Positions 1 to 64,000 of a DNA stretch of 64,000 bases are shown here, in pieces. Made by a program: the position numbers and the translations under genes. The notes beneath the pieces are model-generated. The model had not been told where the DNA came from. It saw nothing but the letters and a program-made list of their open reading frames with translations, and did not search any database. The first letter of the stretch is position 1. Each line of letters opens with the position of its first letter. The DNA is taken from the sequence record MN850584.1. One strand, given 5' to 3'. The DNA comes from Escherichia phage arall.

Positions 1-89
1 TCGTTGTGTTTAGTGATGATCCAGAAGATTCTTTCCGTATTGTTCTGGAACCAACTATCACCAATGGTGCAACTTTGGCAAGTGTGTTT
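1..89 (+). CDS. 3' end of upstream gene (partial, frame 3; ...VVFSDDPEDSFRIVLEPTITNGATLASVF*)
   Basis: Open frame running into window start, TAA at 87-89, followed by rho-independent terminator at 111-133. Confidence 0.4.
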
Positions 90-110
90 TAAGTAAGCCA
101 GCAAATAAAA

Positions 111-133
111 ACCCGCTTCGGCGGGTTTTCTTG
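111..133 (+). terminator. Rho-independent terminator (ACCCGC-TTCG-GCGGGT + TTTCTT)
   Basis: GC stem with tetraloop followed by T-run; identical copy at 25028-25049. Confidence 0.75.
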
Positions 134-166
134 CATTAATGCCAGATTTAATAAGAGGAGTAGTAG

Positions 167-1360
167 ATGGCAGCACCAAAATCATGGGAACAATATAAAG
201 AAGAGTGTCAACCTATTGCGAATAATAAAGGGATTGAGATCCTAGGATATGTTGAACCGTTTATAGGTTGTGATACGAAAATGATTCTACGCTGTAGGCA
301 GGAACATGAATGGAAGACTTGTAGTATTAGTAATTTCAAGCACGGTAACAGTTGTCCTATCTGTTCTGGTAAGAAGCCGTTAACATGGGAAACAGAATTG
401 CCGATCTTGGAAGAGATAGCACAGAAGAAGGGGTATCAGGTGTTAGGGTACGTTGGAGAATGGAAAGGGAATAAAACAAAACTTGATTTGTTGTGCCATT
501 GTGGGAATAGATGGCAAAGTACAGCAATTCATCAATTTAAAGGCGGTCGAGGTTGTCCACAATGTAGGGGGGAGAATACAAGGAAGGCACTAACAATGTC
601 CGACGATCAACATATTGCAGATTTCTTTTCTACAGGGAAATTTAAGGAAGGCACTATCTTCACTAACACAGGAACACGGAGTAAAGGATGCAGGCATAGT
701 ATCTGGATGGTTGAATGTCCTGTTTGCTCTCATGATGAATATGTTCAAGCAGGTGTTTGTGATGGTAAATTTTACTCTGAAGGAAATAACCTTAAACGAG
801 GGTGCATTCCGTGTCGTTGTGGGAACTATCGGTATACAGAAGACCAGATCACCTATAGGGTAAAAAAGGAAGTAGAAGGGCAAGGGTATGTCTGGGTAGG
901 TTGGATCGGTAAACCGTCTAGAAGTCACGGTAAGTTTAAATATCTTTGTCTTGTGCATGGGGAACAGACAGGGAGGGCTAATAACTTATTAAGCCTCGGT
1001 CAAGGTTGTCCACAGTGTGCTGGTCATAATCAACAGCAATTATATATTAATATTGTTAAAGATAATGATATTATAGTGGCTCTTAAGTTTGGTATAGCTA
1101 AAGATAGTGATAGGCGATTAAATAGTCAAAATAGTTGTAATATGTTTTTTATGGAGCGTATTTGTTTATATGATTTTAGCACAGTGAAACAATGTAAGGC
1201 TGCTGAAAGAGCTATAAAGAAAAAATTAAAAACTGGTATTTTAACGGAAAGAGAGTTGAAAGACGGTTATACAGAAACAGTAAGTGTTTCTGATTTGGAA
1301 AATCTTCAAGAAATTATTACACAACATGGTGGCAAATTAGTATATAATAAGGAGATGTAA
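167..1360 (+). CDS. Cys-rich repeat protein with C-terminal T5orf172/GIY-YIG-like domain (putative homing-endonuclease-like)
   Basis: RBS AGGAG upstream; three ~55-aa modules each ending GCPQC/SCPIC with upstream CxC/CH pairs; C-terminal LYINIV...KFGIAKD...RRL pattern resembles T5orf172/MUG113 fold; motif recall only. Confidence 0.55.
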   Translation: MAAPKSWEQYKEECQPIANNKGIEILGYVEPFIGCDTKMILRCRQEHEWKTCSISNFKHGNSCPICSGKKPLTWETELPILEEIAQKKGYQVLGYVGEWKGNKTKLDLLCHCGNRWQSTAIHQFKGGRGCPQCRGENTRKALTMSDDQHIADFFSTGKFKEGTIFTNTGTRSKGCRHSIWMVECPVCSHDEYVQAGVCDGKFYSEGNNLKRGCIPCRCGNYRYTEDQITYRVKKEVEGQGYVWVGWIGKPSRSHGKFKYLCLVHGEQTGRANNLLSLGQGCPQCAGHNQQQLYINIVKDNDIIVALKFGIAKDSDRRLNSQNSCNMFFMERICLYDFSTVKQCKAAERAIKKKLKTGILTERELKDGYTETVSVSDLENLQEIITQHGGKLVYNKEM

Positions 1361-1912
1361 ATGCGGATTACTGATAAGTATGTGTTCTTCTTTTCGGCAA
1401 AAGATGAATTTAGCAACTGGTATCTATCATCTTTTATTGAACCTTTAGCTCCCAAGTATAATAATTCTATCACAAGTTCTGTCGAATTTACTTGTGTGGA
1501 ACAATATATGATGTGGAGAAAAGCATGTTTGTTTTATGATTACAATATTGCATCTTCTATTTTAACCGGAGATCTAAGATATACAGGAGAAAAAGAACAA
1601 GCATATTATAAGCGACTAGGTAGATTAGTTAAAGATTATGATGAAGACACCTGGACTTCTTTACGGGAGAAGATTGTCAAACGTGGTTTGTATCTTAAAT
1701 ACACACAAAATGAAGATCTCAAAAATAAACTTATTGCTTACGCAGATAAGGAGTTCGTAGAGGCAAGCCCTTATGATTCTATTTATGGTATCAAAATGGG
1801 GATGTGGGATCGGGACGTGGAAAATAAGGATTGTTGGAAAGGACAAAATCTTTTAGGAAAATGGCATACAGACCTTGCTGTTTATCTAAAAACACAATCT
1901 GATATTTCCTGA
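1361..1912 (+). CDS. NADAR (YbiA/DUF1768)-family protein, putative ADP-ribose-processing hydrolase
   Basis: Start overlaps previous stop (TAAATG); N-terminal FFFSAKDEFSNW and internal EQYMMWRKA, ASPYDSIYGIKMG, GQNLLGKWH match NADAR/YbiA conserved blocks. Confidence 0.7.
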   Translation: MRITDKYVFFFSAKDEFSNWYLSSFIEPLAPKYNNSITSSVEFTCVEQYMMWRKACLFYDYNIASSILTGDLRYTGEKEQAYYKRLGRLVKDYDEDTWTSLREKIVKRGLYLKYTQNEDLKNKLIAYADKEFVEASPYDSIYGIKMGMWDRDVENKDCWKGQNLLGKWHTDLAVYLKTQSDIS

Positions 1913-2130
1913 TATTTTGAAAATTTTTATTTTTATAAAAAGGGGTGTGGTTTCATGTACGGAAATCCACCCTCTGAATAATATATCCAGAGTAAATATT
2001 ATTCTGTACTCTGTTAATAAAGTATTTAATTTGTTTGTTGGACTATGGTATCTGATCTTTAAAAGGTATACTATCTCTTAACTACTACTTATAACAGAAC
2101 AGTAAAATCATTTTTATAAAAAGGATAAAA

Positions 2131-2327
2131 TTATTTAAAGTTTTTACAGATTTTTGGATACAAATTTTGAAAATGAAAAGTTCAAGTTTGGTCAAAATTA
2201 TTTAAAGTTTTTGTACGTATTTCTATCCAGATTTTGAAAATGAAAACTTCAATTTTTTAAAAATTCCCCAGTTTATTTAAAGTTTTTTTGCCTTTTTCCG
2301 TAGAAAAATCAAAAATGAAAAGTTCAA
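2131..2327. repeat. Three direct repeats (~55 bp units: TTATTTAAAGTTTTT...TTTTGAAAATGAAAAGTTCAA)
   Basis: Units start at 2131, 2208 and 2273; each ends with TTGAA-N9-TTCAA inverted motif. Confidence 0.8.
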
Positions 2328-2352
2328 TTTCGTGTTTTTATGGGTGTGCGGA

Positions 2353-2409
2353 TGATAATCATTCTCACTAAGAGAATGAGAATCATTAGCAAATGAGAAT
2401 TTTTCTCAT
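2353..2409. promoter_or_regulatory. Cluster of GATAAT/GAGAAT palindromes (TGATAATCATTCTC; GAGAATGAGAATCATT; ATGAGAA-TTT-TTCTCAT)
   Basis: Perfect 7-3-7 inverted repeat at 2393-2409 plus overlapping dyads; same TGATAATCATTCT motif recurs at 12237, 12295, 13148. Confidence 0.6.
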
Positions 2410-2672
2410 TTAGAGAATAACGCGCAGGGGTGGTGTTTGTCTCGCGCTCCCGTGTCCCCTCGCCATACAATAAGAATAGCATAACCAACAACAAAAGCAA
2501 GCGATTATTTTTATCTTTACATTTCTTTACAAATTTATTTTAGACGAGCTACCGGCGATCAACCTTCCAACCAGTGCCCCCTGGTATGTTAGCCCCGCCT
2601 TTACGCCGTGGGGGTGGCGTTTCCTCTTCTGTATGTAAAACAGTATAAGCCCGATCCCTGGGCTTGTCAAGA

Positions 2673-2939
2673 TTATTTTTTGTTTTCTTGCCAGGATAGG
2701 ACACCTAACCAAAAATACATGTCGCCCCGCGCCCCTGGCGGGATCTTGCTTTCCCCGCCGCCACTGCAAGCCCATAGATAACCATTTACGAACGTATCAA
2801 AGTGATCTATCTCTTCCACCTTATGATTGCCCAGGTTGAGAACGGTTTCAACCTTTAAGCCCGTTGCGCTTGCTACCTGGTGCACCGTGCCGCCTTGCCA
2901 GCCCAATGAGTGCATGAGGTGTAAAGTAGTATTTGTCAT
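2673..2939 (-). CDS. Hypothetical protein in GC-rich island
   Basis: 88-aa ORF (MTNTTLHLMHSLGWQGGTVHQV...) with upstream minus-strand promoter-like TTGCTA-17-TATTAT and AAAGGG RBS; local GC clearly higher than flanks. Confidence 0.4.
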   Translation of the reverse strand: MTNTTLHLMHSLGWQGGTVHQVASATGLKVETVLNLGNHKVEEIDHFDTFVNGYLWACSGGGESKIPPGARGDMYFWLGVLSWQENKK

Positions 2940-2985
2940 GGTATCGCCCTTTCTTTGATGTGCGCCCTGGTTGGCGCGGTAGAAA

Positions 2986-3015
2986 GATAATAGCCCTTTC
3001 CTTTATAGATAGCAA
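2986..3015 (-). promoter_or_regulatory. Sigma70-like promoter (TTGCTA-17-TATTAT) for 2673..2939
   Basis: Consensus-like hexamers on minus strand, divergent from + strand promoter at 3056. Confidence 0.4.
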
Positions 3016-3055
3016 GCAAAAAAAAAGAAATGAAAAAAAGATTAAAAAAAAGGGG

Positions 3056-3084
3056 TTGACGTTCCTCACCTGGTAGCGTATTAT
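3056..3084 (+). promoter_or_regulatory. Sigma70-like promoter (TTGACG-17-TATTAT)
   Basis: Hexamers with 17-nt spacer; divergent partner of minus promoter. Confidence 0.45.
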
Positions 3085-3211
3085 TCATCTTGTCGAGGGG
3101 GGCGAGGCACAACGACAATAAACAAAAGGAGGGCGCAATGTAGGACGGGCAAAGGTGAGGATCTCCATAATCCACCGTCACAATAACATTACTTATAAAA
3201 GGTTGATAACG

Positions 3212-3307
3212 ATGATCAAGAAAGAAAACAGCTTGACGGTTGGAACGATTAACGCTATCATTCTAGCCGTTCCATTTTGGGTTGTAGTAGCGGTTATTAT
3301 CTTTTAA
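3212..3307 (+). CDS. Small hydrophobic peptide (31 aa, MIKKENSLTVGTINAIILAVPFWVVVAVIIF)
   Basis: ATG with AAAGG upstream, single predicted TM helix. Confidence 0.3.
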   Translation: MIKKENSLTVGTINAIILAVPFWVVVAVIIF

Positions 3308-3315
3308 AAATATTC

Positions 3316-3371
3316 TTGACAACGTTTTTTAATCTGATAAGATGTATCACATAGGGCGGCAATAGTGCCGC
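3316..3371 (+). promoter_or_regulatory. Early promoter cassette: TTGACA-16-TAAGAT + 5' hairpin GCGGCA-ATAG-TGCCGC
   Basis: Conserved module CAC-ATAGGGCGG-hairpin then AACAGAAGAGA leader and ATG at 3396. Confidence 0.7.
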
Positions 3372-3395
3372 TCATAACAGAAGAGAGAAATAATC

Positions 3396-3668
3396 ATGGC
3401 ATCATATAGCGCATCAATGATCGTAATGGGTATCACTGGTAAACCTATGCGCGGTGGCGGATCTTTCGCTAACATCAATATTGATGGGCGTTTATCCCTG
3501 GATGCAGCGATCACCGTGGCACGGGAAACATTTAAAAAAGAATGTAATTTCAATAAACAAGATTATCTCGGTTTCGCTATTGAAAAAACCGCGCGCTTTG
3601 TTGATTATAAAAGCCCGAAAATGGTTGATACTACACTAAAAGCGCAAGATGTAGCATTTTTGCTTTAA
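3396..3668 (+). CDS. Hypothetical early protein (90 aa)
   Basis: ORF directly downstream of promoter-hairpin cassette with A/G-rich RBS. Confidence 0.6.
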   Translation: MASYSASMIVMGITGKPMRGGGSFANINIDGRLSLDAAITVARETFKKECNFNKQDYLGFAIEKTARFVDYKSPKMVDTTLKAQDVAFLL

Positions 3669-3671
3669 GGC

Positions 3672-3732
3672 TTGACACTGAAAAATAATTTGGTAATATA
3701 TACTACATAGGGCGGGGAAATGGTTTCCCGCC
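3672..3732 (+). promoter_or_regulatory. Early promoter cassette: TTGACA-16-TAATAT + hairpin GCGGGGAAA-TGG-TTTCCCGC
   Basis: Same module as 3316. Confidence 0.7.
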
Positions 3733-3754
3733 AAATCAAAGAAAGGGTAACACA

Positions 3755-4117
3755 ATGAGCAAGCAAATCAATACTATCATGTTAAACCTGGTATCTTTCC
3801 GCGACGACGTGAAAAATCTTCCACGTGATGCAGTGGATGCACGTATCGAAAGCTATCGCTCACAGATCGCAACGCTACCGCTAAAACGTGATCAACATGC
3901 CGCTAATATGATGCTTAATGCTATGCTTAAAAAGATGATTCAATGTGATCTTACCCTGGCTTATGAATATGCTGGCGATCTCTTTGTAACATATAGCAAG
4001 CCCGTACCAGGTATGAGCACAACCGAAGAATTGCATGCCTTAAATCTGCGACAAGATGCATGGGATAACATGCGCCGTGTTATGGTATGGGTAGAAAGCG
4101 GTAAAATTTACGAATAA
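3755..4117 (+). CDS. Hypothetical early protein (120 aa)
   Basis: ORF after cassette, RBS AAGGG. Confidence 0.6.
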   Translation: MSKQINTIMLNLVSFRDDVKNLPRDAVDARIESYRSQIATLPLKRDQHAANMMLNAMLKKMIQCDLTLAYEYAGDLFVTYSKPVPGMSTTEELHALNLRQDAWDNMRRVMVWVESGKIYE

Positions 4118-4123
4118 AAACGG

Positions 4124-4176
4124 TTGACATTGCACTAAAACCTGATAAGCTATCTTAAAGCGGGAATAGTTCCCGC
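4124..4176 (+). promoter_or_regulatory. Early promoter cassette: TTGACA-16-TAAGCT + hairpin GCGGGAA-TAG-TTCCCGC
   Basis: Module variant with compensatory stem. Confidence 0.65.
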
Positions 4177-4195
4177 TTACATAGGATAAAACTTT

Positions 4196-4342
4196 ATGAA
4201 ACAATATGTAATGAGTATTCACACCAAAAACGGCGCTACTGTTACGACTCCGGCACGGTTTGCACTTGTAAACCGTTGCAAGAGACTAAAACGAGAGCTA
4301 AAAAACAACCGTGCAACGGGCTTTAAACGCTGGGGAGGATAA
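4196..4342 (+). CDS. Small basic protein (48 aa)
   Basis: ATG 20 nt after hairpin; stop precedes GGAGG RBS of next ORF. Confidence 0.45.
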   Translation: MKQYVMSIHTKNGATVTTPARFALVNRCKRLKRELKNNRATGFKRWGG

Positions 4343-4344
4343 TC

Positions 4345-4605
4345 TTGTTTTTTCTAAAAGTTTTTGATAATGTGATCGCTTTTGAACATGCTGCAACGTT
4401 CAACCTGGCGAGATACGCTATCAGGTTTAAAGATAATGTTTATCCCCGTGCTGGTGGCGGTTACACTATCTTTAATCATCGTAACGCTCAATTAACGGAT
4501 ATAACGAATCCAGATCCTGGAGTGTATCGCATAGGTTGGCTACCGTCAAAAGACGCGGCAAGCATGTTTAAGGTATGTAAACTACTAACAGAAGAGGCAA
4601 ATTAG
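4345..4605 (+). CDS. Hypothetical protein (86 aa), probable TTG start
   Basis: GGAGGA 6 nt upstream of TTG at 4345; no in-frame ATG near RBS. Confidence 0.5.
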   Translation: MFFLKVFDNVIAFEHAATFNLARYAIRFKDNVYPRAGGGYTIFNHRNAQLTDITNPDPGVYRIGWLPSKDAASMFKVCKLLTEEAN

Positions 4606-4606
4606 C

Positions 4607-5161
4607 ATGGGGCGTGAGTATGTGATCCAGTCCTGGGTAAAGCATGACGCTAATGATCCGCGCATAATACCAGATGACATGATCGATCACATGGTAGGGT
4701 ATAGCGGGGAGCAGATAGGAAATCGAGCGGCAAAGAGCAACGGCAACACAAAGGCGCGATCCGTTCGCCCTGGTTGGCTGGCAAATGGTAACGCTGACAT
4801 TACAAGCGCCGCAGATCCAAGCGATGACGCTAAAAATAATCCCTTATACAGCATTGATCCGGCTTTTAAGGTGTTAGAAGAATATCCCGCTAAATTAGCC
4901 GCACTAGATAAAGCATACGAAGAAAAACGGGTGGCATGGACTGTATACAACACCGCTAAAATGGTGCTAGATGCAAAATTGATTAAAGCCCAGGAGAAGA
5001 TCAATAAACTTGTTACCATAGCGCAAGAGGAAGACCAGGACGACCAGGAGGAAGAGGAAGAAATCATGCCTATCCTGGAAGAGGAAGAGATCCAGCCATA
5101 CATGCCGACGGAAGAGGAAAAAAGACAAGCCTTAAAAAATTACGAAAATTGTATTGTGTAA
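4607..5161 (+). CDS. Hypothetical protein with strongly acidic C-terminal tail (EDQDDQEEEEEIMPILEEEEIQ)
   Basis: Start overlaps previous stop (TAGCATG); 184 aa. Confidence 0.6.
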   Translation: MGREYVIQSWVKHDANDPRIIPDDMIDHMVGYSGEQIGNRAAKSNGNTKARSVRPGWLANGNADITSAADPSDDAKNNPLYSIDPAFKVLEEYPAKLAALDKAYEEKRVAWTVYNTAKMVLDAKLIKAQEKINKLVTIAQEEDQDDQEEEEEIMPILEEEEIQPYMPTEEEKRQALKNYENCIV

Positions 5162-5164
5162 GGC

Positions 5165-5220
5165 TTGACATATGCAAACAAGCCCCGTAATATGTACCAC
5201 ATAAAGCGGGGCAACGCCCC
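5165..5220 (+). promoter_or_regulatory. Early promoter cassette: TTGACA-17-TAATAT + hairpin GGGGC-AAC-GCCCC
   Basis: Module variant. Confidence 0.6.
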
Positions 5221-5242
5221 ATAAGGTGAAATAAAAAATCAC

Positions 5243-5270
5243 TTGACACCTGAAATCAGTAAGCTATAAT
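5243..5270 (+). promoter_or_regulatory. Sigma70 consensus promoter TTGACA-16-TATAAT (no hairpin)
   Basis: Near-perfect hexamers upstream of 5308. Confidence 0.7.
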
Positions 5271-5307
5271 GCTTATATAAATTAAAGCGTTACTAAGGAA
5301 TAAAATC

Positions 5308-5673
5308 ATGGCTAAAAATATCAATGTTTCTGCTTATGCTACCCTGGCTAACACTGCTAAAATTGAACTATCCAGCATTGAAGCGGTACATATTAGCGCC
5401 CGTCGCTGGTTTCAAAAGTCTTATGGTAATACTTATTTCTCTTTGATGGTTGACGTTGAGATCGGCGGTAAATTGGTCGAAGTGGTTAACGTTCCGTTTC
5501 AATATGGTTATGGTGATCATTTTGATACCGTCGCCCTGGAAGAGTTTAGCAAGGTTATCAACCTGGAAGGTAAAGACTTTTCAAATTATGCTTACCTTTC
5601 CCGTTTTTGCCGTGACAATGGGATCGCTGTATACAGTCATGCAAGCGATGTTAAACGTAAAAAAGATTTATAA
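5308..5673 (+). CDS. Hypothetical early protein (121 aa)
   Basis: RBS AAGGAATAAAATC-ATG; downstream of tandem promoters. Confidence 0.6.
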   Translation: MAKNINVSAYATLANTAKIELSSIEAVHISARRWFQKSYGNTYFSLMVDVEIGGKLVEVVNVPFQYGYGDHFDTVALEEFSKVINLEGKDFSNYAYLSRFCRDNGIAVYSHASDVKRKKDL

Positions 5674-5679
5674 AAAGCA

Positions 5680-5737
5680 TTGACAGCACGAATAAAAAGC
5701 ATATAATACTTATATCGAGAGCGGGAATAGTTCCCGC
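5680..5737 (+). promoter_or_regulatory. Early promoter cassette: TTGACA-16-TATAAT + hairpin GCGGGAA-TAG-TTCCCGC
   Basis: Module. Confidence 0.7.
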
Positions 5738-5761
5738 CTCACTGAAAAAGAGATTAACATC

Positions 5762-6001
5762 ATGGCTAAATCTAAAATGTACAACGGTCACAAAAATAAA
5801 ACTCATTGGAATGTAAGCCTTTGGATCAACAACGATGAAGGTTTTTATAATCTTGCGCGTGAATTTATCGCAGCTAACACCAATAAGAATGACGCAGCGC
5901 GTGATATGATGTTATTTCTTGAAAGTATGGATCAAGATAAAACGCCAGACGGATTCAAGTTCAGTAAAACCGCGATCCGTGCCGCTATGGTTGGAATGTA
6001 A
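5762..6001 (+). CDS. Hypothetical early protein (79 aa)
   Basis: ORF after cassette. Confidence 0.6.
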   Translation: MAKSKMYNGHKNKTHWNVSLWINNDEGFYNLAREFIAANTNKNDAARDMMLFLESMDQDKTPDGFKFSKTAIRAAMVGM

Positions 6002-6096
6002 AGGAGACATAAAAATGAAACATCGTTCGACCTATCTCACAAAACGTTTTAGCTTAGATCATAAATTGGGCTACTACGGAAGAAATAGAAAATAAT

Positions 6097-6155
6097 TTGA
6101 CAACGTTTTAAATTAGTGTAAGATATATCACATAAGGCGGGAAATGGTTTCCCGC
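6097..6155 (+). promoter_or_regulatory. Early promoter cassette: TTGACA-16-TAAGAT + hairpin GCGGGAAA-TGG-TTTCCCGC
   Basis: Module. Confidence 0.7.
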
Positions 6156-6178
6156 CAAATCAAAGAAAGGTTATAATT

Positions 6179-6406
6179 ATGGCTATCGTTATTGTTCGCG
6201 TATCCGGTACGGTTGGAAGCTCCCAGGTAGTAGCAGTTATCACAGAGAAGAAAGGGGATGATCTTCACTCTTCCTTGAATAGCTGGGCGGTCGCTAATTT
6301 TGGTCAGTGGTCGAGCGTCGAGTATATCGAATCCTACCAGGTGCCAACGATTAGCCTGACCGATCTCAACGTTGATCGTCTGTTATGCCTGGATGAATTA
6401 ATCTGA
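6179..6406 (+). CDS. Hypothetical early protein (75 aa)
   Basis: ORF after cassette. Confidence 0.6.
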   Translation: MAIVIVRVSGTVGSSQVVAVITEKKGDDLHSSLNSWAVANFGQWSSVEYIESYQVPTISLTDLNVDRLLCLDELI

Positions 6407-6415
6407 AAAAGATTG

Positions 6416-6471
6416 TTGACACGGGAAAGAAAAAGAGTAAACTGTATTACATAGGGCGGCAATAGTGCCGC
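6416..6471 (+). promoter_or_regulatory. Early promoter cassette: TTGACA-16-TAAACT + hairpin GCGGCA-ATAG-TGCCGC
   Basis: Near-identical to cassette at 3316. Confidence 0.7.
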
Positions 6472-6496
6472 TCATAACAGAAGAGAGATTATCACG

Positions 6497-6712
6497 ATGG
6501 CTAATATCCGCACACTGTTAAAAAATGCAAAGCAAGTTTTATTTTCAGATGACGAATATTTTAATAAAGATATCACAGGCGTGAAAAATCTTAAAGATGT
6601 GAAAGATGTGATAGGTATTCGCGGATCTTTACGTAAAGGTGACACATACGGTAACAAGGTGCAATATAAGTTAGATCAGTTTTATGATTTTACTTTGACA
6701 ATTATTTCATAA
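6497..6712 (+). CDS. Hypothetical early protein (71 aa)
   Basis: ORF after cassette. Confidence 0.6.
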   Translation: MANIRTLLKNAKQVLFSDDEYFNKDITGVKNLKDVKDVIGIRGSLRKGDTYGNKVQYKLDQFYDFTLTIIS

Positions 6713-6718
6713 AACCGC

Positions 6719-6779
6719 TTGCAATCTTAATAAAATAAAGTAAACTAAATTCATCAAGGCGGTGGAATAGCCCACCGCC
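6719..6779 (+). promoter_or_regulatory. Early promoter cassette: TTGCAA-16-TAAACT + hairpin GGCGGTGG-AATAGC-CCACCGCC
   Basis: Module with different stem sequence (covariation). Confidence 0.6.
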
Positions 6780-6803
6780 TAACAAAGAGAAGAGGAAAAT
6801 ATC

Positions 6804-6974
6804 ATGATCACTTTCGCCACCCGTGAAGCCGCTCGCAACGTTGCACGTAAAGTTAACGCCGCCAACCTGGGCGCTACGCTTAAAGCCCCGGTGAAAGATG
6901 AATCAGGTAAATGGATCTTCCCTGGTCTGCGTCACGCTGATAAGCTGGGAACGTTAACGCTAAAAAATAAATAA
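6804..6974 (+). CDS. Small protein (56 aa, MITFATREAARNVARKVNAAN...)
   Basis: ATG 25 nt after hairpin with AGAGGAAAAT RBS; below ORF-track size cut-off. Confidence 0.5.
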   Translation: MITFATREAARNVARKVNAANLGATLKAPVKDESGKWIFPGLRHADKLGTLTLKNK

Positions 6975-6981
6975 GATCCGC

Positions 6982-7039
6982 TTGACAGTAGCATCATTTA
7001 TAAGTAAAGTAACAACAACGGCGGGAAATGGTTTCCCGC
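6982..7039 (+). promoter_or_regulatory. Early promoter cassette: TTGACA-17-TAAAGT + hairpin GCGGGAAA-TGG-TTTCCCGC
   Basis: Module. Confidence 0.7.
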
Positions 7040-7060
7040 CATCAATAAAGAGATAAAATC

Positions 7061-7420
7061 ATGAAATCAGTAAAAGCAATTAAAACCTACATTGTGTCGG
7101 CTATTTCTTTTGAAGGTACTACAACAGAAAAAGAAAAGATCACCGAACTGATGCGCCGTTTTAACTCTGAATACTGGTATCCCGATAATCAAAAACGTTA
7201 CAATTATAACGTGATCAAGGCGATAGCCTCATGGTTACAAGGTTTACCGTCAGACATTAACATCGCCTTTGATTATAACGAGATTGATCATTTATTAATT
7301 GAATGGAAGTACATAAAAGAAACAAGCAAAGAAACAACCGTTACCCGTGAGCGGGAAAATTATTGGTTATATATTGCAAGCATGATCGTAATCCTGGCAA
7401 AACAGCATAACGTGGCGTAA
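7061..7420 (+). CDS. Hypothetical early protein (119 aa)
   Basis: ORF after cassette. Confidence 0.6.
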   Translation: MKSVKAIKTYIVSAISFEGTTTEKEKITELMRRFNSEYWYPDNQKRYNYNVIKAIASWLQGLPSDINIAFDYNEIDHLLIEWKYIKETSKETTVTRERENYWLYIASMIVILAKQHNVA

Positions 7421-7435
7421 TTAAGAGGAAGAAAC

Positions 7436-7573
7436 ATGAACGCATCACAGCAGATCGAAAAATTCAACCGCAGCAAGGCGCGTAAAGATTGGAACGAAGA
7501 GATCACCAAAAAAGGCGACAAGCGGAACAAAACAAAGAGAGATCGCAGCACAAAAAGATACTGGAACGAATAA
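7436..7573 (+). CDS. Small lysine/arginine-rich protein (45 aa)
   Basis: AAGAGGAAGAAAC-ATG; ends just before terminator. Confidence 0.45.
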   Translation: MNASQQIEKFNRSKARKDWNEEITKKGDKRNKTKRDRSTKRYWNE

Positions 7574-7580
7574 CAAAAAA

Positions 7581-7603
7581 GGGCGCAATAAGCGCCCTTT
7601 TAG
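7581..7603 (+). terminator. Rho-independent terminator (GGGCGC-AATAA-GCGCCC + TTTT)
   Basis: GC stem + T-run. Confidence 0.7.
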
Positions 7604-7692
7604 CTTATATAGAGGCTTGTTACCCATAGGCAATGGTAACGCCAGGATAAGCCTATAAATCAACGTTAAACGGCTTTACAGGAGCTTTAAAA

Positions 7693-7875
7693 ATGAAATT
7701 AGACGAAATAAGCAAGGCACTAGCCCAGGGGCAAAGGTTATGCGCCCGATATCGTGATCAATATGGCTTCATAACTAGCGGCGTGATCCTGGGGATTGAA
7801 GGCAATAAGATTTTTATTGACACGTTGAAAAACGTTGTATATAGTGACAATATAATCTCAATAAAACATATATGA
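7693..7875 (+). CDS. Hypothetical protein (60 aa)
   Basis: ORF with RBS AGGAG. Confidence 0.5.
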   Translation: MKLDEISKALAQGQRLCARYRDQYGFITSGVILGIEGNKIFIDTLKNVVYSDNIISIKHI

Positions 7876-7883
7876 GGCAAGAA

Positions 7884-8285
7884 ATGAAAAAATTATTGAT
7901 CGCTGGTTTAATCTCTTTTGGCATGGTTGGAACATCTAGCGCGGCGATATCCTCCACAGTAGCAGAATTAAGCGCCGTTGATGCAATGGAAAACGTCATG
8001 CTTATTAATAATGCGATCCCCGATGAAATCATGGAGGATTCACACATGATCGCTTATGGTGCTGTTACACAACTAACGGCAAAAATAGATAAATCTATTG
8101 TTAACGGCTTAAATGAAGATGTGCCATGTGAAATTATTACCAGTGTGCTGACTACTCAAAATTTTACGCCGTGGTTAAAAAGTATTCAAAAAGTACACAG
8201 TACAGCCGCAGATCGTAGCAATGAAAAACTAGTGTCAGCACTTGCAACGTATACCCTAGCAAAATGCACCGAGATAAAAGATTGA
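7884..8285 (+). CDS. Secreted/periplasmic hypothetical protein (signal peptide MKKLLIAGLISFGMVGTSSA)
   Basis: Start moved to MKKLL (RBS GAGGCAAGAA); classic n-h-c signal peptide with AxA. Confidence 0.55.
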   Translation: MKKLLIAGLISFGMVGTSSAAISSTVAELSAVDAMENVMLINNAIPDEIMEDSHMIAYGAVTQLTAKIDKSIVNGLNEDVPCEIITSVLTTQNFTPWLKSIQKVHSTAADRSNEKLVSALATYTLAKCTEIKD

Positions 8286-8311
8286 CAACATAGAAAGCAC
8301 GTTATAAGATA
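8283..8311 (+). promoter_or_regulatory. Sigma70-like promoter TTGACA-17-TAAGAT
   Basis: Hexamers upstream of 8333. Confidence 0.5.
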
Positions 8312-8332
8312 CACACAACAAAGGAGAACTAC

Positions 8333-8635
8333 ATGAACGGCATAGCTAAAACGTTTTTTCTTTTTTCTGGTGTAAATGATCCATCAATAAAAGTCGATAG
8401 TGTAAAAGAAAACAATACTATCACCGCTAAATTGTTTCAAGATGAAACAAATAACGTGCTAATCATTAATCTTAAAGAAATAACGAAAGGTTATTATACT
8501 ATTGCTTACCATGCGATCTATCATGCGGGTACTAGTGAGGAAGTGCAAACAAGCAACAACGAAAGCGCGGCGCTACCTGGTGATCTGGTGCTGGGCGTTA
8601 TCAGTTTAATTGTCAATGATTTTTTTAAGGAGTAA
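8333..8635 (+). CDS. Hypothetical protein (100 aa), possible N-terminal signal sequence
   Basis: RBS AAGGAGAACTAC-ATG. Confidence 0.55.
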   Translation: MNGIAKTFFLFSGVNDPSIKVDSVKENNTITAKLFQDETNNVLIINLKEITKGYYTIAYHAIYHAGTSEEVQTSNNESAALPGDLVLGVISLIVNDFFKE

Positions 8636-8639
8636 AACC

Positions 8640-8735
8640 ATGCCCTATTTACATTTATTTTTCGGTATCTTATTGACAGGATCTTTTTTCTTCTGTATGC
8701 TTGTTTCTATTGTAAACCACGTTTTAAGACATTAA
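8640..8735 (+). CDS. Small membrane peptide (31 aa)
   Basis: RBS AAGGAG 8 nt upstream; one hydrophobic helix. Confidence 0.35.
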   Translation: MPYLHLFFGILLTGSFFFCMLVSIVNHVLRH

Positions 8736-8744
8736 GGAAACAGC

Positions 8745-8864
8745 ATGAAAATTATTCCCGTACAGTATAGCGTAATAAATCCAGCATATGAGGAAGGAAG
8801 GAAAACAAGCATGGCTTTATGTTGTATTGCTACTATAGCCATGTTGTTATATATTGTGTTTTAA
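8745..8864 (+). CDS. Small membrane peptide (39 aa)
   Basis: RBS AAGGAAACAGC-ATG; C-terminal hydrophobic segment. Confidence 0.35.
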   Translation: MKIIPVQYSVINPAYEEGRKTSMALCCIATIAMLLYIVF

Positions 8865-8893
8865 TAGGTTTTATAGTTGTACGCTTTAAAGGC

Positions 8894-8921
8894 TTGACAA
8901 TTTTTTGTTATGCTTTAAAAT
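8894..8921 (+). promoter_or_regulatory. Sigma70-like promoter TTGACA-16-TAAAAT
   Basis: Hexamers upstream of 8965. Confidence 0.5.
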
Positions 8922-8964
8922 ATATCTTGAAAACGGCAAAGGCCGCAAACAAAAGGGTAAAATT

Positions 8965-9288
8965 ATGAAATCTGTGATCGGTGTTTATTTGGATAACTCT
9001 GATTTTTTCTATCATCGCGCTCGTTTCCTTGATGCGATTGAAATGATAGAATCAGGCTTTAAAGAGTATCGCCTTGCACATGATGACCTAGAAGCATTAC
9101 AGGGCAATAGTGTTTTTACATTGCAAGCGAAAGCACTATGCAAAAGCCGGATCGACATTGCGAGCAAAAAGATAGAACGCGGCATGTCCTGGTTACGCAC
9201 CGCAGAAATCAACATGGGGCAATGGTACGGCGAAAACTTAGAAAATAAACGCACTTTTGTAAATGTAGAAAATCTTAAAGATTATTGA
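8965..9288 (+). CDS. Hypothetical protein (107 aa)
   Basis: Start set at MKSVIG with RBS AAAGGGTAAAATT. Confidence 0.55.
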   Translation: MKSVIGVYLDNSDFFYHRARFLDAIEMIESGFKEYRLAHDDLEALQGNSVFTLQAKALCKSRIDIASKKIERGMSWLRTAEINMGQWYGENLENKRTFVNVENLKDY

Positions 9289-9350
9289 TTGACAGCACAC
9301 CTAACAGATAGTATATTGTATCTCATAGAGCGGGGAAATGGTTTCCCCGC
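9289..9350 (+). promoter_or_regulatory. Early promoter cassette: TTGACA-17-TATATT + hairpin GCGGGGAAA-TGG-TTTCCCCGC
   Basis: Module. Confidence 0.7.
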
Positions 9351-9370
9351 CTTAACAGAAGAGATAAGCT

Positions 9371-9655
9371 ATGAAGATCACAAAAGCACTTTCCAACTAT
9401 GCAGCACGTCGCGGATTATGTTTAACCGTTGAAAATTTAGGGAAAGAAGATTTTTTGTGCTTTTGGGAGCTTGAGAATGATAATGAGTGGATCTTCTCTT
9501 ATTCTATCTGCGAAGATCAAAACGGTTGTTTATTAACCTGGCGCGGTAATATCTATCTACCGGAAGAAATCAAAGAAGAATTACCAGGCACGATCATGAC
9601 TGAGAAACAGCTTAAGGAAGTGATCAATTTTGTAGGGCAAAACATTAAAAAATAA
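9371..9655 (+). CDS. Hypothetical early protein (94 aa)
   Basis: ORF after cassette. Confidence 0.6.
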   Translation: MKITKALSNYAARRGLCLTVENLGKEDFLCFWELENDNEWIFSYSICEDQNGCLLTWRGNIYLPEEIKEELPGTIMTEKQLKEVINFVGQNIKK

Positions 9656-9656
9656 T

Positions 9657-9716
9657 TTGACACTAGGCAAACAACGTAGTAAAGTTTATCACATAGGGCG
9701 GGAAATGGTTTCCCGC
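9657..9716 (+). promoter_or_regulatory. Early promoter cassette: TTGACA-17-TAAAGT + hairpin GCGGGAAA-TGG-TTTCCCGC
   Basis: Module. Confidence 0.7.
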
Positions 9717-9739
9717 TCACAACAGAAGAGAAACAAATC

Positions 9740-9910
9740 ATGATCCCAACTATGTTTTATGTATCGCGCAAAGGTCACAATATTTTTTGGTCTGAAGATT
9801 TAAATGAAGCCATGACGTTTGCCCGTGATCGTGTTGCTATCGGTGGCGTTAACATTACTGTAACCGATGAAAACGGCATTGAATACTATAACGGCGACGA
9901 TGAAGAGTAA
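9740..9910 (+). CDS. Small protein (56 aa)
   Basis: ATG 24 nt after hairpin, RBS AGAGAAACAAATC. Confidence 0.5.
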   Translation: MIPTMFYVSRKGHNIFWSEDLNEAMTFARDRVAIGGVNITVTDENGIEYYNGDDEE

Positions 9911-9918
9911 TTAATGAG

Positions 9919-9939
9919 GCGGGGGGAGTATTCCCCGCC
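9919..9939 (+). promoter_or_regulatory. Conserved 5'-leader hairpin (GGCGGGG-GGAGTAT-TCCCCGCC) without clear -35
   Basis: Same flanking context (…GTCAATAAAGAGG…ATG) as other cassettes. Confidence 0.45.
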
Positions 9940-9958
9940 GTCAATAAAGAGGTAAATC

Positions 9959-10228
9959 ATGAAAATATCATTGGACGTTGCAATCAAGGCCATCGAATCC
10001 GGTTACACCCTGGTAAAAGATGATAAGGCTAAAATAGTGCATCATGTTAACAAGGAAACAGGCGAAAGCATGATCACATATAAAGCCGCCTACTTTCTCC
10101 AATCAGTAGCAGATCCGCGCGTACAACGCCAGGTTACAGCGGCTATTGCTAAAAAATTATGTGCTTTACAGGGCACAAGTTTTAACGAGATCGCCCCGTG
10201 TTTTGACTGGTCGAGCTTGAAAAAATAG
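9959..10228 (+). CDS. Hypothetical early protein (89 aa)
   Basis: ORF after hairpin. Confidence 0.6.
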   Translation: MKISLDVAIKAIESGYTLVKDDKAKIVHHVNKETGESMITYKAAYFLQSVADPRVQRQVTAAIAKKLCALQGTSFNEIAPCFDWSSLKK

Positions 10229-10229
10229 T

Positions 10230-10290
10230 TTGATAATATGCTGTTATCTGGTAAAGTGTACGACATAGGGCGAGGCAATAAGGCAACGCC
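10230..10290 (+). promoter_or_regulatory. Early promoter cassette: TTGATA-16-TAAAGT + hairpin GGGCG-N14-CGCCC
   Basis: Module variant. Confidence 0.5.
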
Positions 10291-10310
10291 CATTAATGAG
10301 GGGTAGAATC

Positions 10311-10415
10311 ATGTTAGAGAAAATTTTCACGGTTGTAATAGTGGGCCTGGCGTTATCGGTTGGATTGGTTGCAACTATGGCTAACATGATCCTATCTTCC
10401 CACGGTATCGGCTAA
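10311..10415 (+). CDS. Small membrane peptide (34 aa)
   Basis: RBS GAGGGGTAGAATC-ATG; hydrophobic. Confidence 0.35.
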   Translation: MLEKIFTVVIVGLALSVGLVATMANMILSSHGIG

Positions 10416-10429
10416 AAGAGAAACACAAC

Positions 10430-10594
10430 ATGAAAACAGAAATCATTATTGAAATCATCAACGGTTATAAAGAAGCCTTTATTTTTGCCGAACCAGCGAC
10501 GGATAACAATGGGGAATATATTGAGAATCTAGACGATTATGATTTTTCTCCTAGCGCCCTGAAATATACACTACTAACACCGCCAACCGTTTAA
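10430..10594 (+). CDS. Small acidic protein (54 aa)
   Basis: RBS AAGAGAAACACAAC-ATG. Confidence 0.4.
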   Translation: MKTEIIIEIINGYKEAFIFAEPATDNNGEYIENLDDYDFSPSALKYTLLTPPTV

Positions 10595-10672
10595 CTGATG
10601 CAGCTAAATTAATGCCATCGGTGCATGCTTACATTGGTGAAGATAATTTGATTTATATTGAATAAAAAGTAT

Positions 10673-10729
10673 TGACACCGATCCCCAATATGTTATTATT
10701 TACCACGTAAGCGGGAAATGGTTTCCCGC
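10673..10729 (+). promoter_or_regulatory. Early promoter cassette: TTGACA-16-TATTAT + hairpin GCGGGAAA-TGG-TTTCCCGC
   Basis: Module. Confidence 0.7.
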
Positions 10730-10753
10730 TAGGTAATCAAAAAGGTAAATACT

Positions 10754-11143
10754 ATGCGCAACCTGGTTTCTGTTTCTAACGTTGAAAAATTCCAATCTTT
10801 ACATGGTATCGTTAACAACGTGGCGCCTTTTTTAGTAAACGGCTTGATTGCAAAGATGAAAAATAAACATCATGCGGCATGGTCTGCTTACTGCTTTGAT
10901 AATGATGAAAAAGCGGCTGAAATGATGTTAAATATGCTGTTAGACAGTGTAGAATCATCTTTACCGGAAAACATCGCAGAAGAGATCACCTATCGTTATA
11001 ATATGGCGATCACTTACCAGGAGGTTGCGCAATTCAATATGATGGACGATGACGAACAACAGGATCAGGAAATGTTTTGGGAGTATGCAGATCGTAAATC
11101 GGCTTTTGATGAAAAGTTAGCGATGTATTATAACGAATATTAA
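10754..11143 (+). CDS. Hypothetical early protein (129 aa), acidic
   Basis: ORF after cassette. Confidence 0.6.
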   Translation: MRNLVSVSNVEKFQSLHGIVNNVAPFLVNGLIAKMKNKHHAAWSAYCFDNDEKAAEMMLNMLLDSVESSLPENIAEEITYRYNMAITYQEVAQFNMMDDDEQQDQEMFWEYADRKSAFDEKLAMYYNEY

Positions 11144-11159
11144 TACACGGTAAAAGAAA

Positions 11160-11184
11160 GGGGCGCACTAAGCGCCCTTTTTTG
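11160..11184 (+). terminator. Rho-independent terminator (GGGCGC-ACTAA-GCGCCC + TTTTTT)
   Basis: GC stem + T-run. Confidence 0.8.
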
Positions 11185-11528
11185 TATTCTTTTTTCACAA
11201 TGGAAGCGACACGTAAAGAATAGGCGTAAAGGTGGCGTAAAACCATCTAAAACCGACTGTAACCGCTTAAACAAGGTAGGAATGATTAATCACCTTACCA
11301 GGATGAAAAAGCTGTTATAAAGCTATCTAGGGCGTTTAAAGCACATAGGAAATAATTTGCTTTTTATCTTGCCTTTTATCCTGCTTTTGATTATTATTAT
11401 GGAACGGGCGGCACCTGGGGACAGGGGAAGATAATCACCGGAAGATCCCGCTATATATTAATAGCTAATACCTATTAAACAACAAAACATCAAAGGTATA
11501 AACTATCAAATCTTTACAATTCTACCTA

Positions 11529-11557
11529 TTGACACCGGATCACGCTTACACTATTAT
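11529..11557 (+). promoter_or_regulatory. Sigma70 promoter TTGACA-17-TATTAT
   Basis: Consensus hexamers; the ORF-track TTG 'start' at 11529 is the -35 element. Confidence 0.65.
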
Positions 11558-11603
11558 TTATCACGTAGGGCAAATCATTTTAAACGGTAAACGAGGAATC
11601 ACC

Positions 11604-11987
11604 ATGAGCAATATCATCAACCTGGCAGCGACTGTAAACGGTAAAGATTTTAACGGCGCTGTAGATCGTGATCCTATGTGGTGCTTATCAGTGTTTAAAG
11701 GCGATCTGGTTGAAGTTAGAACAACCGAAGGTTATAGCGACGATTATAAATGCGAGATCCATTTACATAACTGGTACACGGGTAAAACTTATGCGCTGAA
11801 TCATGCGTTTATCGGGAAAATTGAATATCGCGAGATGATCGACGAAGAAACCGGGCAAGATTTTAGCGAAAACGTTTATATTCGTTCAGAAACATTAGCC
11901 GAACGTTTGATCGAGAAAATGAAAGCAAAAAATAAAATTAATTTAACTCATTGGATTGATATAACAAACGATCCAGCTTATCAGTAA
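11604..11987 (+). CDS. Hypothetical protein (127 aa)
   Basis: ATG with RBS ACGAGGAATCACC; in frame with ORF-track entry. Confidence 0.6.
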   Translation: MSNIINLAATVNGKDFNGAVDRDPMWCLSVFKGDLVEVRTTEGYSDDYKCEIHLHNWYTGKTYALNHAFIGKIEYREMIDEETGQDFSENVYIRSETLAERLIEKMKAKNKINLTHWIDITNDPAYQ

Positions 11988-12003
11988 ATAACATTCCATA
12001 CAA

Positions 12004-12029
12004 GGGCGCACAAAGCGCCCTTTCTTTTT
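12004..12029 (+). terminator. Rho-independent terminator (GGGCGC-ACAAA-GCGCCC + TTTCTTTTT)
   Basis: GC stem + T-run. Confidence 0.8.
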
Positions 12030-12117
12030 ACCTCAATAAAGATGATAGCTTTTACCTATCAAAAACGTTCACCGAAAAAAGTGAATAGATCGCGGTATCG
12101 AGCTAATCAAGGAGCAG

Positions 12118-12258
12118 ATGAATAACCATACCATGAAGATCATAAGGCGCTTACAACGTGTTTTAGACCGCTTATTTTTAATTTCTTCATGCAACTATCT
12201 GGCAAAAACAGCCTTTTTCTTGTCTTTCCTCTTAAATGATAATCATTCTTATTTATAG
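12118..12258 (+). CDS. Possible small ORF (46 aa)
   Basis: Good RBS AAGGAGCAG-ATG but lies in otherwise non-coding AT-rich region. Confidence 0.3.
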   Translation: MNNHTMKIIRRLQRVLDRLFLISSCNYLAKTAFFLSFLLNDNHSYL

Positions 12259-12698
12259 CTGATTATTTATGCAATAAACTGCATAATTCAATAATGATAA
12301 TCATTCTTAACTTATGACCATCTAACCTATAAAATAATAAGTTATCTAACTAAATTAAAACTAATTATCTTACTTTTATTTATAACTTACTGTTACTATC
12401 TCATTGATAACCTTATATTAAACAACAATAACTAATATAAATCATTACTAAGCTAACTATAATCTATCTAACCCTTAAAACTACAACTATAATCTATCGA
12501 ATTGTTGCACAAAGTAACTATTAAATTGTTAGTAACATTGCTAAATAATTAATATCCTATCTATTTATGATCTAATCTTTACCTTCCTATTTATTACCTA
12601 ACTAATCATTTCATACAGTAATCATTGCATACAGTAACTATGACAAGAAATATAATTCGCAAGCGTATCATTAGCAGCCTATGCCGGACACATAGGCG

Positions 12699-12845
12699 GC
12701 TAATATTAACGCAACTACACACCCCACATAATAACCATCGGTGATGGTTATTATTTGTGTTTATGTAGCTTGCAACAATTGCAAGCGCAACAATATACAT
12801 GGTATATTGTATTCCCTTACATTGTTGCGGTGCGTTAATATTAGC
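12699..12845. repeat. Nested inverted-repeat complex
   Basis: Outer 15-bp IR GCTAATATTAACGCA (12699-12713) / TGCGTTAATATTAGC (12831-12845); inner perfect palindromes ATAACCATC-GGT-GATGGTTAT (12731-12751), CTTGCAA-CAA-TTGCAAG (12769-12785), CAATATAC-ATG-GTATATTG (12791-12809), IR CGCAACAAT/ATTGTTGCG. Confidence 0.85.
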
Positions 12846-13147
12846 TAATGTTTAGAACATTGGCTATAATATAAGCTGCATATAATAAGCTATACAATAA
12901 TAAACATGGTGAATAATGACCCTGATGATCATAATGCGCCACCCTCCAGGGGGCGCTATGTGTACACAAAAAATCTTTCTTGTCAAGAAAATATTAACAC
13001 TATTGCGCAAAATTATTTACAACTGAATAGATGATTTTTCATACTATTGCCCCTATAACATACCTCATTTGTTGAGCCTACTTTCTTAAAAGCGCAATAA
13101 ATCAGAATTATCTTGATTTTTAGGGCGTTTTATAGTATAGAAAATAT

Positions 13148-13166
13148 GCAAATGATAATCATTATC
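13148..13166. promoter_or_regulatory. Fur-box-like 19-mer GCAAATGATAATCATTATC
   Basis: 17/19 match to recalled E. coli Fur consensus GATAATGATAATCATTATC. Confidence 0.4.
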
Positions 13167-13332
13167 AGCTATCTTCCACGGGTGGCACTATTTCACGCCA
13201 GATCATTTCATTTGGCAAGGTGTATATAGATGTTTAGACTTGCCAAGCCATTGATTTACTTAGAATTTATCTGTTTTGTTGTGAGTAGTACCTTTCTTGC
13301 TTAGAAAATAATCAAAAGTCTTATAAGTCATT

Positions 13333-13365
13333 GAATGATAATGCAAATGATAATTATTCTCATTG
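13333..13365. promoter_or_regulatory. GATAAT-repeat element (GAATGATAATGCAAATGATAATTATTCTCATTG)
   Basis: Two GATAAT hexamers plus ATTCTCATT half-site shared with 2353-2409 cluster. Confidence 0.4.
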
Positions 13366-13809
13366 ATATTTGAGGGGGACGGTCGGCAGAAATCGGGGGG
13401 CGCTGAAAATCGCGTTAAGCACCTCTCGCAAGCGAGCAGTGTTTTGCGGCAAGTTATTGATATTATTGACTTTACGCTTATGAAAAGGGGGTGTGTCGAA
13501 ATAAATCGGGTATACCGGAAAATTTTTGTGGCATAGATATTTATTTGTCTATATTATGTACAAAGGGGTGTATTAAAAATAATAGGTATATATAGAATAA
13601 TTGATAGGGAAATCCTATACTAAATCCTTCATTAATGATGTTCCTATGTTGCTGTTCTTGTAACAGATGAAAAGACGCTATATGATGTGTGGCATGAGAC
13701 GTAAATTTATAAGATGCAAATAATGCTTGCATTGAATAGAAATGTCTATACACTGTGTTTCATAAGATATGCAATATCGCGCATAACAAACTACTAATGA
13801 GAGGTGTAA

Positions 13810-14127
13810 ATGAGAACCTTAGCTTTGTATATTGATCCTCACTCCATTCGAGAAATGCGAGATGTACAACAGGATTACGAATTCTACCCAGAAATTTGTG
13901 AACGCTATGAAACTATTCTTAGTTCTGTAGAAGATCCAGATACTAGTGAAACAGGTGCTTCCCACTTACTGTGGATGTTGAATGAAATTCAGGATGTGTG
14001 TAATGGTATGTCTGAAACCAAACACCATCGTTGGCTAGGCTATATTCAGGGTGTTATGGTTATGAAAAACCTTATTACAGTGAACGATGAACGTAATGCT
14101 ACACGCCCCGTCTTTAATGGAGCATAA
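13810..14127 (+). CDS. Hypothetical protein (105 aa)
   Basis: First ORF of co-directional array; RBS GAGG. Confidence 0.55.
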   Translation: MRTLALYIDPHSIREMRDVQQDYEFYPEICERYETILSSVEDPDTSETGASHLLWMLNEIQDVCNGMSETKHHRWLGYIQGVMVMKNLITVNDERNATRPVFNGA

Positions 14128-14128
14128 C

Positions 14129-14344
14129 ATGAAAAGCATTCAGGTGTGTATTGAAAATAATTGTGGTTATCTGGGATTGACACACGTTGCTTTCCCTCTT
14201 ATGTTAGATGCCGATATCGCTTACAGCGGAGTTGCTTATGTGTCATTCAAGACAATGAGCCAAGTACCTGGCTGGAAGTGGGGAGTAGTTGATGTTGTTG
14301 AAGGAGAAGATTATGTTTTCCTTCCACACGAATATACTGTTTAA
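14129..14344 (+). CDS. Hypothetical protein (71 aa)
   Basis: Start at MKSIQ with RBS GGAG; ORF-track upstream start overlaps previous gene. Confidence 0.5.
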   Translation: MKSIQVCIENNCGYLGLTHVAFPLMLDADIAYSGVAYVSFKTMSQVPGWKWGVVDVVEGEDYVFLPHEYTV

Positions 14345-14359
14345 AGAGAGGAAAAGAAG

Positions 14360-14530
14360 ATGGATAAACAAACTACTGTGTACTTAGTAACAAAGAATAC
14401 CCCAGGCTGGAGCCAATGCAGCACTGTCCCTTACAAGATCTGTGCAACACTAGCACAACGTGCAGAAGCAGAAGTGAATGCCATGCAATACAGCTATGGT
14501 GAGATCATTCCTTTTACTCTTGAACAATAA
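14360..14530 (+). CDS. Small protein (56 aa)
   Basis: RBS GAGAGGAAAAGAAG-ATG. Confidence 0.45.
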   Translation: MDKQTTVYLVTKNTPGWSQCSTVPYKICATLAQRAEAEVNAMQYSYGEIIPFTLEQ

Positions 14531-14541
14531 GGAGTTGTGTA

Positions 14542-14994
14542 ATGTTTGAAATTGGTAAAGTGTATCGTTTTAAGAACGCATCTTATATCCGTAAGTTTGC
14601 TAATGTGTCTGAGTGCAATAGCAGGATTGCTTCTTTCTTAGGTGATTCCTATTTTCGTGTATTAGATGTGGATGACTGGTATGGTGTCACTGCTTTGCAA
14701 TCCTTAGCAGGAGAACAAGAAATTATCGCTCAAAATGAAGGAGACTTTCTTCAGTGTTACACGTTACTTGCAAAAAGTGAGTTTGAGTATTTTGTAGAAG
14801 TCTTAGAGGAAGCACCAAAAAGTAAACACGAAGAGAAATACCTGCTTGTAGTGGATGGAGTTCCGATCATGGAAACCATCTCCCGTGAGGAAGTTGAAAA
14901 AGAGGCAAAACGTTACAAGCTGGATCGTACACAGAGTGTAGTTGAAGTCTATTCTCTTGTTGGTGTTGCAGATATTAATGTGACCATTGTATAA
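14542..14994 (+). CDS. Hypothetical protein (150 aa)
   Basis: RBS AAGGAG. Confidence 0.6.
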   Translation: MFEIGKVYRFKNASYIRKFANVSECNSRIASFLGDSYFRVLDVDDWYGVTALQSLAGEQEIIAQNEGDFLQCYTLLAKSEFEYFVEVLEEAPKSKHEEKYLLVVDGVPIMETISREEVEKEAKRYKLDRTQSVVEVYSLVGVADINVTIV

Positions 14995-14997
14995 TAT

Positions 14998-15210
14998 ATG
15001 TGTAATGACAGATACATTCTTCGTGTATCTGATAAGTCTCCTATGTTTGACTGGCGGGGCTGGTGGCTACTAGCTCCGATGCAAGGTCTGACAGACGTGG
15101 AAAAGGAGGCTTATGTGTATACAAAAGAAGAGATAGAAGATAACCTTTATTTGACAGATAACATTAAGAATGGTATCTTTGAGTGTAAATTGAAAGGAGA
15201 GGAAGAATGA
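14998..15210 (+). CDS. Hypothetical protein (70 aa)
   Basis: Tightly packed. Confidence 0.5.
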   Translation: MCNDRYILRVSDKSPMFDWRGWWLLAPMQGLTDVEKEAYVYTKEEIEDNLYLTDNIKNGIFECKLKGEEE

Positions 15211-15506
15211 CTATTACAGAAAAACTGCGCTGTATTGCAAAGCAAAGTGGAGAAGGTTTATGGTTTCCTATTGAGGAAATTATTCAGGACTGTTATGATC
15301 AGGCTAAGACTGGCAAATACTCCAAAGCATTTAAACCATCTGTTTTCGGTTTGGATGATTATCCAAAAAATAAACAAGCAAAGAAACGCCAAGTTGATTT
15401 GATTGATCTTGCTATGGAAGCACTACGAGAGCGTGGACTTAGTAAGGTGTATGCTTTAAACACCAAAGAGGGTTTTGTAGATTCAGTGATCGTAGATTGG
15501 CATTAA
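15207..15506 (+). CDS. Hypothetical protein (99 aa)
   Basis: Start overlaps stop (ATGA). Confidence 0.55.
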   Translation: MTITEKLRCIAKQSGEGLWFPIEEIIQDCYDQAKTGKYSKAFKPSVFGLDDYPKNKQAKKRQVDLIDLAMEALRERGLSKVYALNTKEGFVDSVIVDWH

Positions 15507-15515
15507 GGAGAAACC

Positions 15516-15884
15516 ATGCAAGAGAATAGTAAAGTGTGTAGCATGAAAAGCAGCCCCTATTTGCTACAATTTTATGAGTGGTGGTTAGAACAAGAAGATA
15601 CAAACTTTAGCAAAAAGCATTATGGTCTTTGCACGTGTCTTGTAGACTTTTTGTACAATATTGCTTGGATAAAAGATGTTGAGAATGTATCAAAGCTCCA
15701 ATCCTCTGTACGAGAGGAAATGAAGGAACAATTTAAGAAAGCGGGTTTGAACCATTTACATCCGTTTAATACGGATTTCTCGCACTACTTTACGGAAACA
15801 GAACTAGGCATTGCACACCTTAATAAAGAACGTGTACAATGGGTGATTGATCGTATTCGTGATATGGAGGAATACAATGGTTAA
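15516..15884 (+). CDS. Hypothetical protein, paralog family A (LLQFY...HPFN...HLNKERVQWV)
   Basis: RBS AAGGAG; shares blocks with 16794..17378. Confidence 0.6.
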   Translation: MQENSKVCSMKSSPYLLQFYEWWLEQEDTNFSKKHYGLCTCLVDFLYNIAWIKDVENVSKLQSSVREEMKEQFKKAGLNHLHPFNTDFSHYFTETELGIAHLNKERVQWVIDRIRDMEEYNG

Positions 15885-16086
15885 GTTTAAAACTTTCTGT
15901 GCAATCACTGTTTGTCTTATTCTTGCATACGTGTTATTCTCTAGTATCATTCGTTTAGGTGAGTATATGGCAAGAGAAGCTCGTGAAAGTGAAGCTAAAA
16001 AAGAACAGTGCATCGTGTTAAAGCACCAAAGGGATGCTGAAAAATTTCTTGAACAGGATTGTGGGCGCTATGTGAATTATAATTAG
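15877..16086 (+). CDS. Small membrane-anchored protein, paralog family B (…KEQCIVLKHQRDAEKFLEQDC)
   Basis: Start at MVKFKTF overlapping previous stop; similar to 20875..21099. Confidence 0.55.
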   Translation: MVKFKTFCAITVCLILAYVLFSSIIRLGEYMAREARESEAKKEQCIVLKHQRDAEKFLEQDCGRYVNYN

Positions 16087-16095
16087 GAGGGAAGT

Positions 16096-16344
16096 ATGTT
16101 AGATATTTTTACCTTTGATCGTGTTGGTACACCGATTACCGAAGAAGAACGTACCAAAATTGAACAAGAATTGGATGCTTTACGTGCGTCTCTTACAGAC
16201 ACAGCCTCACTACAACGTGAAGCTGCACATCTCACAGAGATCACTGGTATTCAGTGGAGCACGGAGTGGGTTGTAATTACAATTGAAGCGGATATTTGGG
16301 GACATGAAGAGACGCTACGTACCGGAGTAGTAACGGTTTGGTGA
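16096..16344 (+). CDS. Hypothetical protein (82 aa)
   Basis: RBS AGGAGGGAAGT. Confidence 0.55.
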   Translation: MLDIFTFDRVGTPITEEERTKIEQELDALRASLTDTASLQREAAHLTEITGIQWSTEWVVITIEADIWGHEETLRTGVVTVW

Positions 16345-16390
16345 TAGATGTTATTCTTTTGTGTTTCTTGATATATAAATAGGAGGGTTT

Positions 16391-16615
16391 ATGGTAAAAC
16401 GTCTGGAATGGGATGCGTGTACTGCTCACGCTTGCCACTGTGATATTGTTGAAGATCCTAATGGAGAGATGGTGTATTATGAAGATTACGAAGCATTGCA
16501 CAATGCTGTGATTGCTTTACTGGATGATATTAGCTCACGCTATCCAGGACAACAATTCACGTGTCCACATATCCAACTATTAGCCGAACTTACGGAGTAT
16601 CCAAGTGTTCCATAA
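16391..16615 (+). CDS. Hypothetical Cys-containing protein, paralog family C (CDIVxDPxGxxV..DY)
   Basis: RBS AGGAGGG; similar to 21760..22023. Confidence 0.55.
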   Translation: MVKRLEWDACTAHACHCDIVEDPNGEMVYYEDYEALHNAVIALLDDISSRYPGQQFTCPHIQLLAELTEYPSVP

Positions 16616-16616
16616 T

Positions 16617-16784
16617 ATGGGTGTCCCTGAACAACTGCTCTTTATTGTAGGATTAGTAGGCTTATTGGCGGCTGGCGCTAAAGCCGCTTCTCACACGCAT
16701 CACATAATGTTAAGATTTCTGTTCCTACTCCCTTCTATCCTTGTATTATTAGTCATATTGATTGATAACATTTTTCACAATTAA
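16617..16784 (+). CDS. Small membrane protein (55 aa)
   Basis: Start 1 nt after previous stop; two hydrophobic segments. Confidence 0.45.
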   Translation: MGVPEQLLFIVGLVGLLAAGAKAASHTHHIMLRFLFLLPSILVLLVILIDNIFHN

Positions 16785-16793
16785 GGAGAGGTT

Positions 16794-17378
16794 ATGAATA
16801 AAATTATACCAAGCAGTTATGAATTATTGCAGTTTTATGTATATTACTTAGACTGGGTTAATAGATCGAATGTTAAAGACAATGCGATGTTTAGTAAAAA
16901 CATCTGTTTAACAGAAAGTATCTTCCGTTATTGGCACACAGGTAGAAAGTGTACACACAGTGAAGCTATGCGCATTGTAGGAGAATATCTGGAGCAATTG
17001 CAAAAAGCAGAGCTACCTGTCCTTCACCCATTCAATGAATCTAAAGAAGAATTAGAACAAGAGTGTAGAGAAGGTAAGTGCCATTTGAATGAAAAACGTA
17101 TCGAATGGGTGAGGCAACGTTTAGCCGATGCAGGAAAGCCTCCTAGTGACTCTGACTATACGTGGTATGATGTAGAGGGTTTAGTTCAAGGTTTTGAGGC
17201 TTGTGCTATAGATAATACCAACTTTGCCAAAGTTTTATGTGAGGCTTATGATCTGGCAGATAAAATCCGAAATCACGGATGGAAACAAGAGCATAAAGAA
17301 TCATATGAACGCCTTGACAAGATTTTCAAACAGATCTATTCTAACCACAAGAAGATGTTCCAAATGGAGGATGTGTAA
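16794..17378 (+). CDS. Hypothetical protein, paralog family A (194 aa)
   Basis: RBS AAGGAGAGG; LLQFY/HPFN/HLNEKRIEWV blocks. Confidence 0.6.
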   Translation: MNKIIPSSYELLQFYVYYLDWVNRSNVKDNAMFSKNICLTESIFRYWHTGRKCTHSEAMRIVGEYLEQLQKAELPVLHPFNESKEELEQECREGKCHLNEKRIEWVRQRLADAGKPPSDSDYTWYDVEGLVQGFEACAIDNTNFAKVLCEAYDLADKIRNHGWKQEHKESYERLDKIFKQIYSNHKKMFQMEDV

Positions 17379-18064
17379 TGAAAGAGATTATGTTTGAAGG
17401 GCATTGTTACGAAGTTCCAGACAATGCAAATTTCATGGCTCGTGATATCACTGGAGATGTGTTCTGGTTTGAAGATGAACCTATGTTTTCTTCGAACAAA
17501 CACTGGTTTTCACAACAATCTTCTTCGGAAAATATGACTTTTGGCTACGTAGAGCCTAAAGTGCGCTGCAAAGCAGCTTCTTCTTTGGTAAAAATTTCCC
17601 AAGATGATCAAGAAAATACTCAAGATGTTGTTAGTGCGCTACTGAAGTACATTGCAGAACTTGAGAAGAAAATTAAAGAAGCAGAAACTAAGGTGAAAGC
17701 ACGATCAGCAATCATCGAAGCCATGTCTGAACGTATTTTAGAACTAGAAGATTTGTGTGGAGAGGCTTATCAAGTGGTTGGTGCGCTGGCTTGTGAAGCA
17801 CAAATGTTTGAAACTTCAGAACAAGTTTCACATATGTTAGATAATTTGAGTGAATGTAAAATGATTCATGATGATGTATTGCCATTTTGTTGCAATGTTA
17901 ACAAAACAGAGCAAACACAAGATTCAGAAACAGTTTATGTTCCGCTAATGTGTGTTCCAGATCATCTAAAAGGTGTATTCTCTTGTAAATGGTCGCTGTT
18001 GAGCGTTACTAATTGTGGTGAAAACTATTCTGCCAACATTGAATTGCTAAAACACGTTAAATAA
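17378..18064 (+). CDS. Hypothetical protein with central coiled-coil (228 aa)
   Basis: Overlapping stop/start; heptad-like segment LLKYIAELEKKIKEAETKVKA. Confidence 0.6.
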   Translation: MKEIMFEGHCYEVPDNANFMARDITGDVFWFEDEPMFSSNKHWFSQQSSSENMTFGYVEPKVRCKAASSLVKISQDDQENTQDVVSALLKYIAELEKKIKEAETKVKARSAIIEAMSERILELEDLCGEAYQVVGALACEAQMFETSEQVSHMLDNLSECKMIHDDVLPFCCNVNKTEQTQDSETVYVPLMCVPDHLKGVFSCKWSLLSVTNCGENYSANIELLKHVK

Positions 18065-18074
18065 GGAGAGTAAT

Positions 18075-18479
18075 ATGTGGTCTGTTAAAATCAAATATAA
18101 TGCGCAGTATTATGGTGGAAAGCCTTACGAAGTTGTTATTTGTGACTGTATCTCTAAAGAAGTTGCACAGCTTTGTGGCGCTGGTGTTAGTGAAGCTATG
18201 AACAAAATGCATAACTCTACTGTGCGTTACCTGGATCAAGATATTCCAGAAGATGTAAATGACTATGCTTACGAAATTATTTACAGTGAAGGTAAAAAGC
18301 TCTCTATTGAAGATGCACTTAAAGCACTACCTGCTATGTGCAACCCGACACCAGAAGCAGTTAAAGAGATTTTACCAGAATCCAACCCCGATGAATATGC
18401 CTCTATGGTTGCTTCAGATATGTGGAATCTCTGTCGAGAAACTATGATTAAAAATCTGGTGGAAATGGCGCATGAGTAA
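18075..18479 (+). CDS. Hypothetical protein (134 aa)
   Basis: RBS AAGGAGAG. Confidence 0.6.
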   Translation: MWSVKIKYNAQYYGGKPYEVVICDCISKEVAQLCGAGVSEAMNKMHNSTVRYLDQDIPEDVNDYAYEIIYSEGKKLSIEDALKALPAMCNPTPEAVKEILPESNPDEYASMVASDMWNLCRETMIKNLVEMAHE

Positions 18480-18690
18480 AACGCACTTTATACATCCGTT
18501 TGATCCAAAGAACAAGGCGGTTATACACCGCCGTTGGACTGAAACGCGCATTACAAAATGTCCTGTGCCAGCAGCACAGGAATATAACAAAACATATAAA
18601 GCAGAATTTGTGGAGTACACCTTTGTAAATAACAAAGGGAAGGAGGTTTATGTTCCAGAATACTGCCTTTGGATAAAATGGGAGGAATAA
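18472..18690 (+). CDS. Hypothetical protein (72 aa)
   Basis: Overlaps previous gene by 8 nt. Confidence 0.5.
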   Translation: MSKTHFIHPFDPKNKAVIHRRWTETRITKCPVPAAQEYNKTYKAEFVEYTFVNNKGKEVYVPEYCLWIKWEE

Positions 18691-18857
18691 TGCAAACATT
18701 TTTTATCGACAAGTTTAATAAAAATATGAACACGTGGATGGCAACATTCACTATGCAATTTGCGTCATTTAAAGAGGCTCAAGAATGGTGCGATCAGCAC
18801 AAGGATTTTGATTTTTACTATCAAATTAATACAAATCTTTCTCCAGAGGATAAATAA
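18690..18857 (+). CDS. Hypothetical protein (55 aa)
   Basis: Start at MQTFF, RBS GGGAGGAATA, TAATG overlap. Confidence 0.5.
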   Translation: MQTFFIDKFNKNMNTWMATFTMQFASFKEAQEWCDQHKDFDFYYQINTNLSPEDK

Positions 18858-18858
18858 T

Positions 18859-19203
18859 ATGTTGGCTGATATTGAAATCCTTATGTACCGCCAAGGTATG
18901 ATCAAAATGTGGCTGGATTCTTTTAGCAACATATACTGCACAGTGCGATCAGCAGAGGAGCGTAAAACGCTTATTTTATCTGCTATTGTTGATAAACAAC
19001 GTTTCTTCAAAGAAGTTTTGCAAACAGGCTTCTCCGATGCAGGAGTAGAGATTGCAACTCTTAGTCTTGGGGTGCTGTCTTACTTGGAATCCGTTGTTTT
19101 ATATGTCTTCTCTTTAGAAGAACACTTGCAATTTGAAGCATTAAAACTTATCTTAGACGCTGCAATTGACATAGAACAAAATCGAATTGATTCTTTTGAA
19201 TAA
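18859..19203 (+). CDS. Hypothetical protein (114 aa)
   Basis: Start at MLADIE (ORF-track upstream extension lacks RBS). Confidence 0.5.
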   Translation: MLADIEILMYRQGMIKMWLDSFSNIYCTVRSAEERKTLILSAIVDKQRFFKEVLQTGFSDAGVEIATLSLGVLSYLESVVLYVFSLEEHLQFEALKLILDAAIDIEQNRIDSFE

Positions 19204-19219
19204 AAATAAGGAGAAAACC

Positions 19220-19678
19220 ATGCAAGAGGTTAAACATTATCCACATGGTCGTAGTTTTGTAGCTGTATGGCATGTTCCTGCTCGTAATGAACTGTTTTGT
19301 GCATCTTTTCATTACAAAGATGGACAATATTTCACCTATGACGAGACGATGGATGATTTTATCCCAGAGTGCGATCATGGGTATACACCAATGTTCTTTA
19401 AACGTATGAAAGCTCGTTTCTTCGTTACAGATGTTGATGGTGAACCTACTTGGCACATCGAAGAAGATTGGCAAGATTCTGTGGATATTAAAGAAGCCCC
19501 AGAATGGGCTACACTACTGGTACACGTGAAAACCCCTACCCTTGACATTATGGCGTGGGTTAATCATGATGATACCCATTACCAATACATAAACAGTAGC
19601 ACAGAGATTTCTGGTGAGATTATTGGTCGTTGGAAGCCTACGAATCAGGTTGCTATTGTCGGATATAAGACAGTATAA
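19220..19678 (+). CDS. Hypothetical protein (152 aa)
   Basis: Start at MQEVKH with RBS AAGGAGAAAACC. Confidence 0.6.
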   Translation: MQEVKHYPHGRSFVAVWHVPARNELFCASFHYKDGQYFTYDETMDDFIPECDHGYTPMFFKRMKARFFVTDVDGEPTWHIEEDWQDSVDIKEAPEWATLLVHVKTPTLDIMAWVNHDDTHYQYINSSTEISGEIIGRWKPTNQVAIVGYKTV

Positions 19679-19679
19679 T

Positions 19680-19874
19680 ATGAAAAGTAGCGTAGATTGG
19701 GATGATTTATCCGCTTTTGAAAAATGGTTCTTAGGTAGTGGTTGTTATGCAGATGGGGATCTCGAAAGAGATCCTTCTGGAAACTACATTATGCCATTAA
19801 CCCAAGGTTTTTATGAGTGCTGGTGCGCAGCACAAAACAACGTACTGAATAAGGAGACAACACAATGCAATTAA
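19680..19874 (+). CDS. Hypothetical protein (64 aa)
   Basis: Start at MKSSVDW right after previous stop. Confidence 0.5.
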   Translation: MKSSVDWDDLSAFEKWFLGSGCYADGDLERDPSGNYIMPLTQGFYECWCAAQNNVLNKETTQCN

Positions 19875-20104
19875 ACATCGGACAACCAATTTTTGATGCA
19901 GATACTGGTCAATATGCAGTGATTGTTGCTCGTATGAGCGGTGATGACTTTATTGTTTCAGAACTACTGGAATCAGATCCGCAACTGCGTGTGGTTTGTG
20001 ACCTATATCTTCGAGACGAAAGTGATCGCATTGCACTGAAAGAAGATGGTATGCTTTACTACACCTGGACTAGAGATCCTGGTGTAAAGGAGGTAGAGGT
20101 ATAA
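19865..20104 (+). CDS. Hypothetical protein (79 aa)
   Basis: RBS AAGGAGACAACAC. Confidence 0.55.
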   Translation: MQLNIGQPIFDADTGQYAVIVARMSGDDFIVSELLESDPQLRVVCDLYLRDESDRIALKEDGMLYYTWTRDPGVKEVEV

Positions 20105-20403
20105 TGGTAAGGAATAGGGGTTTACATAAAAGAAGACACCTTACTTACTGGCATCGCAAAGTACATGAACCTGTATCAAAGAAAGAATGGCAATACCTTC
20201 CTTATGGAAAGGAGCGAAGGAAGTATTTGTTAGCTCATTTAAGGGTACATGGTTCGCTTCCTGTTAACAGTAAGTGGCAATTGCAAACAGCTTATGACGA
20301 AGATATGAAATATCTGTTAAAGAGAGGCATTATTTGCCTTGTTAAGATAGGACGATGGAAATCTCGTCAATCTTATATCGTACTTAAACAGGAGAAACGA
20401 TGA
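20104..20403 (+). CDS. Basic hypothetical protein (99 aa), possibly nucleic-acid binding
   Basis: RBS AAGGAGGTAGAGG; K/R-rich. Confidence 0.55.
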   Translation: MVRNRGLHKRRHLTYWHRKVHEPVSKKEWQYLPYGKERRKYLLAHLRVHGSLPVNSKWQLQTAYDEDMKYLLKRGIICLVKIGRWKSRQSYIVLKQEKR

Positions 20404-20651
20404 ATATCAAAGATGTTGTAGCATACGTAGAAGATGAAGTTAAAAACCATACAAGTTTACTGAAAGTAATGGTTGTGGTTAAAGATGGTATTGGACAAGT
20501 AAACGTACAACATGTCTTATCTGACACTGTATATAATGTGTTTGAATGTAAAGAAACACCTCATGGAGTACGTGTGGTTTATATTGATAACAATTTCAAA
20601 GAATGTGTGAGACATACCTTAGAAAATGAACTAAGGATCACAATCTTATGA
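20400..20651 (+). CDS. Hypothetical protein (83 aa)
   Basis: ATGA overlap. Confidence 0.55.
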   Translation: MNIKDVVAYVEDEVKNHTSLLKVMVVVKDGIGQVNVQHVLSDTVYNVFECKETPHGVRVVYIDNNFKECVRHTLENELRITIL

Positions 20652-20821
20652 GTTATTATGTTGTACCTTATGCCAATAAGTGGAGAGTAAGAGAAACTTG
20701 TTTTCTGTTCTCCTGGTGGGCTACATTCGGAGATGGCTGTGGAAATGATACAGGGAAGCCTGTAGAGTATGACACAAAAGAAGAATGTGAACAGTGGATA
20801 AAATTAACACAAAGATGTTGA
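20648..20821 (+). CDS. Small Cys/Trp-containing protein (57 aa)
   Basis: ATGA overlap with previous gene. Confidence 0.4.
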   Translation: MSYYVVPYANKWRVRETCFLFSWWATFGDGCGNDTGKPVEYDTKEECEQWIKLTQRC

Positions 20822-20846
20822 CACGATCTTAACTTCTTGTTAGTAT
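20818..20846 (+). promoter_or_regulatory. Sigma70-like promoter TTGACA-17-TAGTAT (internal to array)
   Basis: Hexamers upstream of 20875. Confidence 0.5.
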
Positions 20847-20874
20847 CAATGTGTACTAACGATAAGGAGGGTTT

Positions 20875-21099
20875 ATGAAGTCTGTAAACAAGTTGCAACA
20901 ATTTTTGTTATCAACAGCAATCTTTTTGCTTTTGTTAATTGGTATTCTGTATGGTGCATCTAACTTATACAATCTACATAATGATGTAGAACAGAATAAA
21001 GAGAAGTGCATCATTCTAAAACACAAGAAACAAGCAGAAGATTTCTTAAAGAATAAGTGTTACAACTACATTGATTATGAGGAGACAAACAATGATTAA
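20875..21099 (+). CDS. Small membrane-anchored protein, paralog family B
   Basis: RBS AAGGAGGG; N-terminal TM; KEKCIILKHKKQAEDFLKNKC block. Confidence 0.55.
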   Translation: MKSVNKLQQFLLSTAIFLLLLIGILYGASNLYNLHNDVEQNKEKCIILKHKKQAEDFLKNKCYNYIDYEETNND

Positions 21100-21334
21100 A
21101 GAATTAGGTATGCGAGTATACAGTGAGTGGACTCCAAGCAATGGCCCAGGAGTTGTTGCAGCTAAATGTATCAATGGTCGTATTGAGTACCTGGAAGGGT
21201 ATGAAGATAATGAAGAATTAGTAGATTATGCTAAATCTTTTATTGAAGATGATACAGACTTTATTGTATTATATGATACAGGAGAGTTAGAGTATGGATA
21301 TGATGGAGATGGGGATATCTTTGAACTTCAATAA
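21092..21334 (+). CDS. Acidic hypothetical protein (80 aa)
   Basis: Start at MIKELG with RBS GAGGAG. Confidence 0.5.
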   Translation: MIKELGMRVYSEWTPSNGPGVVAAKCINGRIEYLEGYEDNEELVDYAKSFIEDDTDFIVLYDTGELEYGYDGDGDIFELQ

Positions 21335-21541
21335 GAGTAGTAAGTAAGGTATAAAGAGTATATAGTTAGTTATAGAGTTAGTAACATTACATATACTCTT
21401 TCCATGTATAACATGGAATATTCTCTACCTCGCTATCGCTCGGTATATAAGATTAGGGTAGCATGTTTTTTACGAAAAGTAAAACTGTTTATACCGATTG
21501 ATAGCAGGTTTTTAATAGATTCTATCTGTGAGGAGTAGAAA

Positions 21542-21760
21542 GTGTACAAATTATATAAAGGAAAAGATAAGTTTACGGGTAATACATCTGGTTTCTATGT
21601 AACACCACGCGGCGTTGCCGTATTTGATTGGATTCCTGGTACTCCAGATCGTGAAATGATCTCTCTTGTAAAACTGTCGGAACAAGAGTACACTTACGGT
21701 GACATTACAACATTCTATTCTCGTGCAGAAAATCCAAAACTGATTGCGGAGTGGGAATAA
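21542..21760 (+). CDS. Hypothetical protein (72 aa), GTG start
   Basis: RBS GAGGAG 8 nt upstream of GTG. Confidence 0.5.
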   Translation: MYKLYKGKDKFTGNTSGFYVTPRGVAVFDWIPGTPDREMISLVKLSEQEYTYGDITTFYSRAENPKLIAEWE

Positions 21761-22023
21761 TGGTTACACGATATGATTTAGAGGTGTACAGCCAAGGTGC
21801 TGCTGGTCAATGTGATATTGTACCAGATCCAGAAGGAGACTATGTTCTTCTTGCTGATTACAACAAGCTAGAAGAAAGACTTCTGGCTGTGTATGCTAAA
21901 GAGAACAAAACAATCTGTCCTTATTGCAATGGAATGGGTTGGGTGGTTGCAGATGTTGGACAAATGTATGAGTGTGTACCTTGTAAAACCACAGGCTTTA
22001 TTGAAAAGGATACTGACAAATGA
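21760..22023 (+). CDS. Cys-rich hypothetical protein, paralog family C (CPYCNG...CVPC)
   Basis: TAATG overlap; CxxC pairs suggest Zn binding. Confidence 0.55.
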   Translation: MVTRYDLEVYSQGAAGQCDIVPDPEGDYVLLADYNKLEERLLAVYAKENKTICPYCNGMGWVVADVGQMYECVPCKTTGFIEKDTDK

Positions 22024-22268
22024 CTGTAGCAGATAAAATGAGAGAACTGGCAGAAAACGCAGAACTTAACAAAGCAAAGGAGAGTTTACAAAACATCTAC
22101 GCGTATATTGAAAGAGCAGCTAAAGATGGAGACAGAGAAGCCGCTATATACACGCTTTATCCAACTTTTGTAAAAGTTAGTTTGGATGCTGAAGGTTTTT
22201 CAACTTTTATTGATACAGAAACATCTCATTACGATGAAAACTTTACTCGAATAGTTATTCGATGGTAA
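22020..22268 (+). CDS. Hypothetical protein (82 aa)
   Basis: ATGA overlap. Confidence 0.55.
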   Translation: MTVADKMRELAENAELNKAKESLQNIYAYIERAAKDGDREAAIYTLYPTFVKVSLDAEGFSTFIDTETSHYDENFTRIVIRW

Positions 22269-22373
22269 ATTTCTGATATTTATGCGCCCTGGCTACCTGG
22301 GCGTAATAAATTCAGCTTATATTTGATCCGCGCCTTCGGCGCTTAGGCAAAGCCACGCCACATAGGAGAGTTT

Positions 22374-22784
22374 ATGTTCAAATGGTTAAAAGAGTTTCTA
22401 ACATCTTTGGCAGAACCTAAGCAAGATGTTATTAAAAGCTCTATCACAGGAAAACCGCTTGTTATAGTTACAGGCGTCTTTGGTCATGGGTTTTCTCTTA
22501 AACAAACAGACATAGGTTTACAGGGATGTTTGATTAGTTTTAGAATCACTCAATTAGGAGATAATAGACAAACAATCTTAGACCTTTTCAATGGGGAGTT
22601 TGATGATTATTTATCTAAGAGTGGTAAAGAACGTCTGATCGAACATATAAAACACCGCTATGAGCATGGTGGTTACTACTTAGATACAAAACGTAATGCA
22701 CAAGGTGATCTTGACATAGTTCGTATAGCGTGGGATAATGAATTTAAAACTAAACTTGGTAAACTTCTGGAGGAGTTGTGGTAA
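22374..22784 (+). CDS. Hypothetical protein (136 aa)
   Basis: RBS AGGAGAG. Confidence 0.55.
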   Translation: MFKWLKEFLTSLAEPKQDVIKSSITGKPLVIVTGVFGHGFSLKQTDIGLQGCLISFRITQLGDNRQTILDLFNGEFDDYLSKSGKERLIEHIKHRYEHGGYYLDTKRNAQGDLDIVRIAWDNEFKTKLGKLLEELW

Positions 22785-22960
22785 ATATTAAAACAGGTGA
22801 TATTGTACGTCTTGCCAGTGAAGAAATGTTAATGACTGTAATGGTATCTACCTATGATACTTGCGAAGTGGTATGGTTTGATGTTAATGAACAACTACAG
22901 AAAGCTACATTTGATAAACGTATGCTTCGTAAAGTTGAAGAAGTGAAGGAGGAAGAATAA
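22778..22960 (+). CDS. Hypothetical protein (60 aa)
   Basis: Overlaps previous gene. Confidence 0.5.
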   Translation: MVNIKTGDIVRLASEEMLMTVMVSTYDTCEVVWFDVNEQLQKATFDKRMLRKVEEVKEEE

Positions 22961-22961
22961 T

Positions 22962-23174
22962 ATGACAATGTTGCTTCGTATGTTTGTGTTTCTTATGTTC
23001 TGGATTATCGTTGGTAACGGTATTGTGTTTTTGATTTTTCCTGAAGTAATGACAGGTAATGAAAATAAGGCAGTGCCTTACATTATGCTTATCGGTTACG
23101 GTATTGGTACACTCGGATTACTGTTTGCTGACTGGTTAGTCAATACTTTGTTCTCTAAGTACAGGAACAACTAA
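22962..23174 (+). CDS. Membrane protein (70 aa, two TM segments)
   Basis: RBS AGGAGGAAGAATAAT. Confidence 0.55.
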   Translation: MTMLLRMFVFLMFWIIVGNGIVFLIFPEVMTGNENKAVPYIMLIGYGIGTLGLLFADWLVNTLFSKYRNN

Positions 23175-23175
23175 T

Positions 23176-23448
23176 ATGTCGGAAAAATTACCTAATGTTT
23201 TCTTTTGTTTTGTAGATTGTGTTACACAAGAAATTATAGTTGACGAAGAAGGTATGTTTACTTATTTTGCATCTGAAGAAGAGGCAAAACTGTCAGCTAT
23301 GAAATGTATAAGCCAATTGTCAGTACCTGCTGTCAACAGGTTCGGTATTGCACAGGTGTATAAAACAGTAACAGAGTTTACACCAGATCGAAAACTAACT
23401 TTTCTTAACGTTCACTTTGTTTGTAAGTTTAGTGAACTACGACATTAA
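23176..23448 (+). CDS. Hypothetical protein (90 aa)
   Basis: Start 2 nt after previous stop. Confidence 0.5.
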   Translation: MSEKLPNVFFCFVDCVTQEIIVDEEGMFTYFASEEEAKLSAMKCISQLSVPAVNRFGIAQVYKTVTEFTPDRKLTFLNVHFVCKFSELRH

Positions 23449-23461
23449 ATCAGGAGTGAAA

Positions 23462-24061
23462 ATGAAAGAATATTGGAGTGGTGAGAAGGGCTTACTAAAG
23501 CCAGGAATGCTTTTGCGAGTAAAGAACATGTTGATCACACAGGATTACATAATGCCTAATCCTGGGGCATTAGTAGAATTCCTTACTGCACGAGATCAAC
23601 CTGGGGTTGGTGAAATGTGGATTGTAACGTGGATATCTCTTGATGGTAAGTTGCGCGTTGCTCCTATCGACCCAAAACATTTGGAATCTCCTTACGCCAG
23701 CATTGATTCTCGGATCATAGATTTGGCTAGAGTTTATAAGGCTAGGACTGGTGTAGAATTAGATGTAGAAATTTTAAATCAATGTATTGACTTCTTACCT
23801 GAAAAAGTGCATAATGCACAACAAGAAGATAGCGGTTTAGAAGTTATTCTTCTGAATGATGGGATGTTCTCTGGTTTGGCATCTGTAGATTTTCCAATAA
23901 CATTAAGATTGTTACCTGGGGAATACGTACTGGATGAAACAACTATTGCTATATCCTCTAAAATTTTAGAACTCATTCCAGGTGCAAGGTGTGTTGGTGA
24001 TACCTCTTCCTTGCTGTTTACTCTGAATGAAGAAGCCATTATAGTTAAAAAGGAGAAGTAA
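23462..24061 (+). CDS. Hypothetical protein (199 aa)
   Basis: Start at MKEYW with RBS CAGGAGTGAAA. Confidence 0.6.
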   Translation: MKEYWSGEKGLLKPGMLLRVKNMLITQDYIMPNPGALVEFLTARDQPGVGEMWIVTWISLDGKLRVAPIDPKHLESPYASIDSRIIDLARVYKARTGVELDVEILNQCIDFLPEKVHNAQQEDSGLEVILLNDGMFSGLASVDFPITLRLLPGEYVLDETTIAISSKILELIPGARCVGDTSSLLFTLNEEAIIVKKEK

Positions 24062-24166
24062 ATGATGACGTTTATTGTTGGTGTTGTTGTTGGTTATTTT
24101 GGTCACAAGTACCAGGATGTTATCATCGCTAAAGTTGACGAAGTAATCGAAAAATTTAAACACTAA
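24062..24166 (+). CDS. Small membrane peptide (34 aa)
   Basis: TAAATG overlap; hydrophobic N-terminus. Confidence 0.35.
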   Translation: MMTFIVGVVVGYFGHKYQDVIIAKVDEVIEKFKH

Positions 24167-24217
24167 TTTTCTAAAAGGCTGTACTATTGTGCAGCCTATC
24201 TTTCAAAGGAGAGTAAA

Positions 24218-24391
24218 ATGTTCAAAGATACCAATTATAAATGTGTACATTGTGGTAAATCTTTTGGTGATCACCAAGCTAAAACATTCAATTGTCCACG
24301 AAAAGGGCGAGGTAGCTTTAAAGGTTTTAATCCATCCCACGTTTATTCTCCCAACTACGAGAAACCAGAAGAAGAAAAATTTGTAATCTGA
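24218..24391 (+). CDS. Small zinc-ribbon protein (57 aa; CVHCG...CPRKG)
   Basis: RBS AAGGAGAG; two CxxC-like pairs. Confidence 0.5.
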   Translation: MFKDTNYKCVHCGKSFGDHQAKTFNCPRKGRGSFKGFNPSHVYSPNYEKPEEEKFVI

Positions 24392-24400
24392 GGAGGCAAT

Positions 24401-24688
24401 ATGGAACTAGTACAAGAAGTTTATGAAAAACTAAAAGAAGAGAATCTTGATTGGCCTGAACATGCTCTTATTGTCGTCAAAGATACTAATGGTGAAATAA
24501 AATTCTCAAGTGTAAGTGAAGACGATGTTGTTTTAAGTCCTACAGGATATTATATGAGAGGTGTTACGTGCCTATTCAACACCAAAGTGTATCCTGAAGT
24601 TAAACTTAGTTACGGTGAACCTGATCATCCAGAAATCGTTACACGTAATGAATATGAAAATTATTATTTTGCTCGTGAAAGCAAATAA
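24401..24688 (+). CDS. Hypothetical protein (95 aa)
   Basis: RBS GAGGAGG. Confidence 0.6.
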   Translation: MELVQEVYEKLKEENLDWPEHALIVVKDTNGEIKFSSVSEDDVVLSPTGYYMRGVTCLFNTKVYPEVKLSYGEPDHPEIVTRNEYENYYFARESK

Positions 24689-24696
24689 GGAAAGCT

Positions 24697-25020
24697 ATGC
24701 AAAAAATAAACACTGGTTCTCGTCCTAAACAGAAGCAAACAAAAGCAAGGGTATCTTATGTTGACAACTCTTGTTATAATTTCAAAAATGTTAAAGAAGT
24801 TATCATTGATGAAAAAGAAGGTTTGATTCACATTTCATCTGAACGTTTGAAAGGTAGTGTTACTCTTCGTGAGAATGTATCTATACCTATGAAAGTTGTG
24901 GCTACACTCTGTGTTGATAAACCAGATGTTGTTAACTACTATGTGTTCCGTGATAGTTGTATTTCATTACATAATAAGATTTTTAAATCTTCGCACGTTA
25001 AAACAAAACACATTGTATAA
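24697..25020 (+). CDS. Hypothetical protein (107 aa)
   Basis: RBS AAGGAAAGCT. Confidence 0.6.
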   Translation: MQKINTGSRPKQKQTKARVSYVDNSCYNFKNVKEVIIDEKEGLIHISSERLKGSVTLRENVSIPMKVVATLCVDKPDVVNYYVFRDSCISLHNKIFKSSHVKTKHIV

Positions 25021-25027
25021 CACATAA

Positions 25028-25049
25028 ACCCGCTTCGGCGGGTTTTCTT
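25028..25049 (+). terminator. Rho-independent terminator, identical to 111-133
   Basis: ACCCGC-TTCG-GCGGGT + TTTCTTG. Confidence 0.75.
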
Positions 25050-25094
25050 GTATGTGTGTTTTTATTTGTCTTAGCATAAACAATAGGAGGTATT

Positions 25095-25316
25095 ATGTCT
25101 GTAGTTGTAGAAGGTAGTATTGGTTTCTTAGTAGATAACCCTCACCCTTTCGTGGTTAAGGTTCATATTCAAGAAAAGGTAAGCAACAATACGTGGTTGT
25201 GCTTGTTAGATAGTAAGATACACTCTTATACAGAGGTTTATCTTCACACTTGGCAAATTGGTACGATAACAGCAGAGGATGAATTGATAATTGAACTATA
25301 TGAACGAGATCTGTAG
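25095..25316 (+). CDS. Hypothetical protein (73 aa)
   Basis: RBS AGGAGGT. Confidence 0.55.
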   Translation: MSVVVEGSIGFLVDNPHPFVVKVHIQEKVSNNTWLCLLDSKIHSYTEVYLHTWQIGTITAEDELIIELYERDL

Positions 25317-25396
25317 ATGACTTTATTAGAGAGTATCGTAGTGTTAATCATCTTTATCATTGTTGTCATAGGATATTTTACAGAAGACTAAAATAA

Positions 25397-25429
25397 AGCC
25401 CCTAGAATCGCTTCTAGGGGCTTTTGTTT
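25397..25429. terminator. Bidirectional terminator hairpin (11-bp stem AGCCCCTAGAA/TTCTAGGGGCT) at convergence of + and - blocks
   Basis: Long perfect stem, T-runs on both sides. Confidence 0.7.
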
Positions 25430-25491
25430 GCATTAGATAGGGAAACGTATTACTAAAATAAAAAGTGCGTTAGAATGCGTTACAGGAGGTT

Positions 25492-25749
25492 TTAAGAATG
25501 CATAAAATCTTCTTCAGGGCAGGTTGAGAGATAAGAGATGCACGTTGGGACAACAACAACATTATCTTTAAGGTTTGCAACCAAGCCTTTTGTGATTCCA
25601 GCCACTGCCCCGTTAATATCTGCTTGACGGATACCAAAACCTTGTTGTGCGGATAGATAACAAAATCCCTCACCTTTCTGTTGATTATTATTGAAGTAAT
25701 AAACGTAGTGCATCATAAAATGGTCTTTAACGATTTGTTCTGTGGTCAT
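25492..25749 (-). CDS. Hypothetical protein (85 aa)
   Basis: RBS AGGAGA; last gene of minus block. Confidence 0.5.
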   Translation of the reverse strand: MTTEQIVKDHFMMHYVYYFNNNQQKGEGFCYLSAQQGFGIRQADINGAVAGITKGLVANLKDNVVVVPTCISYLSTCPEEDFMHS

Positions 25750-25760
25750 AATATTCTCCT

Positions 25761-25785
25761 ATAAGAAAAGGGGCTTTCGCCCCTT
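25761..25785 (-). terminator. Hairpin AAAGGGGC-TTTC-GCCCCTT, one of three identical copies
   Basis: GC stem with flanking T/A runs; same 20-mer at 37056 and 50147. Confidence 0.6.
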
Positions 25786-25792
25786 GGTCAAG

Positions 25793-26605
25793 TTACTTAG
25801 TCAAATGATCTTCTATCATTTTTATGAAAGCAGGATTGCTAAAAGCATCTGCTGCCTTTTCTCTGTAAACAAAGACTCCTCTATCTTCGTAAAGAAGAGT
25901 TTCTTCGTAATTAATTCCTGGGTTAACAACAATCATTTTTGTACCCATATTAAGTGCAGGGAATAATTCCCAATTAAAATTGATAACTTGGTTTGAACAT
26001 CCTACTACAACAACCAAATCTTGCATGGTCAAAGTATCAAACAAGTGAGCCATATCTGCATACAAAGGTGCAGCCTCACCAAAAAATACAACATTAGGCT
26101 TCACCCAGTTATAATCATCTATGTTTATACTATTGTAACCAATATCTACCAGTGTTTTGTAATCTCCAGGATGCATACGGTAAACTACTTCAGGAAGATA
26201 CCCGTGCACGTGAATAACAGAATCCCTGTCCACACCTGCTCGCTCTAGTAGATCATCAACGTTTGTTGTCAAGTTTACTACTTGGTTAGGATATTCCTTA
26301 AACCACTTTGCTATTTGAATATGTGCAGCATTAGGTTGTACATCTTTAAGCTCAACACGTCTTTTGTTATAAAATTCGTGTGTTTTGGCATACAAGTCCA
26401 TACCGTTCTCGTCTACACCACCGACCACTGGAAGATCTGGAGATGTTCTCACACGATAACCTGCTTGGAAAGCTCCAATATCGCAGACCTCTTCTAAGTC
26501 ATATTCTTCCCATAAGGCACGACCACTATCTGTGTCTGTTCGGAACGTTCGAATCCCACTGTCTGCACTTAAACCTGCGCCACTAACAAAAATTACTCTT
26601 CGCAT
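25793..26605 (-). CDS. Sir2 (sirtuin)-family protein, Zn-ribbon-less
   Basis: GAGLSADSGIRTFR (sirtuin GAGxSxxSGIPxFR), TTNVDDL (TQNID), HVHG catalytic His, VVFFGE; no Cys4 Zn module; RBS AAGAGGA. Confidence 0.8.
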   Translation of the reverse strand: MRRVIFVSGAGLSADSGIRTFRTDTDSGRALWEEYDLEEVCDIGAFQAGYRVRTSPDLPVVGGVDENGMDLYAKTHEFYNKRRVELKDVQPNAAHIQIAKWFKEYPNQVVNLTTNVDDLLERAGVDRDSVIHVHGYLPEVVYRMHPGDYKTLVDIGYNSINIDDYNWVKPNVVFFGEAAPLYADMAHLFDTLTMQDLVVVVGCSNQVINFNWELFPALNMGTKMIVVNPGINYEETLLYEDRGVFVYREKAADAFSNPAFIKMIEDHLTK

Positions 26606-26616
26606 TCAATATCCTC

Positions 26617-27162
26617 TTAGTAATCATCATCCCAAGAAGATGCGTCGTAACGCTCTTCCTCTTCGAAATCCCAATTAATTTCTACTCCAAAATCTAAAAA
26701 CAATTTAACAATGTTTTCTGTAGAGTAGTATTTATCATAAGCATTAGCTAGTTCCCAATACTTGTCACTCAATTTTTTATATTTAGGATCATTATAGTCA
26801 TAATCTACTTTATAACCATAATCATACATCTCTTGTTTAGCTTTAAGCATAGCTTCTGGTGTAAGAAGATTAGGGAACGGACGATTTCTTTCTTTTAACT
26901 TAGAAGCAATCCAGTTTGCAACATTCGCCACTTCACCATCTCGATTATCACCTAAACAACTTGCATAATCTCCATCTTCGTAAGTGCCTAAATCCCCACA
27001 GACCACATGTACAATACTTGAATACGATCCACACGTTTCACAATCTGAAAAAGTGTCTACTGTTGTAATATCAATAGATAAAACTGGTAAAGCCATAGCT
27101 TCTTTCACACAAGCCTCCTCATATAATAACATATCATCAAAACCCATATATCCTCCACACAA
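26617..27162 (-). CDS. Highly acidic, Tyr/Asp-rich hypothetical protein (181 aa)
   Basis: ORF in operon; composition only. Confidence 0.55.
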   Translation of the reverse strand: MCGGYMGFDDMLLYEEACVKEAMALPVLSIDITTVDTFSDCETCGSYSSIVHVVCGDLGTYEDGDYASCLGDNRDGEVANVANWIASKLKERNRPFPNLLTPEAMLKAKQEMYDYGYKVDYDYNDPKYKKLSDKYWELANAYDKYYSTENIVKLFLDFGVEINWDFEEEERYDASSWDDDY

Positions 27163-27164
27163 AT

Positions 27165-27185
27165 AAAGCCCCTGATTGGGGCTTT
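27165..27185 (-). terminator. Intergenic hairpin AAAGCCCC-TGATT-GGGGCTTT (weak terminator/attenuator)
   Basis: 8-bp GC stem; poor T-run. Confidence 0.4.
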
Positions 27186-27201
27186 GGTTAAGTTTTATGG
27201 A

Positions 27202-27813
27202 TTATACCAGACTTTTAAGGTACTTGTCAAGGGCTTCTTGATCACCTTGACAAACATAGCAACGGAAGTCTTGAGCAGAAGGTTCTTTGTCCTCGTCCCA
27301 ATCCCAATAAACAGTACCTTTATAACGTGAACCTGGGAACTCGAAATATGCCACATGAGTAATATGGTGTGGGCCACCCCAAAATTCTGTAAAAGTAAAT
27401 TGAGGATACGCTGCTTTAACTGTATTCTCAAACCAAGTTTTACGATCTAATGCTTCGTTTATAAAATAAGCATGGCGTTCCATTTCATCCCAATCTTTCC
27501 AAACGCATTTTTCATCCAGAGAAAAAACAAAATCTTCACTGTTAAAATCGTCTGTATCTGATTCCAAAATATCATAATCATGTGCACTAGGTATCCACCA
27601 TCCAGCTTCTAATAGTGCTTTTGCAGGTACAAAACCTTTTTCAGCATATTGATCAAATTCTTTTACTCTACGTACAGTGCAGTATTCATCTTCACCACCA
27701 ATGTCCAGCAGACAAGCACCTTTGCGTCTTGCTGCAAGACCATGTGTATCAAAAACTACAACACTACCTTCACCATCTTCACGATCTACTTGATATGCAA
27801 CTTTTTGAGTCAT
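27202..27813 (-). CDS. Hypothetical protein (203 aa)
   Basis: ORF with ATG; no recognised motifs. Confidence 0.55.
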   Translation of the reverse strand: MTQKVAYQVDREDGEGSVVVFDTHGLAARRKGACLLDIGGEDEYCTVRRVKEFDQYAEKGFVPAKALLEAGWWIPSAHDYDILESDTDDFNSEDFVFSLDEKCVWKDWDEMERHAYFINEALDRKTWFENTVKAAYPQFTFTEFWGGPHHITHVAYFEFPGSRYKGTVYWDWDEDKEPSAQDFRCYVCQGDQEALDKYLKSLV

Positions 27814-27814
27814 A

Positions 27815-27952
27815 TTACCCCCAATGTATATGGGAAATTAACCAAAAGATAAATTCCCAAAAACACCAACCAAGAAAAGTTAATGGAATTATAAAAGCTA
27901 TCAGAGCAGTCTTCCAGCCTTTCCACAATGTTTCCACTATTCCTCCATACAT
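27815..27952 (-). CDS. Possible small membrane protein (45 aa) filling Dcm-27813 gap
   Basis: Hydrophobic ORF exactly spanning intergenic gap; weak RBS. Confidence 0.3.
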   Translation of the reverse strand: MYGGIVETLWKGWKTALIAFIIPLTFLGWCFWEFIFWLISHIHWG

Positions 27953-28926
27953 TTAAGAATATGTGCAATGACAGGTATAGTCCAACCGTTGCCTAACATC
28001 TTATATGCTTGTGTGTTACTACTCACTTTAAAGTAATCATCTGGAACACCTTGTAAGCGGCAACACTCTTTAACCGTTAACTTTCTGTAATGTACGCCTT
28101 CACTCAATTTTTCAAAGGCATCTAGATATCTTCCAGGTGGAATGTAAGCTAATAGTACGTCTTTCGGCACAGTCGTGAGGCAACGAGTTTTTTCACTGTC
28201 CTGAACTTCCAAACAATGTACCAAACGATCAGTTTTAGATGTACTACGTTTGCCATTCTCATTAATTCTACGCCCATATATTGCTGCCGGATAAAAAACC
28301 AGTTGTCTGCGACTCTTTTCAAAATACTGTTCTATATTACCACCTTTGGCATAATTTGCATCTATGCAATAAGCCTTATCTCTGTCTACAATACTATCAT
28401 CTTCAATAATATCTTGCAACACTTCATTGGTAATCTCCCAGGGTTTTATTTCCCAGTTGCACCAGTATAAACGTTGTCTATTCTGTGCCGTGAAATCTGC
28501 GGAGTTAATGAATACGGGATCAACACCTAAGTAACTTGTGATCACGTTTTCCCACTCCACTTTCATCTTAACGTTTTCAAGCATGAACTTAACATTAGGA
28601 TTAAACTTTTTAATATGTTCAAGAATTTCAACATATTCGAAGAATAGCTTAGATCGCGGATCTTGAAAGTTCAAACCCTTACCAGAAGAAGAGAAGCCTT
28701 GACACGGACTACCACCTAACAAAAGATCAATTTCTCCCCACGGGATATCCCATTCTCTCCATTTTGTAACATCACCTAACTGAATAATATCTGGAAAATT
28801 TGCTTGGCTTTCAGCTATGGCAAATTTGTCTAATTCTGAAGCATAATATGTATCTACTTCAATACCTGCACTTTTTAGCGCAAGCATTCCTCCTGACATA
28901 CCATCAAAAAGACTTAAAACTTTCAT
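27937..28926 (-). CDS. DNA (cytosine-5)-methyltransferase
   Basis: Motif I LFDGMSGG, motif IV GSPCQGFS, motif VI ENV, C-terminal NGWTIPV-like block. Confidence 0.85.
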   Translation of the reverse strand: MKVLSLFDGMSGGMLALKSAGIEVDTYYASELDKFAIAESQANFPDIIQLGDVTKWREWDIPWGEIDLLLGGSPCQGFSSSGKGLNFQDPRSKLFFEYVEILEHIKKFNPNVKFMLENVKMKVEWENVITSYLGVDPVFINSADFTAQNRQRLYWCNWEIKPWEITNEVLQDIIEDDSIVDRDKAYCIDANYAKGGNIEQYFEKSRRQLVFYPAAIYGRRINENGKRSTSKTDRLVHCLEVQDSEKTRCLTTVPKDVLLAYIPPGRYLDAFEKLSEGVHYRKLTVKECCRLQGVPDDYFKVSSNTQAYKMLGNGWTIPVIAHILKCMEE

Positions 28927-28928
28927 TA

Positions 28929-29339
28929 TTACTTCTTCTCCTTAACACTAGCTGGTAATTCTGCCTTGAGGCAGAAGTTTAAACGGTAAGCCTCATTCTC
29001 ATTTAAAAGTACAGATTCACACGATAACCAGAACAAGAGATCCTCAATACCAGGGCTGTTAAGCCAACAGTGCAGAAGAGAATGTTGTTCTATATCAATG
29101 TAATTTAGTAACAAGGCTTGTAAGGCGTAACTAGTTCCTGTCGTTTTTGCTTTTTCAAGGATGATATTGTGTTTACTAACAACTTTCTTCTTAAGACCAA
29201 ACCATTTATTAACAACAACAGTCTCTTCTTGTAGTTGTTTTCTTATTTTCTCACATTCTTTAACTACAATCTGCATCTTATCCACTGCTGATTGAAGTTG
29301 TTCTTTTGTTGGGTTTACAAAATAGTCACTATAGTACAT
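28929..29339 (-). CDS. Hypothetical protein (136 aa)
   Basis: ORF in operon. Confidence 0.55.
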   Translation of the reverse strand: MYYSDYFVNPTKEQLQSAVDKMQIVVKECEKIRKQLQEETVVVNKWFGLKKKVVSKHNIILEKAKTTGTSYALQALLLNYIDIEQHSLLHCWLNSPGIEDLLFWLSCESVLLNENEAYRLNFCLKAELPASVKEKK

Positions 29340-29396
29340 GCTAATCTTCTCCTCTTCTGTTTTTCTGTAGTTTATTCGAAAAAACTGGTGTTGTCA

Positions 29397-29424
29397 ACAA
29401 AAAACCCGCCGAAGCGGGTTTATA
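29397..29424 (-). terminator. Terminator hairpin AACCCGC-CGAA-GCGGGTT with T-run on minus strand, followed by TTGACA
   Basis: Variant of 111-133 family; internal terminator/promoter junction in minus block. Confidence 0.6.
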
Positions 29425-29682
29425 TTATTCTACAGGAACTTCTTCACCAAGAGAAACTTCTAAACGGAATGCTTTACTTTCAATACACTCACTACCTTTT
29501 AGAAAATCAAATTGCACTATAGACTGACTTAATAGGATAGATAGAATCACATCACAATCTTCACTAGGAGCTAGATGTTTGTATTCTTCCTTCAAGGTAA
29601 CATCATAAAAACATAAATCCCCTACTCCTAGTTCATCCCATCCTTCCCACGCATCTACAAAGTTAAACTCTAAACCTTTCAT
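29425..29682 (-). CDS. Hypothetical protein (85 aa)
   Basis: ORF. Confidence 0.5.
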   Translation of the reverse strand: MKGLEFNFVDAWEGWDELGVGDLCFYDVTLKEEYKHLAPSEDCDVILSILLSQSIVQFDFLKGSECIESKAFRLEVSLGEEVPVE

Positions 29683-30203
29683 ACAACCTCCTCGTAGTTG
29701 TTATTGTGTTTTACTGTCTCAACATACAATAAAGATTCCATCTGTAATACATTACCAGAAATAATAAACCCGTAAGCCATTTCAGATGTGTCTATATCAT
29801 ATGCCCCGTCTTCCGGTTTAGCAAAGTGTAAAACTATTTCATCTGGGTTTTCTTCATCCCATAGTTTAGAAATTTTCCGAACCAGAATGTTAGCTAAAAT
29901 AGTTGACATTCGGGATAAAGCTGTATCCTCGTATCTTTTAAAACCTAACCAATAGAGGTTAAGAATTTCTACTTCTTCTTGTGTTAAGTTTTTGTCTAAA
30001 GTAATCAGATCTGTAGGATACATCGTTTTTGTTGAACCTACTGTTACAAAACCTGGAGTGTTATGAAAAACAATCTTAACTTTATCACGTATAAAGTTTA
30101 AACCTTGTGCCTCAACTATATATTGTATTGTAGGTACAATATCGTTTGTTACATCAATAAAACTATCTTTAATGACGCTTATATTATTTCTGGACAAGAC
30201 CAT
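29679..30203 (-). CDS. Hypothetical protein (174 aa)
   Basis: ORF, overlapping stop/start. Confidence 0.55.
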   Translation of the reverse strand: MVLSRNNISVIKDSFIDVTNDIVPTIQYIVEAQGLNFIRDKVKIVFHNTPGFVTVGSTKTMYPTDLITLDKNLTQEEVEILNLYWLGFKRYEDTALSRMSTILANILVRKISKLWDEENPDEIVLHFAKPEDGAYDIDTSEMAYGFIISGNVLQMESLLYVETVKHNNNYEEVV

Positions 30204-30762
30204 TCTCCTCTAAAATAGGCTTAATAAATTCGAAAATTTGTTTTTTACTTTTATCTCGAATATTAAAACAAGGAACATTAAACTTTTTAGCCAACATCCA
30301 AGCTGTTCTTGTACCACCTAAAGGATCTCCATTTTTATCTGTATTTGCACAAGCTAAAAGAAAACAAGATGGTTTTGGATTCTCAAGATCTCTTCCAAGA
30401 ACTTGGTGGATATTTCTTTGATGTAATTTTTTAGCACCTTGAGATAATCTGTCCCAAGCTGGATGCAATTCTTTTGCATATTGCAAGGTTAGAGCATAGT
30501 TTACACTATCTGGTCTGTCAAGAACAATAACCTCTCCCTCTATTTCATTACCTTTAAACGAGAGCCAAGGGATGTATATTTCTTTCTTTGTATTGTTCCC
30601 ACTATCATATACCCCGCATTCAAATGCGGAATCTGCACCTTCTGCTTTACCAGATCGCAAAATGAACCATGTAGATAACCATTTTGCAACAGATACCATA
30701 GTATCCCATTCTTCGTCTGTAATATCTCTGCTACCAACACCTGTGTAGAATAAATCGCTCAT
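30184..30762 (-). CDS. DprA/Smf-like Rossmann-fold (SLOG-superfamily) protein
   Basis: Start at MSDLFY (RBS AAGGAG); TGVGSR ... SGKAEGAD pattern typical of DprA/LOG/SLOG nucleotide-binding folds; motif recall only. Confidence 0.4.
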   Translation of the reverse strand: MSDLFYTGVGSRDITDEEWDTMVSVAKWLSTWFILRSGKAEGADSAFECGVYDSGNNTKKEIYIPWLSFKGNEIEGEVIVLDRPDSVNYALTLQYAKELHPAWDRLSQGAKKLHQRNIHQVLGRDLENPKPSCFLLACANTDKNGDPLGGTRTAWMLAKKFNVPCFNIRDKSKKQIFEFIKPILEENGLVQK

Positions 30763-30772
30763 GGTTTTCTCC

Positions 30773-31093
30773 TTAACAAGTAATATTGGGAGTAACAATT
30801 GGATTAACAATTGGAGTAATAGGGTACGTAAACCAAGGGCTTCCAATTTCCCAAGGATAATAAGGTCTACGAGGATCGTATGGAGGAGTTACTTCAGGCT
30901 TTTTCCAAATCTCCGCTAATTGTTTCTTCCATTTATCCCTTGCTGTCTCATTATCTTCATCCAACTGTTCATCATTATCTTTTATTTCTGGTTTTGGAAA
31001 TAAAAGCTCTTTGACTAATTCAACATCTTCCGTCTCAATAGTAGTTTCTTTCGTAAGTTCTCCTACTGTTTCTTTAATTGTGATTTTATACAT
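30773..31093 (-). CDS. Pro/Glu-rich hypothetical protein (106 aa)
   Basis: ORF. Confidence 0.5.
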   Translation of the reverse strand: MYKITIKETVGELTKETTIETEDVELVKELLFPKPEIKDNDEQLDEDNETARDKWKKQLAEIWKKPEVTPPYDPRRPYYPWEIGSPWFTYPITPIVNPIVTPNITC

Positions 31094-31839
31094 TAGTCCT
31101 CCTCTAAAGTAGAATAAAATTGTAACGTATTTGAATCATCAAAATATGCAAAGGTTAAATTACCATTGAAGCAAGATCCTGTGTCCATATATACCCTATT
31201 ACTGCTAATCACAGGTTTAGGAACATAAGAATGCCCGTGAAATACATAATCTACTCCTGAAACCCTAGGAAGAAGAATCCCTTCAAGTGCGCAATCTATC
31301 ATATCACGATCCCACATTAAAGATTCTGTGAATTGAGAAACTTGCTCTTTATTCATATTCAAACAAAATGGCAAAACTTCTGTCACTGGTAAATGTTCCA
31401 AAACTGAAGGATACCCACCGTGAATAAAGCCTAGTTTCATATTACGATAATTGACAACAAGTACAACAGGTAAATCTTCTAGCATCAAAGCAAGAGCAGT
31501 TGCACCCTCTTCTCCACACTCGTCTAGAACTGTATGGCCTCCGTTCTGAAACCAACATTCGTAATATCGTCTATCACCTTCTAACAACCCTTTAATCATC
31601 ATATCTTCATGATTTCCACGAATACCATAACGATTTAGCTTTCTGGTGAATTCAACAACACAACGAAAATTCTGCTTGCCGCGATCTGTAAGATCTCCTA
31701 AAGATACAACAACATCTTGATCTCGGATACCTAAAGTATTAACACCTTTCTGGTACAAATCAAAGCAACCATGTAAATCACCAATAATAAACAGGTCTTG
31801 ATCATCTTTTACACTAATTTCTTGATATACTAACATCAA
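31093..31839 (-). CDS. Calcineurin-like metallophosphatase (Ser/Thr protein phosphatase family)
   Basis: GDLHG, GDLTDRG, GNHE motifs. Confidence 0.8.
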   Translation of the reverse strand: MMLVYQEISVKDDQDLFIIGDLHGCFDLYQKGVNTLGIRDQDVVVSLGDLTDRGKQNFRCVVEFTRKLNRYGIRGNHEDMMIKGLLEGDRRYYECWFQNGGHTVLDECGEEGATALALMLEDLPVVLVVNYRNMKLGFIHGGYPSVLEHLPVTEVLPFCLNMNKEQVSQFTESLMWDRDMIDCALEGILLPRVSGVDYVFHGHSYVPKPVISSNRVYMDTGSCFNGNLTFAYFDDSNTLQFYSTLEED

Positions 31840-32162
31840 CTCTCCTCAAAATCCATAAGTATAAAGATATTAACTTTACCTTCTATATTATGTTCTACAA
31901 CAAGATCTGCAAATTCTTTGTAGGCTTTTTCTTCTATTTGTTCAATGTGAGACGCTACATCTTTGTATATAGCGTCACCATCTACTTTAACAAGGAGGAA
32001 TAGAGATCTTACTTCAATCTCTTTATTTTTACGGGGTAGAAAATCGACGGCTTCTTGTATACGCCAGCCGAGATACCCTGGAGTCCTTTGAATATCCTCC
32101 AAATGACTTTCTAAGATTTCCCTTCCTTTGTCTATTAAAGCCTGTTCTGTCGTTATTTTCAT
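31836..32162 (-). CDS. Hypothetical protein (108 aa)
   Basis: ORF. Confidence 0.5.
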   Translation of the reverse strand: MKITTEQALIDKGREILESHLEDIQRTPGYLGWRIQEAVDFLPRKNKEIEVRSLFLLVKVDGDAIYKDVASHIEQIEEKAYKEFADLVVEHNIEGKVNIFILMDFEES

Positions 32163-32172
32163 CCCCTTCTCC

Positions 32173-32745
32173 TTAATGTGTTAATGAAACTGCGTAGCTA
32201 AACACAGGTTCAGATATTACATCGGCTACAGTAATAAAAACGTCTTCGTCTTGAGTTGTTTCTACACGACATACAGTTACACCATTCACCACGAATTCAA
32301 CGCAATGTGGAATATCTTCACAAACGAAGGTAGTGTAAGTAACACCCAAAGCATCATACAAAGATTTAACAGTGTTTGCAAGTGCCGCAGTTTCTTCTTT
32401 TTCTGAGACAATGAATGCTGTAACAACAAGATTGTTTGCATAGTTTAGACTGTCCTCTATAGCCAATGATTTACAAGGTAGTAATGCAAAATATTTACCT
32501 GGTTTAATCAGACCTGCTTCCCATTGATTCAAAATTGCCTGGGATGGTTTAGTAATATAAAACAGATTTTCACTTGGGTTATCAATATTACTTCTGGCGA
32601 TACAACGTGAAGGATTATTATTATCAAATACATGATCAAAATCTACACAAACAGGTAAACTGAAAGGTGTGAATTTTTTACCTAATAATCCTATGGCTGA
32701 TAATATGTTTGCTGTGCTTATCTTCCCGTTAAAAGCTAAACGCAT
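32173..32745 (-). CDS. Hypothetical protein (190 aa)
   Basis: ORF. Confidence 0.55.
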   Translation of the reverse strand: MRLAFNGKISTANILSAIGLLGKKFTPFSLPVCVDFDHVFDNNNPSRCIARSNIDNPSENLFYITKPSQAILNQWEAGLIKPGKYFALLPCKSLAIEDSLNYANNLVVTAFIVSEKEETAALANTVKSLYDALGVTYTTFVCEDIPHCVEFVVNGVTVCRVETTQDEDVFITVADVISEPVFSYAVSLTH

Positions 32746-32756
32746 ATTTAACTCCT

Positions 32757-32960
32757 TTAACTAGCAACCGTAACTTCCGAACTTTCTTCTTTCGTACTGT
32801 CTACGATATGCCTGGTGGCAATATACGAGACTTGCCAGTTACCATCTGGTGTAGTCTCAATAAGTACCCTATCTACTTCGAGAAAATGCAAAAATTCAAC
32901 CATCGCTCGCTTCGATAGGAATTGTTTTTTAACAGTCTCCTCAAAAGATTGAACTGCCAT
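32757..32960 (-). CDS. Hypothetical protein (67 aa)
   Basis: ORF. Confidence 0.45.
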   Translation of the reverse strand: MAVQSFEETVKKQFLSKRAMVEFLHFLEVDRVLIETTPDGNWQVSYIATRHIVDSTKEESSEVTVAS

Positions 32961-32969
32961 GTTTCCTCC

Positions 32970-33632
32970 TTATTTAATATTCAATTTTGCACAAAGACGT
33001 TGTACCGCTTTGGCATCGAACAAACTCCCACGAATAGTTCTCTTTCCTGATTCATTCAGATGTTTTGCAATCGTCATATATGGCGTTTTACAAGCTCTGT
33101 ATGCAACTAAAGAATCTTTTAAAGAAAGCGCAAACTCTTTTGAGCGTTTTGCTTCTTCCGTTTTCGTATAATCTGTTCTTTTGTATTTAGGGTTTGCTGC
33201 ACCAAGAAGCGTTCCCTTCGCTTTTGCTACTTTAAGGCTCTTCTTAACACGATCAGATATTGCACGAGCCTCTTCTTCTGCCAGAACTGCTAAAATATTT
33301 ATTATCATATTTTCAGCGGAGGGCATAGTTGCTATTCGTACATTAATCATCTCTAACAAGGTTGCAACAGAAGCTGTGTTACGTCCAAGACGGTCAACCT
33401 TAGCAACAACAAGTGTAGCACCTGTTTCTTTGCAAAGATTAACAGCTTTTACAAGCTCTCTACGTTGCTTCCAATCGCCTTTACCCGAATAAAACTCTGC
33501 AAAGCTACCTACAATAGTATAATTTTCTTGTGAATCCAGGAAGCGTTGGATATCTGCTTCCTGTGATTCTATACCATACTGGTTGCCTTGTTGTTTCTTC
33601 TTAGAAAGTCGATGATACAGTACAAACTTCAT
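32970..33632 (-). CDS. Serine recombinase (resolvase/invertase family) with C-terminal HTH
   Basis: YHRLSKKKQ (catalytic Ser region), VAKVDRLGRN hallmark, ~220 aa. Confidence 0.8.
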   Translation of the reverse strand: MKFVLYHRLSKKKQQGNQYGIESQEADIQRFLDSQENYTIVGSFAEFYSGKGDWKQRRELVKAVNLCKETGATLVVAKVDRLGRNTASVATLLEMINVRIATMPSAENMIINILAVLAEEEARAISDRVKKSLKVAKAKGTLLGAANPKYKRTDYTKTEEAKRSKEFALSLKDSLVAYRACKTPYMTIAKHLNESGKRTIRGSLFDAKAVQRLCAKLNIK

Positions 33633-33689
33633 AATACCCTCCTGTTCTGTTACAGGAAGTATGCACTACCTTAACGTTAAAGTCAACAG

Positions 33690-33905
33690 TTAAGTAGTGG
33701 TAATATCATCTTCTTGAATATCAGGATCAACTTCTGCAAAGATAGCTTCTACAGGAATTTCTTCACCTGCTATTCTAGAAAGAAGCACTGAACCAATAGC
33801 TTTTGCGTGTTCTTCGGATTCCGCATAAACATTAGTCCCTGTGTCTTTTTTCTTAGTTTCGTTAAAATATACCAGATAGTAATTGTATGCCATTATTCTT
33901 CCCAA
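33690..33905 (-). CDS. Hypothetical protein (71 aa)
   Basis: ORF. Confidence 0.5.
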   Translation of the reverse strand: MGRIMAYNYYLVYFNETKKKDTGTNVYAESEEHAKAIGSVLLSRIAGEEIPVEAIFAEVDPDIQEDDITTT

Positions 33906-34144
33906 TCGTTGTTACGAGCATTTTCAAGAACCTTGACAACTTCTGCATACTCTACAGCTAAACCAGCACACACTTCAGCTTGTTTTGCAATTGCTTGTTT
34001 AAAGAACATAGCGATTGCAACACTCTGTGTTGTGTGAATGTTATCTGCTTTAGTTGATACGTGAAGATCAAAATCTTCTTCATCAAAGGTGAGTTCCATA
34101 GTAACAATAAATTTCTCGGTCATAAAAATGCTCCTCTTAAACAA
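33893..34144 (-). CDS. Hypothetical protein (83 aa)
   Basis: ORF. Confidence 0.5.
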   Translation of the reverse strand: MFKRSIFMTEKFIVTMELTFDEEDFDLHVSTKADNIHTTQSVAIAMFFKQAIAKQAEVCAGLAVEYAEVVKVLENARNNDWEE

Positions 34145-34646
34145 AATAGAAAGGTTGAGTTAAACCCAGCCTGTTTTTTGGGTCGTAGACGTACCAAGCA
34201 TATGCTGTCTTATCAGTACCACCTGCAACAAAAGATGGTCGTTCAGAAAGAACAATCAAATTTGTTGGTGGATTCTGTTTATGGAATTCCCTTCGTTTAA
34301 TAGACTCTAGGAAACCAAGACGCAACAAGTATATGCAAACGTCTGCTTCTTTTAAGCTCTTTTGCAAGAACTCAAGTGCAAGTTTGAATGGGGGATTTGT
34401 GATTATAATATCCGGCTTAGTATACCATTCATGGTTAAAATAATCTTTCCCTTCTTCTAACTCACAATATTCTGATCCTTCTGGAAAATGTTGATAAATT
34501 GCAGCAGCAGCGCCTTTACACGGTTCTGCAAAAATAAAACCTTCTTCTTTAAGGTTATTAAAATCTATTACACTAAATAATGCATTTATACATTTTTGTG
34601 GAGTAGGATAGTAATCAGTTGGTGGACGATCATACTTATTTGCCAC
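34137..34646 (-). CDS. Putative N6-adenine (amino-) DNA methyltransferase, small
   Basis: IIITNPPF (motif IV NPPF) preceded by AEPCKGAAA (AdoMet-binding-like). Confidence 0.6.
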   Translation of the reverse strand: MANKYDRPPTDYYPTPQKCINALFSVIDFNNLKEEGFIFAEPCKGAAAAIYQHFPEGSEYCELEEGKDYFNHEWYTKPDIIITNPPFKLALEFLQKSLKEADVCIYLLRLGFLESIKRREFHKQNPPTNLIVLSERPSFVAGGTDKTAYAWYVYDPKNRLGLTQPFYFV

Positions 34647-35064
34647 TACTTAAAATCTCCTCTTTTGTGATTTCAGGGTCTTCTTCAAAAACCATAATAT
34701 CTCTTAAGAACGTTAATTCTTCCATAGATACTGGTATTGTATCTTCTTCTGTTTTTCGTTTACATAAATCGTCAAGAAAGTTTTTAAAGTTTTCTGACAA
34801 ATCGTAAAATTTCAACAGTTGATAATCACAGGAGGAGATCCTATCTAGTTCTAACATTCTTTCTAAGATATTTTCTGTGTTGCCATACAGCACACGAACT
34901 TCTCCGAAAGGGTTGACTGAATATTGTGAAGTTCTGAACCATCCCTTTTTAGATACAGTGTAACGCTGTTCTGCTAAACTTTCAATAAAATTTTTAGCTC
35001 TTTTACAGTTTTGTTCTAAAGAGTAGTAGGCTTTTTCTACAAAGGTTACAGGTACTGGTAACAT
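34636..35064 (-). CDS. Hypothetical protein (142 aa)
   Basis: ORF. Confidence 0.5.
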   Translation of the reverse strand: MLPVPVTFVEKAYYSLEQNCKRAKNFIESLAEQRYTVSKKGWFRTSQYSVNPFGEVRVLYGNTENILERMLELDRISSCDYQLLKFYDLSENFKNFLDDLCKRKTEEDTIPVSMEELTFLRDIMVFEEDPEITKEEILSSGK

Positions 35065-35105
35065 ATCTCCTCCTAATAAACCCCCTTGAGGGGGTTTGTG
35101 TTAGA

Positions 35106-35759
35106 TTAATTATCAGAGGATACTTTATCAAGTTTTTCAGAGACTGTCAATACTTTTTCTTGTGATTCTTTCATTTCTGCTAAAATACTTTCAGCTTCAT
35201 CACTATCAGGATCACCAGTCAACAGCATACTAATTAGTTGCTCCTTGCTGAAGTTCAGAATATCTTCCGCTGTTAGTTCCAGTTGTTCTTCGATCTCTTC
35301 AATAAAAGTTTCACCACCGGAAAAAGCATCTCGTAGTTTTGCAACTTCCATCGCTTCTTCTGGAGTTGCCCCTGCATCTAAAGCTGCTAAAGCAAAATCT
35401 GCCCCACTACCAACAGCATAATAATCTTCAGTTAAAGGATATGCTCGCGTTGGATTATTACCCTCGTGCATATAAATTTTACCGTCTGGGTGAACAACCA
35501 ATGCCACAAACTCTTCATCTTCTTTATCAGGATCTGACTGGATCACCAAACCTGGGATTGTCTCTTGTGCTGCTTGGCATTGTAAGTTTTGTTCGAACCA
35601 AGAAAAGAAAGTCAGGATAGAAGACAGACGTCCTGCACCACCAACAAGGTAATCCCCAATTTTACGCACTTTCTTGAAATTTAAAGTGTCTACACGACTA
35701 CCTACTGTTACTTTACCATCAGATAGAATTTTGTTATGTGTTGCAATAATTGTTGTCAT
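35106..35759 (-). CDS. HslV-like N-terminal-nucleophile (proteasome beta-type) peptidase
   Basis: MTTII (Thr right after Met), SDGKVTVG, KKVRKI, GGAGRLSSILTFFSWFE, AVGSGADFALAA match recalled HslV blocks; acidic C-terminal extension. Confidence 0.7.
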   Translation of the reverse strand: MTTIIATHNKILSDGKVTVGSRVDTLNFKKVRKIGDYLVGGAGRLSSILTFFSWFEQNLQCQAAQETIPGLVIQSDPDKEDEEFVALVVHPDGKIYMHEGNNPTRAYPLTEDYYAVGSGADFALAALDAGATPEEAMEVAKLRDAFSGGETFIEEIEEQLELTAEDILNFSKEQLISMLLTGDPDSDEAESILAEMKESQEKVLTVSEKLDKVSSDN

Positions 35760-36250
35760 TGTACTTCCTCCTGTAGTGTTTTAAGGACTGCTTTACCACC
35801 GCTTACATATTTACGGAGGTAATCAATAGCTCTTAGTGTTTCTTTATCCACAAGAATTTTATTAGTTCTTGTCAATGGATGATTCAGTAAGTCACTGCAA
35901 TTTCTTACTAACATAGATTTCTTGTGAAAGATACTGCTAAGAAAAAGAAGTTTAGAATCTTCTTCATCAATCAGGAGTAATTCTGAATTAGACCCAGCTA
36001 CATTTATTATACACTCAAACAAGCCTTCTTGACTATCAGATAATTCCTGGTAATATTTAGTTAGCCAATCCTCTCCTTTTAACCAACTAAAAAACATCTG
36101 AACTTTTTGCAAAGTTGTCATGTTCTCTAAACGAAGAGATATTTCTTTTTCAATCTTGTCAATATAAATCTGTCTAAACTCATTCGGCTTAACTAAGCCA
36201 GCTTGATAGCATTCATCAATACCATTGCGATCAATCTCAATTAGCGTCAT
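35756..36250 (-). CDS. Hypothetical protein (164 aa)
   Basis: ORF; not HslU-like. Confidence 0.55.
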   Translation of the reverse strand: MTLIEIDRNGIDECYQAGLVKPNEFRQIYIDKIEKEISLRLENMTTLQKVQMFFSWLKGEDWLTKYYQELSDSQEGLFECIINVAGSNSELLLIDEEDSKLLFLSSIFHKKSMLVRNCSDLLNHPLTRTNKILVDKETLRAIDYLRKYVSGGKAVLKTLQEEVQ

Positions 36251-36286
36251 TTAACCTCCATAATAGGCATCCTTGCCTTGTAATTA

Positions 36287-37039
36287 TTAATATACTTCCG
36301 TGATGAACTGAGACAAACGGGAACGTTGGTTATCAGCAGTTGTCATTTCAACATAACCAATAAAATCTACAATAGCTTCCCTTTCTCCTTCTTCGTTAAT
36401 AGGAACAACACGATCTAACAAATCACCTAACCCGTTAGCTCTTCGTTTAATTGCATATGTTTGATTAACATCGCCCATAATGACAATACGTGTATTAAGA
36501 CCTGCTCGCTCAAGGAGAAGTTTTACTGTATTTGGTGACATAAGTTGAACTTCATCAATAAGAATAATACTGTTATCCCACGTAGCACCTAGTGCATAGT
36601 TTGGAATATTAAGTTCAATTTTGCCACTTGCAATATCGTTTTCCAATTTATTTGCAGTCATAAACTGTTGGAAAATTCTTTTAGTTGATTCGTAGTGTGC
36701 TGCTAGTTTATCAGTCTTATCTCCAGATAAGAAACCAATTTGATCATCACCTACTTCTGTCGGGTTTTTAAGGAAAATCAACTTTCTGAAATCACCAGCT
36801 TTAAGCATTTGCAATGCTTTCCATAGTGCTGTTGTCGTTTTTCCTGTTCCTGCTGGGGCATTAACAATGGTTAAATCATTCCAAACCATGCTTCTTACAA
36901 TAGCTTCTTGATTCCCAACAGGGGTAAATTCATCAAGACGGTAATCATCATTTCCTACTGCTTTAGCCGCATAACGACTGGCACGTTTGTCATCATTGGC
37001 TGCTGATTGACGACGAGCCTTTGCGGTTTTATTTCCCAT
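36287..37039 (-). CDS. phoH: PhoH-like ATPase
   Basis: Walker A VNAPAGTGKTT, Walker B ILIDEVQ, typical PhoH size. Confidence 0.85.
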   Translation of the reverse strand: MGNKTAKARRQSAANDDKRASRYAAKAVGNDDYRLDEFTPVGNQEAIVRSMVWNDLTIVNAPAGTGKTTTALWKALQMLKAGDFRKLIFLKNPTEVGDDQIGFLSGDKTDKLAAHYESTKRIFQQFMTANKLENDIASGKIELNIPNYALGATWDNSIILIDEVQLMSPNTVKLLLERAGLNTRIVIMGDVNQTYAIKRRANGLGDLLDRVVPINEEGEREAIVDFIGYVEMTTADNQRSRLSQFITEVY

Positions 37040-37055
37040 GTTTGCACTCCTTATA

Positions 37056-37078
37056 AAAGGGGCTTTCGCCCCTTTGTT
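37056..37078. terminator. Hairpin AAAGGGGC-TTTC-GCCCCTTT (copy 2 of 3), bidirectional-type
   Basis: Between lysozyme stop and phoH start. Confidence 0.6.
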
Positions 37079-37578
37079 TAGTTATAAGCGTCTAATGTTC
37101 CAGTTTTAAGTACCTGAATTACACGCTCTGCGCGATTAGGCGTTTGGCGATACCATTTACTTTTACGTAAATTTATAGAGGCTTGAGTATAATATGAATT
37201 ACTCACTAAAGTCAAGCTATTTTTGAAAGATTCTGCACCTTTCAATCCCATTTGAAATACCATATTGATAATAGCCATTTTACGATTAGGACTTACTTTA
37301 TCGTAAATAGGAGATAATATGGTACTTGAATGGATTTGTTGTATCGCTTTCTTTACGTCACTTTCAAAGATTCTTCTAGCTTCCGCTTCAGTAATAACTC
37401 CATTGGTTTTTCTACCTACTAAGTTATCAAGAATGCGTATAGCTTCTGCTTTATCTTTGCGTTTTGTCAGAAGGTGTCCAATACCAACTGTCCAATACCC
37501 TTCGGTATCAGGATATACAGTTAGCTTTAGTCCTTCATCAAAACGTAACATATCAAACACATCAACTACTTTAGCCAT
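37078..37578 (-). CDS. T4-type lysozyme (GH24 endolysin)
   Basis: DMLRFDEGLKLTVYPDTEGYWTVGIGHLLTK...WYRQTPNRAERV closely parallels recalled T4 gpe. Confidence 0.9.
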   Translation of the reverse strand: MAKVVDVFDMLRFDEGLKLTVYPDTEGYWTVGIGHLLTKRKDKAEAIRILDNLVGRKTNGVITEAEARRIFESDVKKAIQQIHSSTILSPIYDKVSPNRKMAIINMVFQMGLKGAESFKNSLTLVSNSYYTQASINLRKSKWYRQTPNRAERVIQVLKTGTLDAYN

Positions 37579-37590
37579 GTTTTCCTTATA

Positions 37591-37734
37591 TCAGTCGCCC
37601 TCCCCATGATCTAGCTCTTGAAACAGTAGGTGTTCAGGAGACATTTCACGTTTAGGCTTCGTCTTTTTAGTTTGGGACTTAAGCTCTGTTGCCAAAGCAC
37701 GAGAAAAGATCTTACGTTTCTGTTTACCTTTCAT
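37591..37734 (-). CDS. Possible small lysine-rich protein (47 aa)
   Basis: ORF in gap between glutaredoxin and lysozyme. Confidence 0.3.
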   Translation of the reverse strand: MKGKQKRKIFSRALATELKSQTKKTKPKREMSPEHLLFQELDHGEGD

Positions 37735-37738
37735 ATTG

Positions 37739-38005
37739 TTACTCCGCAATCTGAGCCATGAATTCACGTAGTTCAGAAAAACCTCCTACGTGGGTTAGCT
37801 GTTCACCATCTTCCACAAAAATCTGAGGAAATGTGCGTGGTAGAACACCTGTTTTCTCTAAAACCAGATTCTGAATCTGATCTAAAGAATAGTCTTCATC
37901 TAAGGTAAGATATTTAAAATCCTGTTCACGCTGTTCTAGTAGAATCTTAGCGTTAGTGCAGAAAGGACAATTTGGTTTACCGTAGATAATAAAATTCATT
38001 TTCAC
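37739..38005 (-). CDS. Glutaredoxin-like protein (CPFC active site)
   Basis: IIYGKPNCPFCTNAK, ~88 aa thioredoxin fold size. Confidence 0.8.
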   Translation of the reverse strand: MKMNFIIYGKPNCPFCTNAKILLEQREQDFKYLTLDEDYSLDQIQNLVLEKTGVLPRTFPQIFVEDGEQLTHVGGFSELREFMAQIAE

Positions 38006-38832
38006 TCCTTGTTTAAAAGTATAGTTAAAGTTCTTACAATACCGCTATCAACACTTCGCGGATTTAAAGTAGGATCTGTTTTTAAATAAGATGTTGCTGG
38101 TCTGACTGCTTTGGAATTATAGGTTGAAGCAGATACAGGATTAACTGTAACAGATAAATCTATAACAAGAAATATCTTTCGTGCAAAATCATACCAAGAA
38201 ATATAATCTGCACCTGCATAGTGTACAACTTTACTATTTACACCATCTTTTACAAGTTTAAAAATTGTTTCTGCAAGATCAGGTGCATAAGTAGGACATG
38301 ACAAATGATCACATACTACATTAAATTCTTTTTGACCACCGTTGTAGCGTTCCAACATAGTTTTCAAAAAGTTATGTCCAAATTCACTATAAACAGAAGC
38401 TGTTCTGATAATAAGTGCTGTAGGACAAACTGTTTGTACTAAAGTTTCACCTAATTGTTTACTGTAACCGTAGGTGTTCAAGGGGTTTGTTTTACTATCT
38501 TCTGTGCCAGCAACATGCCCATCAAAAACATAGTCTGTTGAAATATGTACAAACTGTATCAGTAAATCATTACATGCTTTGGCAATGTTTGTTGCACCGT
38601 ATGCATTAACATTTATACAGGTGTTAACATCTTCTTCAGCTTTATCTACTGCCGTGTAAGCCGCACAATTCACAACAACATCAGGCACGTGCTGTACAAG
38701 ACTATTCATAACATCTTTAAAGTTGGTAATGTCTATATCACTTGCTTCAATCAAAATAACATCTTCGGGCGCAACTTTTGCCAAAGACTGTCCTAATTGA
38801 CCTTTTGAACCAAAGATTAAAAATTTTGTCAA
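38002..38832 (-). CDS. rmlD: dTDP-4-dehydrorhamnose reductase
   Basis: N-terminal GxxGQLG Rossmann, HISTDYVFDG, YGYSK. Confidence 0.85.
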   Translation of the reverse strand: MTKFLIFGSKGQLGQSLAKVAPEDVILIEASDIDITNFKDVMNSLVQHVPDVVVNCAAYTAVDKAEEDVNTCINVNAYGATNIAKACNDLLIQFVHISTDYVFDGHVAGTEDSKTNPLNTYGYSKQLGETLVQTVCPTALIIRTASVYSEFGHNFLKTMLERYNGGQKEFNVVCDHLSCPTYAPDLAETIFKLVKDGVNSKVVHYAGADYISWYDFARKIFLVIDLSVTVNPVSASTYNSKAVRPATSYLKTDPTLNPRSVDSGIVRTLTILLNKE

Positions 38833-39383
38833 AATATGATCTCCTTTAGTGTTTTGGCTTGCTGATCTTTTTGTGACAAGATAGGTTTAAAATTAATATC
38901 ATTAAAGATTAAATCAAAACCCCAATCAATATTGATATCTGGATCATTCCACGCAAGACTACACTCTGAAGTCGGATCGTAATATTCTGTACATTTATAT
39001 TCAAAATCAGCAATGTCACTAATCACAACAAAGCCATGAGCGAAACCAGGAGGAATCCAAAATTGTGTTTTATTCTTTTCAGATAAGAGAACACCTACCC
39101 ATTCTCCAAATGTTGGACTACCAACCCTAATATCTACAGCAACATCATAAACTTCACCACGAACACAACGTACTAACTTCCCTTGTGGGTTTTTCTTTTG
39201 AAAATGAAGCCCACGTAGAACTCCTCGAATAGAACGTGAATGGTTATCTTGGACAAAGTTTTGTTTACCTATGTATTGATCATATAAAGCCTGATTAAAA
39301 CTTTCTAAGAAAAAACCACGTTCATCTCCGTAAACGTCAGGTTGAATGATCAACAAATCTTCGATTTTTGTTGCTTGAATCAT
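38829..39383 (-). CDS. rmlC: dTDP-4-dehydrorhamnose 3,5-epimerase
   Basis: GDERGFFLESF and cupin-like blocks, 184 aa. Confidence 0.85.
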   Translation of the reverse strand: MIQATKIEDLLIIQPDVYGDERGFFLESFNQALYDQYIGKQNFVQDNHSRSIRGVLRGLHFQKKNPQGKLVRCVRGEVYDVAVDIRVGSPTFGEWVGVLLSEKNKTQFWIPPGFAHGFVVISDIADFEYKCTEYYDPTSECSLAWNDPDINIDWGFDLIFNDINFKPILSQKDQQAKTLKEIIF

Positions 39384-39395
39384 TTAATTTCCCCT

Positions 39396-40265
39396 TTATT
39401 TTAATTTAAGTAAATACTTACCGTAGTCTGTTTTACTTAAAACCTCTCCAGAACTTTTTACAGAGTCTAAAGTAATCCATTCATTTTTAAAAGCAATCTC
39501 TTCCAGGCATGCAACCTTCATACCTTGTTGCTTTTCTATTGCATGAACAAATTGAGATGCTTCCATAAGACTTTCATGTGTTCCTGTATCCAGCCAAGTG
39601 AAACCTCTTCCTAGTTTACAGACACGTAAAGCCTTTTCTTTCCAGTACATCTCATTTATATCTGTAATCTCTAACTCCCCTCTAGCAGAAGGTTTAACGC
39701 TTTTAGCTTTCTGTACAACAGAATTATCGTAAAAGTACAAGCCTGTGATTGCATAGTTGCTTTTTGGTGCTTTTGGTTTTTCTTCAATACTCACCACTGT
39801 ACCTTCAGAATCAAACTCAACAACACCAAATCTTTCAGGATCATTTACGTGATACCCAAAAATATTAGCTCCACCATTCTTTTCAATATGTTCTTTAGCA
39901 GAATCTAAAATGCTACCAAAACTCTGACCAAAGAATAAATTATCACCTAGCACAAGTGCTACAGAATCTTCACCAATAAAGTTCTCACCAATAATAAACG
40001 CTTCTGCTAAACCTCTTGGGCTATCCTGTATTGCATACTGTAAGGAAATACCAAAAGAAGAACCATCACCTAGAAGATTTACAAAATTAATTTGATCTTC
40101 TGGTGTTGTAATTATTAGTATTTCCCTAATTCCAGAAAGCATTAGGACAGAGAGTGGATAATAAATCATAGGCTTATCATAAATTGGTAATAGTTGTTTA
40201 CTAACCCCTTTAGTAACTGGGTAAAGTCTTGTTCCACTACCACCTGCTAAGATAATACCTTTCAT
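39396..40265 (-). CDS. rmlA: Glucose-1-phosphate thymidylyltransferase
   Basis: [52 protein letters not shown] near-identical to recalled RmlA N-terminus. Confidence 0.92.
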
Positions 40266-40273
40266 ACTCCTCC

Positions 40274-41263
40274 TTAAACTTTATTTTCCCACCACTCTTT
40301 GTTATCTACATACCAATCAATGGTTGAATAAAGTTTTTCTTCAAATGTGCCTTTAGCTTTCCACCCTAATTCCTTTTCAATCTTATAAGGATTCACTTCG
40401 TATCTTAAATCATGTCCAGGTCTATCTGTAACCATTTCAATGAGGCTACAAGCATCTGTTTCAGATGGATACACCGCATCCATATAATCACAAATCATAT
40501 AGATTACATCAATATTAGTTCTAGGGTTTCTGCTCCCAATATTATATGTTTCTCCAGATTTGCCTTTAGTTACTACTAGGTGTAATGCTTCTGCGTGATC
40601 GTCAACGTATAACCAATCTCTTACTTGAAGACCATTGCCATAAACAGGGATTGGTTTATGCATCAAGATATTTGTTATCGTTTTAGGTATTAGTTTTTCT
40701 GGATGATGATATGCTCCAAAATTATTTGAACAATTTGTTATAACTGTCGGAATACCATAAGTACGATGCCATGCTCTTACCAAATGATCGCTTGCAGCTT
40801 TAGATGCAGCATATGGACTACTTGGTTTATAAGGATTCTGTTCTGTAAACGGATAATCCCCTTCTTCCATATCACCATACACTTCATCTGTTGAAATATG
40901 ATGGAACATTTTAAGATTTGATTTATCTCCCATTAAACGAACAGCTTCTAGAAGATTAAATGTTCCAACAATATTTGAATTTATAAAAACACTCGGTGAT
41001 GCTATTGAATTATCTACGTGACTCTCTGCTGCAAGATGCATTATATAATCTGGATTAACATCTGCCACAATCTTAGCAGTTAACTGCGCATTTGTCAAGT
41101 CAACACGACAAAACTTTACATTAGGTGTTTCTGATAAATTTCTAGGGTCTGAAGCGTAACCCCATTTATCTATAACGTAAATATCATTCTTAGTATTTTT
41201 AGCCAGGAAACGAACTACTGCACTTCCAATAAAGCCTAAACCACCTGTTACTAAGTATTTCAT
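40274..41263 (-). CDS. rmlB: dTDP-glucose 4,6-dehydratase
   Basis: [60 protein letters not shown]. Confidence 0.92.
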
Positions 41264-41457
41264 TTAGTCTCCTTCCAATTATTCCCTTCAGTAAAAATAA
41301 TACCTTCATAAAACAACCATCTGGAACCTTTTTCAACAGGAACAGGAATCTCTTCTTCAGTAAAGTTATAAACCTCTCTAGCATCTTCTAAAAGTGATGC
41401 AAATGTTTTTGGACTTACTGTTACGCGAGGAGCATTGATCAGTTGATCTAGCATCAT
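41260..41457 (-). CDS. Hypothetical protein (65 aa)
   Basis: Start at MMLDQ with RBS GGAGGA; stop overlaps rmlB start. Confidence 0.45.
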   Translation of the reverse strand: MMLDQLINAPRVTVSPKTFASLLEDAREVYNFTEEEIPVPVEKGSRWLFYEGIIFTEGNNWKETK

Positions 41458-41470
41458 TCTACTATCCTCC

Positions 41471-41797
41471 TTACCAAACGTGTTGAGAAATAATAGTTTC
41501 CGTTTCAATGTTATATTTTTCAAGAAGTTGTGCGTAGGCTTCTTTTGCATTCTTATTTAGTTGCTCAAGATCTACAGCTATACTTCCTTCGCCACCTTCT
41601 AAATAAATGCCATATATGCAATAAGATTCATCAGCATCATAGAAAGGAGAGATACGGCTTAAATCAAGACCTTCTTGTAAGAACCAATTAAAATCTCCAT
41701 CAAATTCTTCTTCAATTCTAGGATCTTCTCCTACAGCCTCTTCCCATTTATTAAAAGGTGCACCCTGTAACATACGCCATGCAATATCAACCCCCAC
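41471..41797 (-). CDS. Hypothetical protein (108 aa)
   Basis: ORF. Confidence 0.5.
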   Translation of the reverse strand: MGVDIAWRMLQGAPFNKWEEAVGEDPRIEEEFDGDFNWFLQEGLDLSRISPFYDADESYCIYGIYLEGGEGSIAVDLEQLNKNAKEAYAQLLEKYNIETETIISQHVW

Positions 41798-41933
41798 TAT
41801 CTTCCTCCTCTTCTTTTTCTTCTGTATGAACGAAACCTAAGCCGTTACAATTCCAACAAGGAATAAATTGTTCCATACTAACAATAAAATTCCCAGTGCC
41901 GCCGCAGATAGGACAAATACTTACATCGTCCAT
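41787..41933 (-). CDS. Possible small zinc-ribbon protein (48 aa; CPICGG...CWNCNG)
   Basis: Two CxxC pairs; fills gap, no strong RBS. Confidence 0.3.
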   Translation of the reverse strand: MDDVSICPICGGTGNFIVSMEQFIPCWNCNGLGFVHTEEKEEEEDSGG

Positions 41934-41935
41934 TA

Positions 41936-42118
41936 TTAAAGCTCCTCAATCTTTTCTAACATCTGTTTTAACTCATTCTCTGTTAACAGAATTTCTGTGA
42001 TACCATCATAAGTTTCTACCATCAGAGTAAAACATTTCTCTCCATCTGAACATACAAAAGCACCACCTTCATCTTCTGTTAAGTCAGAATTAATATCTAC
42101 ATCAACAAAATCAATCAT
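41936..42118 (-). CDS. Hypothetical acidic protein (60 aa)
   Basis: ATG with RBS AAGGAG. Confidence 0.45.
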   Translation of the reverse strand: MIDFVDVDINSDLTEDEGGAFVCSDGEKCFTLMVETYDGITEILLTENELKQMLEKIEEL

Positions 42119-42329
42119 CTTTTTCTCCTTTGATAATTTCAAACTTGGCTACACCATTAACTATAATATGACCGCAAGACAGAACTCCTAGCCAATGATC
42201 ACCATTCTTTTTTAAACGTTTACCGTAAACATCACAGAAACCATTCTGTAATTCGGAAGCCTCGTAAGAGGCTCCCTTTTCGAAAACGTCTTTGAAGTCA
42301 GAAATTAATCCAACACAAAGTAGTTTCAT
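42111..42329 (-). CDS. Hypothetical protein (72 aa)
   Basis: ORF. Confidence 0.5.
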   Translation of the reverse strand: MKLLCVGLISDFKDVFEKGASYEASELQNGFCDVYGKRLKKNGDHWLGVLSCGHIIVNGVAKFEIIKGEKDD

Positions 42330-43414
42330 TAAAAGTCTAACTCCTCGTCATCACTTACATCTTTATTTGCTGAATTCAGTTTGTAAGCTGTAATTTGGAT
42401 CTCTTGTGCTGCTGCTTGAATTTGATCTGGATTTAACCAAACATCCATCCAAGGCAGTGGACTTTTCTTCGGTGCACGGAATTTGTGTTTCATTTTCAGT
42501 CTGCGATAGATAGGCGCGGCATTGAAGTAAACCCAAAGTTTGAACAACTCTGCGTTACCACCAACGATAACCCTTCCTTCACTAAACAGATAGTCACACC
42601 AATCTTCCTCTTGTCCAACTACCGTATCAAGAATTTCTGTCAGAACGTCGATATTGTCTTCGTATACTTTTCTCCAAACAGGATCTTTCAGCAGTGCATC
42701 AATAATAGCATAATCCATTTTAACGTGCAATAGTTCATCCAACATAATTTTTTGAATGAGTTTAGCTGCACCTACAAACAATTGCTGCTCTGCTAAGGCA
42801 AATGTTGCAGCAAAAGAGGAGATGAACTGAATACCTTCCAGACCGATAAGTGCAATCATTCCTTTCAGGATCAGTAGACGAAGGTTATCATCCTTCTCAA
42901 TCAGACCTAGAGCATATTTATGTCCTGCCTCTGCCAGATCACTCATTATCTCTTCAACTATACCCATCCTCTGGAAGATTCTTTCATTCTCCATGATCTG
43001 ATCGATAACTTCATTCGGATTAGGGATACACTGACGAATAATTTCAGAATATGTCAAAGCGTGTAAAACTTCCATTTCTGATTGCTTCATCATCATTGCA
43101 CATGCTTCGTTGTTGCTTAAAAATGGTGCAAACAAAGTGATGATTGATTTAGCAAGTGAATCATTTTCCCATTGGAAAGATAGGTTTTTGATCATAACAT
43201 CATAGTTGCTTTTAGAACAAGCTACGAAATCTTTTCGTGTCTGATCTAAGTTTACTTCGTTTTCATCCCAATCTTGCTGTTTTTGTAGTTTGTACAGACG
43301 ATGCATTTCTGGGTATGTTACGTTAATAGAATCAAAAATACCTAACTGTTCTCCCAAAAATACAGGGTAGAAACCTTCTTTGTAAGTGTCGTTGTATAAA
43401 TTAATTGCTGCCAT
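42329..43414 (-). CDS. nrdB: Ribonucleotide reductase class Ia beta subunit
   Basis: Ferritin-like di-iron blocks and size as in NrdB. Confidence 0.88.
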   Translation of the reverse strand: MAAINLYNDTYKEGFYPVFLGEQLGIFDSINVTYPEMHRLYKLQKQQDWDENEVNLDQTRKDFVACSKSNYDVMIKNLSFQWENDSLAKSIITLFAPFLSNNEACAMMMKQSEMEVLHALTYSEIIRQCIPNPNEVIDQIMENERIFQRMGIVEEIMSDLAEAGHKYALGLIEKDDNLRLLILKGMIALIGLEGIQFISSFAATFALAEQQLFVGAAKLIQKIMLDELLHVKMDYAIIDALLKDPVWRKVYEDNIDVLTEILDTVVGQEEDWCDYLFSEGRVIVGGNAELFKLWVYFNAAPIYRRLKMKHKFRAPKKSPLPWMDVWLNPDQIQAAAQEIQITAYKLNSANKDVSDDEELDF

Positions 43415-43736
43415 TTAAATCCTCCACAATATCACACATTGCTTTTATTGTATCAATGTGTTCTCTCTCCATACCATTCTCTATGTAAGCCTTCTCTAAT
43501 GCGTTCCATACACTCTTTGTGAGTAGTACAGTAACTTCTCCCTCATATCTTGCCCTGGTTAAAGCATACCAGGTAGCTATGGGATCATTGGAAGCCCATA
43601 TTTCAACACTGGAAAATTGAAAACCTGCAATATAATGACAACACCAATCGAATGTAAAATCTTTACTCTCTACCAGTGTATAATTTCCCCAGCGTCTTTG
43701 TGGTGTTGCCCCAGGTAATACAACTAATGTAGGCAT
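43401..43736 (-). CDS. Hypothetical protein between nrdA and nrdB (111 aa)
   Basis: ORF. Confidence 0.5.
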   Translation of the reverse strand: MPTLVVLPGATPQRRWGNYTLVESKDFTFDWCCHYIAGFQFSSVEIWASNDPIATWYALTRARYEGEVTVLLTKSVWNALEKAYIENGMEREHIDTIKAMCDIVEDLNGSN

Positions 43737-43745
43737 ATTCCTCCT

Positions 43746-43769
43746 TAAGAAAGGGGGACAAAGCCCCCT
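43746..43769 (-). terminator. Hairpin AGGGGG-N6-CCCCCT + TTTCTT after nrdA
   Basis: GC stem, T-run on minus strand. Confidence 0.55.
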
Positions 43770-43776
43770 AGTTTCA

Positions 43777-46041
43777 TTACATTTTACAGGCGCTACACCC
43801 CTCGTCTTCAGAATCTTCTTGAGCGAGTGAGGATGCCGATTTTGTTCTGCTATTTAGATAGTACAAAGACTTACCACCAAGTTTTGCAAACTGAAGAATA
43901 TATTGCATTTCTGATTTAATGGATAAACGACCACCTTCCATCTTAGAATAGTCAATCCACTTATCACATGATGCACCTTGATCTAAGAATTTAGTCAACA
44001 GTCCATATGCTTCAGCCATATCTTTATCTGGTGTATCCCAAGCCGATTGGTAAATATCTTTTAGTTTATCGTAGTCTGGCACAATAAACAGAACATTACC
44101 CTTTTGGCTTTGTTTATAAACTATAGTATCACGTACAGGATACACAGAGTTAGTCGTATTACTTACAAGACTACTGGACTCATTCGGAGCAATAGCTGCT
44201 AATACACTATTTCGGATACCACCTTGTGCAATTATATCTTGTCGTAAACCTTCCCAATCCATTTTAAGTTTAAAATTGCCAATATCGTCTACAGCTTTAG
44301 CGTAGGTATCAATAGGCAACCATCCTTCAGGCCATTTGGTTTTATGCATCCATTCTGCATTACCTTTCTCTTTTGCCAAACGAAGAGAAGCTCTTGCTAA
44401 CCAATAATAATGTCTTTCTGCTAATTCGTGAATTAGTTTTTTGCCGTAAGGATCTGAATAAGTAACAAAATTACTTGCCAGATAATGTGCAAGGTTTGTA
44501 ATACCTACACCGATAGACCTACGTGCTTTAGCAGTGATTTCGTTATGTTTAAACGGATACTTCATTGTTTCAATAACATTATCAATAGTCAGAACGGTAT
44601 AATATGCAACATCTTCATATTCTTCTGGTGTAACACGACCAGCTACAATAGAAGACAGGAAGCATAATGCCAATTCTTGATCTTCTGTATTCTCACCTGT
44701 GAAAAGATCAGTCATATTGTGAAATGCTTTCGTAGGTAAGAAAATTTCTTGGCACAAGTTTGACTGGTAAATAACATCCTTAAACGGAGTATGCTTATTA
44801 GCATTATCCGCAAAGAACATATAAATACGTCCTGTCTCTGCTCTTTGTGTAATAATTTCTGCCAGAAGATCTCGTGCTTTTACAAACTTCTTCTTAATTC
44901 GTTTGCGACTAACTTTTTCATATACTTCTTCAAACTCTTCCTCGCTTTTATAAAGCGCCTCATAGAGTTCTGGTGCTTCGTCATAACTGACTAGCATCCA
45001 ATCTTTACCTTTTGCTGCACGGCGCAGGAAAGCATTGTTTACTACAATAGAGTAATCAAGTTTATCTACTCGTTTTTCACTAACAGTAGTTGGATTTTTC
45101 AAACGTACCAGATCTTCAAAATCAGGTTCTAGTATTGTAAACGTTACTGTTGCACTTCCACCACGACTTGCTTGTTTTGATGCTCCAACACTTGTCTCCA
45201 TCCATTTCAGATATGGTAAAAGACCACCGTGAACGATACGGTTGTTCTTAACACCTTGTCCTGTGGCACGGGTTTGAAGGTTAACACCAATACCTGCATT
45301 ATTCAATGTATATTCATGCGCAAGATAGTTAGCAATTGCTAAAGATTCTGCTGTATCGTCTGCTCTAAACAGACAACAAGAAGCACTACCTTTAATCTTA
45401 GTACGCAAAGTTGTTAAATAAGGCGATGGTAAATTAATCTTAAGATCACTTACGTAGGTATATAGACGTTTAATGTCTTCTACTCTGCGATCTTTTGGTT
45501 GAATTTCCATTACCTTCATTGCTACACCAATGAATAAAAACTGTGGTGATTCAAAAACAACATCATTGATCGCATCTTTCACAAGATACTTATCAACCAT
45601 CTGGCGCAGTACGGAATAACCATAAGTTAGGTTTTTATCGTGATTGACAATTTTACCAATCTCAATAATTTCTTCTTCTGTATAATCCATTTTTCCCCAA
45701 TAGCCTTTACTTACAGACATATTGTAGAAATCCAGGAGGGAGGGGATATTGTGATATCCCCCATGAGCCTGTTTATAAATCATACCAAGAAGTAACCGAC
45801 CTGCCATATCACTATATGCCTGATCTTTCTTATCAATACATGCTGCTATCATAGCTTTATGTAAATCACGAGTAGGCACACCGTCGTAACAACGTTTAAC
45901 AGCTTCGAGTTCAATTTCAGACCAATTTAATTTACCAGCAGCAAACTCTGACCATTTACGAAGTTTTTCTGGATTAAATTCTTCTTTCTTGCCGTTTGTT
46001 TTTGTTACATAACGGATAGATTTGCTTAGATACTGAGTCAC
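43777..46041 (-). CDS. nrdA: Ribonucleotide reductase class Ia alpha subunit
   Basis: N-terminal ATP-cone-like region; SNLCQEIFLPT, C-terminal EGCSACKM tail; co-linear with recalled E. coli NrdA. Confidence 0.93.
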   Translation of the reverse strand: MTQYLSKSIRYVTKTNGKKEEFNPEKLRKWSEFAAGKLNWSEIELEAVKRCYDGVPTRDLHKAMIAACIDKKDQAYSDMAGRLLLGMIYKQAHGGYHNIPSLLDFYNMSVSKGYWGKMDYTEEEIIEIGKIVNHDKNLTYGYSVLRQMVDKYLVKDAINDVVFESPQFLFIGVAMKVMEIQPKDRRVEDIKRLYTYVSDLKINLPSPYLTTLRTKIKGSASCCLFRADDTAESLAIANYLAHEYTLNNAGIGVNLQTRATGQGVKNNRIVHGGLLPYLKWMETSVGASKQASRGGSATVTFTILEPDFEDLVRLKNPTTVSEKRVDKLDYSIVVNNAFLRRAAKGKDWMLVSYDEAPELYEALYKSEEEFEEVYEKVSRKRIKKKFVKARDLLAEIITQRAETGRIYMFFADNANKHTPFKDVIYQSNLCQEIFLPTKAFHNMTDLFTGENTEDQELALCFLSSIVAGRVTPEEYEDVAYYTVLTIDNVIETMKYPFKHNEITAKARRSIGVGITNLAHYLASNFVTYSDPYGKKLIHELAERHYYWLARASLRLAKEKGNAEWMHKTKWPEGWLPIDTYAKAVDDIGNFKLKMDWEGLRQDIIAQGGIRNSVLAAIAPNESSSLVSNTTNSVYPVRDTIVYKQSQKGNVLFIVPDYDKLKDIYQSAWDTPDKDMAEAYGLLTKFLDQGASCDKWIDYSKMEGGRLSIKSEMQYILQFAKLGGKSLYYLNSRTKSASSLAQEDSEDEGCSACKM

Positions 46042-46052
46042 TTCCTCTCCTA

Positions 46053-46313
46053 TTAATTATGCATATTTAGAACATCTACATCATAACCGCCACGCATCTC
46101 ATTATATAAGCCATTTGCGTATAGAAAACCTTCAAAATGATCTATACCTTCAAAACCTTTTGCCTTTGCTTTGCGGTCTGCTTCTTGTCTTTTTGGGGAT
46201 AATCTTTTAGATGTATCAAGGATAACTGTTACATTGCAACCTAATGTTTCATCAAAATAGACTTCAATTTCACAGCCTTCATATTTATTACTTTCTGTCA
46301 TTTGGCCTCTCAA
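46053..46313 (-). CDS. Hypothetical protein (86 aa)
   Basis: ORF. Confidence 0.5.
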   Translation of the reverse strand: MRGQMTESNKYEGCEIEVYFDETLGCNVTVILDTSKRLSPKRQEADRKAKAKGFEGIDHFEGFLYANGLYNEMRGGYDVDVLNMHN

Positions 46314-46724
46314 TTAGAATTCAGAATCATCATCTCGTGATGGATCATGTTCATTTCCGAAGTCTTCCATTTTGATATGAGAGCTACCCCAACCTGTAAA
46401 ATCTTCTTCTCCAAAGTGCAAAATATCTACACCTTGATAGATTCGCTTATATTTATAGTCTTGTCGAACTGGGAAAGTATACAATGTAGTATTTGCAAAC
46501 ACCACACGTCGATTGTTGTTACTACGAATATTAACACCACGTTCTACTGTATAATGTCCATCGGTAGACATACCAAGCATTACTAATGCTGCTCGCAATG
46601 TAGTGTTATGATACTCGTGAGGAATTTTTCCTCCGTGTTTTTTAGCCATTTCTTTCCAGATCGGTGTAGCCTTAATGGTAGACATACTTACGGTCGCCCA
46701 AACGGTTGTATTAATTAGTGACAT
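46314..46724 (-). CDS. Hypothetical protein (136 aa)
   Basis: ORF. Confidence 0.5.
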   Translation of the reverse strand: MSLINTTVWATVSMSTIKATPIWKEMAKKHGGKIPHEYHNTTLRAALVMLGMSTDGHYTVERGVNIRSNNNRRVVFANTTLYTFPVRQDYKYKRIYQGVDILHFGEEDFTGWGSSHIKMEDFGNEHDPSRDDDSEF

Positions 46725-46822
46725 AAATTCTCCTTCTCTCTTTTTAAGGAGAGCTACGCTCTCCTAACGTTAGCCTATACTACACGAATCTCAATTAAAA
46801 GTCAACTATAATTTTAAGTTGA

Positions 46823-47794
46823 TCACCATTTTGTATGGTTAGTCAAAAGTTGACGATGTTGAATCCAAGCGCAGAAGTTTCCACTCCACAAACGATGTTT
46901 ACGATCCATATGTGTAATACCTTCTTCCCAAGAAGTAGGGAACGGAGGAATATTAATACCACCTTTCTGTTGTTTTAATCCTGACAAATCCATTTCTTTC
47001 ATTGGCGTTGCCTGGTGTTCAAACGGAGATGCATGTACCTTTTGTCCAGACAGCAAACGAGAATAGATATCCAATGCTTTATCTTTAGTATCATTCAACT
47101 TACGATAACTTACCTGAGCGCAACAAGAAGCTGAAATAGCTTTTGCTTCCTCTTCTGTCAACATTTTCTCGTTGGAGAAGGTTTCACCCAAGAAATAACG
47201 GATCATACCAGTTTCTGGATCTCGATCACGATTAACGTAAGGTGTATGCCATTCCCCTGGGAAAAGAAGATATGGTTCAGAAGATTCATACAGTTTTTTA
47301 ATTTCTTTAGCAAGAGCCTCAATAGTAGGATCTGCATCAGCATCTACACGCAACCACAAGAAGTTTTCTAGCTCTGTAGTGGTTACTACAGTCTTCATAC
47401 GCTGGAATGGTTCTAGTAGGCGGTTTGCAACCTGTTTATGATAACCAGCAAGGGCAAACTCTTCTGCAAAACGTGCAGCACTTAGTGCAGCCAAGTCCCA
47501 CCATTCTTTTGCAGTGTAACCTGCATCAATCAGGGCATCGTGATCTGTGCCTTTATCTTGCATACCTGGTTGGTTAGCACCAAAACGATAAGGACGTGCT
47601 GGAGATTGCCGTACCATTTCAATTAGAGTTTTAACAGGGATAGCTCGACTTGATGCAGCATTACGAGAAAACAAACGATGCGTCATCAATTCAGAGTGAA
47701 TGATTCGAGGATATTCAAGTTCAAAGGTAACAATATCCTTACCTTCAGATGTTTGAGAGTGTGCAATAATTTTTGCTGAAATAGAATCTGTCAT
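46823..47794 (-). CDS. thyX: Flavin-dependent thymidylate synthase
   Basis: ThyX signature region MTHRLFSRNAASSRAIP (RHRxxxxxS). Confidence 0.82.
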   Translation of the reverse strand: MTDSISAKIIAHSQTSEGKDIVTFELEYPRIIHSELMTHRLFSRNAASSRAIPVKTLIEMVRQSPARPYRFGANQPGMQDKGTDHDALIDAGYTAKEWWDLAALSAARFAEEFALAGYHKQVANRLLEPFQRMKTVVTTTELENFLWLRVDADADPTIEALAKEIKKLYESSEPYLLFPGEWHTPYVNRDRDPETGMIRYFLGETFSNEKMLTEEEAKAISASCCAQVSYRKLNDTKDKALDIYSRLLSGQKVHASPFEHQATPMKEMDLSGLKQQKGGINIPPFPTSWEEGITHMDRKHRLWSGNFCAWIQHRQLLTNHTKW

Positions 47795-47803
47795 TATTTC
47801 TCC

Positions 47804-48394
47804 TTAAGGTAGTAAAATACTTTCAATTTCTTCCCACTGATTATCTAAACCAGTGATAATTACATTAGGAAGTTTCTTTAACTCTTCCAAGTACGGATCT
47901 TCATAAATAGTGTTGAAATATATTTTCAACGTTTCATCTGGGAATAGGACAAGATTTTCAGCCCTATCATCAATAGTTACGTCGCAAGGCAATAAGTATT
48001 TTTCTTTTGTTGCGAAAAAACCATTACCAGATGTTCTACTAAAATCCACTTTATCTAAAGATCGTGTTACGTGTCTATATTTAGAACTAAGGTGTCCACC
48101 CTTAGTGTGGCTTGCTATAGATATATTAGCTCCATTTGCAATTATACGATGAACAACATCTGTACTATTAGGTACTACTCCCATAGTATCATATAGATGT
48201 TGGTTATCCCAAAAAGAGTAAGGATCTACACCAAATTGCTTTTTAAAATCAGGAAAATATTTCGTAATATCATAATGCACAGTCTTTTGTGTCTTATCAA
48301 ACTTGATATTAGATCTACTTACCGCATTTAACCAACTCAACCATTCTATATCGGCAGGAGCTATTACTAAATCCCAATCACATACTAGACGCAT
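47804..48394 (-). CDS. Putative HAD-family 5'(3')-deoxyribonucleotidase
   Basis: Start at MRLVCDWDLV (HAD motif I DxD near N-terminus, RBS AGGAG); C-terminal TIDDRAEN; motif recall only. Confidence 0.45.
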   Translation of the reverse strand: MRLVCDWDLVIAPADIEWLSWLNAVSRSNIKFDKTQKTVHYDITKYFPDFKKQFGVDPYSFWDNQHLYDTMGVVPNSTDVVHRIIANGANISIASHTKGGHLSSKYRHVTRSLDKVDFSRTSGNGFFATKEKYLLPCDVTIDDRAENLVLFPDETLKIYFNTIYEDPYLEELKKLPNVIITGLDNQWEEIESILLP

Positions 48395-48941
48395 TATTTC
48401 TCCTGTTATAACATTTTCTACACATTGTTTCGTAAATGTCTTCTCCTCCAATAACAATCTGTTCTTTAGAGTCGATAAGTCTAGCATTGAAAATAGCTTT
48501 TCTTCCACATTTACAAATGCTTTTCAATTCTGTAATTGAATCTGCTATGGCTAATAACCGTTCAGAACCTTCAAACAATTCTGTAGCAAAATCTGTTTTA
48601 AGTCCATAGCAGAATACAGGAATATCGTAATTATCTACCACATCTCCAAGAATGTCAACCATATCTTTAGTTAGGAATTGTGATTCGTCCACAAATACTG
48701 CATCTACTGGATTTTCTTTAAGCTGTGTATAAATTTCCAGCATATCTTCTTTTGTTTTAACTGGTTTTGCTTCCTCTTTAATACCTATCCTAGAAGCAAT
48801 AGCACAACCAGATCTGGTATCTAAAGCTGAAGTTAAAAGAAGAACTTTCATATTTCTTTCTTTATAGTTCCAAGCTGTTTGTAGCAGATGTGTGCTTTTA
48901 CCACTGTTCATTGGACTATATCGGAAATAAAGTTTAGCCAT
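48378..48941 (-). CDS. tdk: Thymidine kinase
   Basis: P-loop SPMNSGKST, C-terminal Zn-ribbon CKCGRKA; typical Tdk size. Confidence 0.85.
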   Translation of the reverse strand: MAKLYFRYSPMNSGKSTHLLQTAWNYKERNMKVLLLTSALDTRSGCAIASRIGIKEEAKPVKTKEDMLEIYTQLKENPVDAVFVDESQFLTKDMVDILGDVVDNYDIPVFCYGLKTDFATELFEGSERLLAIADSITELKSICKCGRKAIFNARLIDSKEQIVIGGEDIYETMCRKCYNRRNNASSM

Positions 48942-48983
48942 ATTTTCTCCTCTAACGCTCCCATTTGTGGGAGCGATAATACT

Positions 48984-49562
48984 TTATTTTTTCTCTTCGT
49001 CAAGAAGAATTTTTACTATTTGTTTTCTTCGCTTACTTACTGTACTTTCTGGTGAAATTCCGCGCTTCGTTAGCCAATTTTTATCCTTTTTAGACTGGCA
49101 TAAAGCTATCGCTTCTTTCTCCGCTTTTGCTTCCCTGAATGTCATATCGTGCTTGTCAGCATAAGCCAGGATAGCGTTACACTGCTTACAAACTACACGC
49201 AGGTCGTCTTCTGTTACGTACAATAGGCGTGAAACAAAACTTGGGATATCTTCATAACAGGTTAATGTACCTGCTGCATTAATATGGTCTACTTGAAAGT
49301 CTTTCATACCTCCTGTATGTCCACACAATTCACATTTACAATTCCAAACCTGTTTCGGTTTGCCTGTTTTCTTATCTAAAACTATATTTCCATCTTTATC
49401 CAACCTATCCGCTTTAAATCGTACAGATTGGATCTTTTTTATCTTATTCGGGTGTCTCACCCATGCTTTCCTTAAGCAACCCCTTAAATATGTATAAAAG
49501 GCTGCTTGAGTTTTCCAAGGTGTTCCATCTCCCCAAATAACTTTAGGTTCTTTATTTTCCAA
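48984..49562 (-). CDS. HNH endonuclease
   Basis: CELCGH...QVDHINAAG...CKQCN HNH motif. Confidence 0.7.
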   Translation of the reverse strand: MENKEPKVIWGDGTPWKTQAAFYTYLRGCLRKAWVRHPNKIKKIQSVRFKADRLDKDGNIVLDKKTGKPKQVWNCKCELCGHTGGMKDFQVDHINAAGTLTCYEDIPSFVSRLLYVTEDDLRVVCKQCNAILAYADKHDMTFREAKAEKEAIALCQSKKDKNWLTKRGISPESTVSKRRKQIVKILLDEEKK

Positions 49563-49746
49563 TAGTGCTCACCTTTTTAGCTACATAATCTCCAGGTGGA
49601 ATGTTATATTTAAAGAAAAGCATACGGTCTAAACCAGCTTTACACATGTTTTCTGGGATTGTGATTGTATATAGGAGTTTATCTCCACGTTTATTGTATA
49701 TTTTATATACTTCACCCTCTCCGTATTGTTTACCGTGAGAAGCCAT
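49552..49746 (-). CDS. Hypothetical protein (64 aa)
   Basis: ORF. Confidence 0.45.
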   Translation of the reverse strand: MASHGKQYGEGEVYKIYNKRGDKLLYTITIPENMCKAGLDRMLFFKYNIPPGDYVAKKVSTIGK

Positions 49747-50131
49747 CTACGCTCTCCTTCAATGTTTCAATAGCATCTGCTGCTTCAATATACTTACCTT
49801 TGTACATTGCTTTTAAAGCCTTACGAACAAGATCATCGTCTGTGTATAAATCAATTAGCTGATTAGCTAACTCAATTTTTACAGGATTTTTTAAGTTAGG
49901 GTAGGCTTCATACAACATATTGTAATACTTATCACTTAATTCTTTTTCAATATGAATAACGTGAATCGCTTTGTTTAGGTTGATCACACGATCACCTTTG
50001 TTTCGACAAGCATACTTAGCTAACTTAGTGAAACAAGGAGTTGCACCAATTAGATATGCAAGTTCCAAAGGTTGCATACGCATACGTTTGTAGTGATCAC
50101 CATCAATTTGAATATCCAGTGCTGTAGTCAT
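49730..50131 (-). CDS. Hypothetical protein (133 aa)
   Basis: ORF. Confidence 0.5.
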   Translation of the reverse strand: MTTALDIQIDGDHYKRMRMQPLELAYLIGATPCFTKLAKYACRNKGDRVINLNKAIHVIHIEKELSDKYYNMLYEAYPNLKNPVKIELANQLIDLYTDDDLVRKALKAMYKGKYIEAADAIETLKESVDGFSR

Positions 50132-50146
50132 AAATCCTCCAAAAAT

Positions 50147-50170
50147 AAAGGGGCTTTCGCCCCTTTTTAT
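50147..50170. terminator. Hairpin AAAGGGGC-TTTC-GCCCCTTTTT (copy 3 of 3), bidirectional-type
   Basis: GC stem flanked by T/A runs on both strands. Confidence 0.6.
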
Positions 50171-51132
50171 TAAATTCCAATAACAGTGTTTACACGCTTC
50201 TCTTTGCTACGCAAATTAACACGTCCACGAGACAGGCTATTACATGATGTGCATCTTAGCACTTGGAATGTACTAACCGCTGTTGTGTAAACCTTACCAG
50301 GAACAACTTCAAGGTGCTCTTTACCGCAACGAGGACAACGAAGTTTTTCATCGTCATAGAATGCAGATACGTTAGGATGTTGTGGAATCCATGCACGAAG
50401 TTTGATGTAAAGATCTCTAAGAGAAACAACATCACCATCATTGTATGTTTGCATACGGAAGAAGGCATGTCTATCTCCTTCACAACATGCTTTCCACAAA
50501 GGAAAACCTTCATTATCAAGTTTAAAGTTTTCTGTATCAAAATACAAACACATTTCTTTAAGCGCATTAGAAGGTAGTGCAAACTGCTTCTTAGCTGCCT
50601 TGAGTGTATCAATTACAACATAATGTGATGGTGGCTCCATACCGTGAAAAGCAAAACGTTGGTTAATATAAGCCTTATCAAACTTAATACCATTGTGCGC
50701 GATCACAATATCTGCATCGTCAAGTAAGTGCCAGAGATCTTGACATAATTCCCAATCATCTGTATGATCTATGTCAAACAAAGGGTAATTGCTAAGGTTC
50801 TTACCTTCTACTTCCCCTGTTTCTAAATCAGCAGATGAATAGGAAAGCAAGTAACCTCGACGAATAACTTGTTCAGGTGCAATAAAGGCTTTGAAACGTG
50901 AGAAGCTATACACAATCTCCGGTGCTGTCTCTACGTCAATAATTTTAATTACTGGCCCACCTTTATCTTGCGGAGCACCGCGATGTGGTGAATTTACACG
51001 AGCTAAGTAATCATTTACTGTGCTCTTCTTAGTAGAACTTCCCAACACCTCTTGTGCAATCTTACGCGAAGAATAACCTTGTGCTTTCATAGATACAATC
51101 AAGGCTTTCTGTTCGTCTGTTAATTTACTCAA
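50170..51132 (-). CDS. DEDD-type 3'-5' exonuclease with N-terminal HTH and C-terminal Zn-ribbon
   Basis: IIDVETAP (Exo I), IAHNGIKFD (Exo II), CPRCG...CTSCN. Confidence 0.6.
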   Translation of the reverse strand: MSKLTDEQKALIVSMKAQGYSSRKIAQEVLGSSTKKSTVNDYLARVNSPHRGAPQDKGGPVIKIIDVETAPEIVYSFSRFKAFIAPEQVIRRGYLLSYSSADLETGEVEGKNLSNYPLFDIDHTDDWELCQDLWHLLDDADIVIAHNGIKFDKAYINQRFAFHGMEPPSHYVVIDTLKAAKKQFALPSNALKEMCLYFDTENFKLDNEGFPLWKACCEGDRHAFFRMQTYNDGDVVSLRDLYIKLRAWIPQHPNVSAFYDDEKLRCPRCGKEHLEVVPGKVYTTAVSTFQVLRCTSCNSLSRGRVNLRSKEKRVNTVIGI

Positions 51133-52163
51133 TGTTCCTCCTGCTCTGAAATATATGCTTGTAGCATACTTTCAAAAGTTGTTTCATCATTCGCCCAACG
51201 TTTCATATATACCAACTGAAAAATTGTCTCTATCCATTCGTCAGTTGTCATCTCTACTTCTTCACCATCCCAAGAAGTAAATTTAACGCCATCTGGGAAC
51301 CATTCATAATACTGATCTTTAACTGTCTGAAAAAGTTCAGCCTGTGTTTTACATTTGGAAATAAGATTAAAGCAAGTAATATCTCCAAACTTAACATCGA
51401 AATCTTGGTAAGGTCGAATACTATCTGTCTTATCGCCCATTAGCATTTGATAAGCTAACCAGTAACTACCCCAACCCTTAACTTCTTTTTTCTTACCTTT
51501 TTCTACGATCCAGATATCACCAATAGATTCATCAATCAGAATAACACAAGGATTTTTATAAACACCATCCTCTTTATAAAAGTTAAAGAGTAAACTTGGT
51601 GTGTGTAAGCTATCTTTGTCGATAGATGCTACAATATGAGAAAACTTACCAGTTTCCTTGTAGGCTTTATACCCTGCATATCCATAGATTTCTAAAGCAT
51701 CATCTGCCTCAATACCAGTAACAACGTCACCGTTATGTTTTTCAACTAGATAATCTTTAGTATCTGATAATTGGATTGGTCTTAAATCTGATCGCTCTGA
51801 TTTATATTCTTTTGGCATTTTGAAAGAATGCCGGAAGGTTTTTCCTACCCCGATGACACCGCAATACTTTTGAAGTTTTAGGTGATCCACCATCTGGGTT
51901 ATTTTTGTCTTTGCAGCTTGAAACGTAAAAGAAATATTCTCTGGGACTATTTGAACATCTTTTATTTCAAAATCTTCTTTGGAGAACAACTTCTTACCAG
52001 CAGCTTCGCGTTGCGCGTTAAGTGCTCCTAACCATCCTCCAATATTTTTTGAAGATTTACCCCAAAAATCTGTTCTTGTTTCAAACTCTTTTACATTACC
52101 GGAAGCCTTGTGTACAGCGTGGATTTTTCTTTGTTCTAAAGCTGAAGACGCTTGGAACGCCAC
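51129..52163 (-). CDS. FEN-type 5'-3' exonuclease/flap endonuclease
   Basis: GIEADDALEIYGY (GxEADD), LMGDKTDSIRP (H3TH-like). Confidence 0.65.
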   Translation of the reverse strand: MAFQASSALEQRKIHAVHKASGNVKEFETRTDFWGKSSKNIGGWLGALNAQREAAGKKLFSKEDFEIKDVQIVPENISFTFQAAKTKITQMVDHLKLQKYCGVIGVGKTFRHSFKMPKEYKSERSDLRPIQLSDTKDYLVEKHNGDVVTGIEADDALEIYGYAGYKAYKETGKFSHIVASIDKDSLHTPSLLFNFYKEDGVYKNPCVILIDESIGDIWIVEKGKKKEVKGWGSYWLAYQMLMGDKTDSIRPYQDFDVKFGDITCFNLISKCKTQAELFQTVKDQYYEWFPDGVKFTSWDGEEVEMTTDEWIETIFQLVYMKRWANDETTFESMLQAYISEQEEH

Positions 52164-52255
52164 TTGATCGTAGTCTATTGCAAGAATTGTGTTCTCGTCA
52201 ACATATTTGTGCAGGTCTTCCGGTTGGATTAAAATGTAACCGCTAATATTACCTC

Positions 52256-52468
52256 CTATTCATCATCTGAACTCTCTGTTGAGAATGTTCGTGTGTAGGG
52301 ACACTGACGACTTGCAGAAACCTCTATAACCTTGTCGTACATACCGTTAGAGTAAAAACAGTATTTTGTACTTCCAGAAACTTGTTCTCCAGAATTAATT
52401 AAAGTTATTTGACCAGCATAAGAATAAGAACTGATTACTAAAAGTAAACCGACAAGAAGTTTTTTCAT
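52256..52468 (-). CDS. Small secreted protein (signal peptide MKKLLVGLLLVISSYSYA)
   Basis: n-h-c signal peptide, 70 aa. Confidence 0.55.
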   Translation of the reverse strand: MKKLLVGLLLVISSYSYAGQITLINSGEQVSGSTKYCFYSNGMYDKVIEVSASRQCPYTRTFSTESSDDE

Positions 52469-52543
52469 TGGTGTGTCTCCTTAAAAGCCCACCTAACTAA
52501 GTAGGTAGGCATATTAACACATATTAAATTAGTAAGTCAAGTA

Positions 52544-53428
52544 TTATTTTTGAATAGTTGACTTAATAAGGTCTTGCATAATACCACGGATTTCATTAAA
52601 GCACAGAAGGACAGATGCTTCAAAAGATCCTTCTTCATCGTTAAAGTATTTAGGGAATTTAATACCACTCAACTTAAATTCTTTATCAACAATAAAGTTA
52701 ACGAAACCGTCATATTCCAGGCCAATGGCAACAACGTGCTTACCATCTTCCATAAGTTCTACTGCACGAGATTCATAAAGGGATTCTTTACTCCATACAA
52801 CCACACCTTCAGAATCTTCAAGTTTAATATAATTACCAAGGGTCAGTCGTTCAGCCTCATGTTCTTCTAAGATGGTATCAAAACCTTTAATAATGGCTTC
52901 TTCGTGTACACTAAACGGCAGAACTGGGAAAGTACCCAACACCTCACGAAGAAACACAGCAATATCTTCACTAATTTTCTTAGTACCATTAAGAACGTAG
53001 GTAATACTGTTCTCAGTGTCTACAACAACATAGTTATAGAAATCATCTGCCTCTGTTTCTGGGAGCAGAGAAAACACGATATCAGCCTCAATTGCTTTTT
53101 TACTTTCTTTATCCAAGAAGAATTCTTTAGTAGGATTTGCAGCAATAAACTCTTGTTCCATCTCTTGGAGTTTTTCATTAAGAATGCGTTTAACTTTTTT
53201 CTTGTTAACTTTCTTAACAGATTGCCCTACTTTAATAACCTCTAAACCAGAGAACACTTTTACATAGGAACCATCATCTTCAAAACGAACAAGACCAATG
53301 GTATGTGCTTGTTGACCCTGTGCCACAACAAAATCCAGCGGTTTGTCTGTTACTGTGTTCAGTGCGGAAATAGACAGACCATCACCAGAAATCAGGGTTA
53401 CGCAAGATTTGAAATTTTTAGCAAACAT
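52544..53428 (-). CDS. RdgC-like recombination-associated protein
   Basis: LGTFPVLPFS vs recalled RdgC LGSLPVVPLS, SLLP block, C-terminal similarity; ~300 aa. Confidence 0.5.
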   Translation of the reverse strand: MFAKNFKSCVTLISGDGLSISALNTVTDKPLDFVVAQGQQAHTIGLVRFEDDGSYVKVFSGLEVIKVGQSVKKVNKKKVKRILNEKLQEMEQEFIAANPTKEFFLDKESKKAIEADIVFSLLPETEADDFYNYVVVDTENSITYVLNGTKKISEDIAVFLREVLGTFPVLPFSVHEEAIIKGFDTILEEHEAERLTLGNYIKLEDSEGVVVWSKESLYESRAVELMEDGKHVVAIGLEYDGFVNFIVDKEFKLSGIKFPKYFNDEEGSFEASVLLCFNEIRGIMQDLIKSTIQK

Positions 53429-53438
53429 AGTTTTCTCC

Positions 53439-53717
53439 TCAAATAATAACTACAAAATATTTTACACCATCATATTCGACAATATGATCAGGATATTTAA
53501 ATCCTTTATAAGATTTACCAAACAGACTAACAGCCTCATTAGCTTTGTTTTGCGGATTACTCAGCCACTGTTCTTCTGTGTAAAACTTAAACTCTGTTCT
53601 CTTACCTTCTTTTTCTAAACCAACAATTTCCTGTGTGATATCTTCAATACCTGCATTCTTCAAGGATTTGATTACCTGACGCAAACCGTGTTTAAAGATA
53701 TCTTCTGCTGTTAACAT
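53439..53717 (-). CDS. Hypothetical protein (92 aa)
   Basis: ORF. Confidence 0.5.
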   Translation of the reverse strand: MLTAEDIFKHGLRQVIKSLKNAGIEDITQEIVGLEKEGKRTEFKFYTEEQWLSNPQNKANEAVSLFGKSYKGFKYPDHIVEYDGVKYFVVII

Positions 53718-53730
53718 AATACCTCCAATA

Positions 53731-53754
53731 AGCCCCCGAAGGGGCTTTATTTCT
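53731..53754. terminator. Hairpin AGCCCC-CGAA-GGGGCT + TTATTTCTT
   Basis: GC stem; T-run is on + strand though flanking genes are on -. Confidence 0.45.
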
Positions 53755-54476
53755 TAAGCAATGATTGCTGCGATATTAGGTTTAACAAAGGTAGATGGTT
53801 TCATAATTTTACCTTTGTCATCAAAGAATACGTACACCTTTTGAACTTCGTTATATACAGCATGTACCCCAGTATAAGAACCTTCTGCACGATCTTTGCT
53901 TCGCATCTCGATAGCATCGCACTCTTTTTCAAGAGCTTCAATAATATCCTTAGTTTCCCAAATAGCCAGGAGTTGCTTCTTGGTAGGATACTTGGACTCA
54001 TTGCTATTCAACACTTCACGCATAACCTTCTTCTCGTTATAAACAGAACGCACCAAAGTATCTCGTGCCATACGGGTAAGTGTAAGAGACATTAAGGCAA
54101 ATTGCAAGTCATTTTCTACCATTTTATCAAATTCAATGATAACATCGTAAATGTTTTCTGCCAGAACATCTCCTGTCGGCATTTCCAGAGCTTTATCAAC
54201 ACCTTCTTTACCAAAGAACATAAATGCCAGGTAGGATGCTACCACAAAAATATCTGCTGCTGCATCAAGTAATTCAACGTGATCATTTTCCTGTGCTGCT
54301 GCTTGAAACTCTTTAAGTTCTTCTCGTACAAAAGAAAGTTGAGCTTCAAACATCTCTTGAGTAAATTCTGGAGTTACTCCACCGCGTGCCTTAGCATTCC
54401 AAGCAACAATTTGATCGGCAGCTTTGATAAAGAAGCTATTGTCCACTTTTACTTGTTTGAAAAAATTCTCGATCAT
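53754..54476 (-). CDS. Hypothetical protein, possibly all-alpha NTP pyrophosphohydrolase (MazG-like)
   Basis: Spaced acidic residues in helices (ELKEF...ELLDAAADI); weak. Confidence 0.3.
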   Translation of the reverse strand: MIENFFKQVKVDNSFFIKAADQIVAWNAKARGGVTPEFTQEMFEAQLSFVREELKEFQAAAQENDHVELLDAAADIFVVASYLAFMFFGKEGVDKALEMPTGDVLAENIYDVIIEFDKMVENDLQFALMSLTLTRMARDTLVRSVYNEKKVMREVLNSNESKYPTKKQLLAIWETKDIIEALEKECDAIEMRSKDRAEGSYTGVHAVYNEVQKVYVFFDDKGKIMKPSTFVKPNIAAIIA

Positions 54477-54485
54477 TGTTTCTCC

Positions 54486-54665
54486 TTATTTAAAATATTG
54501 TTCTAACAAAACACTAATGCGAACTACCGATTCGCCCATATACGCCCCAGCACAGAGGAAAACAACAAATCTACAAAAATTGCAGTACCATTTGTCCACT
54601 GGAAACGAGGCTAACATTATAATTGCAATAGCAATTAACATCATAAGAACTGTTACTAATACCAT
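54486..54665 (-). CDS. Small membrane protein (59 aa)
   Basis: RBS AAGAGG, two hydrophobic segments; fills 200-bp gap. Confidence 0.5.
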   Translation of the reverse strand: MVLVTVLMMLIAIAIIMLASFPVDKWYCNFCRFVVFLCAGAYMGESVVRISVLLEQYFK

Positions 54666-54673
54666 ATTACCTC

Positions 54674-55789
54674 TTACTCTGCTGGTTCCCAAGTACCTGG
54701 AATCATCTTACGTAAACGGACACCTGTTGGTTTCGTAGGTATTCCACCATCGGAAAACTCTTCATACTCAATCTCAACAAATTTACCAATTAACATTTCA
54801 GCATTTTCTGCTTTACGATAGTTAATAGTTTCGTCTGAATCCTTACGCATCAGGAATTCGACTACTTTACCATTTTCCATCTCTCCTGTCAATACCCCGT
54901 CACCATTTTTATCACGCTTTGCACTTACCACTTTAACTTCAAGCGTCTGGCGTGGTTTACGTTTAATAACATCATAAGAACGTTTATCAAATTCGTAAAC
55001 ACCTTTTGCATTACGATACACCACACCTTCCGCTTTCTCACGTAGAGCTTTTGCATAGAAAGCATCAAACTGTTCTTGGTTTTCAATGTACTCTGTATGT
55101 ACTACACAAATAAGTTCATCTAAACCTTTGTCTTCAACAACTTCTTTTAGAGCAGCCAAAACTTGAACCCTCTTCTCAAATGGTACAGATGCCACAGGAA
55201 CATCATATACATAGTATTTAAGAAGTGGTGTGTTAGCATTATGCTTTTTCCACGCACTATTAATTTGTTGAAGGCTAAGAACACCCAAGCCAGCAAAAAC
55301 TTCACCGTCAAGAGGATGACCAACTACTTCTTTAATAAAGGTTGGAATTTCTTCCCAGTGAGGTGGAAGTTTATATACCTCCCCAGCTTTAGATAAACAT
55401 TCACCTTGCATGTTAATCATTGAACGTAGACCATTCAATTTATATTGTGCATAACCTGGGAACAAAACACGGTCAGCATAATCTTTATAATCCTGACATT
55501 TCATGGGTGTGGAAGGAACATGGTTTTCAGCTTCCTCTTTTGTTTTATAGTACCCATTCTTAAGTTGCTTTGTCCATTTGGCAAGAGCTTCTATTTCAGC
55601 TTGTTCTTCTGCTGTTGTTTCATTTGAGCGACCAATATTTTTAGGTTCTGCCGTATAAGATTTGCTAGTGATCTTTCCACCTAATTGACCATGAGCAACA
55701 GTTACAACACTACCTTCGGTATAGACTGACCACTGTCTAATTTTACCTGTAGAAGTTTTACCATATAATGTAGGATTAGTTTGTTTCAT
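54674..55789 (-). CDS. ATP-dependent DNA ligase-like nucleotidyltransferase
   Basis: Start at MKQTNP (RBS GGAGG); KLNGLR (motif I variant), LDGEVF (III), EGVVYR (IV), VIKRK (V), C-terminal OB-like region. Confidence 0.6.
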   Translation of the reverse strand: MKQTNPTLYGKTSTGKIRQWSVYTEGSVVTVAHGQLGGKITSKSYTAEPKNIGRSNETTAEEQAEIEALAKWTKQLKNGYYKTKEEAENHVPSTPMKCQDYKDYADRVLFPGYAQYKLNGLRSMINMQGECLSKAGEVYKLPPHWEEIPTFIKEVVGHPLDGEVFAGLGVLSLQQINSAWKKHNANTPLLKYYVYDVPVASVPFEKRVQVLAALKEVVEDKGLDELICVVHTEYIENQEQFDAFYAKALREKAEGVVYRNAKGVYEFDKRSYDVIKRKPRQTLEVKVVSAKRDKNGDGVLTGEMENGKVVEFLMRKDSDETINYRKAENAEMLIGKFVEIEYEEFSDGGIPTKPTGVRLRKMIPGTWEPAE

Positions 55790-55979
55790 CTTTAACCTCC
55801 AGTTGCGAAAGAACCCATTTAGCCATTTCAATTTCACCGTGTAGTCTGCCTAGTTCATAGGCATCATCAATATTACCACCAGTGTAATCATCCACCATAA
55901 AGTAAGGATCTTCACTACTGTTAGGCGCGTTTGCAATTCTCGTTAGTTCTTCAATAAATGTCATAGTTAACCTTACCAA
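55776..55979 (-). CDS. Hypothetical protein (67 aa)
   Basis: ORF. Confidence 0.5.
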   Translation of the reverse strand: MVRLTMTFIEELTRIANAPNSSEDPYFMVDDYTGGNIDDAYELGRLHGEIEMAKWVLSQLEVKDETN

Positions 55980-56197
55980 TTATACACAAGAGTTTGAATT
56001 TGTTCCATCAAATCTTCAAGATCTGTATCAACATATTCAGAAGATGTTGCCATAAAGTATGTAATCATTGTGAACCCTTCCGAAGAAAGGGCATCAAGGA
56101 TATCATTAAACATATCTTCCATTTCAGTATTCTCACCAAATGAGAATAACATTTGTTGATCTTCGCTTACACCTTTAACATAGATAGCTGTACTCAT
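55973..56197 (-). CDS. Hypothetical acidic protein (74 aa)
   Basis: ORF. Confidence 0.5.
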   Translation of the reverse strand: MSTAIYVKGVSEDQQMLFSFGENTEMEDMFNDILDALSSEGFTMITYFMATSSEYVDTDLEDLMEQIQTLVYNW

Positions 56198-56200
56198 ATA

Positions 56201-56521
56201 TTAATCCTTAAGACGTTCATTTAAATCTGCAATAACATCACCTAAATCTTCACATTCCAGCGTTAACTCTGAAACTTGTCCACTCAAATAAGAAACTTCT
56301 TCGTTTAGATCTGAAATAATGTTTTCTAATGAATCTACTTGGTCATCATATGCACGTTTTGTTTCTTCAAGTTCTTCCGTAAGATCATTAATCAAACGGA
56401 GCAAAGATAAGATATAGCCGTCTCCTGTCTCGTTCCTCCACTCACTTCCATAGCGATAAATAATAATTTTACCATCATCGACTACTGTAAAATACTTACC
56501 TTTACCAGAATAAATTTCCAT
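56201..56521 (-). CDS. Coiled-coil hypothetical protein (106 aa)
   Basis: ORF. Confidence 0.5.
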   Translation of the reverse strand: MEIYSGKGKYFTVVDDGKIIIYRYGSEWRNETGDGYILSLLRLINDLTEELEETKRAYDDQVDSLENIISDLNEEVSYLSGQVSELTLECEDLGDVIADLNERLKD

Positions 56522-56530
56522 AAATTCTCC

Positions 56531-56935
56531 TTATTGTAGCTTAAGTGAACTGCGAAGACGTTTCTCTTGCTGATCACGAATATGTTGTGGAACCTCATGA
56601 ATTGAGTCGTTACCGTGCCTATTTTCAACAACTAAAGAGATAACTTGATAACCAAACTCTTCAGCAAGAGTTAAATAAGGTTTAAGTTCTTTCTCTGTGG
56701 TTGAAGTGTTAGAGACAATAATCTTTTTAATATTAGATGCCATAGCATCACGAACAATACTCTGACACCATGCGTGGGCTTTACCTACATTTTCTGGCTT
56801 CCAATCGTAAACACCCCTTTCTGTGTAATGGTATTGATCTGCCTCACAGATAGGCCAATAACCTTCAGAAATAATTTCTGCTACTGTAGATTTACCTGCA
56901 CCTGAAACACCACGTAAAATGATAAGTTGTTTCAT
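56531..56935 (-). CDS. P-loop polynucleotide kinase (Pnk kinase-domain-like)
   Basis: IILRGVSGAGKST (Walker A), IIVSNT; parallels recalled T4 Pnk kinase domain. Confidence 0.65.
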   Translation of the reverse strand: MKQLIILRGVSGAGKSTVAEIISEGYWPICEADQYHYTERGVYDWKPENVGKAHAWCQSIVRDAMASNIKKIIVSNTSTTEKELKPYLTLAEEFGYQVISLVVENRHGNDSIHEVPQHIRDQQEKRLRSSLKLQ

Positions 56936-57868
56936 TTAGCCTCCAAAGAAGTTTTCTATTTCTTTACGTCGCTCTTGTGGAGCTAGAGCAGCCCATTGAA
57001 CCTTCGTAAAATTATTTCGAAGCCATTCTATCAAAGTATAATATTCTTCGTCAACAATTTGTTTAGCATTATTTGGGTTGTCCCAAATCATATCCCACTT
57101 CTTATTACCACCACGCATAAGGAACTTCTTAGCAAGATAGTATGGTGACTTAATTTTTAAGAGTAAGTTAAACGGGTAGTTTGTTTCACGAACAACAAAG
57201 CCTTCGTGTCTACAATGTTTAGACATTTCAACAACATCTGAAAATTTAATCATCGGATAAACTTCAGGACGTTTAAATTTTGTAATAGATGCAATCCCAT
57301 CAAGAACACCTTCAGGTAACATGAAACTTGTCCCATCAAGATTTTGAATTCTTGCTCCAATTAAGTATGCGCCTGGTTCTTCTTCGACAATATGTGGATC
57401 AGAAGGATCACAGATTTCAAAAAGGAAAGTTGCTTTTGCACTTTCTGTCCACTTAATGAAATACTCTATGTCATCACACTCGGAAACAATACGGTTCTTG
57501 GCAATAGTTGCAAAGTCTGACTCTAGGCTCCCTGTTGTTGATACAACAAGTTTCCCTTTGTACACACCTACAGATGCCATAAAACCGTTTACTTTACGGA
57601 CAGCATCTACAAATTCATCTCCTGGAAGATCTGTACCATTCTCAAAACGATTAAAGATTTTAGTAAAAGGCCAAATAACAATATTATCTTCTGAGTCAAC
57701 AACCAACCCACGACAATCTAAAAGTCGTTTGTCAACGTTCCACAAGTTATCCCAGAATACATTGTTTTTGTATTTAAGTACAGCAAGACCAGCATACTCT
57801 CCAGATTTAACTTCTTTTTTATGCACTAAACCTTTTGCAATCAGGTCATCACAATTGAACTTAGCCAC
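56936..57868 (-). CDS. RNA ligase-like nucleotidyltransferase (GTG start)
   Basis: RKVNGFMA (motif I KxNG), HEGFVVRE (motif IV), LLLKIKSPYY (motif V); RBS AAGGAG. Confidence 0.55.
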   Translation of the reverse strand: MAKFNCDDLIAKGLVHKKEVKSGEYAGLAVLKYKNNVFWDNLWNVDKRLLDCRGLVVDSEDNIVIWPFTKIFNRFENGTDLPGDEFVDAVRKVNGFMASVGVYKGKLVVSTTGSLESDFATIAKNRIVSECDDIEYFIKWTESAKATFLFEICDPSDPHIVEEEPGAYLIGARIQNLDGTSFMLPEGVLDGIASITKFKRPEVYPMIKFSDVVEMSKHCRHEGFVVRETNYPFNLLLKIKSPYYLAKKFLMRGGNKKWDMIWDNPNNAKQIVDEEYYTLIEWLRNNFTKVQWAALAPQERRKEIENFFGG

Positions 57869-57869
57869 C

Positions 57870-58421
57870 TTAATCTCCTTTGATTATCTTATGATGGTCT
57901 ACAACAATAATATCACGCTTATCCATAATAGAGATGATTTCGTCAAAATGCAAGATTTTCCCGTGTGCATCCCAACCAACATCCAACATTTTCCCATACA
58001 AATGATCAGGGAATGATCCGTGAGAGTGTCCGTGTAGCATGATTGATCCATGCCCTTGTTTATTCCAGGCAGCCATAGGGTAATGACTTAAGACGAAGAA
58101 CAATTTCTGATATTTCACTTCGTCATAATACACAACTTCTCCATACTCTGCAAGCACTTTTCTGTGTTTACTGTAATCATGGTTCCCAACACAGTAAGTA
58201 ATATCCCCTTGGAGACGGGAAGCAATCTTACGGGTATCTTCTTCAGTCCCGAAACAGAAGTCCCCAAGATGGTACATCTTTACTCCTGGTGTTGTGGCAC
58301 ATTTATTCCATGCTTCGATCAGTGCTTCTGTCATATGCTCCATATCTTCCCACGGGCGATATTCAGGAGCAAACTCTCGGATACGTTTGTGCATAAAATG
58401 CAAATCACTTGTAATAAACAT
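57870..58421 (-). CDS. Calcineurin-like metallophosphoesterase (putative RNA 3'-end healing phosphatase)
   Basis: DLHFMH, GDFCFG, GNHD, HGHSHG motifs. Confidence 0.75.
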   Translation of the reverse strand: MFITSDLHFMHKRIREFAPEYRPWEDMEHMTEALIEAWNKCATTPGVKMYHLGDFCFGTEEDTRKIASRLQGDITYCVGNHDYSKHRKVLAEYGEVVYYDEVKYQKLFFVLSHYPMAAWNKQGHGSIMLHGHSHGSFPDHLYGKMLDVGWDAHGKILHFDEIISIMDKRDIIVVDHHKIIKGD

Positions 58422-58783
58422 TAGTATAATCCCTCGCTGAATAGTTCACTGTTGTGACCATTTCTTTCGTAGTTAATTTGTTTGGCGTTATCTGCAATGA
58501 CATAAGCATCTTTGCGACTCCACCAGTTATAATACTGATCAATAAACCCTTGATTATCAGGTAAGCAAAACAGTTTATCGATCAATCCTGCATCTTTTAA
58601 AACATTAAGTTGTGCAGATAGTACAGGATTTGCATGCCTAACACAAGGAATAATTAACTCTTCACCATTGTTAAGAATATACTTGTTCGCAGCGCAGACT
58701 ATAACACGTTGAGCATAGTGATCCTCACCAATCCAAGTGAGAGGTTGGTAACAAATATCATGTTGATTAGTAGCGCACATCAA
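58421..58783 (-). CDS. Hypothetical protein (120 aa)
   Basis: ORF. Confidence 0.5.
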   Translation of the reverse strand: MMCATNQHDICYQPLTWIGEDHYAQRVIVCAANKYILNNGEELIIPCVRHANPVLSAQLNVLKDAGLIDKLFCLPDNQGFIDQYYNWWSRKDAYVIADNAKQINYERNGHNSELFSEGLY

Positions 58784-58938
58784 TTTTCTCCATACTCTTT
58801 TAGTCTATCAGCTAAAAAACTGTAATCAGGAAGTAAAAGATCATTACTCGTATCGCTCCAATTTTCTTCCTCTCTATAGATAAAATGCCCTTCATCCTCT
58901 TCTTGCTCTGACCAGACTGAGTAATGCATAACACCTAC

Positions 58939-59313
58939 TTAATAGTTAACACGTTTAATTTCAACACCATAGGATGCAATAAAATTTTCCTTAGCTAACA
59001 TATATTTACCAGCAGCAGAAGGATTTGATGTATGAACATAGATAGTTTTAAGAGCATCCCATTCACCTGCGTACAACATACATTCTACGTCTAAGAACGC
59101 ATGATATCCTTCTTGATCTTCTCCAAGATCATTATCGAAGTGTATCTCTGAAATATTATTGAAATTATCTTCATCTGAAACAAAAGATGACCAATCCCCA
59201 AAAGATTTTAACCAAATGGCATCCTCATAACCATAATCTTTAGGATCTCTTAAATCGTCTAACCAAAGAATTTTAGCCACTATCAACCCCCTTCCTGTTT
59301 CTCTTCTTTCCAA
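58939..59313 (-). CDS. Hypothetical protein (124 aa)
   Basis: ORF. Confidence 0.5.
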   Translation of the reverse strand: MERRETGRGLIVAKILWLDDLRDPKDYGYEDAIWLKSFGDWSSFVSDEDNFNNISEIHFDNDLGEDQEGYHAFLDVECMLYAGEWDALKTIYVHTSNPSAAGKYMLAKENFIASYGVEIKRVNY

Positions 59314-59474
59314 GTTTTACCTTTATCTACCAATTGCTTAGAAACAGCAAATCTTTCTCCATTGACATAAAACAGATAAAGAATAAAGGATTTTCCTATA
59401 GTTACAGTATCTACTACTTCTGCACGCTTTACACCTTGCATGTATTTGGCTTTACCTGAATAAATAAGGAACAT
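59283..59474 (-). CDS. Hypothetical protein (63 aa)
   Basis: ORF. Confidence 0.45.
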   Translation of the reverse strand: MFLIYSGKAKYMQGVKRAEVVDTVTIGKSFILYLFYVNGERFAVSKQLVDKGKTWKEEKQEGG

Positions 59475-59752
59475 TATTTATTCCTTTTGTTGTTGATCAC
59501 ATCTAAAGCTGTGTAAGGTTTGTTTGTACCACTGTATTCAAGAATAATTGGTGCATGTTCATAGACAAACTCAAAAGTACCATACACAGAATCTGCAACT
59601 GAAATAAGCATTTCAGTGCCTTCATCGTTCTTAATTAATGAAAACCTTGCCCCTGGTTTATTGAGCACTTCATATTTCTTACCTACTGTCAGCAAACCTG
59701 AATACCATTCATTTTGCACAACAGACAAACACTTCAGGTAGGTTTTTCTCAT
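59474..59752 (-). CDS. Hypothetical protein (92 aa)
   Basis: ORF. Confidence 0.5.
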   Translation of the reverse strand: MRKTYLKCLSVVQNEWYSGLLTVGKKYEVLNKPGARFSLIKNDEGTEMLISVADSVYGTFEFVYEHAPIILEYSGTNKPYTALDVINNKRNK

Positions 59753-60090
59753 TTCTTTTTGCTCCTTCTTTTAGGCTTCTCATATAAACCTAACACAGCC
59801 GACTCTTTTGCACAAATAGGAACTGATTTCATTCCTCGTTTTTTAGCTTCTGGTAGATTCAAAACCCACCAGCCAAACCAATACAATTCATCTTCTGTGA
59901 AAGGATCTGCCATAGGATCTGCTTCACGTTCTTCAAATTTAGCAAGAGCTTCTTCTATCTTTTCTATTGGAGTATCAAAGACAAAAGCCTCTGTGTCAAA
60001 TTTTTGTTTCTTAGGAGCGGCCTTTGCCGCCCCATCTTTAGATGCGTGCTTTGTTACGGATCGCTTCTTCGGTGTTTTCGCCATCAACAA
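59749..60090 (-). CDS. Hypothetical protein with basic termini (113 aa)
   Basis: ORF. Confidence 0.5.
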   Translation of the reverse strand: MLMAKTPKKRSVTKHASKDGAAKAAPKKQKFDTEAFVFDTPIEKIEEALAKFEEREADPMADPFTEDELYWFGWWVLNLPEAKKRGMKSVPICAKESAVLGLYEKPKRRSKKK

Positions 60091-60277
60091 CCTCCATACG
60101 GTGTAAGAAATCTTGCTGGAATCGCCAATACTGTTGACCAGTCCTTACATCTTCGTAGATCACAACAGGATCAAATACTTTAGATACACCCGCTGGTTTA
60201 GGAAAGCCAACTACACGATATAAACCACCTTTGCTAATACAAGAATATGTTACATCAGTTAAAATTTCTTTTTTCAT
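60038..60277 (-). CDS. Hypothetical protein (79 aa)
   Basis: ORF. Confidence 0.5.
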   Translation of the reverse strand: MKKEILTDVTYSCISKGGLYRVVGFPKPAGVSKVFDPVVIYEDVRTGQQYWRFQQDFLHRMEVVDGENTEEAIRNKARI

Positions 60278-60471
60278 TTTTTAATAAACTCCAAAACAGG
60301 TACGTGATCAGCAGTCAAAGTTACACAATTGTAACTTACCTTTTCAACTTCAGAGAATGCTTCAACCCAAAGTAAGAAATTCTCTTTAGCTTCTTCATAA
60401 TTCAATGTTGACTTAACAACATGGAACTCACCAAGAATTACTCTATAGATTGTTTGCATAGTTTGATTCAT
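60274..60471 (-). CDS. Hypothetical protein (65 aa)
   Basis: ORF. Confidence 0.5.
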   Translation of the reverse strand: MNQTMQTIYRVILGEFHVVKSTLNYEEAKENFLLWVEAFSEVEKVSYNCVTLTADHVPVLEFIKK

Positions 60472-60537
60472 TTATTTTTCCTTTGTTTAGAATGTGTTAA
60501 ACAATCGCAAATGCTTGTGACGCACTTTGTGATCCCA

Positions 60538-60906
60538 CTAATTAACGTCAGCACTATGATTGTTGAGAGTATAGGATACTCCATCGCCCAAGTCAACATG
60601 AATCTCAACTCCTAACTGTCTTTCTAATGGTAAACGTTTTGAGAATTGATAATTACAAAGTTTGCAATCTAAGTCAAGCAACTCATGTTTGCTTAAGCCT
60701 GGAATGATAACTTTGCTTCCCACTGTCCACTCAATACCTTCAAAGTTATCTCTTCTTTTCAAAATGTCAAGTAAGAAGATGATTTGTTGCCATTCCGTAG
60801 ACAAGTCTTCTTCATAGAACGCAGAACAAAAAGTTTTATCATCGTAGAAAGCATACATTATGCTTCCATCTATTGTTTCACTTCTAACGTAGCGTGTGAC
60901 CCTCAT
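60538..60906 (-). CDS. Hypothetical protein, first gene of minus-strand block (122 aa)
   Basis: RBS AGGAGGGAAT; upstream divergent promoter region. Confidence 0.55.
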   Translation of the reverse strand: MRVTRYVRSETIDGSIMYAFYDDKTFCSAFYEEDLSTEWQQIIFLLDILKRRDNFEGIEWTVGSKVIIPGLSKHELLDLDCKLCNYQFSKRLPLERQLGVEIHVDLGDGVSYTLNNHSADVN

Positions 60907-61247
60907 TATTCCCTCCTATACGGCTCTGTAACGAGCTAATGGCCTTTAAGATATGCAATCACCTTACCTCACAGTAAAACTCGTTACAATCGTTTTTAGG
61001 AGGTTTAGGTTGTACTTAAAAATAATCTAAAAAGGTGTTGACAAACGCAAAAAAGTATGCTACCCTAACCCCCGAAAAACGCCGAGCGCAGCGAGGGGGT
61101 GTTATCTAATCTTGTGATACATGATCTAACAGACAACTGAGTAGTCTACATATAGCACTATGTTATGTCTATAATACTAACATACATGCTCTATACTAAC
61201 AATAGATTCTTTATTAATTTTATTATTAATTAAATAATAAATATCTA

Positions 61248-61276
61248 TTGACTTTAGATCTATCTGTATGTAGAGT
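61248..61276 (+). promoter_or_regulatory. Sigma70-like promoter TTGACT-17-TAGAGT
   Basis: Hexamers 40 nt upstream of 61316, RBS AAGGAG. Confidence 0.55.
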
Positions 61277-61315
61277 AGAAAACATAAAGTCCGAACTCAA
61301 CTAAGGAGATAAACA

Positions 61316-62209
61316 ATGAAAGTTAGTATTCTACATGGTGTTGACTGTTATGTTACTGATGTAGACGTTAAAGTCTTTACATTCTCTGGTGGAGAACAAC
61401 ATGTTCAACTAGATACGAATCTATCAGGTTTCAATCATGCTACAGACAGAATCTTACTCTCTTTAGAAGTAAGATCTGCTAAAGACTTGATGACTTTGGT
61501 TATGACTAAGAATGCATTGGACAATATGCTATATCATAAACCATATTGTGTTGATTTGCTCATGTTGTATGTGCCATATGCACGACAAGACAGAGTGTGT
61601 GAACCTGGGGAAGCATTCGGAGTTAAAGCATTTGCTTCTATAATTAATTCATTAAATTTCTCACGTGTTATCGTTGCTGATCCACATAGTGATGTTACTC
61701 CAGCGGTGTTTGACAGACTCTGTGTAATACCTCAAGAAGAGATTGCTTACGAAACTTTAAAGTGGAAGTTACGTATGGAGAATTTTGCTCTTGTTAGTCC
61801 TGATGGTGGTGCTCTTAAGAAAATATTTAAATTATCTAAGAAAATGTCTTTAGATGTGTTCTGTGCAGAGAAGGTTAGAGATACTGCAACAGGTGCTATT
61901 GTTCGTACAGACATTTCTGTACAGGATTTCAATAAGCGTAACCTGATGATCGTAGATGATATCTGTGACGGCGGTAGAACTTTTATTGAATTGGCTAAAG
62001 TGCTACGTGCTCGTAACGCAGGTAAGATTGAGTTATATGTTACACACGGTATCTTTTCTAAAGGTCTTAAAGAGTTAAGTGAGCACTTTGACTGCATTCA
62101 TTCTCTTAATGTGTGGGAAGATAACATCCAAGAAGATTCCGGTGTTCTTGTTAAGAATCAGTCAGATTTGCAACAACAAATTGTATCTCCATACGTGTGG
62201 AATTTTTAA
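61316..62209 (+). CDS. Ribose-phosphate pyrophosphokinase (Prs)-family protein; candidate ADP-ribose pyrophosphokinase of NARP1-type pathway
   Basis: VPYARQDRV, ADPHS, VSPDGGA, MIVDDICDGGRTFIEL...YVTHGIFSKG parallel recalled Prs; adjacent to NAMPT-like gene. Confidence 0.8.
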   Translation: MKVSILHGVDCYVTDVDVKVFTFSGGEQHVQLDTNLSGFNHATDRILLSLEVRSAKDLMTLVMTKNALDNMLYHKPYCVDLLMLYVPYARQDRVCEPGEAFGVKAFASIINSLNFSRVIVADPHSDVTPAVFDRLCVIPQEEIAYETLKWKLRMENFALVSPDGGALKKIFKLSKKMSLDVFCAEKVRDTATGAIVRTDISVQDFNKRNLMIVDDICDGGRTFIELAKVLRARNAGKIELYVTHGIFSKGLKELSEHFDCIHSLNVWEDNIQEDSGVLVKNQSDLQQQIVSPYVWNF

Positions 62210-62219
62210 ATAATAAGTG

Positions 62220-62254
62220 TTGACAATAGGGAGTATGCTTAGTAAGATACTCCC
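62220..62254 (+). promoter_or_regulatory. Sigma70-like promoter TTGACA-17-TAAGAT overlapped by palindrome GGGAGTAT-N10-ATACTCCC
   Basis: 8-bp inverted repeat spans spacer and -10. Confidence 0.55.
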
Positions 62255-62280
62255 ACACTAACAAACAAGGAGACATAACT

Positions 62281-64000
62281 ATGAATATTTTTGCACCTTT
62301 TGCTACTGATTGGTATAAACCTGGTCACAAGCAGATGTACAACCAAAATACAAAACTCATTTTCTCTAATTTAACTCCTCGTAATGATAAAAACTTTGCA
62401 CACTATGCAGATCGTGAAGCACGTGGTGTAATTGTTTTAGGTATTCGTCGAGCAGTTACTGATGCTCTTGTAACTATGTGGGATAGCTTCTTTAAAATGT
62501 CTCGTAGTGCAGCAGTAAATAAGTTTTATCGTATGTCTAAAAATGCATTAGGTGCTTCTTCTCCTTCTGCTGAATGTTGGGGAGAATTGCACGATTTAGG
62601 TTATCTTCCGCTGGAAGTTCGATCTCTGCCAGAAGGTGTTTTGTGTCCTATTGGTGTTCCTGTGTTTACTGTGCATAATACTTTAGAAAAATTCTTTTGG
62701 TTAACTAACTATGTGGAAACACTATTGTCAGATGAAACTTGGAAGACAATGACTAATGCTACAGCAGCTTTTCAGTATAAGCGTATTGCTATGGCATATG
62801 CGATGGCAACGTGTGATAATATTGATCACGTTAACTTCCAGTGTCATGATTTTAGCCTACGTGGTTTAAGTAATATTGAAGATGGTTATAAGAGTGGTAT
62901 CGCTCATTTGGCATCGTTCACAGGCACAGATAATATTCTGGCTATTGAAACTGTGCATGATTATTATGGTATTGATTATGATCAGTTTGTTGCAGGTTCT
63001 ATTCCGGCAACAGAACATTCAGTAGCAACGACTAACATTGGAGCTATTGTTGAAGATCTGAAGAAACATTTCCCACATCTTAAAGATGATGTTGATGGGC
63101 TTCGTTATGTAGCAGAGAAAGAGTTTCTTCGCCGCTATATTGAAGAAATTGTTCCAGAAGGTTTTTGTTCATATGTAGCAGATTCTTATGATTACTGGGC
63201 TGTCTTGACTCGCATTCTGGTAGAATTGAAAGAGTCCATTATGTCACGAAATGGTCGTCTTGTTATTCGTCCAGATTCAGGAGATCCGGTTAAAGTTGTT
63301 GCAGGATACAATGTTGAATCTTTTGCTAACTATGAAGACCTTTTAAATAATGGTATTGCTACAGCCACTGAAGTAGTTCATTTGGCTGATGTTAATAAGT
63401 ATTACAATGTTCTTCAGGATTGCAGTGTTGCTGATTGTATTGATGAAACTTATGAGATTCCTTATTGTGAAGCAGTAGGTTCTATTCAAATCCTTTGGGA
63501 AGTGTTTGGTGGTACTATCAACCGAAAAGGCTACAAGGTTCTTGATCAGCACATCGGTATGATTTATGGTGATTCTATTACTGTTGAACGAGAACACGAG
63601 ATCTTACGCCGACTGAAGAAGAAAGGTTTTGCAGCTTCCAATATTGTATTTGGTGTTGGTAGTTATACTTATCAGTTCAATACACGAGATACTTTTGGTT
63701 TTGCTGTTAAAGCAACAGGTAGTATCATCGGTGAACACGAAATTTTGGTAAGTAAGGAGCCTAAAACTGATCCTGGTAAACGCTCTGCAAAAGGTTTTAT
63801 TAAGGTTGTTAAGGATACAAATGGTAAACTTTCTCTTGTGGATAATCTTTCTTTTAAAGATATTCAAGATGAAGACAATGAGTTAAAAGTTATCTTCAGG
63901 GATGGTACGGTTATTACACCACAAGTAGAAGGACGTGATGAAACATTTACTGATATCCGCAACCGTGTTGATGTAGAGGTTCTTCGTACTATGGGAACCA
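62281..64000 (+). CDS. Nicotinamide phosphoribosyltransferase (NAMPT/NadV)-family protein, 3'-truncated by window; candidate nicotinamide ADP-ribose transferase
   Basis: TDWYKPGH (TDSYK), CHDFSLRG, GTDN, VIRPDSGDP, GMIYGDSIT, FGVGS. Confidence 0.8.
   Translation, partial: MNIFAPFATDWYKPGHKQMYNQNTKLIFSNLTPRNDKNFAHYADREARGVIVLGIRRAVTDALVTMWDSFFKMSRSAAVNKFYRMSKNALGASSPSAECWGELHDLGYLPLEVRSLPEGVLCPIGVPVFTVHNTLEKFFWLTNYVETLLSDETWKTMTNATAAFQYKRIAMAYAMATCDNIDHVNFQCHDFSLRGLSNIEDGYKSGIAHLASFTGTDNILAIETVHDYYGIDYDQFVAGSIPATEHSVATTNIGAIVEDLKKHFPHLKDDVDGLRYVAEKEFLRRYIEEIVPEGFCSYVADSYDYWAVLTRILVELKESIMSRNGRLVIRPDSGDPVKVVAGYNVESFANYEDLLNNGIATATEVVHLADVNKYYNVLQDCSVADCIDETYEIPYCEAVGSIQILWEVFGGTINRKGYKVLDQHIGMIYGDSITVEREHEILRRLKKKGFAASNIVFGVGSYTYQFNTRDTFGFAVKATGSIIGEHEILVSKEPKTDPGKRSAKGFIKVVKDTNGKLSLVDNLSFKDIQDEDNELKVIFRDGTVITPQVEGRDETFTDIRNRVDVEVLRTMGT

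What the first reader, a model, noticed from the sequence alone, without database searches (positions are those of the whole stretch)
61316..64000. Prs-like plus NAMPT-like pair resembling the NARP1 NAD+ reconstitution pathway
The adjacent genes encode a PRPP-synthetase-fold enzyme and a nicotinamide-phosphoribosyltransferase-fold enzyme (TDWYK, RPDSGDP), each with its own promoter and divergent from the main block. From established work, such phage pairs can rebuild NAD+ from ADP-ribose and nicotinamide to overcome NAD+-depleting defences such as Thoeris, DSR and SIR2-based systems. The alternative is a conventional NadV salvage enzyme beside a housekeeping-type Prs.
Basis: partly seen in the sequence, partly recalled or inferred. 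Interest (0 to 1): 0.7.

Follow-up and report, generated by a model that had tools for sequence, protein, structure and literature searches.

The report
Known phage NAD+ rebuilding gene pair
These two neighbouring phage genes match NARP1, a published two-enzyme pathway that lets phages rebuild NAD+ from its breakdown products and escape NAD+-destroying bacterial defences; the same genes in near-identical phages are already catalogued, so the call is correct but not new.

Summary
The window is a phi92-like E. coli myovirus (Justusliebigvirus, 99% identical to phages alia and phi92). It carries a 297-aa Prs-family gene (61316-62209, +). A NAMPT-family gene starts 72 bp downstream (62281 to the window end, which removes its last 4 codons).

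The NARP1 reading holds on every sequence test I could run:
- The Prs-like protein groups with the validated ADPR-pyrophosphate synthetases (Adps) of Bas63, SPbetaL1 and FADO, apart from canonical Prs, in 200/200 bootstraps. It fails every Prs equivalog cut-off.
- The NAMPT-like protein groups with Adps-linked homologs, apart from NARP2-type Nampt, in 100/100 bootstraps.
- It carries the published Namat adenine-clamp motif exactly (GSYTYQFNTRD).
- Its best solved-structure match is SPbetaL1 Namat.
- The window holds no NMNAT, Macro or RyR accessory gene.

The supplementary tables of Osterman et al. 2024 already list the phi92, alia and PaulScherrer copies as a Namat-linked Prs/Adps homolog and an "Adps-associated" Namat. 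The finding is therefore already known. No paper I found tests this genus experimentally, so activity is inferred.

The one mildly new lead lies outside the window. The near-identical phage alia encodes a distal Macro protein 41% identical to the validated ADPR-1''-phosphatase Adpp.

The parts
60907..61315 (.). Divergent intergenic region between the minus-strand early/metabolic block (last gene starts at 60906) and the plus-strand Adps-Namat-tRNA block
   Evidence: ORF list and sequence; GC-skew sign change near 61 kb; same layout in phi92 and alia annotation
61036..61066 (+). Promoter-like site TGTTGACA-N17-TACCCT, followed by a GC-rich hairpin at about 61068-61100
   Evidence: Pattern search gave 5 matches in the window against 0.49 expected; hairpin seen in the fold. 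Function not shown.
61248..61276 (+). Promoter-like site TTGACT-17-TAGAGT, 40 bp upstream of the Adps start codon
   Evidence: Consensus scan, 9 of 12 positions. A consensus match only.
61316..62209 (+). adps: ADP-ribose pyrophosphate synthetase-type member of the Prs family, 297 aa (equivalent to phi92 gp107)
   Evidence: ORF; PHROG 619 at 5e-91; groups with validated Adps and apart from canonical Prs in 200/200 bootstraps; fails all Prs equivalog cut-offs; PRPP-synthetase fold
61868..61894 (+). Adps catalytic flexible loop EKVRDTATG (residues 185-193). K186 aligns with SPbetaL1 Adps K162, whose K162A mutant is inactive. The K-x-R-[DN]-x-x-T-G form is specific to the Adps clade.
   Evidence: Alignment; K186, R188 and G193 invariant in 47 homologs; K162A data in the paper
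61955..61984 (+). Adps ribose-phosphate (PRPP-motif) loop DDICDGGRTF (residues 214-223). Canonical Prs has DDMIDTGGT here.
   Evidence: Alignment; coordinates
62218..62248 (+). Promoter-like site TGTTGACA-N17-TAAGAT before namat. An inverted repeat GGGAGT/ACTCCC (62229-62234 and 62249-62254) brackets the -10 hexamer.
   Evidence: Best consensus match in the region, 10 of 12; enriched pattern; -35 box and inverted repeat conserved in Klebsiella relatives, with one compensatory T-A to A-T change
62281..64000 (+). namat: nicotinamide ADP-ribose transferase-type member of the Nampt family. 573 of 577 codons lie in the window (equivalent to phi92 gp108, 3 substitutions).
   Evidence: Translation; PHROG 448 at 2e-187; best PDB match 9w5x/9w5w at 5e-118, read as SPbetaL1 Namat from residue numbering, against human NAMPT at 3e-48; Adps-linked clade in 100/100 bootstraps
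62374..62397 (+). Namat selectivity-clamp loop (SCL) region TPRNDKNF (residues 32-39). K37 aligns with SPbetaL1 R40.
   Evidence: Alignments; SCL rule from PMC12774641
63658..63690 (+). Namat selectivity-clamp helix (SCH) motif GSYTYQFNTRD (residues 460-470), the adenine-stacking signature that separates Namat from Nampt
   Evidence: Motif definition GSX-phi-X-phi-X-phi-TRD. Present in all 8 Adps-linked homologs and absent from all 4 homologs with no Adps in the fetched flanks, which have GMGGxLLQ..RD.

Best explanation
The two genes are the core NARP1 pathway of a phi92-like coliphage.

When a host defence (SIR2, TIR or SEFIR type) cleaves NAD+ into ADP-ribose and nicotinamide, the first enzyme (Adps, a diverged PRPP-synthetase homolog) uses ATP to pyrophosphorylate the free ribose 1''-OH of ADP-ribose, giving ADPR-pyrophosphate. 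The second enzyme (Namat, a diverged Nampt homolog whose entrance clamp stacks on the adenine ring) displaces that pyrophosphate with nicotinamide and regenerates NAD+ directly. Phage replication can then continue despite NAD+ depletion.

Shown here: gene presence and adjacency, fold, clade membership, conserved catalytic residues and the Namat clamp motif.

Inferred from homology to Bas63, SPbetaL1, FADO and DyoEdafos: the two reactions and the anti-defence phenotype.

The genes are probably transcribed early from sigma-70-like promoters. That rests on consensus matches only.
For: Identity of the phage: 99% DNA identity to Justusliebigvirus alia and phi92.

Adps:
- In an NJ tree of 31 sequences, the split between 7 canonical Prs and the group holding the window protein, three validated Adps and 20 further phage or bacterial homologs (19 of them Namat-linked) was recovered in 200/200 bootstraps.
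- It is 35% identical to Bas63 Adps (E 2e-42) and 28% to E. coli Prs (E 1e-18).
- It scores 50-100 bits against Prs models whose cut-offs are 296-536 bits.
- It lacks the Prs N-terminal helix and the conserved C-terminal segment. It has the K-x-R-D-x-x-T-G loop and the DDICDGGRT loop.
- K186 aligns with the essential K162 of SPbetaL1 Adps.

Namat:
- It has the SCH motif GSYTYQFNTRD, as defined in PMC12774641.
- Catalytic residues are conserved: D10, Y12, F191, R194, D217, H246, R330, D332.
- Its best solved-structure match is SPbetaL1 Namat.
- The Adps-linked clade is separate from the homologs with no Adps nearby in 100/100 bootstraps.

Context: the two genes lie 72 bp apart. The window has no NMNAT, Macro or RyDEP homolog, and the whole alia genome has no NMNAT.

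Literature: the near-identical phi92, alia and PaulScherrer genes are listed as 'Namat within 10 genes: Yes' and 'Adps-associated'. The pathway chemistry and phenotypes are established for homologs.
Against: - No experiment exists for any Justusliebigvirus copy.
- Identity to the biochemically validated Adps is only about 35%, and no Adps structure is solved. The residues that bind ADPR rather than ribose-5-phosphate are therefore unknown.
- The SCL loop departs from the published rule. The third residue is Lys (K37), but the fourth is Asn and an aromatic residue (F39) comes only fifth. The loop is also 6 residues longer than in SPbetaL1.
- Namat enzymes keep NMN-forming side activity with PRPP in vitro.
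- Pfam, PHROGs and NCBIfam still name the pair Prs and Nampt. The Namat protein passes the NCBIfam Nampt-type equivalog NF006629.
- The genes may have separate promoters rather than forming one operon.
Confidence: 0.85

Rival explanations
1. Conventional salvage. The first enzyme is a true PRPP synthetase and the second a true Nampt (NadV). Together they make NMN from ribose-5-phosphate, ATP and nicotinamide, and the host NadR or PncC finishes NAD+.
For: Pfam, PHROG and NCBIfam names. The first protein just passes the broad TIGR01251 subfamily cut-off (118.8 against 113 bits). The second passes NF006629. Namat homologs can make NMN from PRPP in vitro.
Against: The Prs-like protein fails every Prs equivalog model and sits in the Adps clade in 200/200 bootstraps. 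The validated clade member SPbetaL1 Adps gave no Prs-type product. The Nampt-like protein carries the adenine clamp that Nampt lacks. Bas63 NARP1 works in a host lacking pncC and nadR.
Confidence: 0.05
2. The chemistry is NARP1, but the main role is housekeeping for the phage. The pair recycles ADP-ribose and nicotinamide released by the phage's own NAD+-consuming enzymes, for example the SIR2-family protein at 25793-26605, rather than countering host defence.
For: The same window encodes a SIR2-family protein with intact NAD-binding and catalytic motifs. NARP1 homologs also occur in non-mobile bacterial chromosome regions, which has been read as a housekeeping role.
Against: The phage SIR2 family is widespread (983 records). 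It includes T5-like phages, which to my knowledge lack NARP1, so there is no specific linkage. The two loci are 35 kb apart on opposite strands. In homologs the ADPR-PP intermediate appears only when a defence system is present.
Confidence: 0.07
3. The pair boosts the nucleotide-precursor supply. The first enzyme raises PRPP for nucleotide synthesis alongside the neighbouring ribonucleotide reductase, thymidylate synthase and thymidine kinase genes, and the Nampt homolog is incidental.
For: The minus-strand block upstream encodes many nucleotide-metabolism enzymes. This is the historic annotation logic.
Against: The Prs-like gene is tightly and widely coupled to a Namat gene (97% of the Adps clade according to the paper; all the homologs I inspected). 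It lacks canonical Prs regulatory segments.
Confidence: 0.02
4. NARP2-type pathway: Nampt plus a phage NMN adenylyltransferase.
For: The second protein belongs to the Nampt family.
Against: tblastn finds no NMNAT homolog in the window or in the whole genome of the 99%-identical phage alia. The protein falls outside the clade that holds the NARP2-type Nampts (ACP17, ValKK3) in 100/100 bootstraps.
Confidence: 0.01

Closest known systems
NARP1 (Adps + Namat) of phages Bas63 (JohannRWettstein gp79-80), SPbetaL1 (gp190-191), FADO and DyoEdafos (Osterman et al. 2024, bioRxiv 10.1101/2024.02.11.579819; Lan et al. 2026, PMC12774641)
   Same: Same two families, in the same order and adjacent. Same clades. 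Same catalytic Lys in Adps and Arg in Namat. Same SCH adenine-clamp motif. Like Bas63 Namat, it has two large insertions relative to SPbetaL1 Namat.
   Different: Only 35% identical to the validated Adps and about 40% to Bas63-type Namat. The SCL loop is longer and has Asn at the fourth position. A promoter-like site and a hairpin lie between the two genes, and in Klebsiella relatives an extra ORF or an HNH endonuclease sits there. Not tested experimentally.
NARP1-AP (Adps-Adpp-Namat) of Vibrio phage Gary (Osterman et al. 2026, bioRxiv 10.64898/2026.01.28.702374)
   Same: Same core enzymes. The 99%-identical phage alia encodes a Macro protein 41% identical (E 2e-36) to the validated Adpp.
   Different: There is no Macro gene in or next to the pair, or anywhere in the window. 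The alia Macro gene lies about 80 kb away in a cluster with a ComF-like PRTase, a HAD hydrolase and TerC, and it carries an extra N-terminal segment of about 85 aa. Justusliebigviruses are not in that paper's NARP1-AP table.
NARP2 (Nampt + Nmnat) of Vibrio phage KVP40 and relatives
   Same: Uses a Nampt-family enzyme to restore NAD+.
   Different: A different clade, no adenine clamp (GMGGGLLQ..RD), paired with NMNAT and not with Adps. No NMNAT in this phage type.
Canonical class I PRPP synthetase (E. coli Prs, PDB 4s2u/6asv) and Nampt (human NAMPT)
   Same: Same folds and core catalytic residues: FSxGE, YARQDR, the catalytic His and Lys in Prs; HDFxxRG, GTD, EH and RPDSG in Nampt.
   Different: The Adps lacks the Prs N-terminal helix and the conserved C-terminal segment, and its 5-phosphate loop is altered. 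The Namat has aromatic clamp residues where Nampt has Gly, Ala or Lys.

Membership tests
NARP1 | Prs-family protein that falls in the Adps clade, separate from canonical bacterial Prs | tested here: met
   In an NJ tree of 31 sequences, the split between 7 canonical Prs and the group holding the window protein, Bas63, SPbetaL1 and FADO Adps and 20 further homologs (19 Namat-linked) was recovered in 200/200 bootstraps.
NARP1 | Namat homolog in the immediate vicinity of adps (within 10 genes) | tested here: met
   The next gene, 72 bp downstream on the same strand. The paper's table gives 'Yes' for the phi92, alia and PaulScherrer copies.
NARP1 | Nampt-family protein in the Adps-associated (Namat) clade, not the NARP2/Nampt clade | tested here: met
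   100/100 bootstraps over 12 phage homologs. Listed as 'Adps-associated' in Osterman Table S2.
NARP1 | Namat SCH motif GSX-phi-X-phi-X-phi-TRD with aromatic X (adenine stacking) | tested here: met
   GSYTYQFNTRD at residues 460-470. The aromatic residues Y462 and F466 align with SPbetaL1 F392 and Y396.
NARP1 | Namat SCL loop with Arg, Lys or Tyr at the third position plus a stacking residue (the third, or the fourth if the third is Lys or Tyr) | tested here: inconclusive
   The third residue is K37, as in Bas63. The fourth is N38, not aromatic, and F39 follows. The loop is 6 residues longer than in SPbetaL1. No complex model was made.
NARP1 | Catalytic residues shown essential by mutagenesis (Adps K162; Namat R306, D215) | tested here: met
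   Adps K186 aligns with K162. Namat R330 and D217 align with R306 and D215.
NARP1 | Adps converts ADPR plus ATP to ADPR-PP; Namat converts ADPR-PP plus nicotinamide to NAD+ | not testable with these tools
   Needs purified proteins and LC-MS. Shown only for homologs.
NARP1 | Counters NAD+-depleting defences (SIR2-HerA, DSR1/2, type I Thoeris, SEFIR) | not testable with these tools
   Needs phage deletion mutants and plaque assays. No published test for Justusliebigvirus was found.
Canonical PRPP synthetase (Prs) | Scores above the curated equivalog cut-offs of the NCBIfam Prs models | tested here: not met
   50-100 bits against cut-offs of 296-536. Only the broad TIGR01251 subfamily model is just passed (118.8 against 113).
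Canonical PRPP synthetase (Prs) | Canonical N-terminal helix, DTGGT 5-phosphate loop and conserved C-terminal segment | tested here: not met
   The N-terminal helix is absent, the loop reads DGGRT, and the C-terminus is unrelated.
NARP2 / conventional Nampt (NadV) | Nampt-type entrance (no aromatic clamp) and partnership with an NMN adenylyltransferase | tested here: not met
   The clamp is present. No NMNAT homolog in the window or in the whole alia genome.
NARP1-AP | Macro-domain ADPR-1''-phosphatase (Adpp) within the NARP1 operon (within 2 genes) | tested here: not met
   Neighbouring genes have no Macro domain. No Adpp homolog in the window. A distal homolog exists in the relative alia.

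The most novel reading that the evidence does not exclude
Phi92-like phages may run a 'split' NARP1-AP. The core Adps-Namat pair in this window could be complemented in trans by a distal Poa1p-like Macro protein. That protein is alia gp066, about 80 kb away and outside this window. It is 41% identical to the validated ADPR-1''-phosphatase Adpp of Vibrio phage Gary.

If so, these phages could also resist aRES-type defences, which produce ADPR-1''-phosphate. The published estimate that 15% of NARP1 phages carry Adpp was made by scanning only two genes either side of each NARP1 pair, and it would then undercount.

I could not check whether this window's own phage carries that gene.
Probability: 0.3. 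Interest if true: 0.4.

Novelty: already known. Interest (0 to 1): 0.15.

Why it matters
It confirms that a reader working from raw sequence alone identified a recently discovered counter-defence pathway correctly. For phage biology and phage therapy, carrying NARP1 predicts that phi92-like coliphages should tolerate NAD+-depleting defences such as SIR2-HerA, DSR, type I Thoeris and SEFIR. This adds nothing conceptually new. The pathway, its chemistry, the structural basis of its specificity and the listing of these very genes are all published. The only fresh angle is the distal Adpp-like Macro gene in this phage lineage, which could be tested in the tractable BASEL phage PaulScherrer (Bas60).

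Tried and rejected
- Profile libraries as a discriminator. Pfam, PHROGs and NCBIfam do not separate Adps from Prs, or Namat from Nampt, by name. Namat even passes the Nampt-type equivalog NF006629. I therefore used trees and motifs.
- Listing in Osterman Table S1 as proof of Adps-clade membership. That sheet holds canonical Prs as well (rows marked 'No'), so listing alone proves nothing. Only the 'Namat within 10 genes' column and the Table S2 label carry information.
- Accessory NARP genes near the pair. The eleven upstream genes and two downstream ORFs have no Macro or RyR domain. tblastn of Adpp, RyDEP and NMNAT against the window found nothing.
- A riboswitch or known RNA in the leader. 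There is only a sub-threshold GA-cis match (21.3 against 34.7 bits, E 0.14). I treated it as chance.
- A tRNA inside namat, as annotated in phi92. ARAGORN finds no tRNA anywhere in the window.
- A functional link between the phage SIR2 gene and NARP1. The SIR2 family is in 983 phage records, including lineages that to my knowledge lack NARP1. There is no specific co-occurrence, so I did not pursue it.
- An intrinsic terminator between the two genes. None is predicted on the + strand.
- A solved Adps structure, to map ADPR-binding residues. None exists in the PDB copy, by sequence or by fold.
Full report
**What is there.** The window is a phi92-like E. coli myovirus. Region 60900-64000 is 99.0-99.2% identical over its full length to Escherichia phages alia and phi92 (Justusliebigvirus, Stephanstirmvirinae), and 55 phage records cover at least 80% of it.

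On the + strand, ORF 61316-62209 encodes 297 aa. A second ORF starts at 62281 and runs off the window end after 573 codons. In phi92 this second gene (gp108) is 577 aa and differs at 3 residues, so the window loses only 4 codons and the stop. Both genes have AGGAG ribosome-binding sites.

The long minus-strand gene block ends at 60906 and GC skew flips near 61 kb. In relatives, two small ORFs and a tRNA array follow downstream of the pair.

**Family assignment.** The first protein matches Pfam Pribosyltran and Pribosyl_synth, TIGR01251 (2e-34) and PHROG 619 (5e-91). The second matches Pfam NAPRTase (2e-37), PHROG 448 (2e-187) and NCBIfam NF006629. An AlphaFold2 model of the first protein (mean pLDDT 93.5) matches solved PRPP synthetases at TM 0.70-0.78.

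**Adps or Prs?** The profile libraries do not separate the two, so I tested it directly. The comparison set had four parts:
- Three experimentally validated Adps: Bas63, SPbetaL1 and FADO.
- Twenty further phage or bacterial homologs, 19 of them Namat-linked. Bacillus phage Crookii has no Namat nearby.
- Seven canonical Prs: E. coli Prs read from the K-12 genome, and six actinobacterial Prs that Osterman et al. mark as not Namat-linked.
- The window protein itself.

The split between the canonical Prs and everything else was recovered in 200/200 NJ bootstraps. The window protein nests in the Gram-negative phage subclade that contains Bas63 Adps.

It is 35% identical to Bas63 Adps (E 2e-42) and 28% identical to E. 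coli Prs (E 1e-18). It scores 50-100 bits against NCBIfam Prs models whose cut-offs are 296-536 bits, and only just passes the broad TIGR01251 subfamily model.

The alignment shows features shared across the Adps clade:
- The Prs N-terminal helix is missing.
- DPHS replaces DLHA.
- The catalytic loop reads K186-V-R-D-x-x-T-G. K186 aligns with SPbetaL1 K162, whose K162A mutant is inactive.
- The ribose-phosphate loop reads DDICDGGRT where Prs has DDMIDTGGT.
- The conserved Prs C-terminal segment is absent.

No Adps structure is solved, so which residues accommodate the ADP moiety is unknown.

**Namat or Nampt?** Lan et al. (PMC12774641) solved SPbetaL1 Namat. They showed that an entrance 'selectivity clamp' gives preference for ADPR-PP over PRPP. 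The clamp is a variable loop (SCL) plus a conserved helix motif (SCH) of the form GSX-phi-X-phi-X-phi-TRD, where X is aromatic.

The window protein reads GSYTYQFNTRD at residues 460-470, an exact fit. Human NAMPT has GSGG(A/G)LLQKLTRD at the aligned position. The catalytic core is intact: D10, Y12, F191, R194, D217, H246, R330, D332 and G430-D431-S432.

The best solved-structure matches are 9w5x and 9w5w (E 5e-118). I read these as SPbetaL1 Namat, because their residue numbering fits the paper's D13, Y15, R40 and F392. Human NAMPT scores 3e-48.

I fetched twelve phage homologs together with their flanks. Eight have an Adps gene beside or near them:
- phi92 and the window phage;
- two Klebsiella relatives;
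- a Bas63-like Felixounavirus;
- Staphylococcus phage K;
- DyoEdafos;
- ICP1;
- ZPAH1.

All eight have aromatic residues at the clamp positions. ZPAH1's motif is the most divergent (GSWGF...SRD).

The other four are ACP17 (beside an NMNAT), KVP40-like ValKK3, RB43 and phiKp_9. None has an Adps in the fetched flanks, and all read GMGGxLLQ..RD. The two groups separate in 100/100 bootstraps.

One feature is only partly as published. In the SCL, K37 occupies the 'third' position, as in Bas63. The fourth residue is Asn rather than an aromatic, and Phe comes fifth. The loop is also longer.

**Accessory genes and alternatives.**
- The eleven upstream genes have no Macro (Adpp) or RyR (RyDEP) domain.
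- tblastn of Adpp, RyDEP and an NMNAT finds nothing in the window.
- The whole alia genome holds no NMNAT or RyDEP.

This is therefore the two-gene core NARP1, not NARP1-AP, not a RyDEP-extended form and not NARP2.

The rival 'conventional Prs plus NadV' reading is disfavoured by the clade, HMM and motif results. It is also disfavoured by published data showing that Adps-clade enzymes do not act as Prs, and that Bas63 NARP1 works without the host's pncC and nadR.

**Promoters.** Consensus sites lie at 61248-61276 and 62220-62248, but the regional count is not above shuffles. The extended pattern TGTTGACA-N16-18-TAnnnT occurs 5 times in the window against 0.49 expected, including at 61036 and 62218.

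The site before namat, and an inverted repeat that brackets its -10 box, are conserved in Klebsiella relatives. In those relatives a 67-aa ORF or an HNH endonuclease is inserted between the two genes. No + strand terminator is predicted between the genes. Separate promoters are plausible but not shown.

**Comparison with what is known.** Osterman et al. (bioRxiv 10.1101/2024.02.11.579819) discovered NARP1 in Bas63. Their supplementary tables list the phi92, alia, PaulScherrer and JohannJBalmer copies of both genes, with 'Namat within 10 genes: Yes' and 'Adps-associated'. Table S1 also contains canonical Prs, so listing alone is not proof of clade. My own tree supplies that proof.

I found no paper that tests NARP1 from a Justusliebigvirus. 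The function is therefore a well-supported inference.

**Verdict.** I put confidence in the NARP1 mechanism at 0.85. Interest is low (0.15).

**A side lead outside the window.** Phage alia gp066 is a Macro-domain protein 41% identical (E 2e-36) to the validated Adpp of Vibrio phage Gary. It lies about 80 kb from NARP1, next to a ComF-like PRTase, a HAD hydrolase and TerC.

The aRES paper scanned only two genes either side of each NARP1 pair, so it would have missed this gene. However, this Poa1p-like family is very widespread in phages (2908 records), including T4, which to my knowledge lacks NARP1. A functional link is therefore only a hypothesis.

Noticed in passing
window 25793-26605 (-): A phage-encoded SIR2-family protein of 270 aa (Pfam SIR2 1.3e-22, PHROG 2162 1e-105). 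It has the GAGLSADSGIRTFR, TTNVDD and HVHG motifs but no Cys-rich zinc ribbon after the catalytic His. An NAD+-consuming enzyme therefore sits in the same phage as the NAD+-rebuilding pair. The family is in 983 phage records, so there is no specific linkage to NARP1.
   Followed up: partly
L017:15856-16569 (-) = phage alia 55853-56569, outside the window: A Macro-domain protein (alia gp066, annotated 'phosphatase'). Its C-terminal 150 aa are 41% identical (E 2e-36) to the validated ADPR-1''-phosphatase Adpp of Vibrio phage Gary. It lies about 80 kb from NARP1, beside a ComF-like PRTase (PF15610, 9e-42), a HAD hydrolase, an ATPase and TerC. It could be a trans-acting Adpp.
   Followed up: partly
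window 56936-59313 (-): An RNA-repair-like cluster directly upstream of the pair: a T4 Rnl1-type RNA ligase (56936-57868), a metallophosphoesterase (57870-58421), a PHROG 839 protein (58421-58783) and a cREC_REC 'cyclic-phosphate processing receiver' domain protein (58939-59313). In relatives an ATPase precedes them.
   Followed up: partly
window 62229-62254 (+): An inverted repeat GGGAGT...ACTCCC brackets the -10 box of the promoter-like site before namat. It is conserved in Klebsiella relatives, with one compensatory T-A to A-T change. It could be an operator or a 5' RNA hairpin.
   Followed up: partly
window 61036-61110 (+): A third promoter-like site (TGTTGACA-N17-TACCCT) is followed by a GC-rich hairpin ACCCCCGAAAAACGCCGAGCGCAGCGAGGGGGT. 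There is a terminator-like site on the - strand at 61093-61080. A sub-threshold Rfam GA-cis match lies at 60995-61110 (21.3 against 34.7 bits). The 261-nt leader folds with z = -2.6.
   Followed up: partly
L006:2127-2702 and L005:2147-2350: In Klebsiella Stephanstirmvirinae an HNH endonuclease (FKP3) or a 67-aa ORF (phi1_175008) is inserted between adps and namat, and two small + strand ORFs precede adps. The pair is not always contiguous.
   Followed up: no
window 6179-6406 (+): The homolog of this 75-aa ORF in phage alia (gp113) is annotated 'phosphoribosylpyrophosphate synthetase'. It has no Pfam hit and belongs to PHROG 13850, of unknown function. This is probably a propagated misannotation.
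   Followed up: yes
L001:5974-6124 (phi92 annotation), equivalent to window ~62873-63023: The phi92 record annotates a 151-nt 'hypothetical tRNA' inside the namat coding sequence. ARAGORN finds no tRNA anywhere in the window.
   Followed up: yes
phage records MG065656, MG065639 and MG065689 (hits H28, H153, H154): Records named 'Campylobacter phage' C3, A150 and A110a (146,366 bp) are 98.6-98.7% identical to this E. coli phage lineage across the pair. They may be mislabelled or contaminant assemblies.
   Followed up: no
window 53754-54476 (-): A MazG-like / PRA-PH nucleotide pyrophosphohydrolase of 240 aa (Pfam PF01503 3e-07, PHROG 671).
   Followed up: no
proteins P0061, P0062, P0087, P0103: Close homologs of the window Adps (42-46% identity) lie on large bacterial contigs from Geminocystis (two of them 3.9 and 4.2 Mb) and on a Thorsellia anophelis contig. 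This fits the published reports of bacterial NARP1. Their neighbourhoods were not inspected.
   Followed up: no
literature: PMC11724313: AntiDefenseFinder reports the anti-TIR gene Atd1 in Justusliebigvirus phages. I did not locate it in this window.
   Followed up: no

What the first reader, a model, noticed from the sequence alone, without database searches (positions are those of the whole stretch)
62220..62254. Operator-like palindrome over the promoter of the NAMPT-like gene
The inverted repeat GGGAGTAT-N10-ATACTCCC spans the spacer and -10 of a TTGACA-17-TAAGAT promoter. This is a typical repressor-operator geometry and suggests regulated expression of the NAD+ salvage gene.
Basis: seen in the sequence. 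Interest (0 to 1): 0.4.

Follow-up and report, generated by a model that had tools for sequence, protein, structure and literature searches.

The report
Promoter-embedded stem-loop before phage NAMPT gene
The palindrome is real, but comparison with related phages shows that its base-pairing is conserved and its sequence is not, so it is most likely a stem-loop built into an early promoter (a regulatory cassette already known from T4-like phages) and not a repressor binding site.

Summary
The window is a phi92-like coliphage (Justusliebigvirus). GGGAGTAT-N10-ATACTCCC (62229-62254) and TTGACA-17-TAAGAT (62220-62248) are exactly as described. They lie in the 71-nt gap between a PRPP-synthetase gene and the NAMPT gene.

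An 8-bp inverted repeat alone is weak evidence: about a third of such repeats in the window are expected by chance. Comparison rescues it. Klebsiella relatives and Erwinia/Salmonella Kolesnikviruses carry a stem in the same register, with three compensatory double changes and G·T wobbles. Pseudomonas Pakpunaviruses and RB49-type phages carry unrelated stems over the same part of a TTGACA-17 promoter.

Pairing is conserved while arm sequence is not. All wobbles fit the sense strand. No second copy sits at any promoter in the genome. Two relatives have no promoter or repeat before NAMPT.

The anatomy matches "PeSL" promoter/stem-loop cassettes of T4-like phages: AT-rich stop region, σ70 promoter, stem-loop over the -10, Shine-Dalgarno, ATG. 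The window holds many other promoter/stem-loop composites.

Best reading: a constitutive early promoter for NAMPT overlaid on an RNA hairpin that forms only in transcripts arriving from the upstream gene, acting as attenuator or 3'-end stabiliser. The operator reading is not supported. Ordinary; a new member of a known kind.

The parts
61316..62209 (+). Upstream gene: PRPP synthetase-like (ribose-phosphate pyrophosphokinase), stop TAA 62207-62209
   Evidence: ORF list; PF00156 and PF14572; annotated as ribose-phosphate pyrophosphokinase in relatives
62207..62219 (+). Stop codon of the upstream gene inside an AT-rich stretch (TAAATAATAAGTG) directly upstream of the -35
   Evidence: Sequence. 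The same TAATAAGTG-TTGAC junction is kept in Klebsiella phage KP13-26, where a different upstream gene precedes it
62220..62225 (+). -35 hexamer TTGACA
   Evidence: It is TTGACT in the Klebsiella relatives, TTGCAA in Kolesnikvirus and TTGATA in phage muut
62229..62254 (+). Stem-loop: arms GGGAGTAT (62229-62236) and ATACTCCC (62247-62254), plus an inner CTT/AAG helix (62238-62240 with 62244-62246), bulge G62237, loop AGT
   Evidence: RNA -12.9 kcal/mol, z -4.4; pairing conserved in register in two further lineages
62243..62248 (+). -10 hexamer TAAGAT; its last two bases belong to the 3' arm
   Evidence: The same TAAGAT -10 recurs at other promoter-like sites in the window (3316, 6097, 8282)
62255..62255 (+). 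Predicted transcription start (A, 7 nt after the -10). The stem ends at -1, so transcripts from this promoter cannot contain the hairpin
   Evidence: Inference from standard sigma70 geometry; not measured
62267..62272 (+). Shine-Dalgarno AAGGAG, 8 nt before the ATG
   Evidence: Sequence; annotated as RBS in the phi92 record
62281..64000 (+). NAMPT (nicotinamide phosphoribosyltransferase) gene; runs off the window end
   Evidence: PF04095, E 2.1e-37; annotated as such in relatives

Best explanation
This is a PeSL-type composite cassette with two superimposed functions. (1) A near-consensus sigma70 early promoter (TTGACA-17-TAAGAT) is read by host RNA polymerase. It starts NAMPT mRNA at about 62255, giving a 26-nt unstructured leader with a Shine-Dalgarno sequence. 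(2) A stem-loop whose 5' arm lies in the promoter spacer and whose 3' arm covers the end of the -10 and the discriminator. The stem ends at -1, so it can exist only in sense-strand RNA that enters from the upstream PRPP-synthetase gene, 19 nt after that gene's stop codon. There it most likely attenuates read-through or forms and protects the 3' end of the upstream mRNA, so that NAMPT expression is set mainly by its own promoter. Shown here: the anatomy, conservation of pairing, strand bias of the wobbles, and recurrence of promoter/stem-loop composites in this genome. Inferred: promoter activity, the start site, and the attenuator or stabiliser role (by analogy with PeSLs tested in RB49/phi1).
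For: The anatomy matches the published PeSL description: stop codon in an AT-rich region, sigma70 boxes, a stem-loop 'most commonly between -35 and -10 or overlapping the -10', SD, ATG. In RB49/phi1 both promoter and terminator activity were shown with reporters.

Pairing is conserved in the same register relative to the promoter in Justusliebigvirus, the Klebsiella Stephanstirmvirinae and Kolesnikvirus. 91% of cells pair, against 49-64% in all slid registers. The covariation score is 0.417 against at most 0.175. Three of 8 pairs show compensatory double changes (GC>UA, UA>AU, UA>GC).

Pakpunaviruses and Krischviruses carry unrelated stems (GGCCCAGATTG/TAATCTGGGCC; GGGGGTA/TACCCCC) over the same spacer/-10/discriminator segment of TTGACA-17 promoters. 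All of these stems end 2 nt either side of the predicted start.

Six distinct G.T sites occur in these stems and no A.C site, so the structure fits the + strand only.

The Kolesnikvirus copy is followed by CUCUUUU, which is terminator-like.

In the window, 11 of 68 perfect inverted repeats fall in promoter neighbourhoods that cover 5.1% of the sequence (p 6e-4). Their stems lie upstream of -35, over -35, over -10, just after -10, or in the leader.

The upstream neighbour of the cassette differs between relatives: PRS, a 67-aa ORF, or an HNH endonuclease. The nearest non-family BLAST hits to the cassette are RB49-type phages.
Against: There is no U-tract after the hairpin in the window (CCCACACUAAC), and the terminator scan does not call it, so efficient intrinsic termination is unlikely. 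No transcript-end data exist for this phage group.

Only about three independent lineages contribute in-register pairs. The measure 'pairs with a change on both sides' is not above shuffles (292 of 500).

Homology of the Kolesnikvirus (E 0.02), Krischvirus (E 0.2-2) and Pakpunavirus cassettes to this one is not established; they could be convergent.

Within Justusliebigvirus the region is nearly invariant. The one arm change seen (AMO3598, C>A at 62254) breaks the outer pair without compensation.

This cassette is a sequence singleton in its genome, unlike the repeated PeSL families.
Confidence: 0.55

Rival explanations
1. Operator: a dimeric phage or host repressor binds the dyad as double-stranded DNA, blocks the -10 and times NAMPT expression.
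For: A dyad symmetry overlapping the spacer and -10 is the classical operator geometry. A repeat in this position is also found before NAMPT in the Klebsiella relatives and in Pakpunaviruses.
Against: Half-site sequences differ completely between lineages while pairing is kept. G.T wobbles make the half-sites asymmetric and fit one strand only. There is no further copy at any promoter in the ~147-kb genome: matches with up to 4 mismatches number 42 against 26-44 expected, and the single 2-mismatch copy spans an RBS/ATG. No DNA-binding Pfam domain was found in seven adjacent ORFs. A closely similar promoter and stem precedes an unrelated gene in Kolesnikvirus. Tr1 and 05F01 lack it before NAMPT. 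There is no host NadR-box-like site here (the consensus was recalled from memory).
Confidence: 0.1
2. DNA-level structure: the + strand hairpin, or a cruciform, forms in supercoiled or single-stranded DNA. It either modulates open-complex formation at this promoter or serves as a recombination hotspot for modular gene shuffling.
For: As single-stranded DNA the hairpin is also stable (-7.4 kcal/mol, z -4.6). PeSLs were proposed and shown to recombine with one another. Relatives differ by insertions directly upstream of the cassette. G.T is tolerated in DNA hairpins as well.
Against: An 8-bp stem with a 10-nt loop is unfavourable for cruciform extrusion (established knowledge). Both DNA strands fold equally well in the window, yet the wobble bias across lineages is one-sided. 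No partner copy for recombination exists in the genome.
Confidence: 0.12
3. Chance repeat with no function: the 3' arm is fixed by the -10 and a C-rich discriminator, and the spacer happens to complement it.
For: About 23 of the 68 perfect 8-bp inverted repeats in the window are expected by chance. With some 30 promoter-like sites, one overlap is unsurprising. TAAGATAC is a recurrent -10 context in this phage, and the otherwise similar promoter at 8282 has no stem.
Against: The stem is maintained through compensatory changes in two other lineages in the same register, and 91% of cells pair against about 50% in shifted registers. Stems of 7-12 bp sit at the same place in Krischvirus E26 and Pakpunavirus promoters.
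Confidence: 0.1

Closest known systems
PeSL (promoter-early stem-loop) cassettes of T4-like phages RB49/phi1, PST and nt-1 (Arbiol et al. 2010, PMC2839356; Comeau et al. 2014, PMC4122927)
   Same: An intergenic composite of about 70-100 bp: stop codon in an AT-rich stretch, near-consensus sigma70 -35/-10 with a 17-nt spacer, a stem-loop between the boxes or overlapping the -10, then SD and ATG. There are several positional subclasses within one genome. The cassettes are associated with small ORFs and with indels between close relatives. An RB49-type phage (E26) has TTGACA-17-TAAGAT-ACCCCCACAAACAAAC, against TTGACA-17-TAAGAT-ACTCCCACACTAACAAAC here.
   Different: The host phage belongs to Stephanstirmvirinae, not the T4-like Straboviridae. 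This copy is a sequence singleton that sits before a conserved metabolic gene, not an ORFan. Its stem is mixed-sequence rather than the G(n)-loop-C(n) type. Promoter, terminator and recombination activities are untested.
Rho-independent (intrinsic) terminators placed back to back with promoters
   Same: A hairpin shortly after a stop codon (19 nt) in the sense transcript, 11 bp in total at -12.9 kcal/mol. The Kolesnikvirus counterpart is followed by CUCUUUU.
   Different: There is no U-tract in the window, the Klebsiella copies or the Pakpunavirus copies, and the consensus scan does not call it. The hairpin is inside the promoter, not upstream of it; compare the canonical terminator-then-promoter arrangement at 29397-29421.
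Classical repressor operators overlapping promoters (lac O1, lambda OR/OL, LexA boxes)
   Same: Dyad symmetry covering the spacer and -10.
   Different: Operators keep their half-site sequence among relatives that share the regulator, and they recur at co-regulated promoters. Here the sequence drifts while pairing is kept, and no second site and no candidate regulator were found.
Hairpin promoters of phage N4 virion RNA polymerase (recalled from memory, not tested)
   Same: A promoter whose recognition region can form a short DNA hairpin.
   Different: N4 promoters lack sigma70 boxes and need a phage-encoded virion RNA polymerase. This site has canonical sigma70 hexamers and a 10-nt loop. No search for a virion RNA polymerase was made here.

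Membership tests
PeSL promoter/stem-loop cassette | Intergenic, with the stop codon of the upstream gene in an AT-rich region just upstream of the -35 | tested here: met
   TAA 62207-62209 lies within TTTTTAAATAATAAGTG, directly before TTGACA
PeSL promoter/stem-loop cassette | Near-consensus sigma70 -35 and -10 with a spacer of about 17 nt | tested here: met
   TTGACA-17-TAAGAT, 10 of 12 matches; boxes and spacing are kept in three lineages
PeSL promoter/stem-loop cassette | Stable stem-loop in one of the described positions (between the boxes or overlapping the -10 being the commonest) | tested here: met
   The stem spans 62229-62254, from the spacer to the -10 and discriminator; -12.9 kcal/mol, z -4.4. 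Positions are as described in PMC2839356
PeSL promoter/stem-loop cassette | Shine-Dalgarno and start codon of the downstream gene at the 3' end | tested here: met
   AAGGAG 62267-62272, ATG 62281
PeSL promoter/stem-loop cassette | Many copies per genome, concentrated among small ORFs in plastic regions | tested here: inconclusive
   The window has several promoter + stem-loop composites at 3-12 kb that share the leader hairpin GCGGGAAATGGTTTCCCGC, and others elsewhere. The 62220 cassette itself is unique in sequence
PeSL promoter/stem-loop cassette | Demonstrated promoter activity and terminator/attenuator activity of the stem-loop | not testable with these tools
   This needs reporter assays or transcript-end mapping. 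No transcriptome of this phage group was found
PeSL promoter/stem-loop cassette | Cassette marks indel or recombination junctions between close relatives | tested here: inconclusive
   The gene directly upstream of the cassette is PRS (window), a 67-aa ORF (KP13-26, phi1_175008, KP2025) or an HNH endonuclease (FKP3). This is consistent but is not proof of cassette-mediated recombination
Repressor operator | Half-site sequence conserved among relatives | tested here: not met
   GGGAGTAT, GGAGAGGAT and AGGTGGGTA occupy the same register, and pairing is kept by compensatory changes
Repressor operator | Recurrence at other promoters, or a cognate DNA-binding protein encoded nearby | tested here: not met
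   No other promoter-associated copy in the ~147-kb genome; no DNA-binding Pfam domain in seven neighbouring ORFs. Absence of evidence only
Intrinsic terminator | GC-rich hairpin immediately followed by a U-tract | tested here: not met
   The hairpin is present, but it is followed by CACACUAAC, and the scan does not call it. The Kolesnikvirus counterpart has CUCUUUU

The most novel reading that the evidence does not exclude
The hairpin buried in the spacer and -10 is a conserved, structure-specific control device of phage NAMPT modules. It is shared by unrelated phage groups (E. coli and Klebsiella Stephanstirmvirinae, Pseudomonas Pakpunavirus). It might couple firing of the NAMPT promoter to transcription arriving from the PRPP-synthetase gene, or be recognised as a hairpin by a host or phage factor. 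That would be a regulatory principle beyond a simple terminator/promoter overlap.
Probability: 0.12. Interest if true: 0.5.

Novelty: new member of a known kind. Interest (0 to 1): 0.25.

Why it matters
There are three modest points. First, it corrects a tempting misreading: a palindrome over a -10 in a lytic phage need not be an operator. Here it is a conserved stem-loop, so NAMPT, which other work places in the NARP2 NAD+ reconstitution anti-defence pathway, is probably expressed from a plain early promoter and not from a sensed, repressible one. Second, it extends PeSL-type promoter/stem-loop cassettes, described only in T4-like phages, to phi92-like phages, with look-alikes in Kolesnikvirus and Pakpunavirus. 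This bears on how lytic phages insulate neighbouring transcription units and shuffle genes. Third, it gives a small, well-defined element for testing what U-tract-less hairpins inside promoters actually do.

Tried and rejected
- Rfam: no family matched at gathering score in the whole window, and only noise around the site.
- Host NadR-box search (consensus recalled from memory): nothing in the intergenic region and no enrichment, 110 against 90 +/- 10.
- Global folding energy of 89-nt promoter segments against random window segments: only weakly lower (p 0.03) and confounded by AT content, so not used as evidence.
- Variation within Justusliebigvirus: too little to test covariation. Thirty-three records are identical over 81 nt, and there is one uncompensated arm change.
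- Homology of the small ORFs upstream of the cassette in the Klebsiella phages and the Pakpunaviruses: none detectable, E 2.7.
- Experimental TSS/TTS tables for Pseudomonas phage PAK_P3 (ONT-cappable-seq, PMC10914365): the supplements are not held, so no transcript ends could be read.
- Transcriptome literature for Stephanstirmvirinae: none relevant.
- The 'hypothetical tRNA' annotated inside NAMPT in the phi92 record: ARAGORN finds nothing there.
- N4-type hairpin promoter: set aside because canonical sigma70 boxes are present (from knowledge, not tested).
- The only near-copy of the palindrome in the genome (alia 46700-46726) spans an SD/ATG on the minus strand and is not at a promoter.

Full report
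**What the window is.** The locus is 99.4% identical to Escherichia phage alia and 97.7-99.4% identical to the listed phi92-like phages (40 of 55 records with near-full coverage; genus Justusliebigvirus, Stephanstirmvirinae). The ORF at 61316-62209 carries phosphoribosyltransferase and PRPP-synthetase-associated domains. The ORF that starts at ATG 62281 and runs off the window is a NAPRTase/NAMPT-family protein (PF04095, E 2e-37). According to papers found here, NAMPT belongs to the phage NARP2 NAD+ reconstitution pathway, which starts from PRPP.

**Check of the observation.**
- -35 TTGACA at 62220-62225, then a 17-nt spacer;
- -10 TAAGAT at 62243-62248;
- arms GGGAGTAT at 62229-62236 and ATACTCCC at 62247-62254.

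The element lies in the 71-nt gap between the two genes and starts 19 nt after the TAA of the upstream gene. AAGGAG at 62267-62272 lies 8 nt before the ATG. Folding shows that the repeat continues inward. After a bulged G, CTT pairs with AAG around a 3-nt loop, giving 11 pairs in all. The RNA energy is -12.9 kcal/mol (z -4.4), and none of 200 shuffles folds as well.

**Is it more than chance?** Taken alone, it is not. The window contains 68 perfect inverted repeats of at least 8 bp with spacers of 3-20 nt, against 23 +/- 4 in simulated sequence. So about a third of such repeats are expected by chance. Promoter-consensus matches in 56-64 kb are as frequent as in shuffles (31 vs 29.9). With roughly 30 promoter-like sites in the window, one chance overlap would not be surprising. 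The decision has to come from comparison with other phages.

**Close relatives.**
- Thirty-three phi92-like records are identical over 62205-62285, and the rest differ at 1-4 positions.
- In the variants I fetched, changes fall upstream of the -35, in the spacer before the arm, in the loop, in the -35 itself (muut, TTGATA) and in the leader.
- Only one change hits an arm: AMO3598, C>A at 62254, which opens the outermost pair.

This is too little variation to test anything.

**More distant relatives.**
- Klebsiella Stephanstirmvirinae (KP13-26, phi1_175008, KP2025, FKP3; NAMPT 74-81% identical) keep the cassette: TAATAAGTG-TTGACT-17-TAATCT, then an A/C-rich leader, SD and ATG. Their stem is GGAGAGGAT/ATCTTCTCC.
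- Erwinia/Salmonella Kolesnikviruses (Ounavirinae: M7, SE5, phiEa21-4) have a 46-nt match to the window cassette (E 0.02; reciprocal search 2e-3 to 8e-3). It lies between a primase/helicase gene and an unrelated gene of unknown function. It reads TTGCAA-17-TAAGAT with stem (A/G)GGTGGGTA/TACTCACCT, followed by CUCUUUU or CUCGUUU.

All of these share the 17-nt spacer, so an ungapped alignment anchored on the promoter puts the three stems in one register.

**Covariation in that register**.
- 91% of cells form standard pairs, against 49-64% when the 3' partner is slid by 1-3 columns.
- The covariation score is 0.417, against at most 0.175 in slid registers, and it exceeds all 500 shuffles.
- Three of the 8 pairs carry compensatory double changes: G-C to U-A, U-A to A-U, and U-A to G-C.
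- Two pairs change on one side only, to G.U.

Two caveats apply. Only three independent lineages contribute. The count of pairs with double changes is not itself above the shuffles (292 of 500).

**The same geometry with unrelated stems.**
- A search for NAMPT relatives found Pseudomonas Pakpunaviruses (PAK_P1, K5, PaGz-1, PAK_P2/MAG1, EM; NAMPT about 45% identical). Directly upstream of NAMPT they have TTGACA-17-TAATCT or TAGTCT, with an 11-12-bp stem (A)GGCCCAGATTG/TA(A/G)TCTGGGC(C/T)(T). It again runs from spacer position 3-4 through the -10 into the discriminator, one position out of register with the window stem. Their own variants are G.U-type or stem-extending changes.
- The next-best BLAST hits to the window cassette are RB49-type Krischviruses (E26, PHB13), at E 0.2-2. 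They read TTGACA-17-TAAGAT-ACCCCCACAAACAAAC. E26 has a 7-bp stem GGGGGTA/TACCCCC enclosing the -10; in PHB13 only 4 pairs remain.

In all five groups the stem ends within 2 nt of the predicted start site.

**Strand of the structure.** Across these stems I count six distinct G.T sites and no A.C site. The few broken cells are T/C or G/A. G.T on the + strand would be A.C on the - strand. So whatever is selected is a + strand hairpin, meaning sense RNA (or + strand single-stranded DNA), and not a symmetric double-stranded protein site. If G.T and A.C were equally likely, six of six would have p of about 0.02. This figure is rough, because some positions are fixed by the -10.

**Tests of the operator reading.** I assembled a near-complete genome from phage alia plus the window.
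- The dyad with up to 4 mismatches and spacers of 6-14 nt occurs 42 times, against 26-44 in simulations.
- The only close copy (2 mismatches) spans the SD and ATG of a glycosyltransferase gene on the other strand and is not at a promoter.
- Seven small ORFs next to the locus show no DNA-binding domain.
- Citrobacter phage Tr1 and Klebsiella phage 05F01, both Stephanstirmvirinae, have NAMPT abutting an upstream small gene, with neither promoter nor repeat.
- The Kolesnikvirus cassette serves a different gene.
- No NadR-box-like site is present (the consensus was recalled from memory).

None of this proves the absence of a binder. But every prediction specific to an operator fails, while the structure-specific predictions hold.

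**What it resembles.** Arbiol et al. (PMC2839356) and Comeau et al. (PMC4122927) described PeSLs (promoter-early stem-loops) in T4-like phages. A PeSL has the upstream stop codon in an AT-rich stretch, near-perfect sigma70 boxes 17 nt apart, and a stem-loop. The stem-loop is most often between the boxes or overlapping the -10, and in other cases lies upstream of the -35, over the -35 or just after the -10. An SD and ATG follow. For representative elements they showed promoter activity, and terminator activity comparable to rrnB T1. They proposed that the stem-loop stops transcription coming from upstream, and they showed recombination between cassettes.

The 62207-62283 segment has this anatomy item for item. 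The phage also has the rest of the repertoire:
- a stem between the boxes (promoter-like site at 2670 on the - strand);
- a stem over the -35 (27230 on the - strand);
- a terminator-like stem with a T-run just upstream of the -35 (29397 on the - strand);
- a stem immediately after the -10 (49003 on the - strand);
- a family on the + strand at 3-12 kb in which TTGACA-16/17-TAnnnT is followed by the conserved leader hairpin GCGGGAAATGGTTTCCCGC.

Eleven of the 68 perfect inverted repeats fall in promoter neighbourhoods that make up 5.1% of the window (p 6e-4). The gene directly upstream of the NAMPT cassette also differs among relatives: PRS, a 67-aa ORF, or an HNH endonuclease. This fits the indel-junction behaviour of PeSLs but does not prove it.

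**Most likely mechanism.** Host sigma70 RNA polymerase uses TTGACA/TAAGAT and starts at about A62255. This is inferred from geometry. The resulting NAMPT mRNA has a short unstructured leader and cannot contain the hairpin, whose 3' arm ends at -1. The hairpin therefore matters only for RNA that starts upstream, for example at promoter-like sites in the divergent region at 60.9-61.3 kb, and that crosses the PRS stop codon. In that RNA the hairpin forms 19 nt after the stop. It would attenuate read-through, or define and protect the 3' end of the PRS message. This is inferred by analogy with tested PeSLs and from the + strand bias.

The weak point is the missing U-tract. The window copy is followed by CACACUAAC and is not called by the terminator scan. 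Strong intrinsic termination is therefore doubtful, and a stabiliser or pause role is as plausible as termination. I put this composite reading at about 0.55. The alternatives are a DNA-level hairpin role (promoter kinetics or recombination) at about 0.12, a true operator at about 0.10, and no function at about 0.10.

**Novelty and verdict.** The promoter and gene identity are supported. The operator inference is not. The element is best filed as a PeSL-like promoter/stem-loop cassette in a phage group where such cassettes have not, to my knowledge, been described. It has look-alikes before NAMPT in Pakpunaviruses and before another gene in Kolesnikviruses. That makes it a new member of a known kind, of modest interest. 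The most novel reading still open is that the promoter-embedded hairpin is a conserved, structure-specific control of NAMPT modules across phage families. Transcript-end mapping and arm/compensatory mutants would settle it.

Noticed in passing
window 3300-10750, + strand (e.g. 3672-3760, 6097-6156, 6982-7040, 9289-9350, 9657-9716, 10672-10730): A family of repeated cassettes among small ORFs. Each has TTGACA-16/17-TAnnnT, followed about 10 nt later by a conserved leader hairpin (CATAGG)GCGGGAAATGGTTTCCCGC(C). They look like PeSL-type cassettes with the stem-loop downstream of the -10. There is no Rfam match.
   Followed up: partly
window 58942-59313, - strand: A 124-aa ORF matches PF20274 cREC_REC (cyclic-phosphate processing receiver domain), E 3.9e-13. 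This is an unusual domain for a lytic coliphage early region.
   Followed up: no
GenBank MG065639, MG065645, MG065656, MG065689 ('Campylobacter phage' A150, A145, C3, A110a): These records are about 98% identical to E. coli phi92-like phages across the 2.7-kb locus, and 100% identical over 62205-62285. The stated Campylobacter host is probably wrong, or these are contaminant phages.
   Followed up: no
window ~62873-63023 (phi92 record FR775895.2 49736-49886): The phi92 record annotates a 151-nt 'hypothetical tRNA' inside the NAMPT coding sequence. ARAGORN finds no tRNA there, so the annotation is probably spurious.
   Followed up: yes
L024 (phage alia) 46700-46726, - strand: This is the only near-copy of the palindrome in the genome: GGGAGTATgatatttcacATAACTCCC. 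It spans the Shine-Dalgarno and ATG of glycosyltransferase gp047, so it might mask that start site in RNA. One such hit is within chance expectation.
   Followed up: partly
L021 (Klebsiella phage FKP3) 30-605; L016 (KP13-26) 1772-1975: Between the PRS gene and the NAMPT cassette, FKP3 carries an HNH endonuclease gene, and KP13-26, phi1_175008 and KP2025 carry a 67-aa ORF. Justusliebigvirus has nothing there. The indels abut the cassette's AT-rich edge.
   Followed up: partly
L033, L035-L038, L093-L096 (Pseudomonas Pakpunavirus), about 60 nt upstream of NAMPT: TTGACA-17-TAATCT or TAGTCT, with an 11-12-bp stem GGCCCAGATTG/TA(A/G)TCTGGGCC covering the spacer, the -10 and the discriminator. It lies directly before NAMPT in a phage group with only about 45% NAMPT identity. 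It is the same geometry as in the window, and homology is unresolved.
   Followed up: partly
L013 (phage muut), position equivalent to window 62224: Natural -35 variant TTGATA, plus a loop change (T>C at the position equivalent to 62239), in an otherwise identical cassette. It could serve as a natural promoter-down allele for comparison.
   Followed up: no
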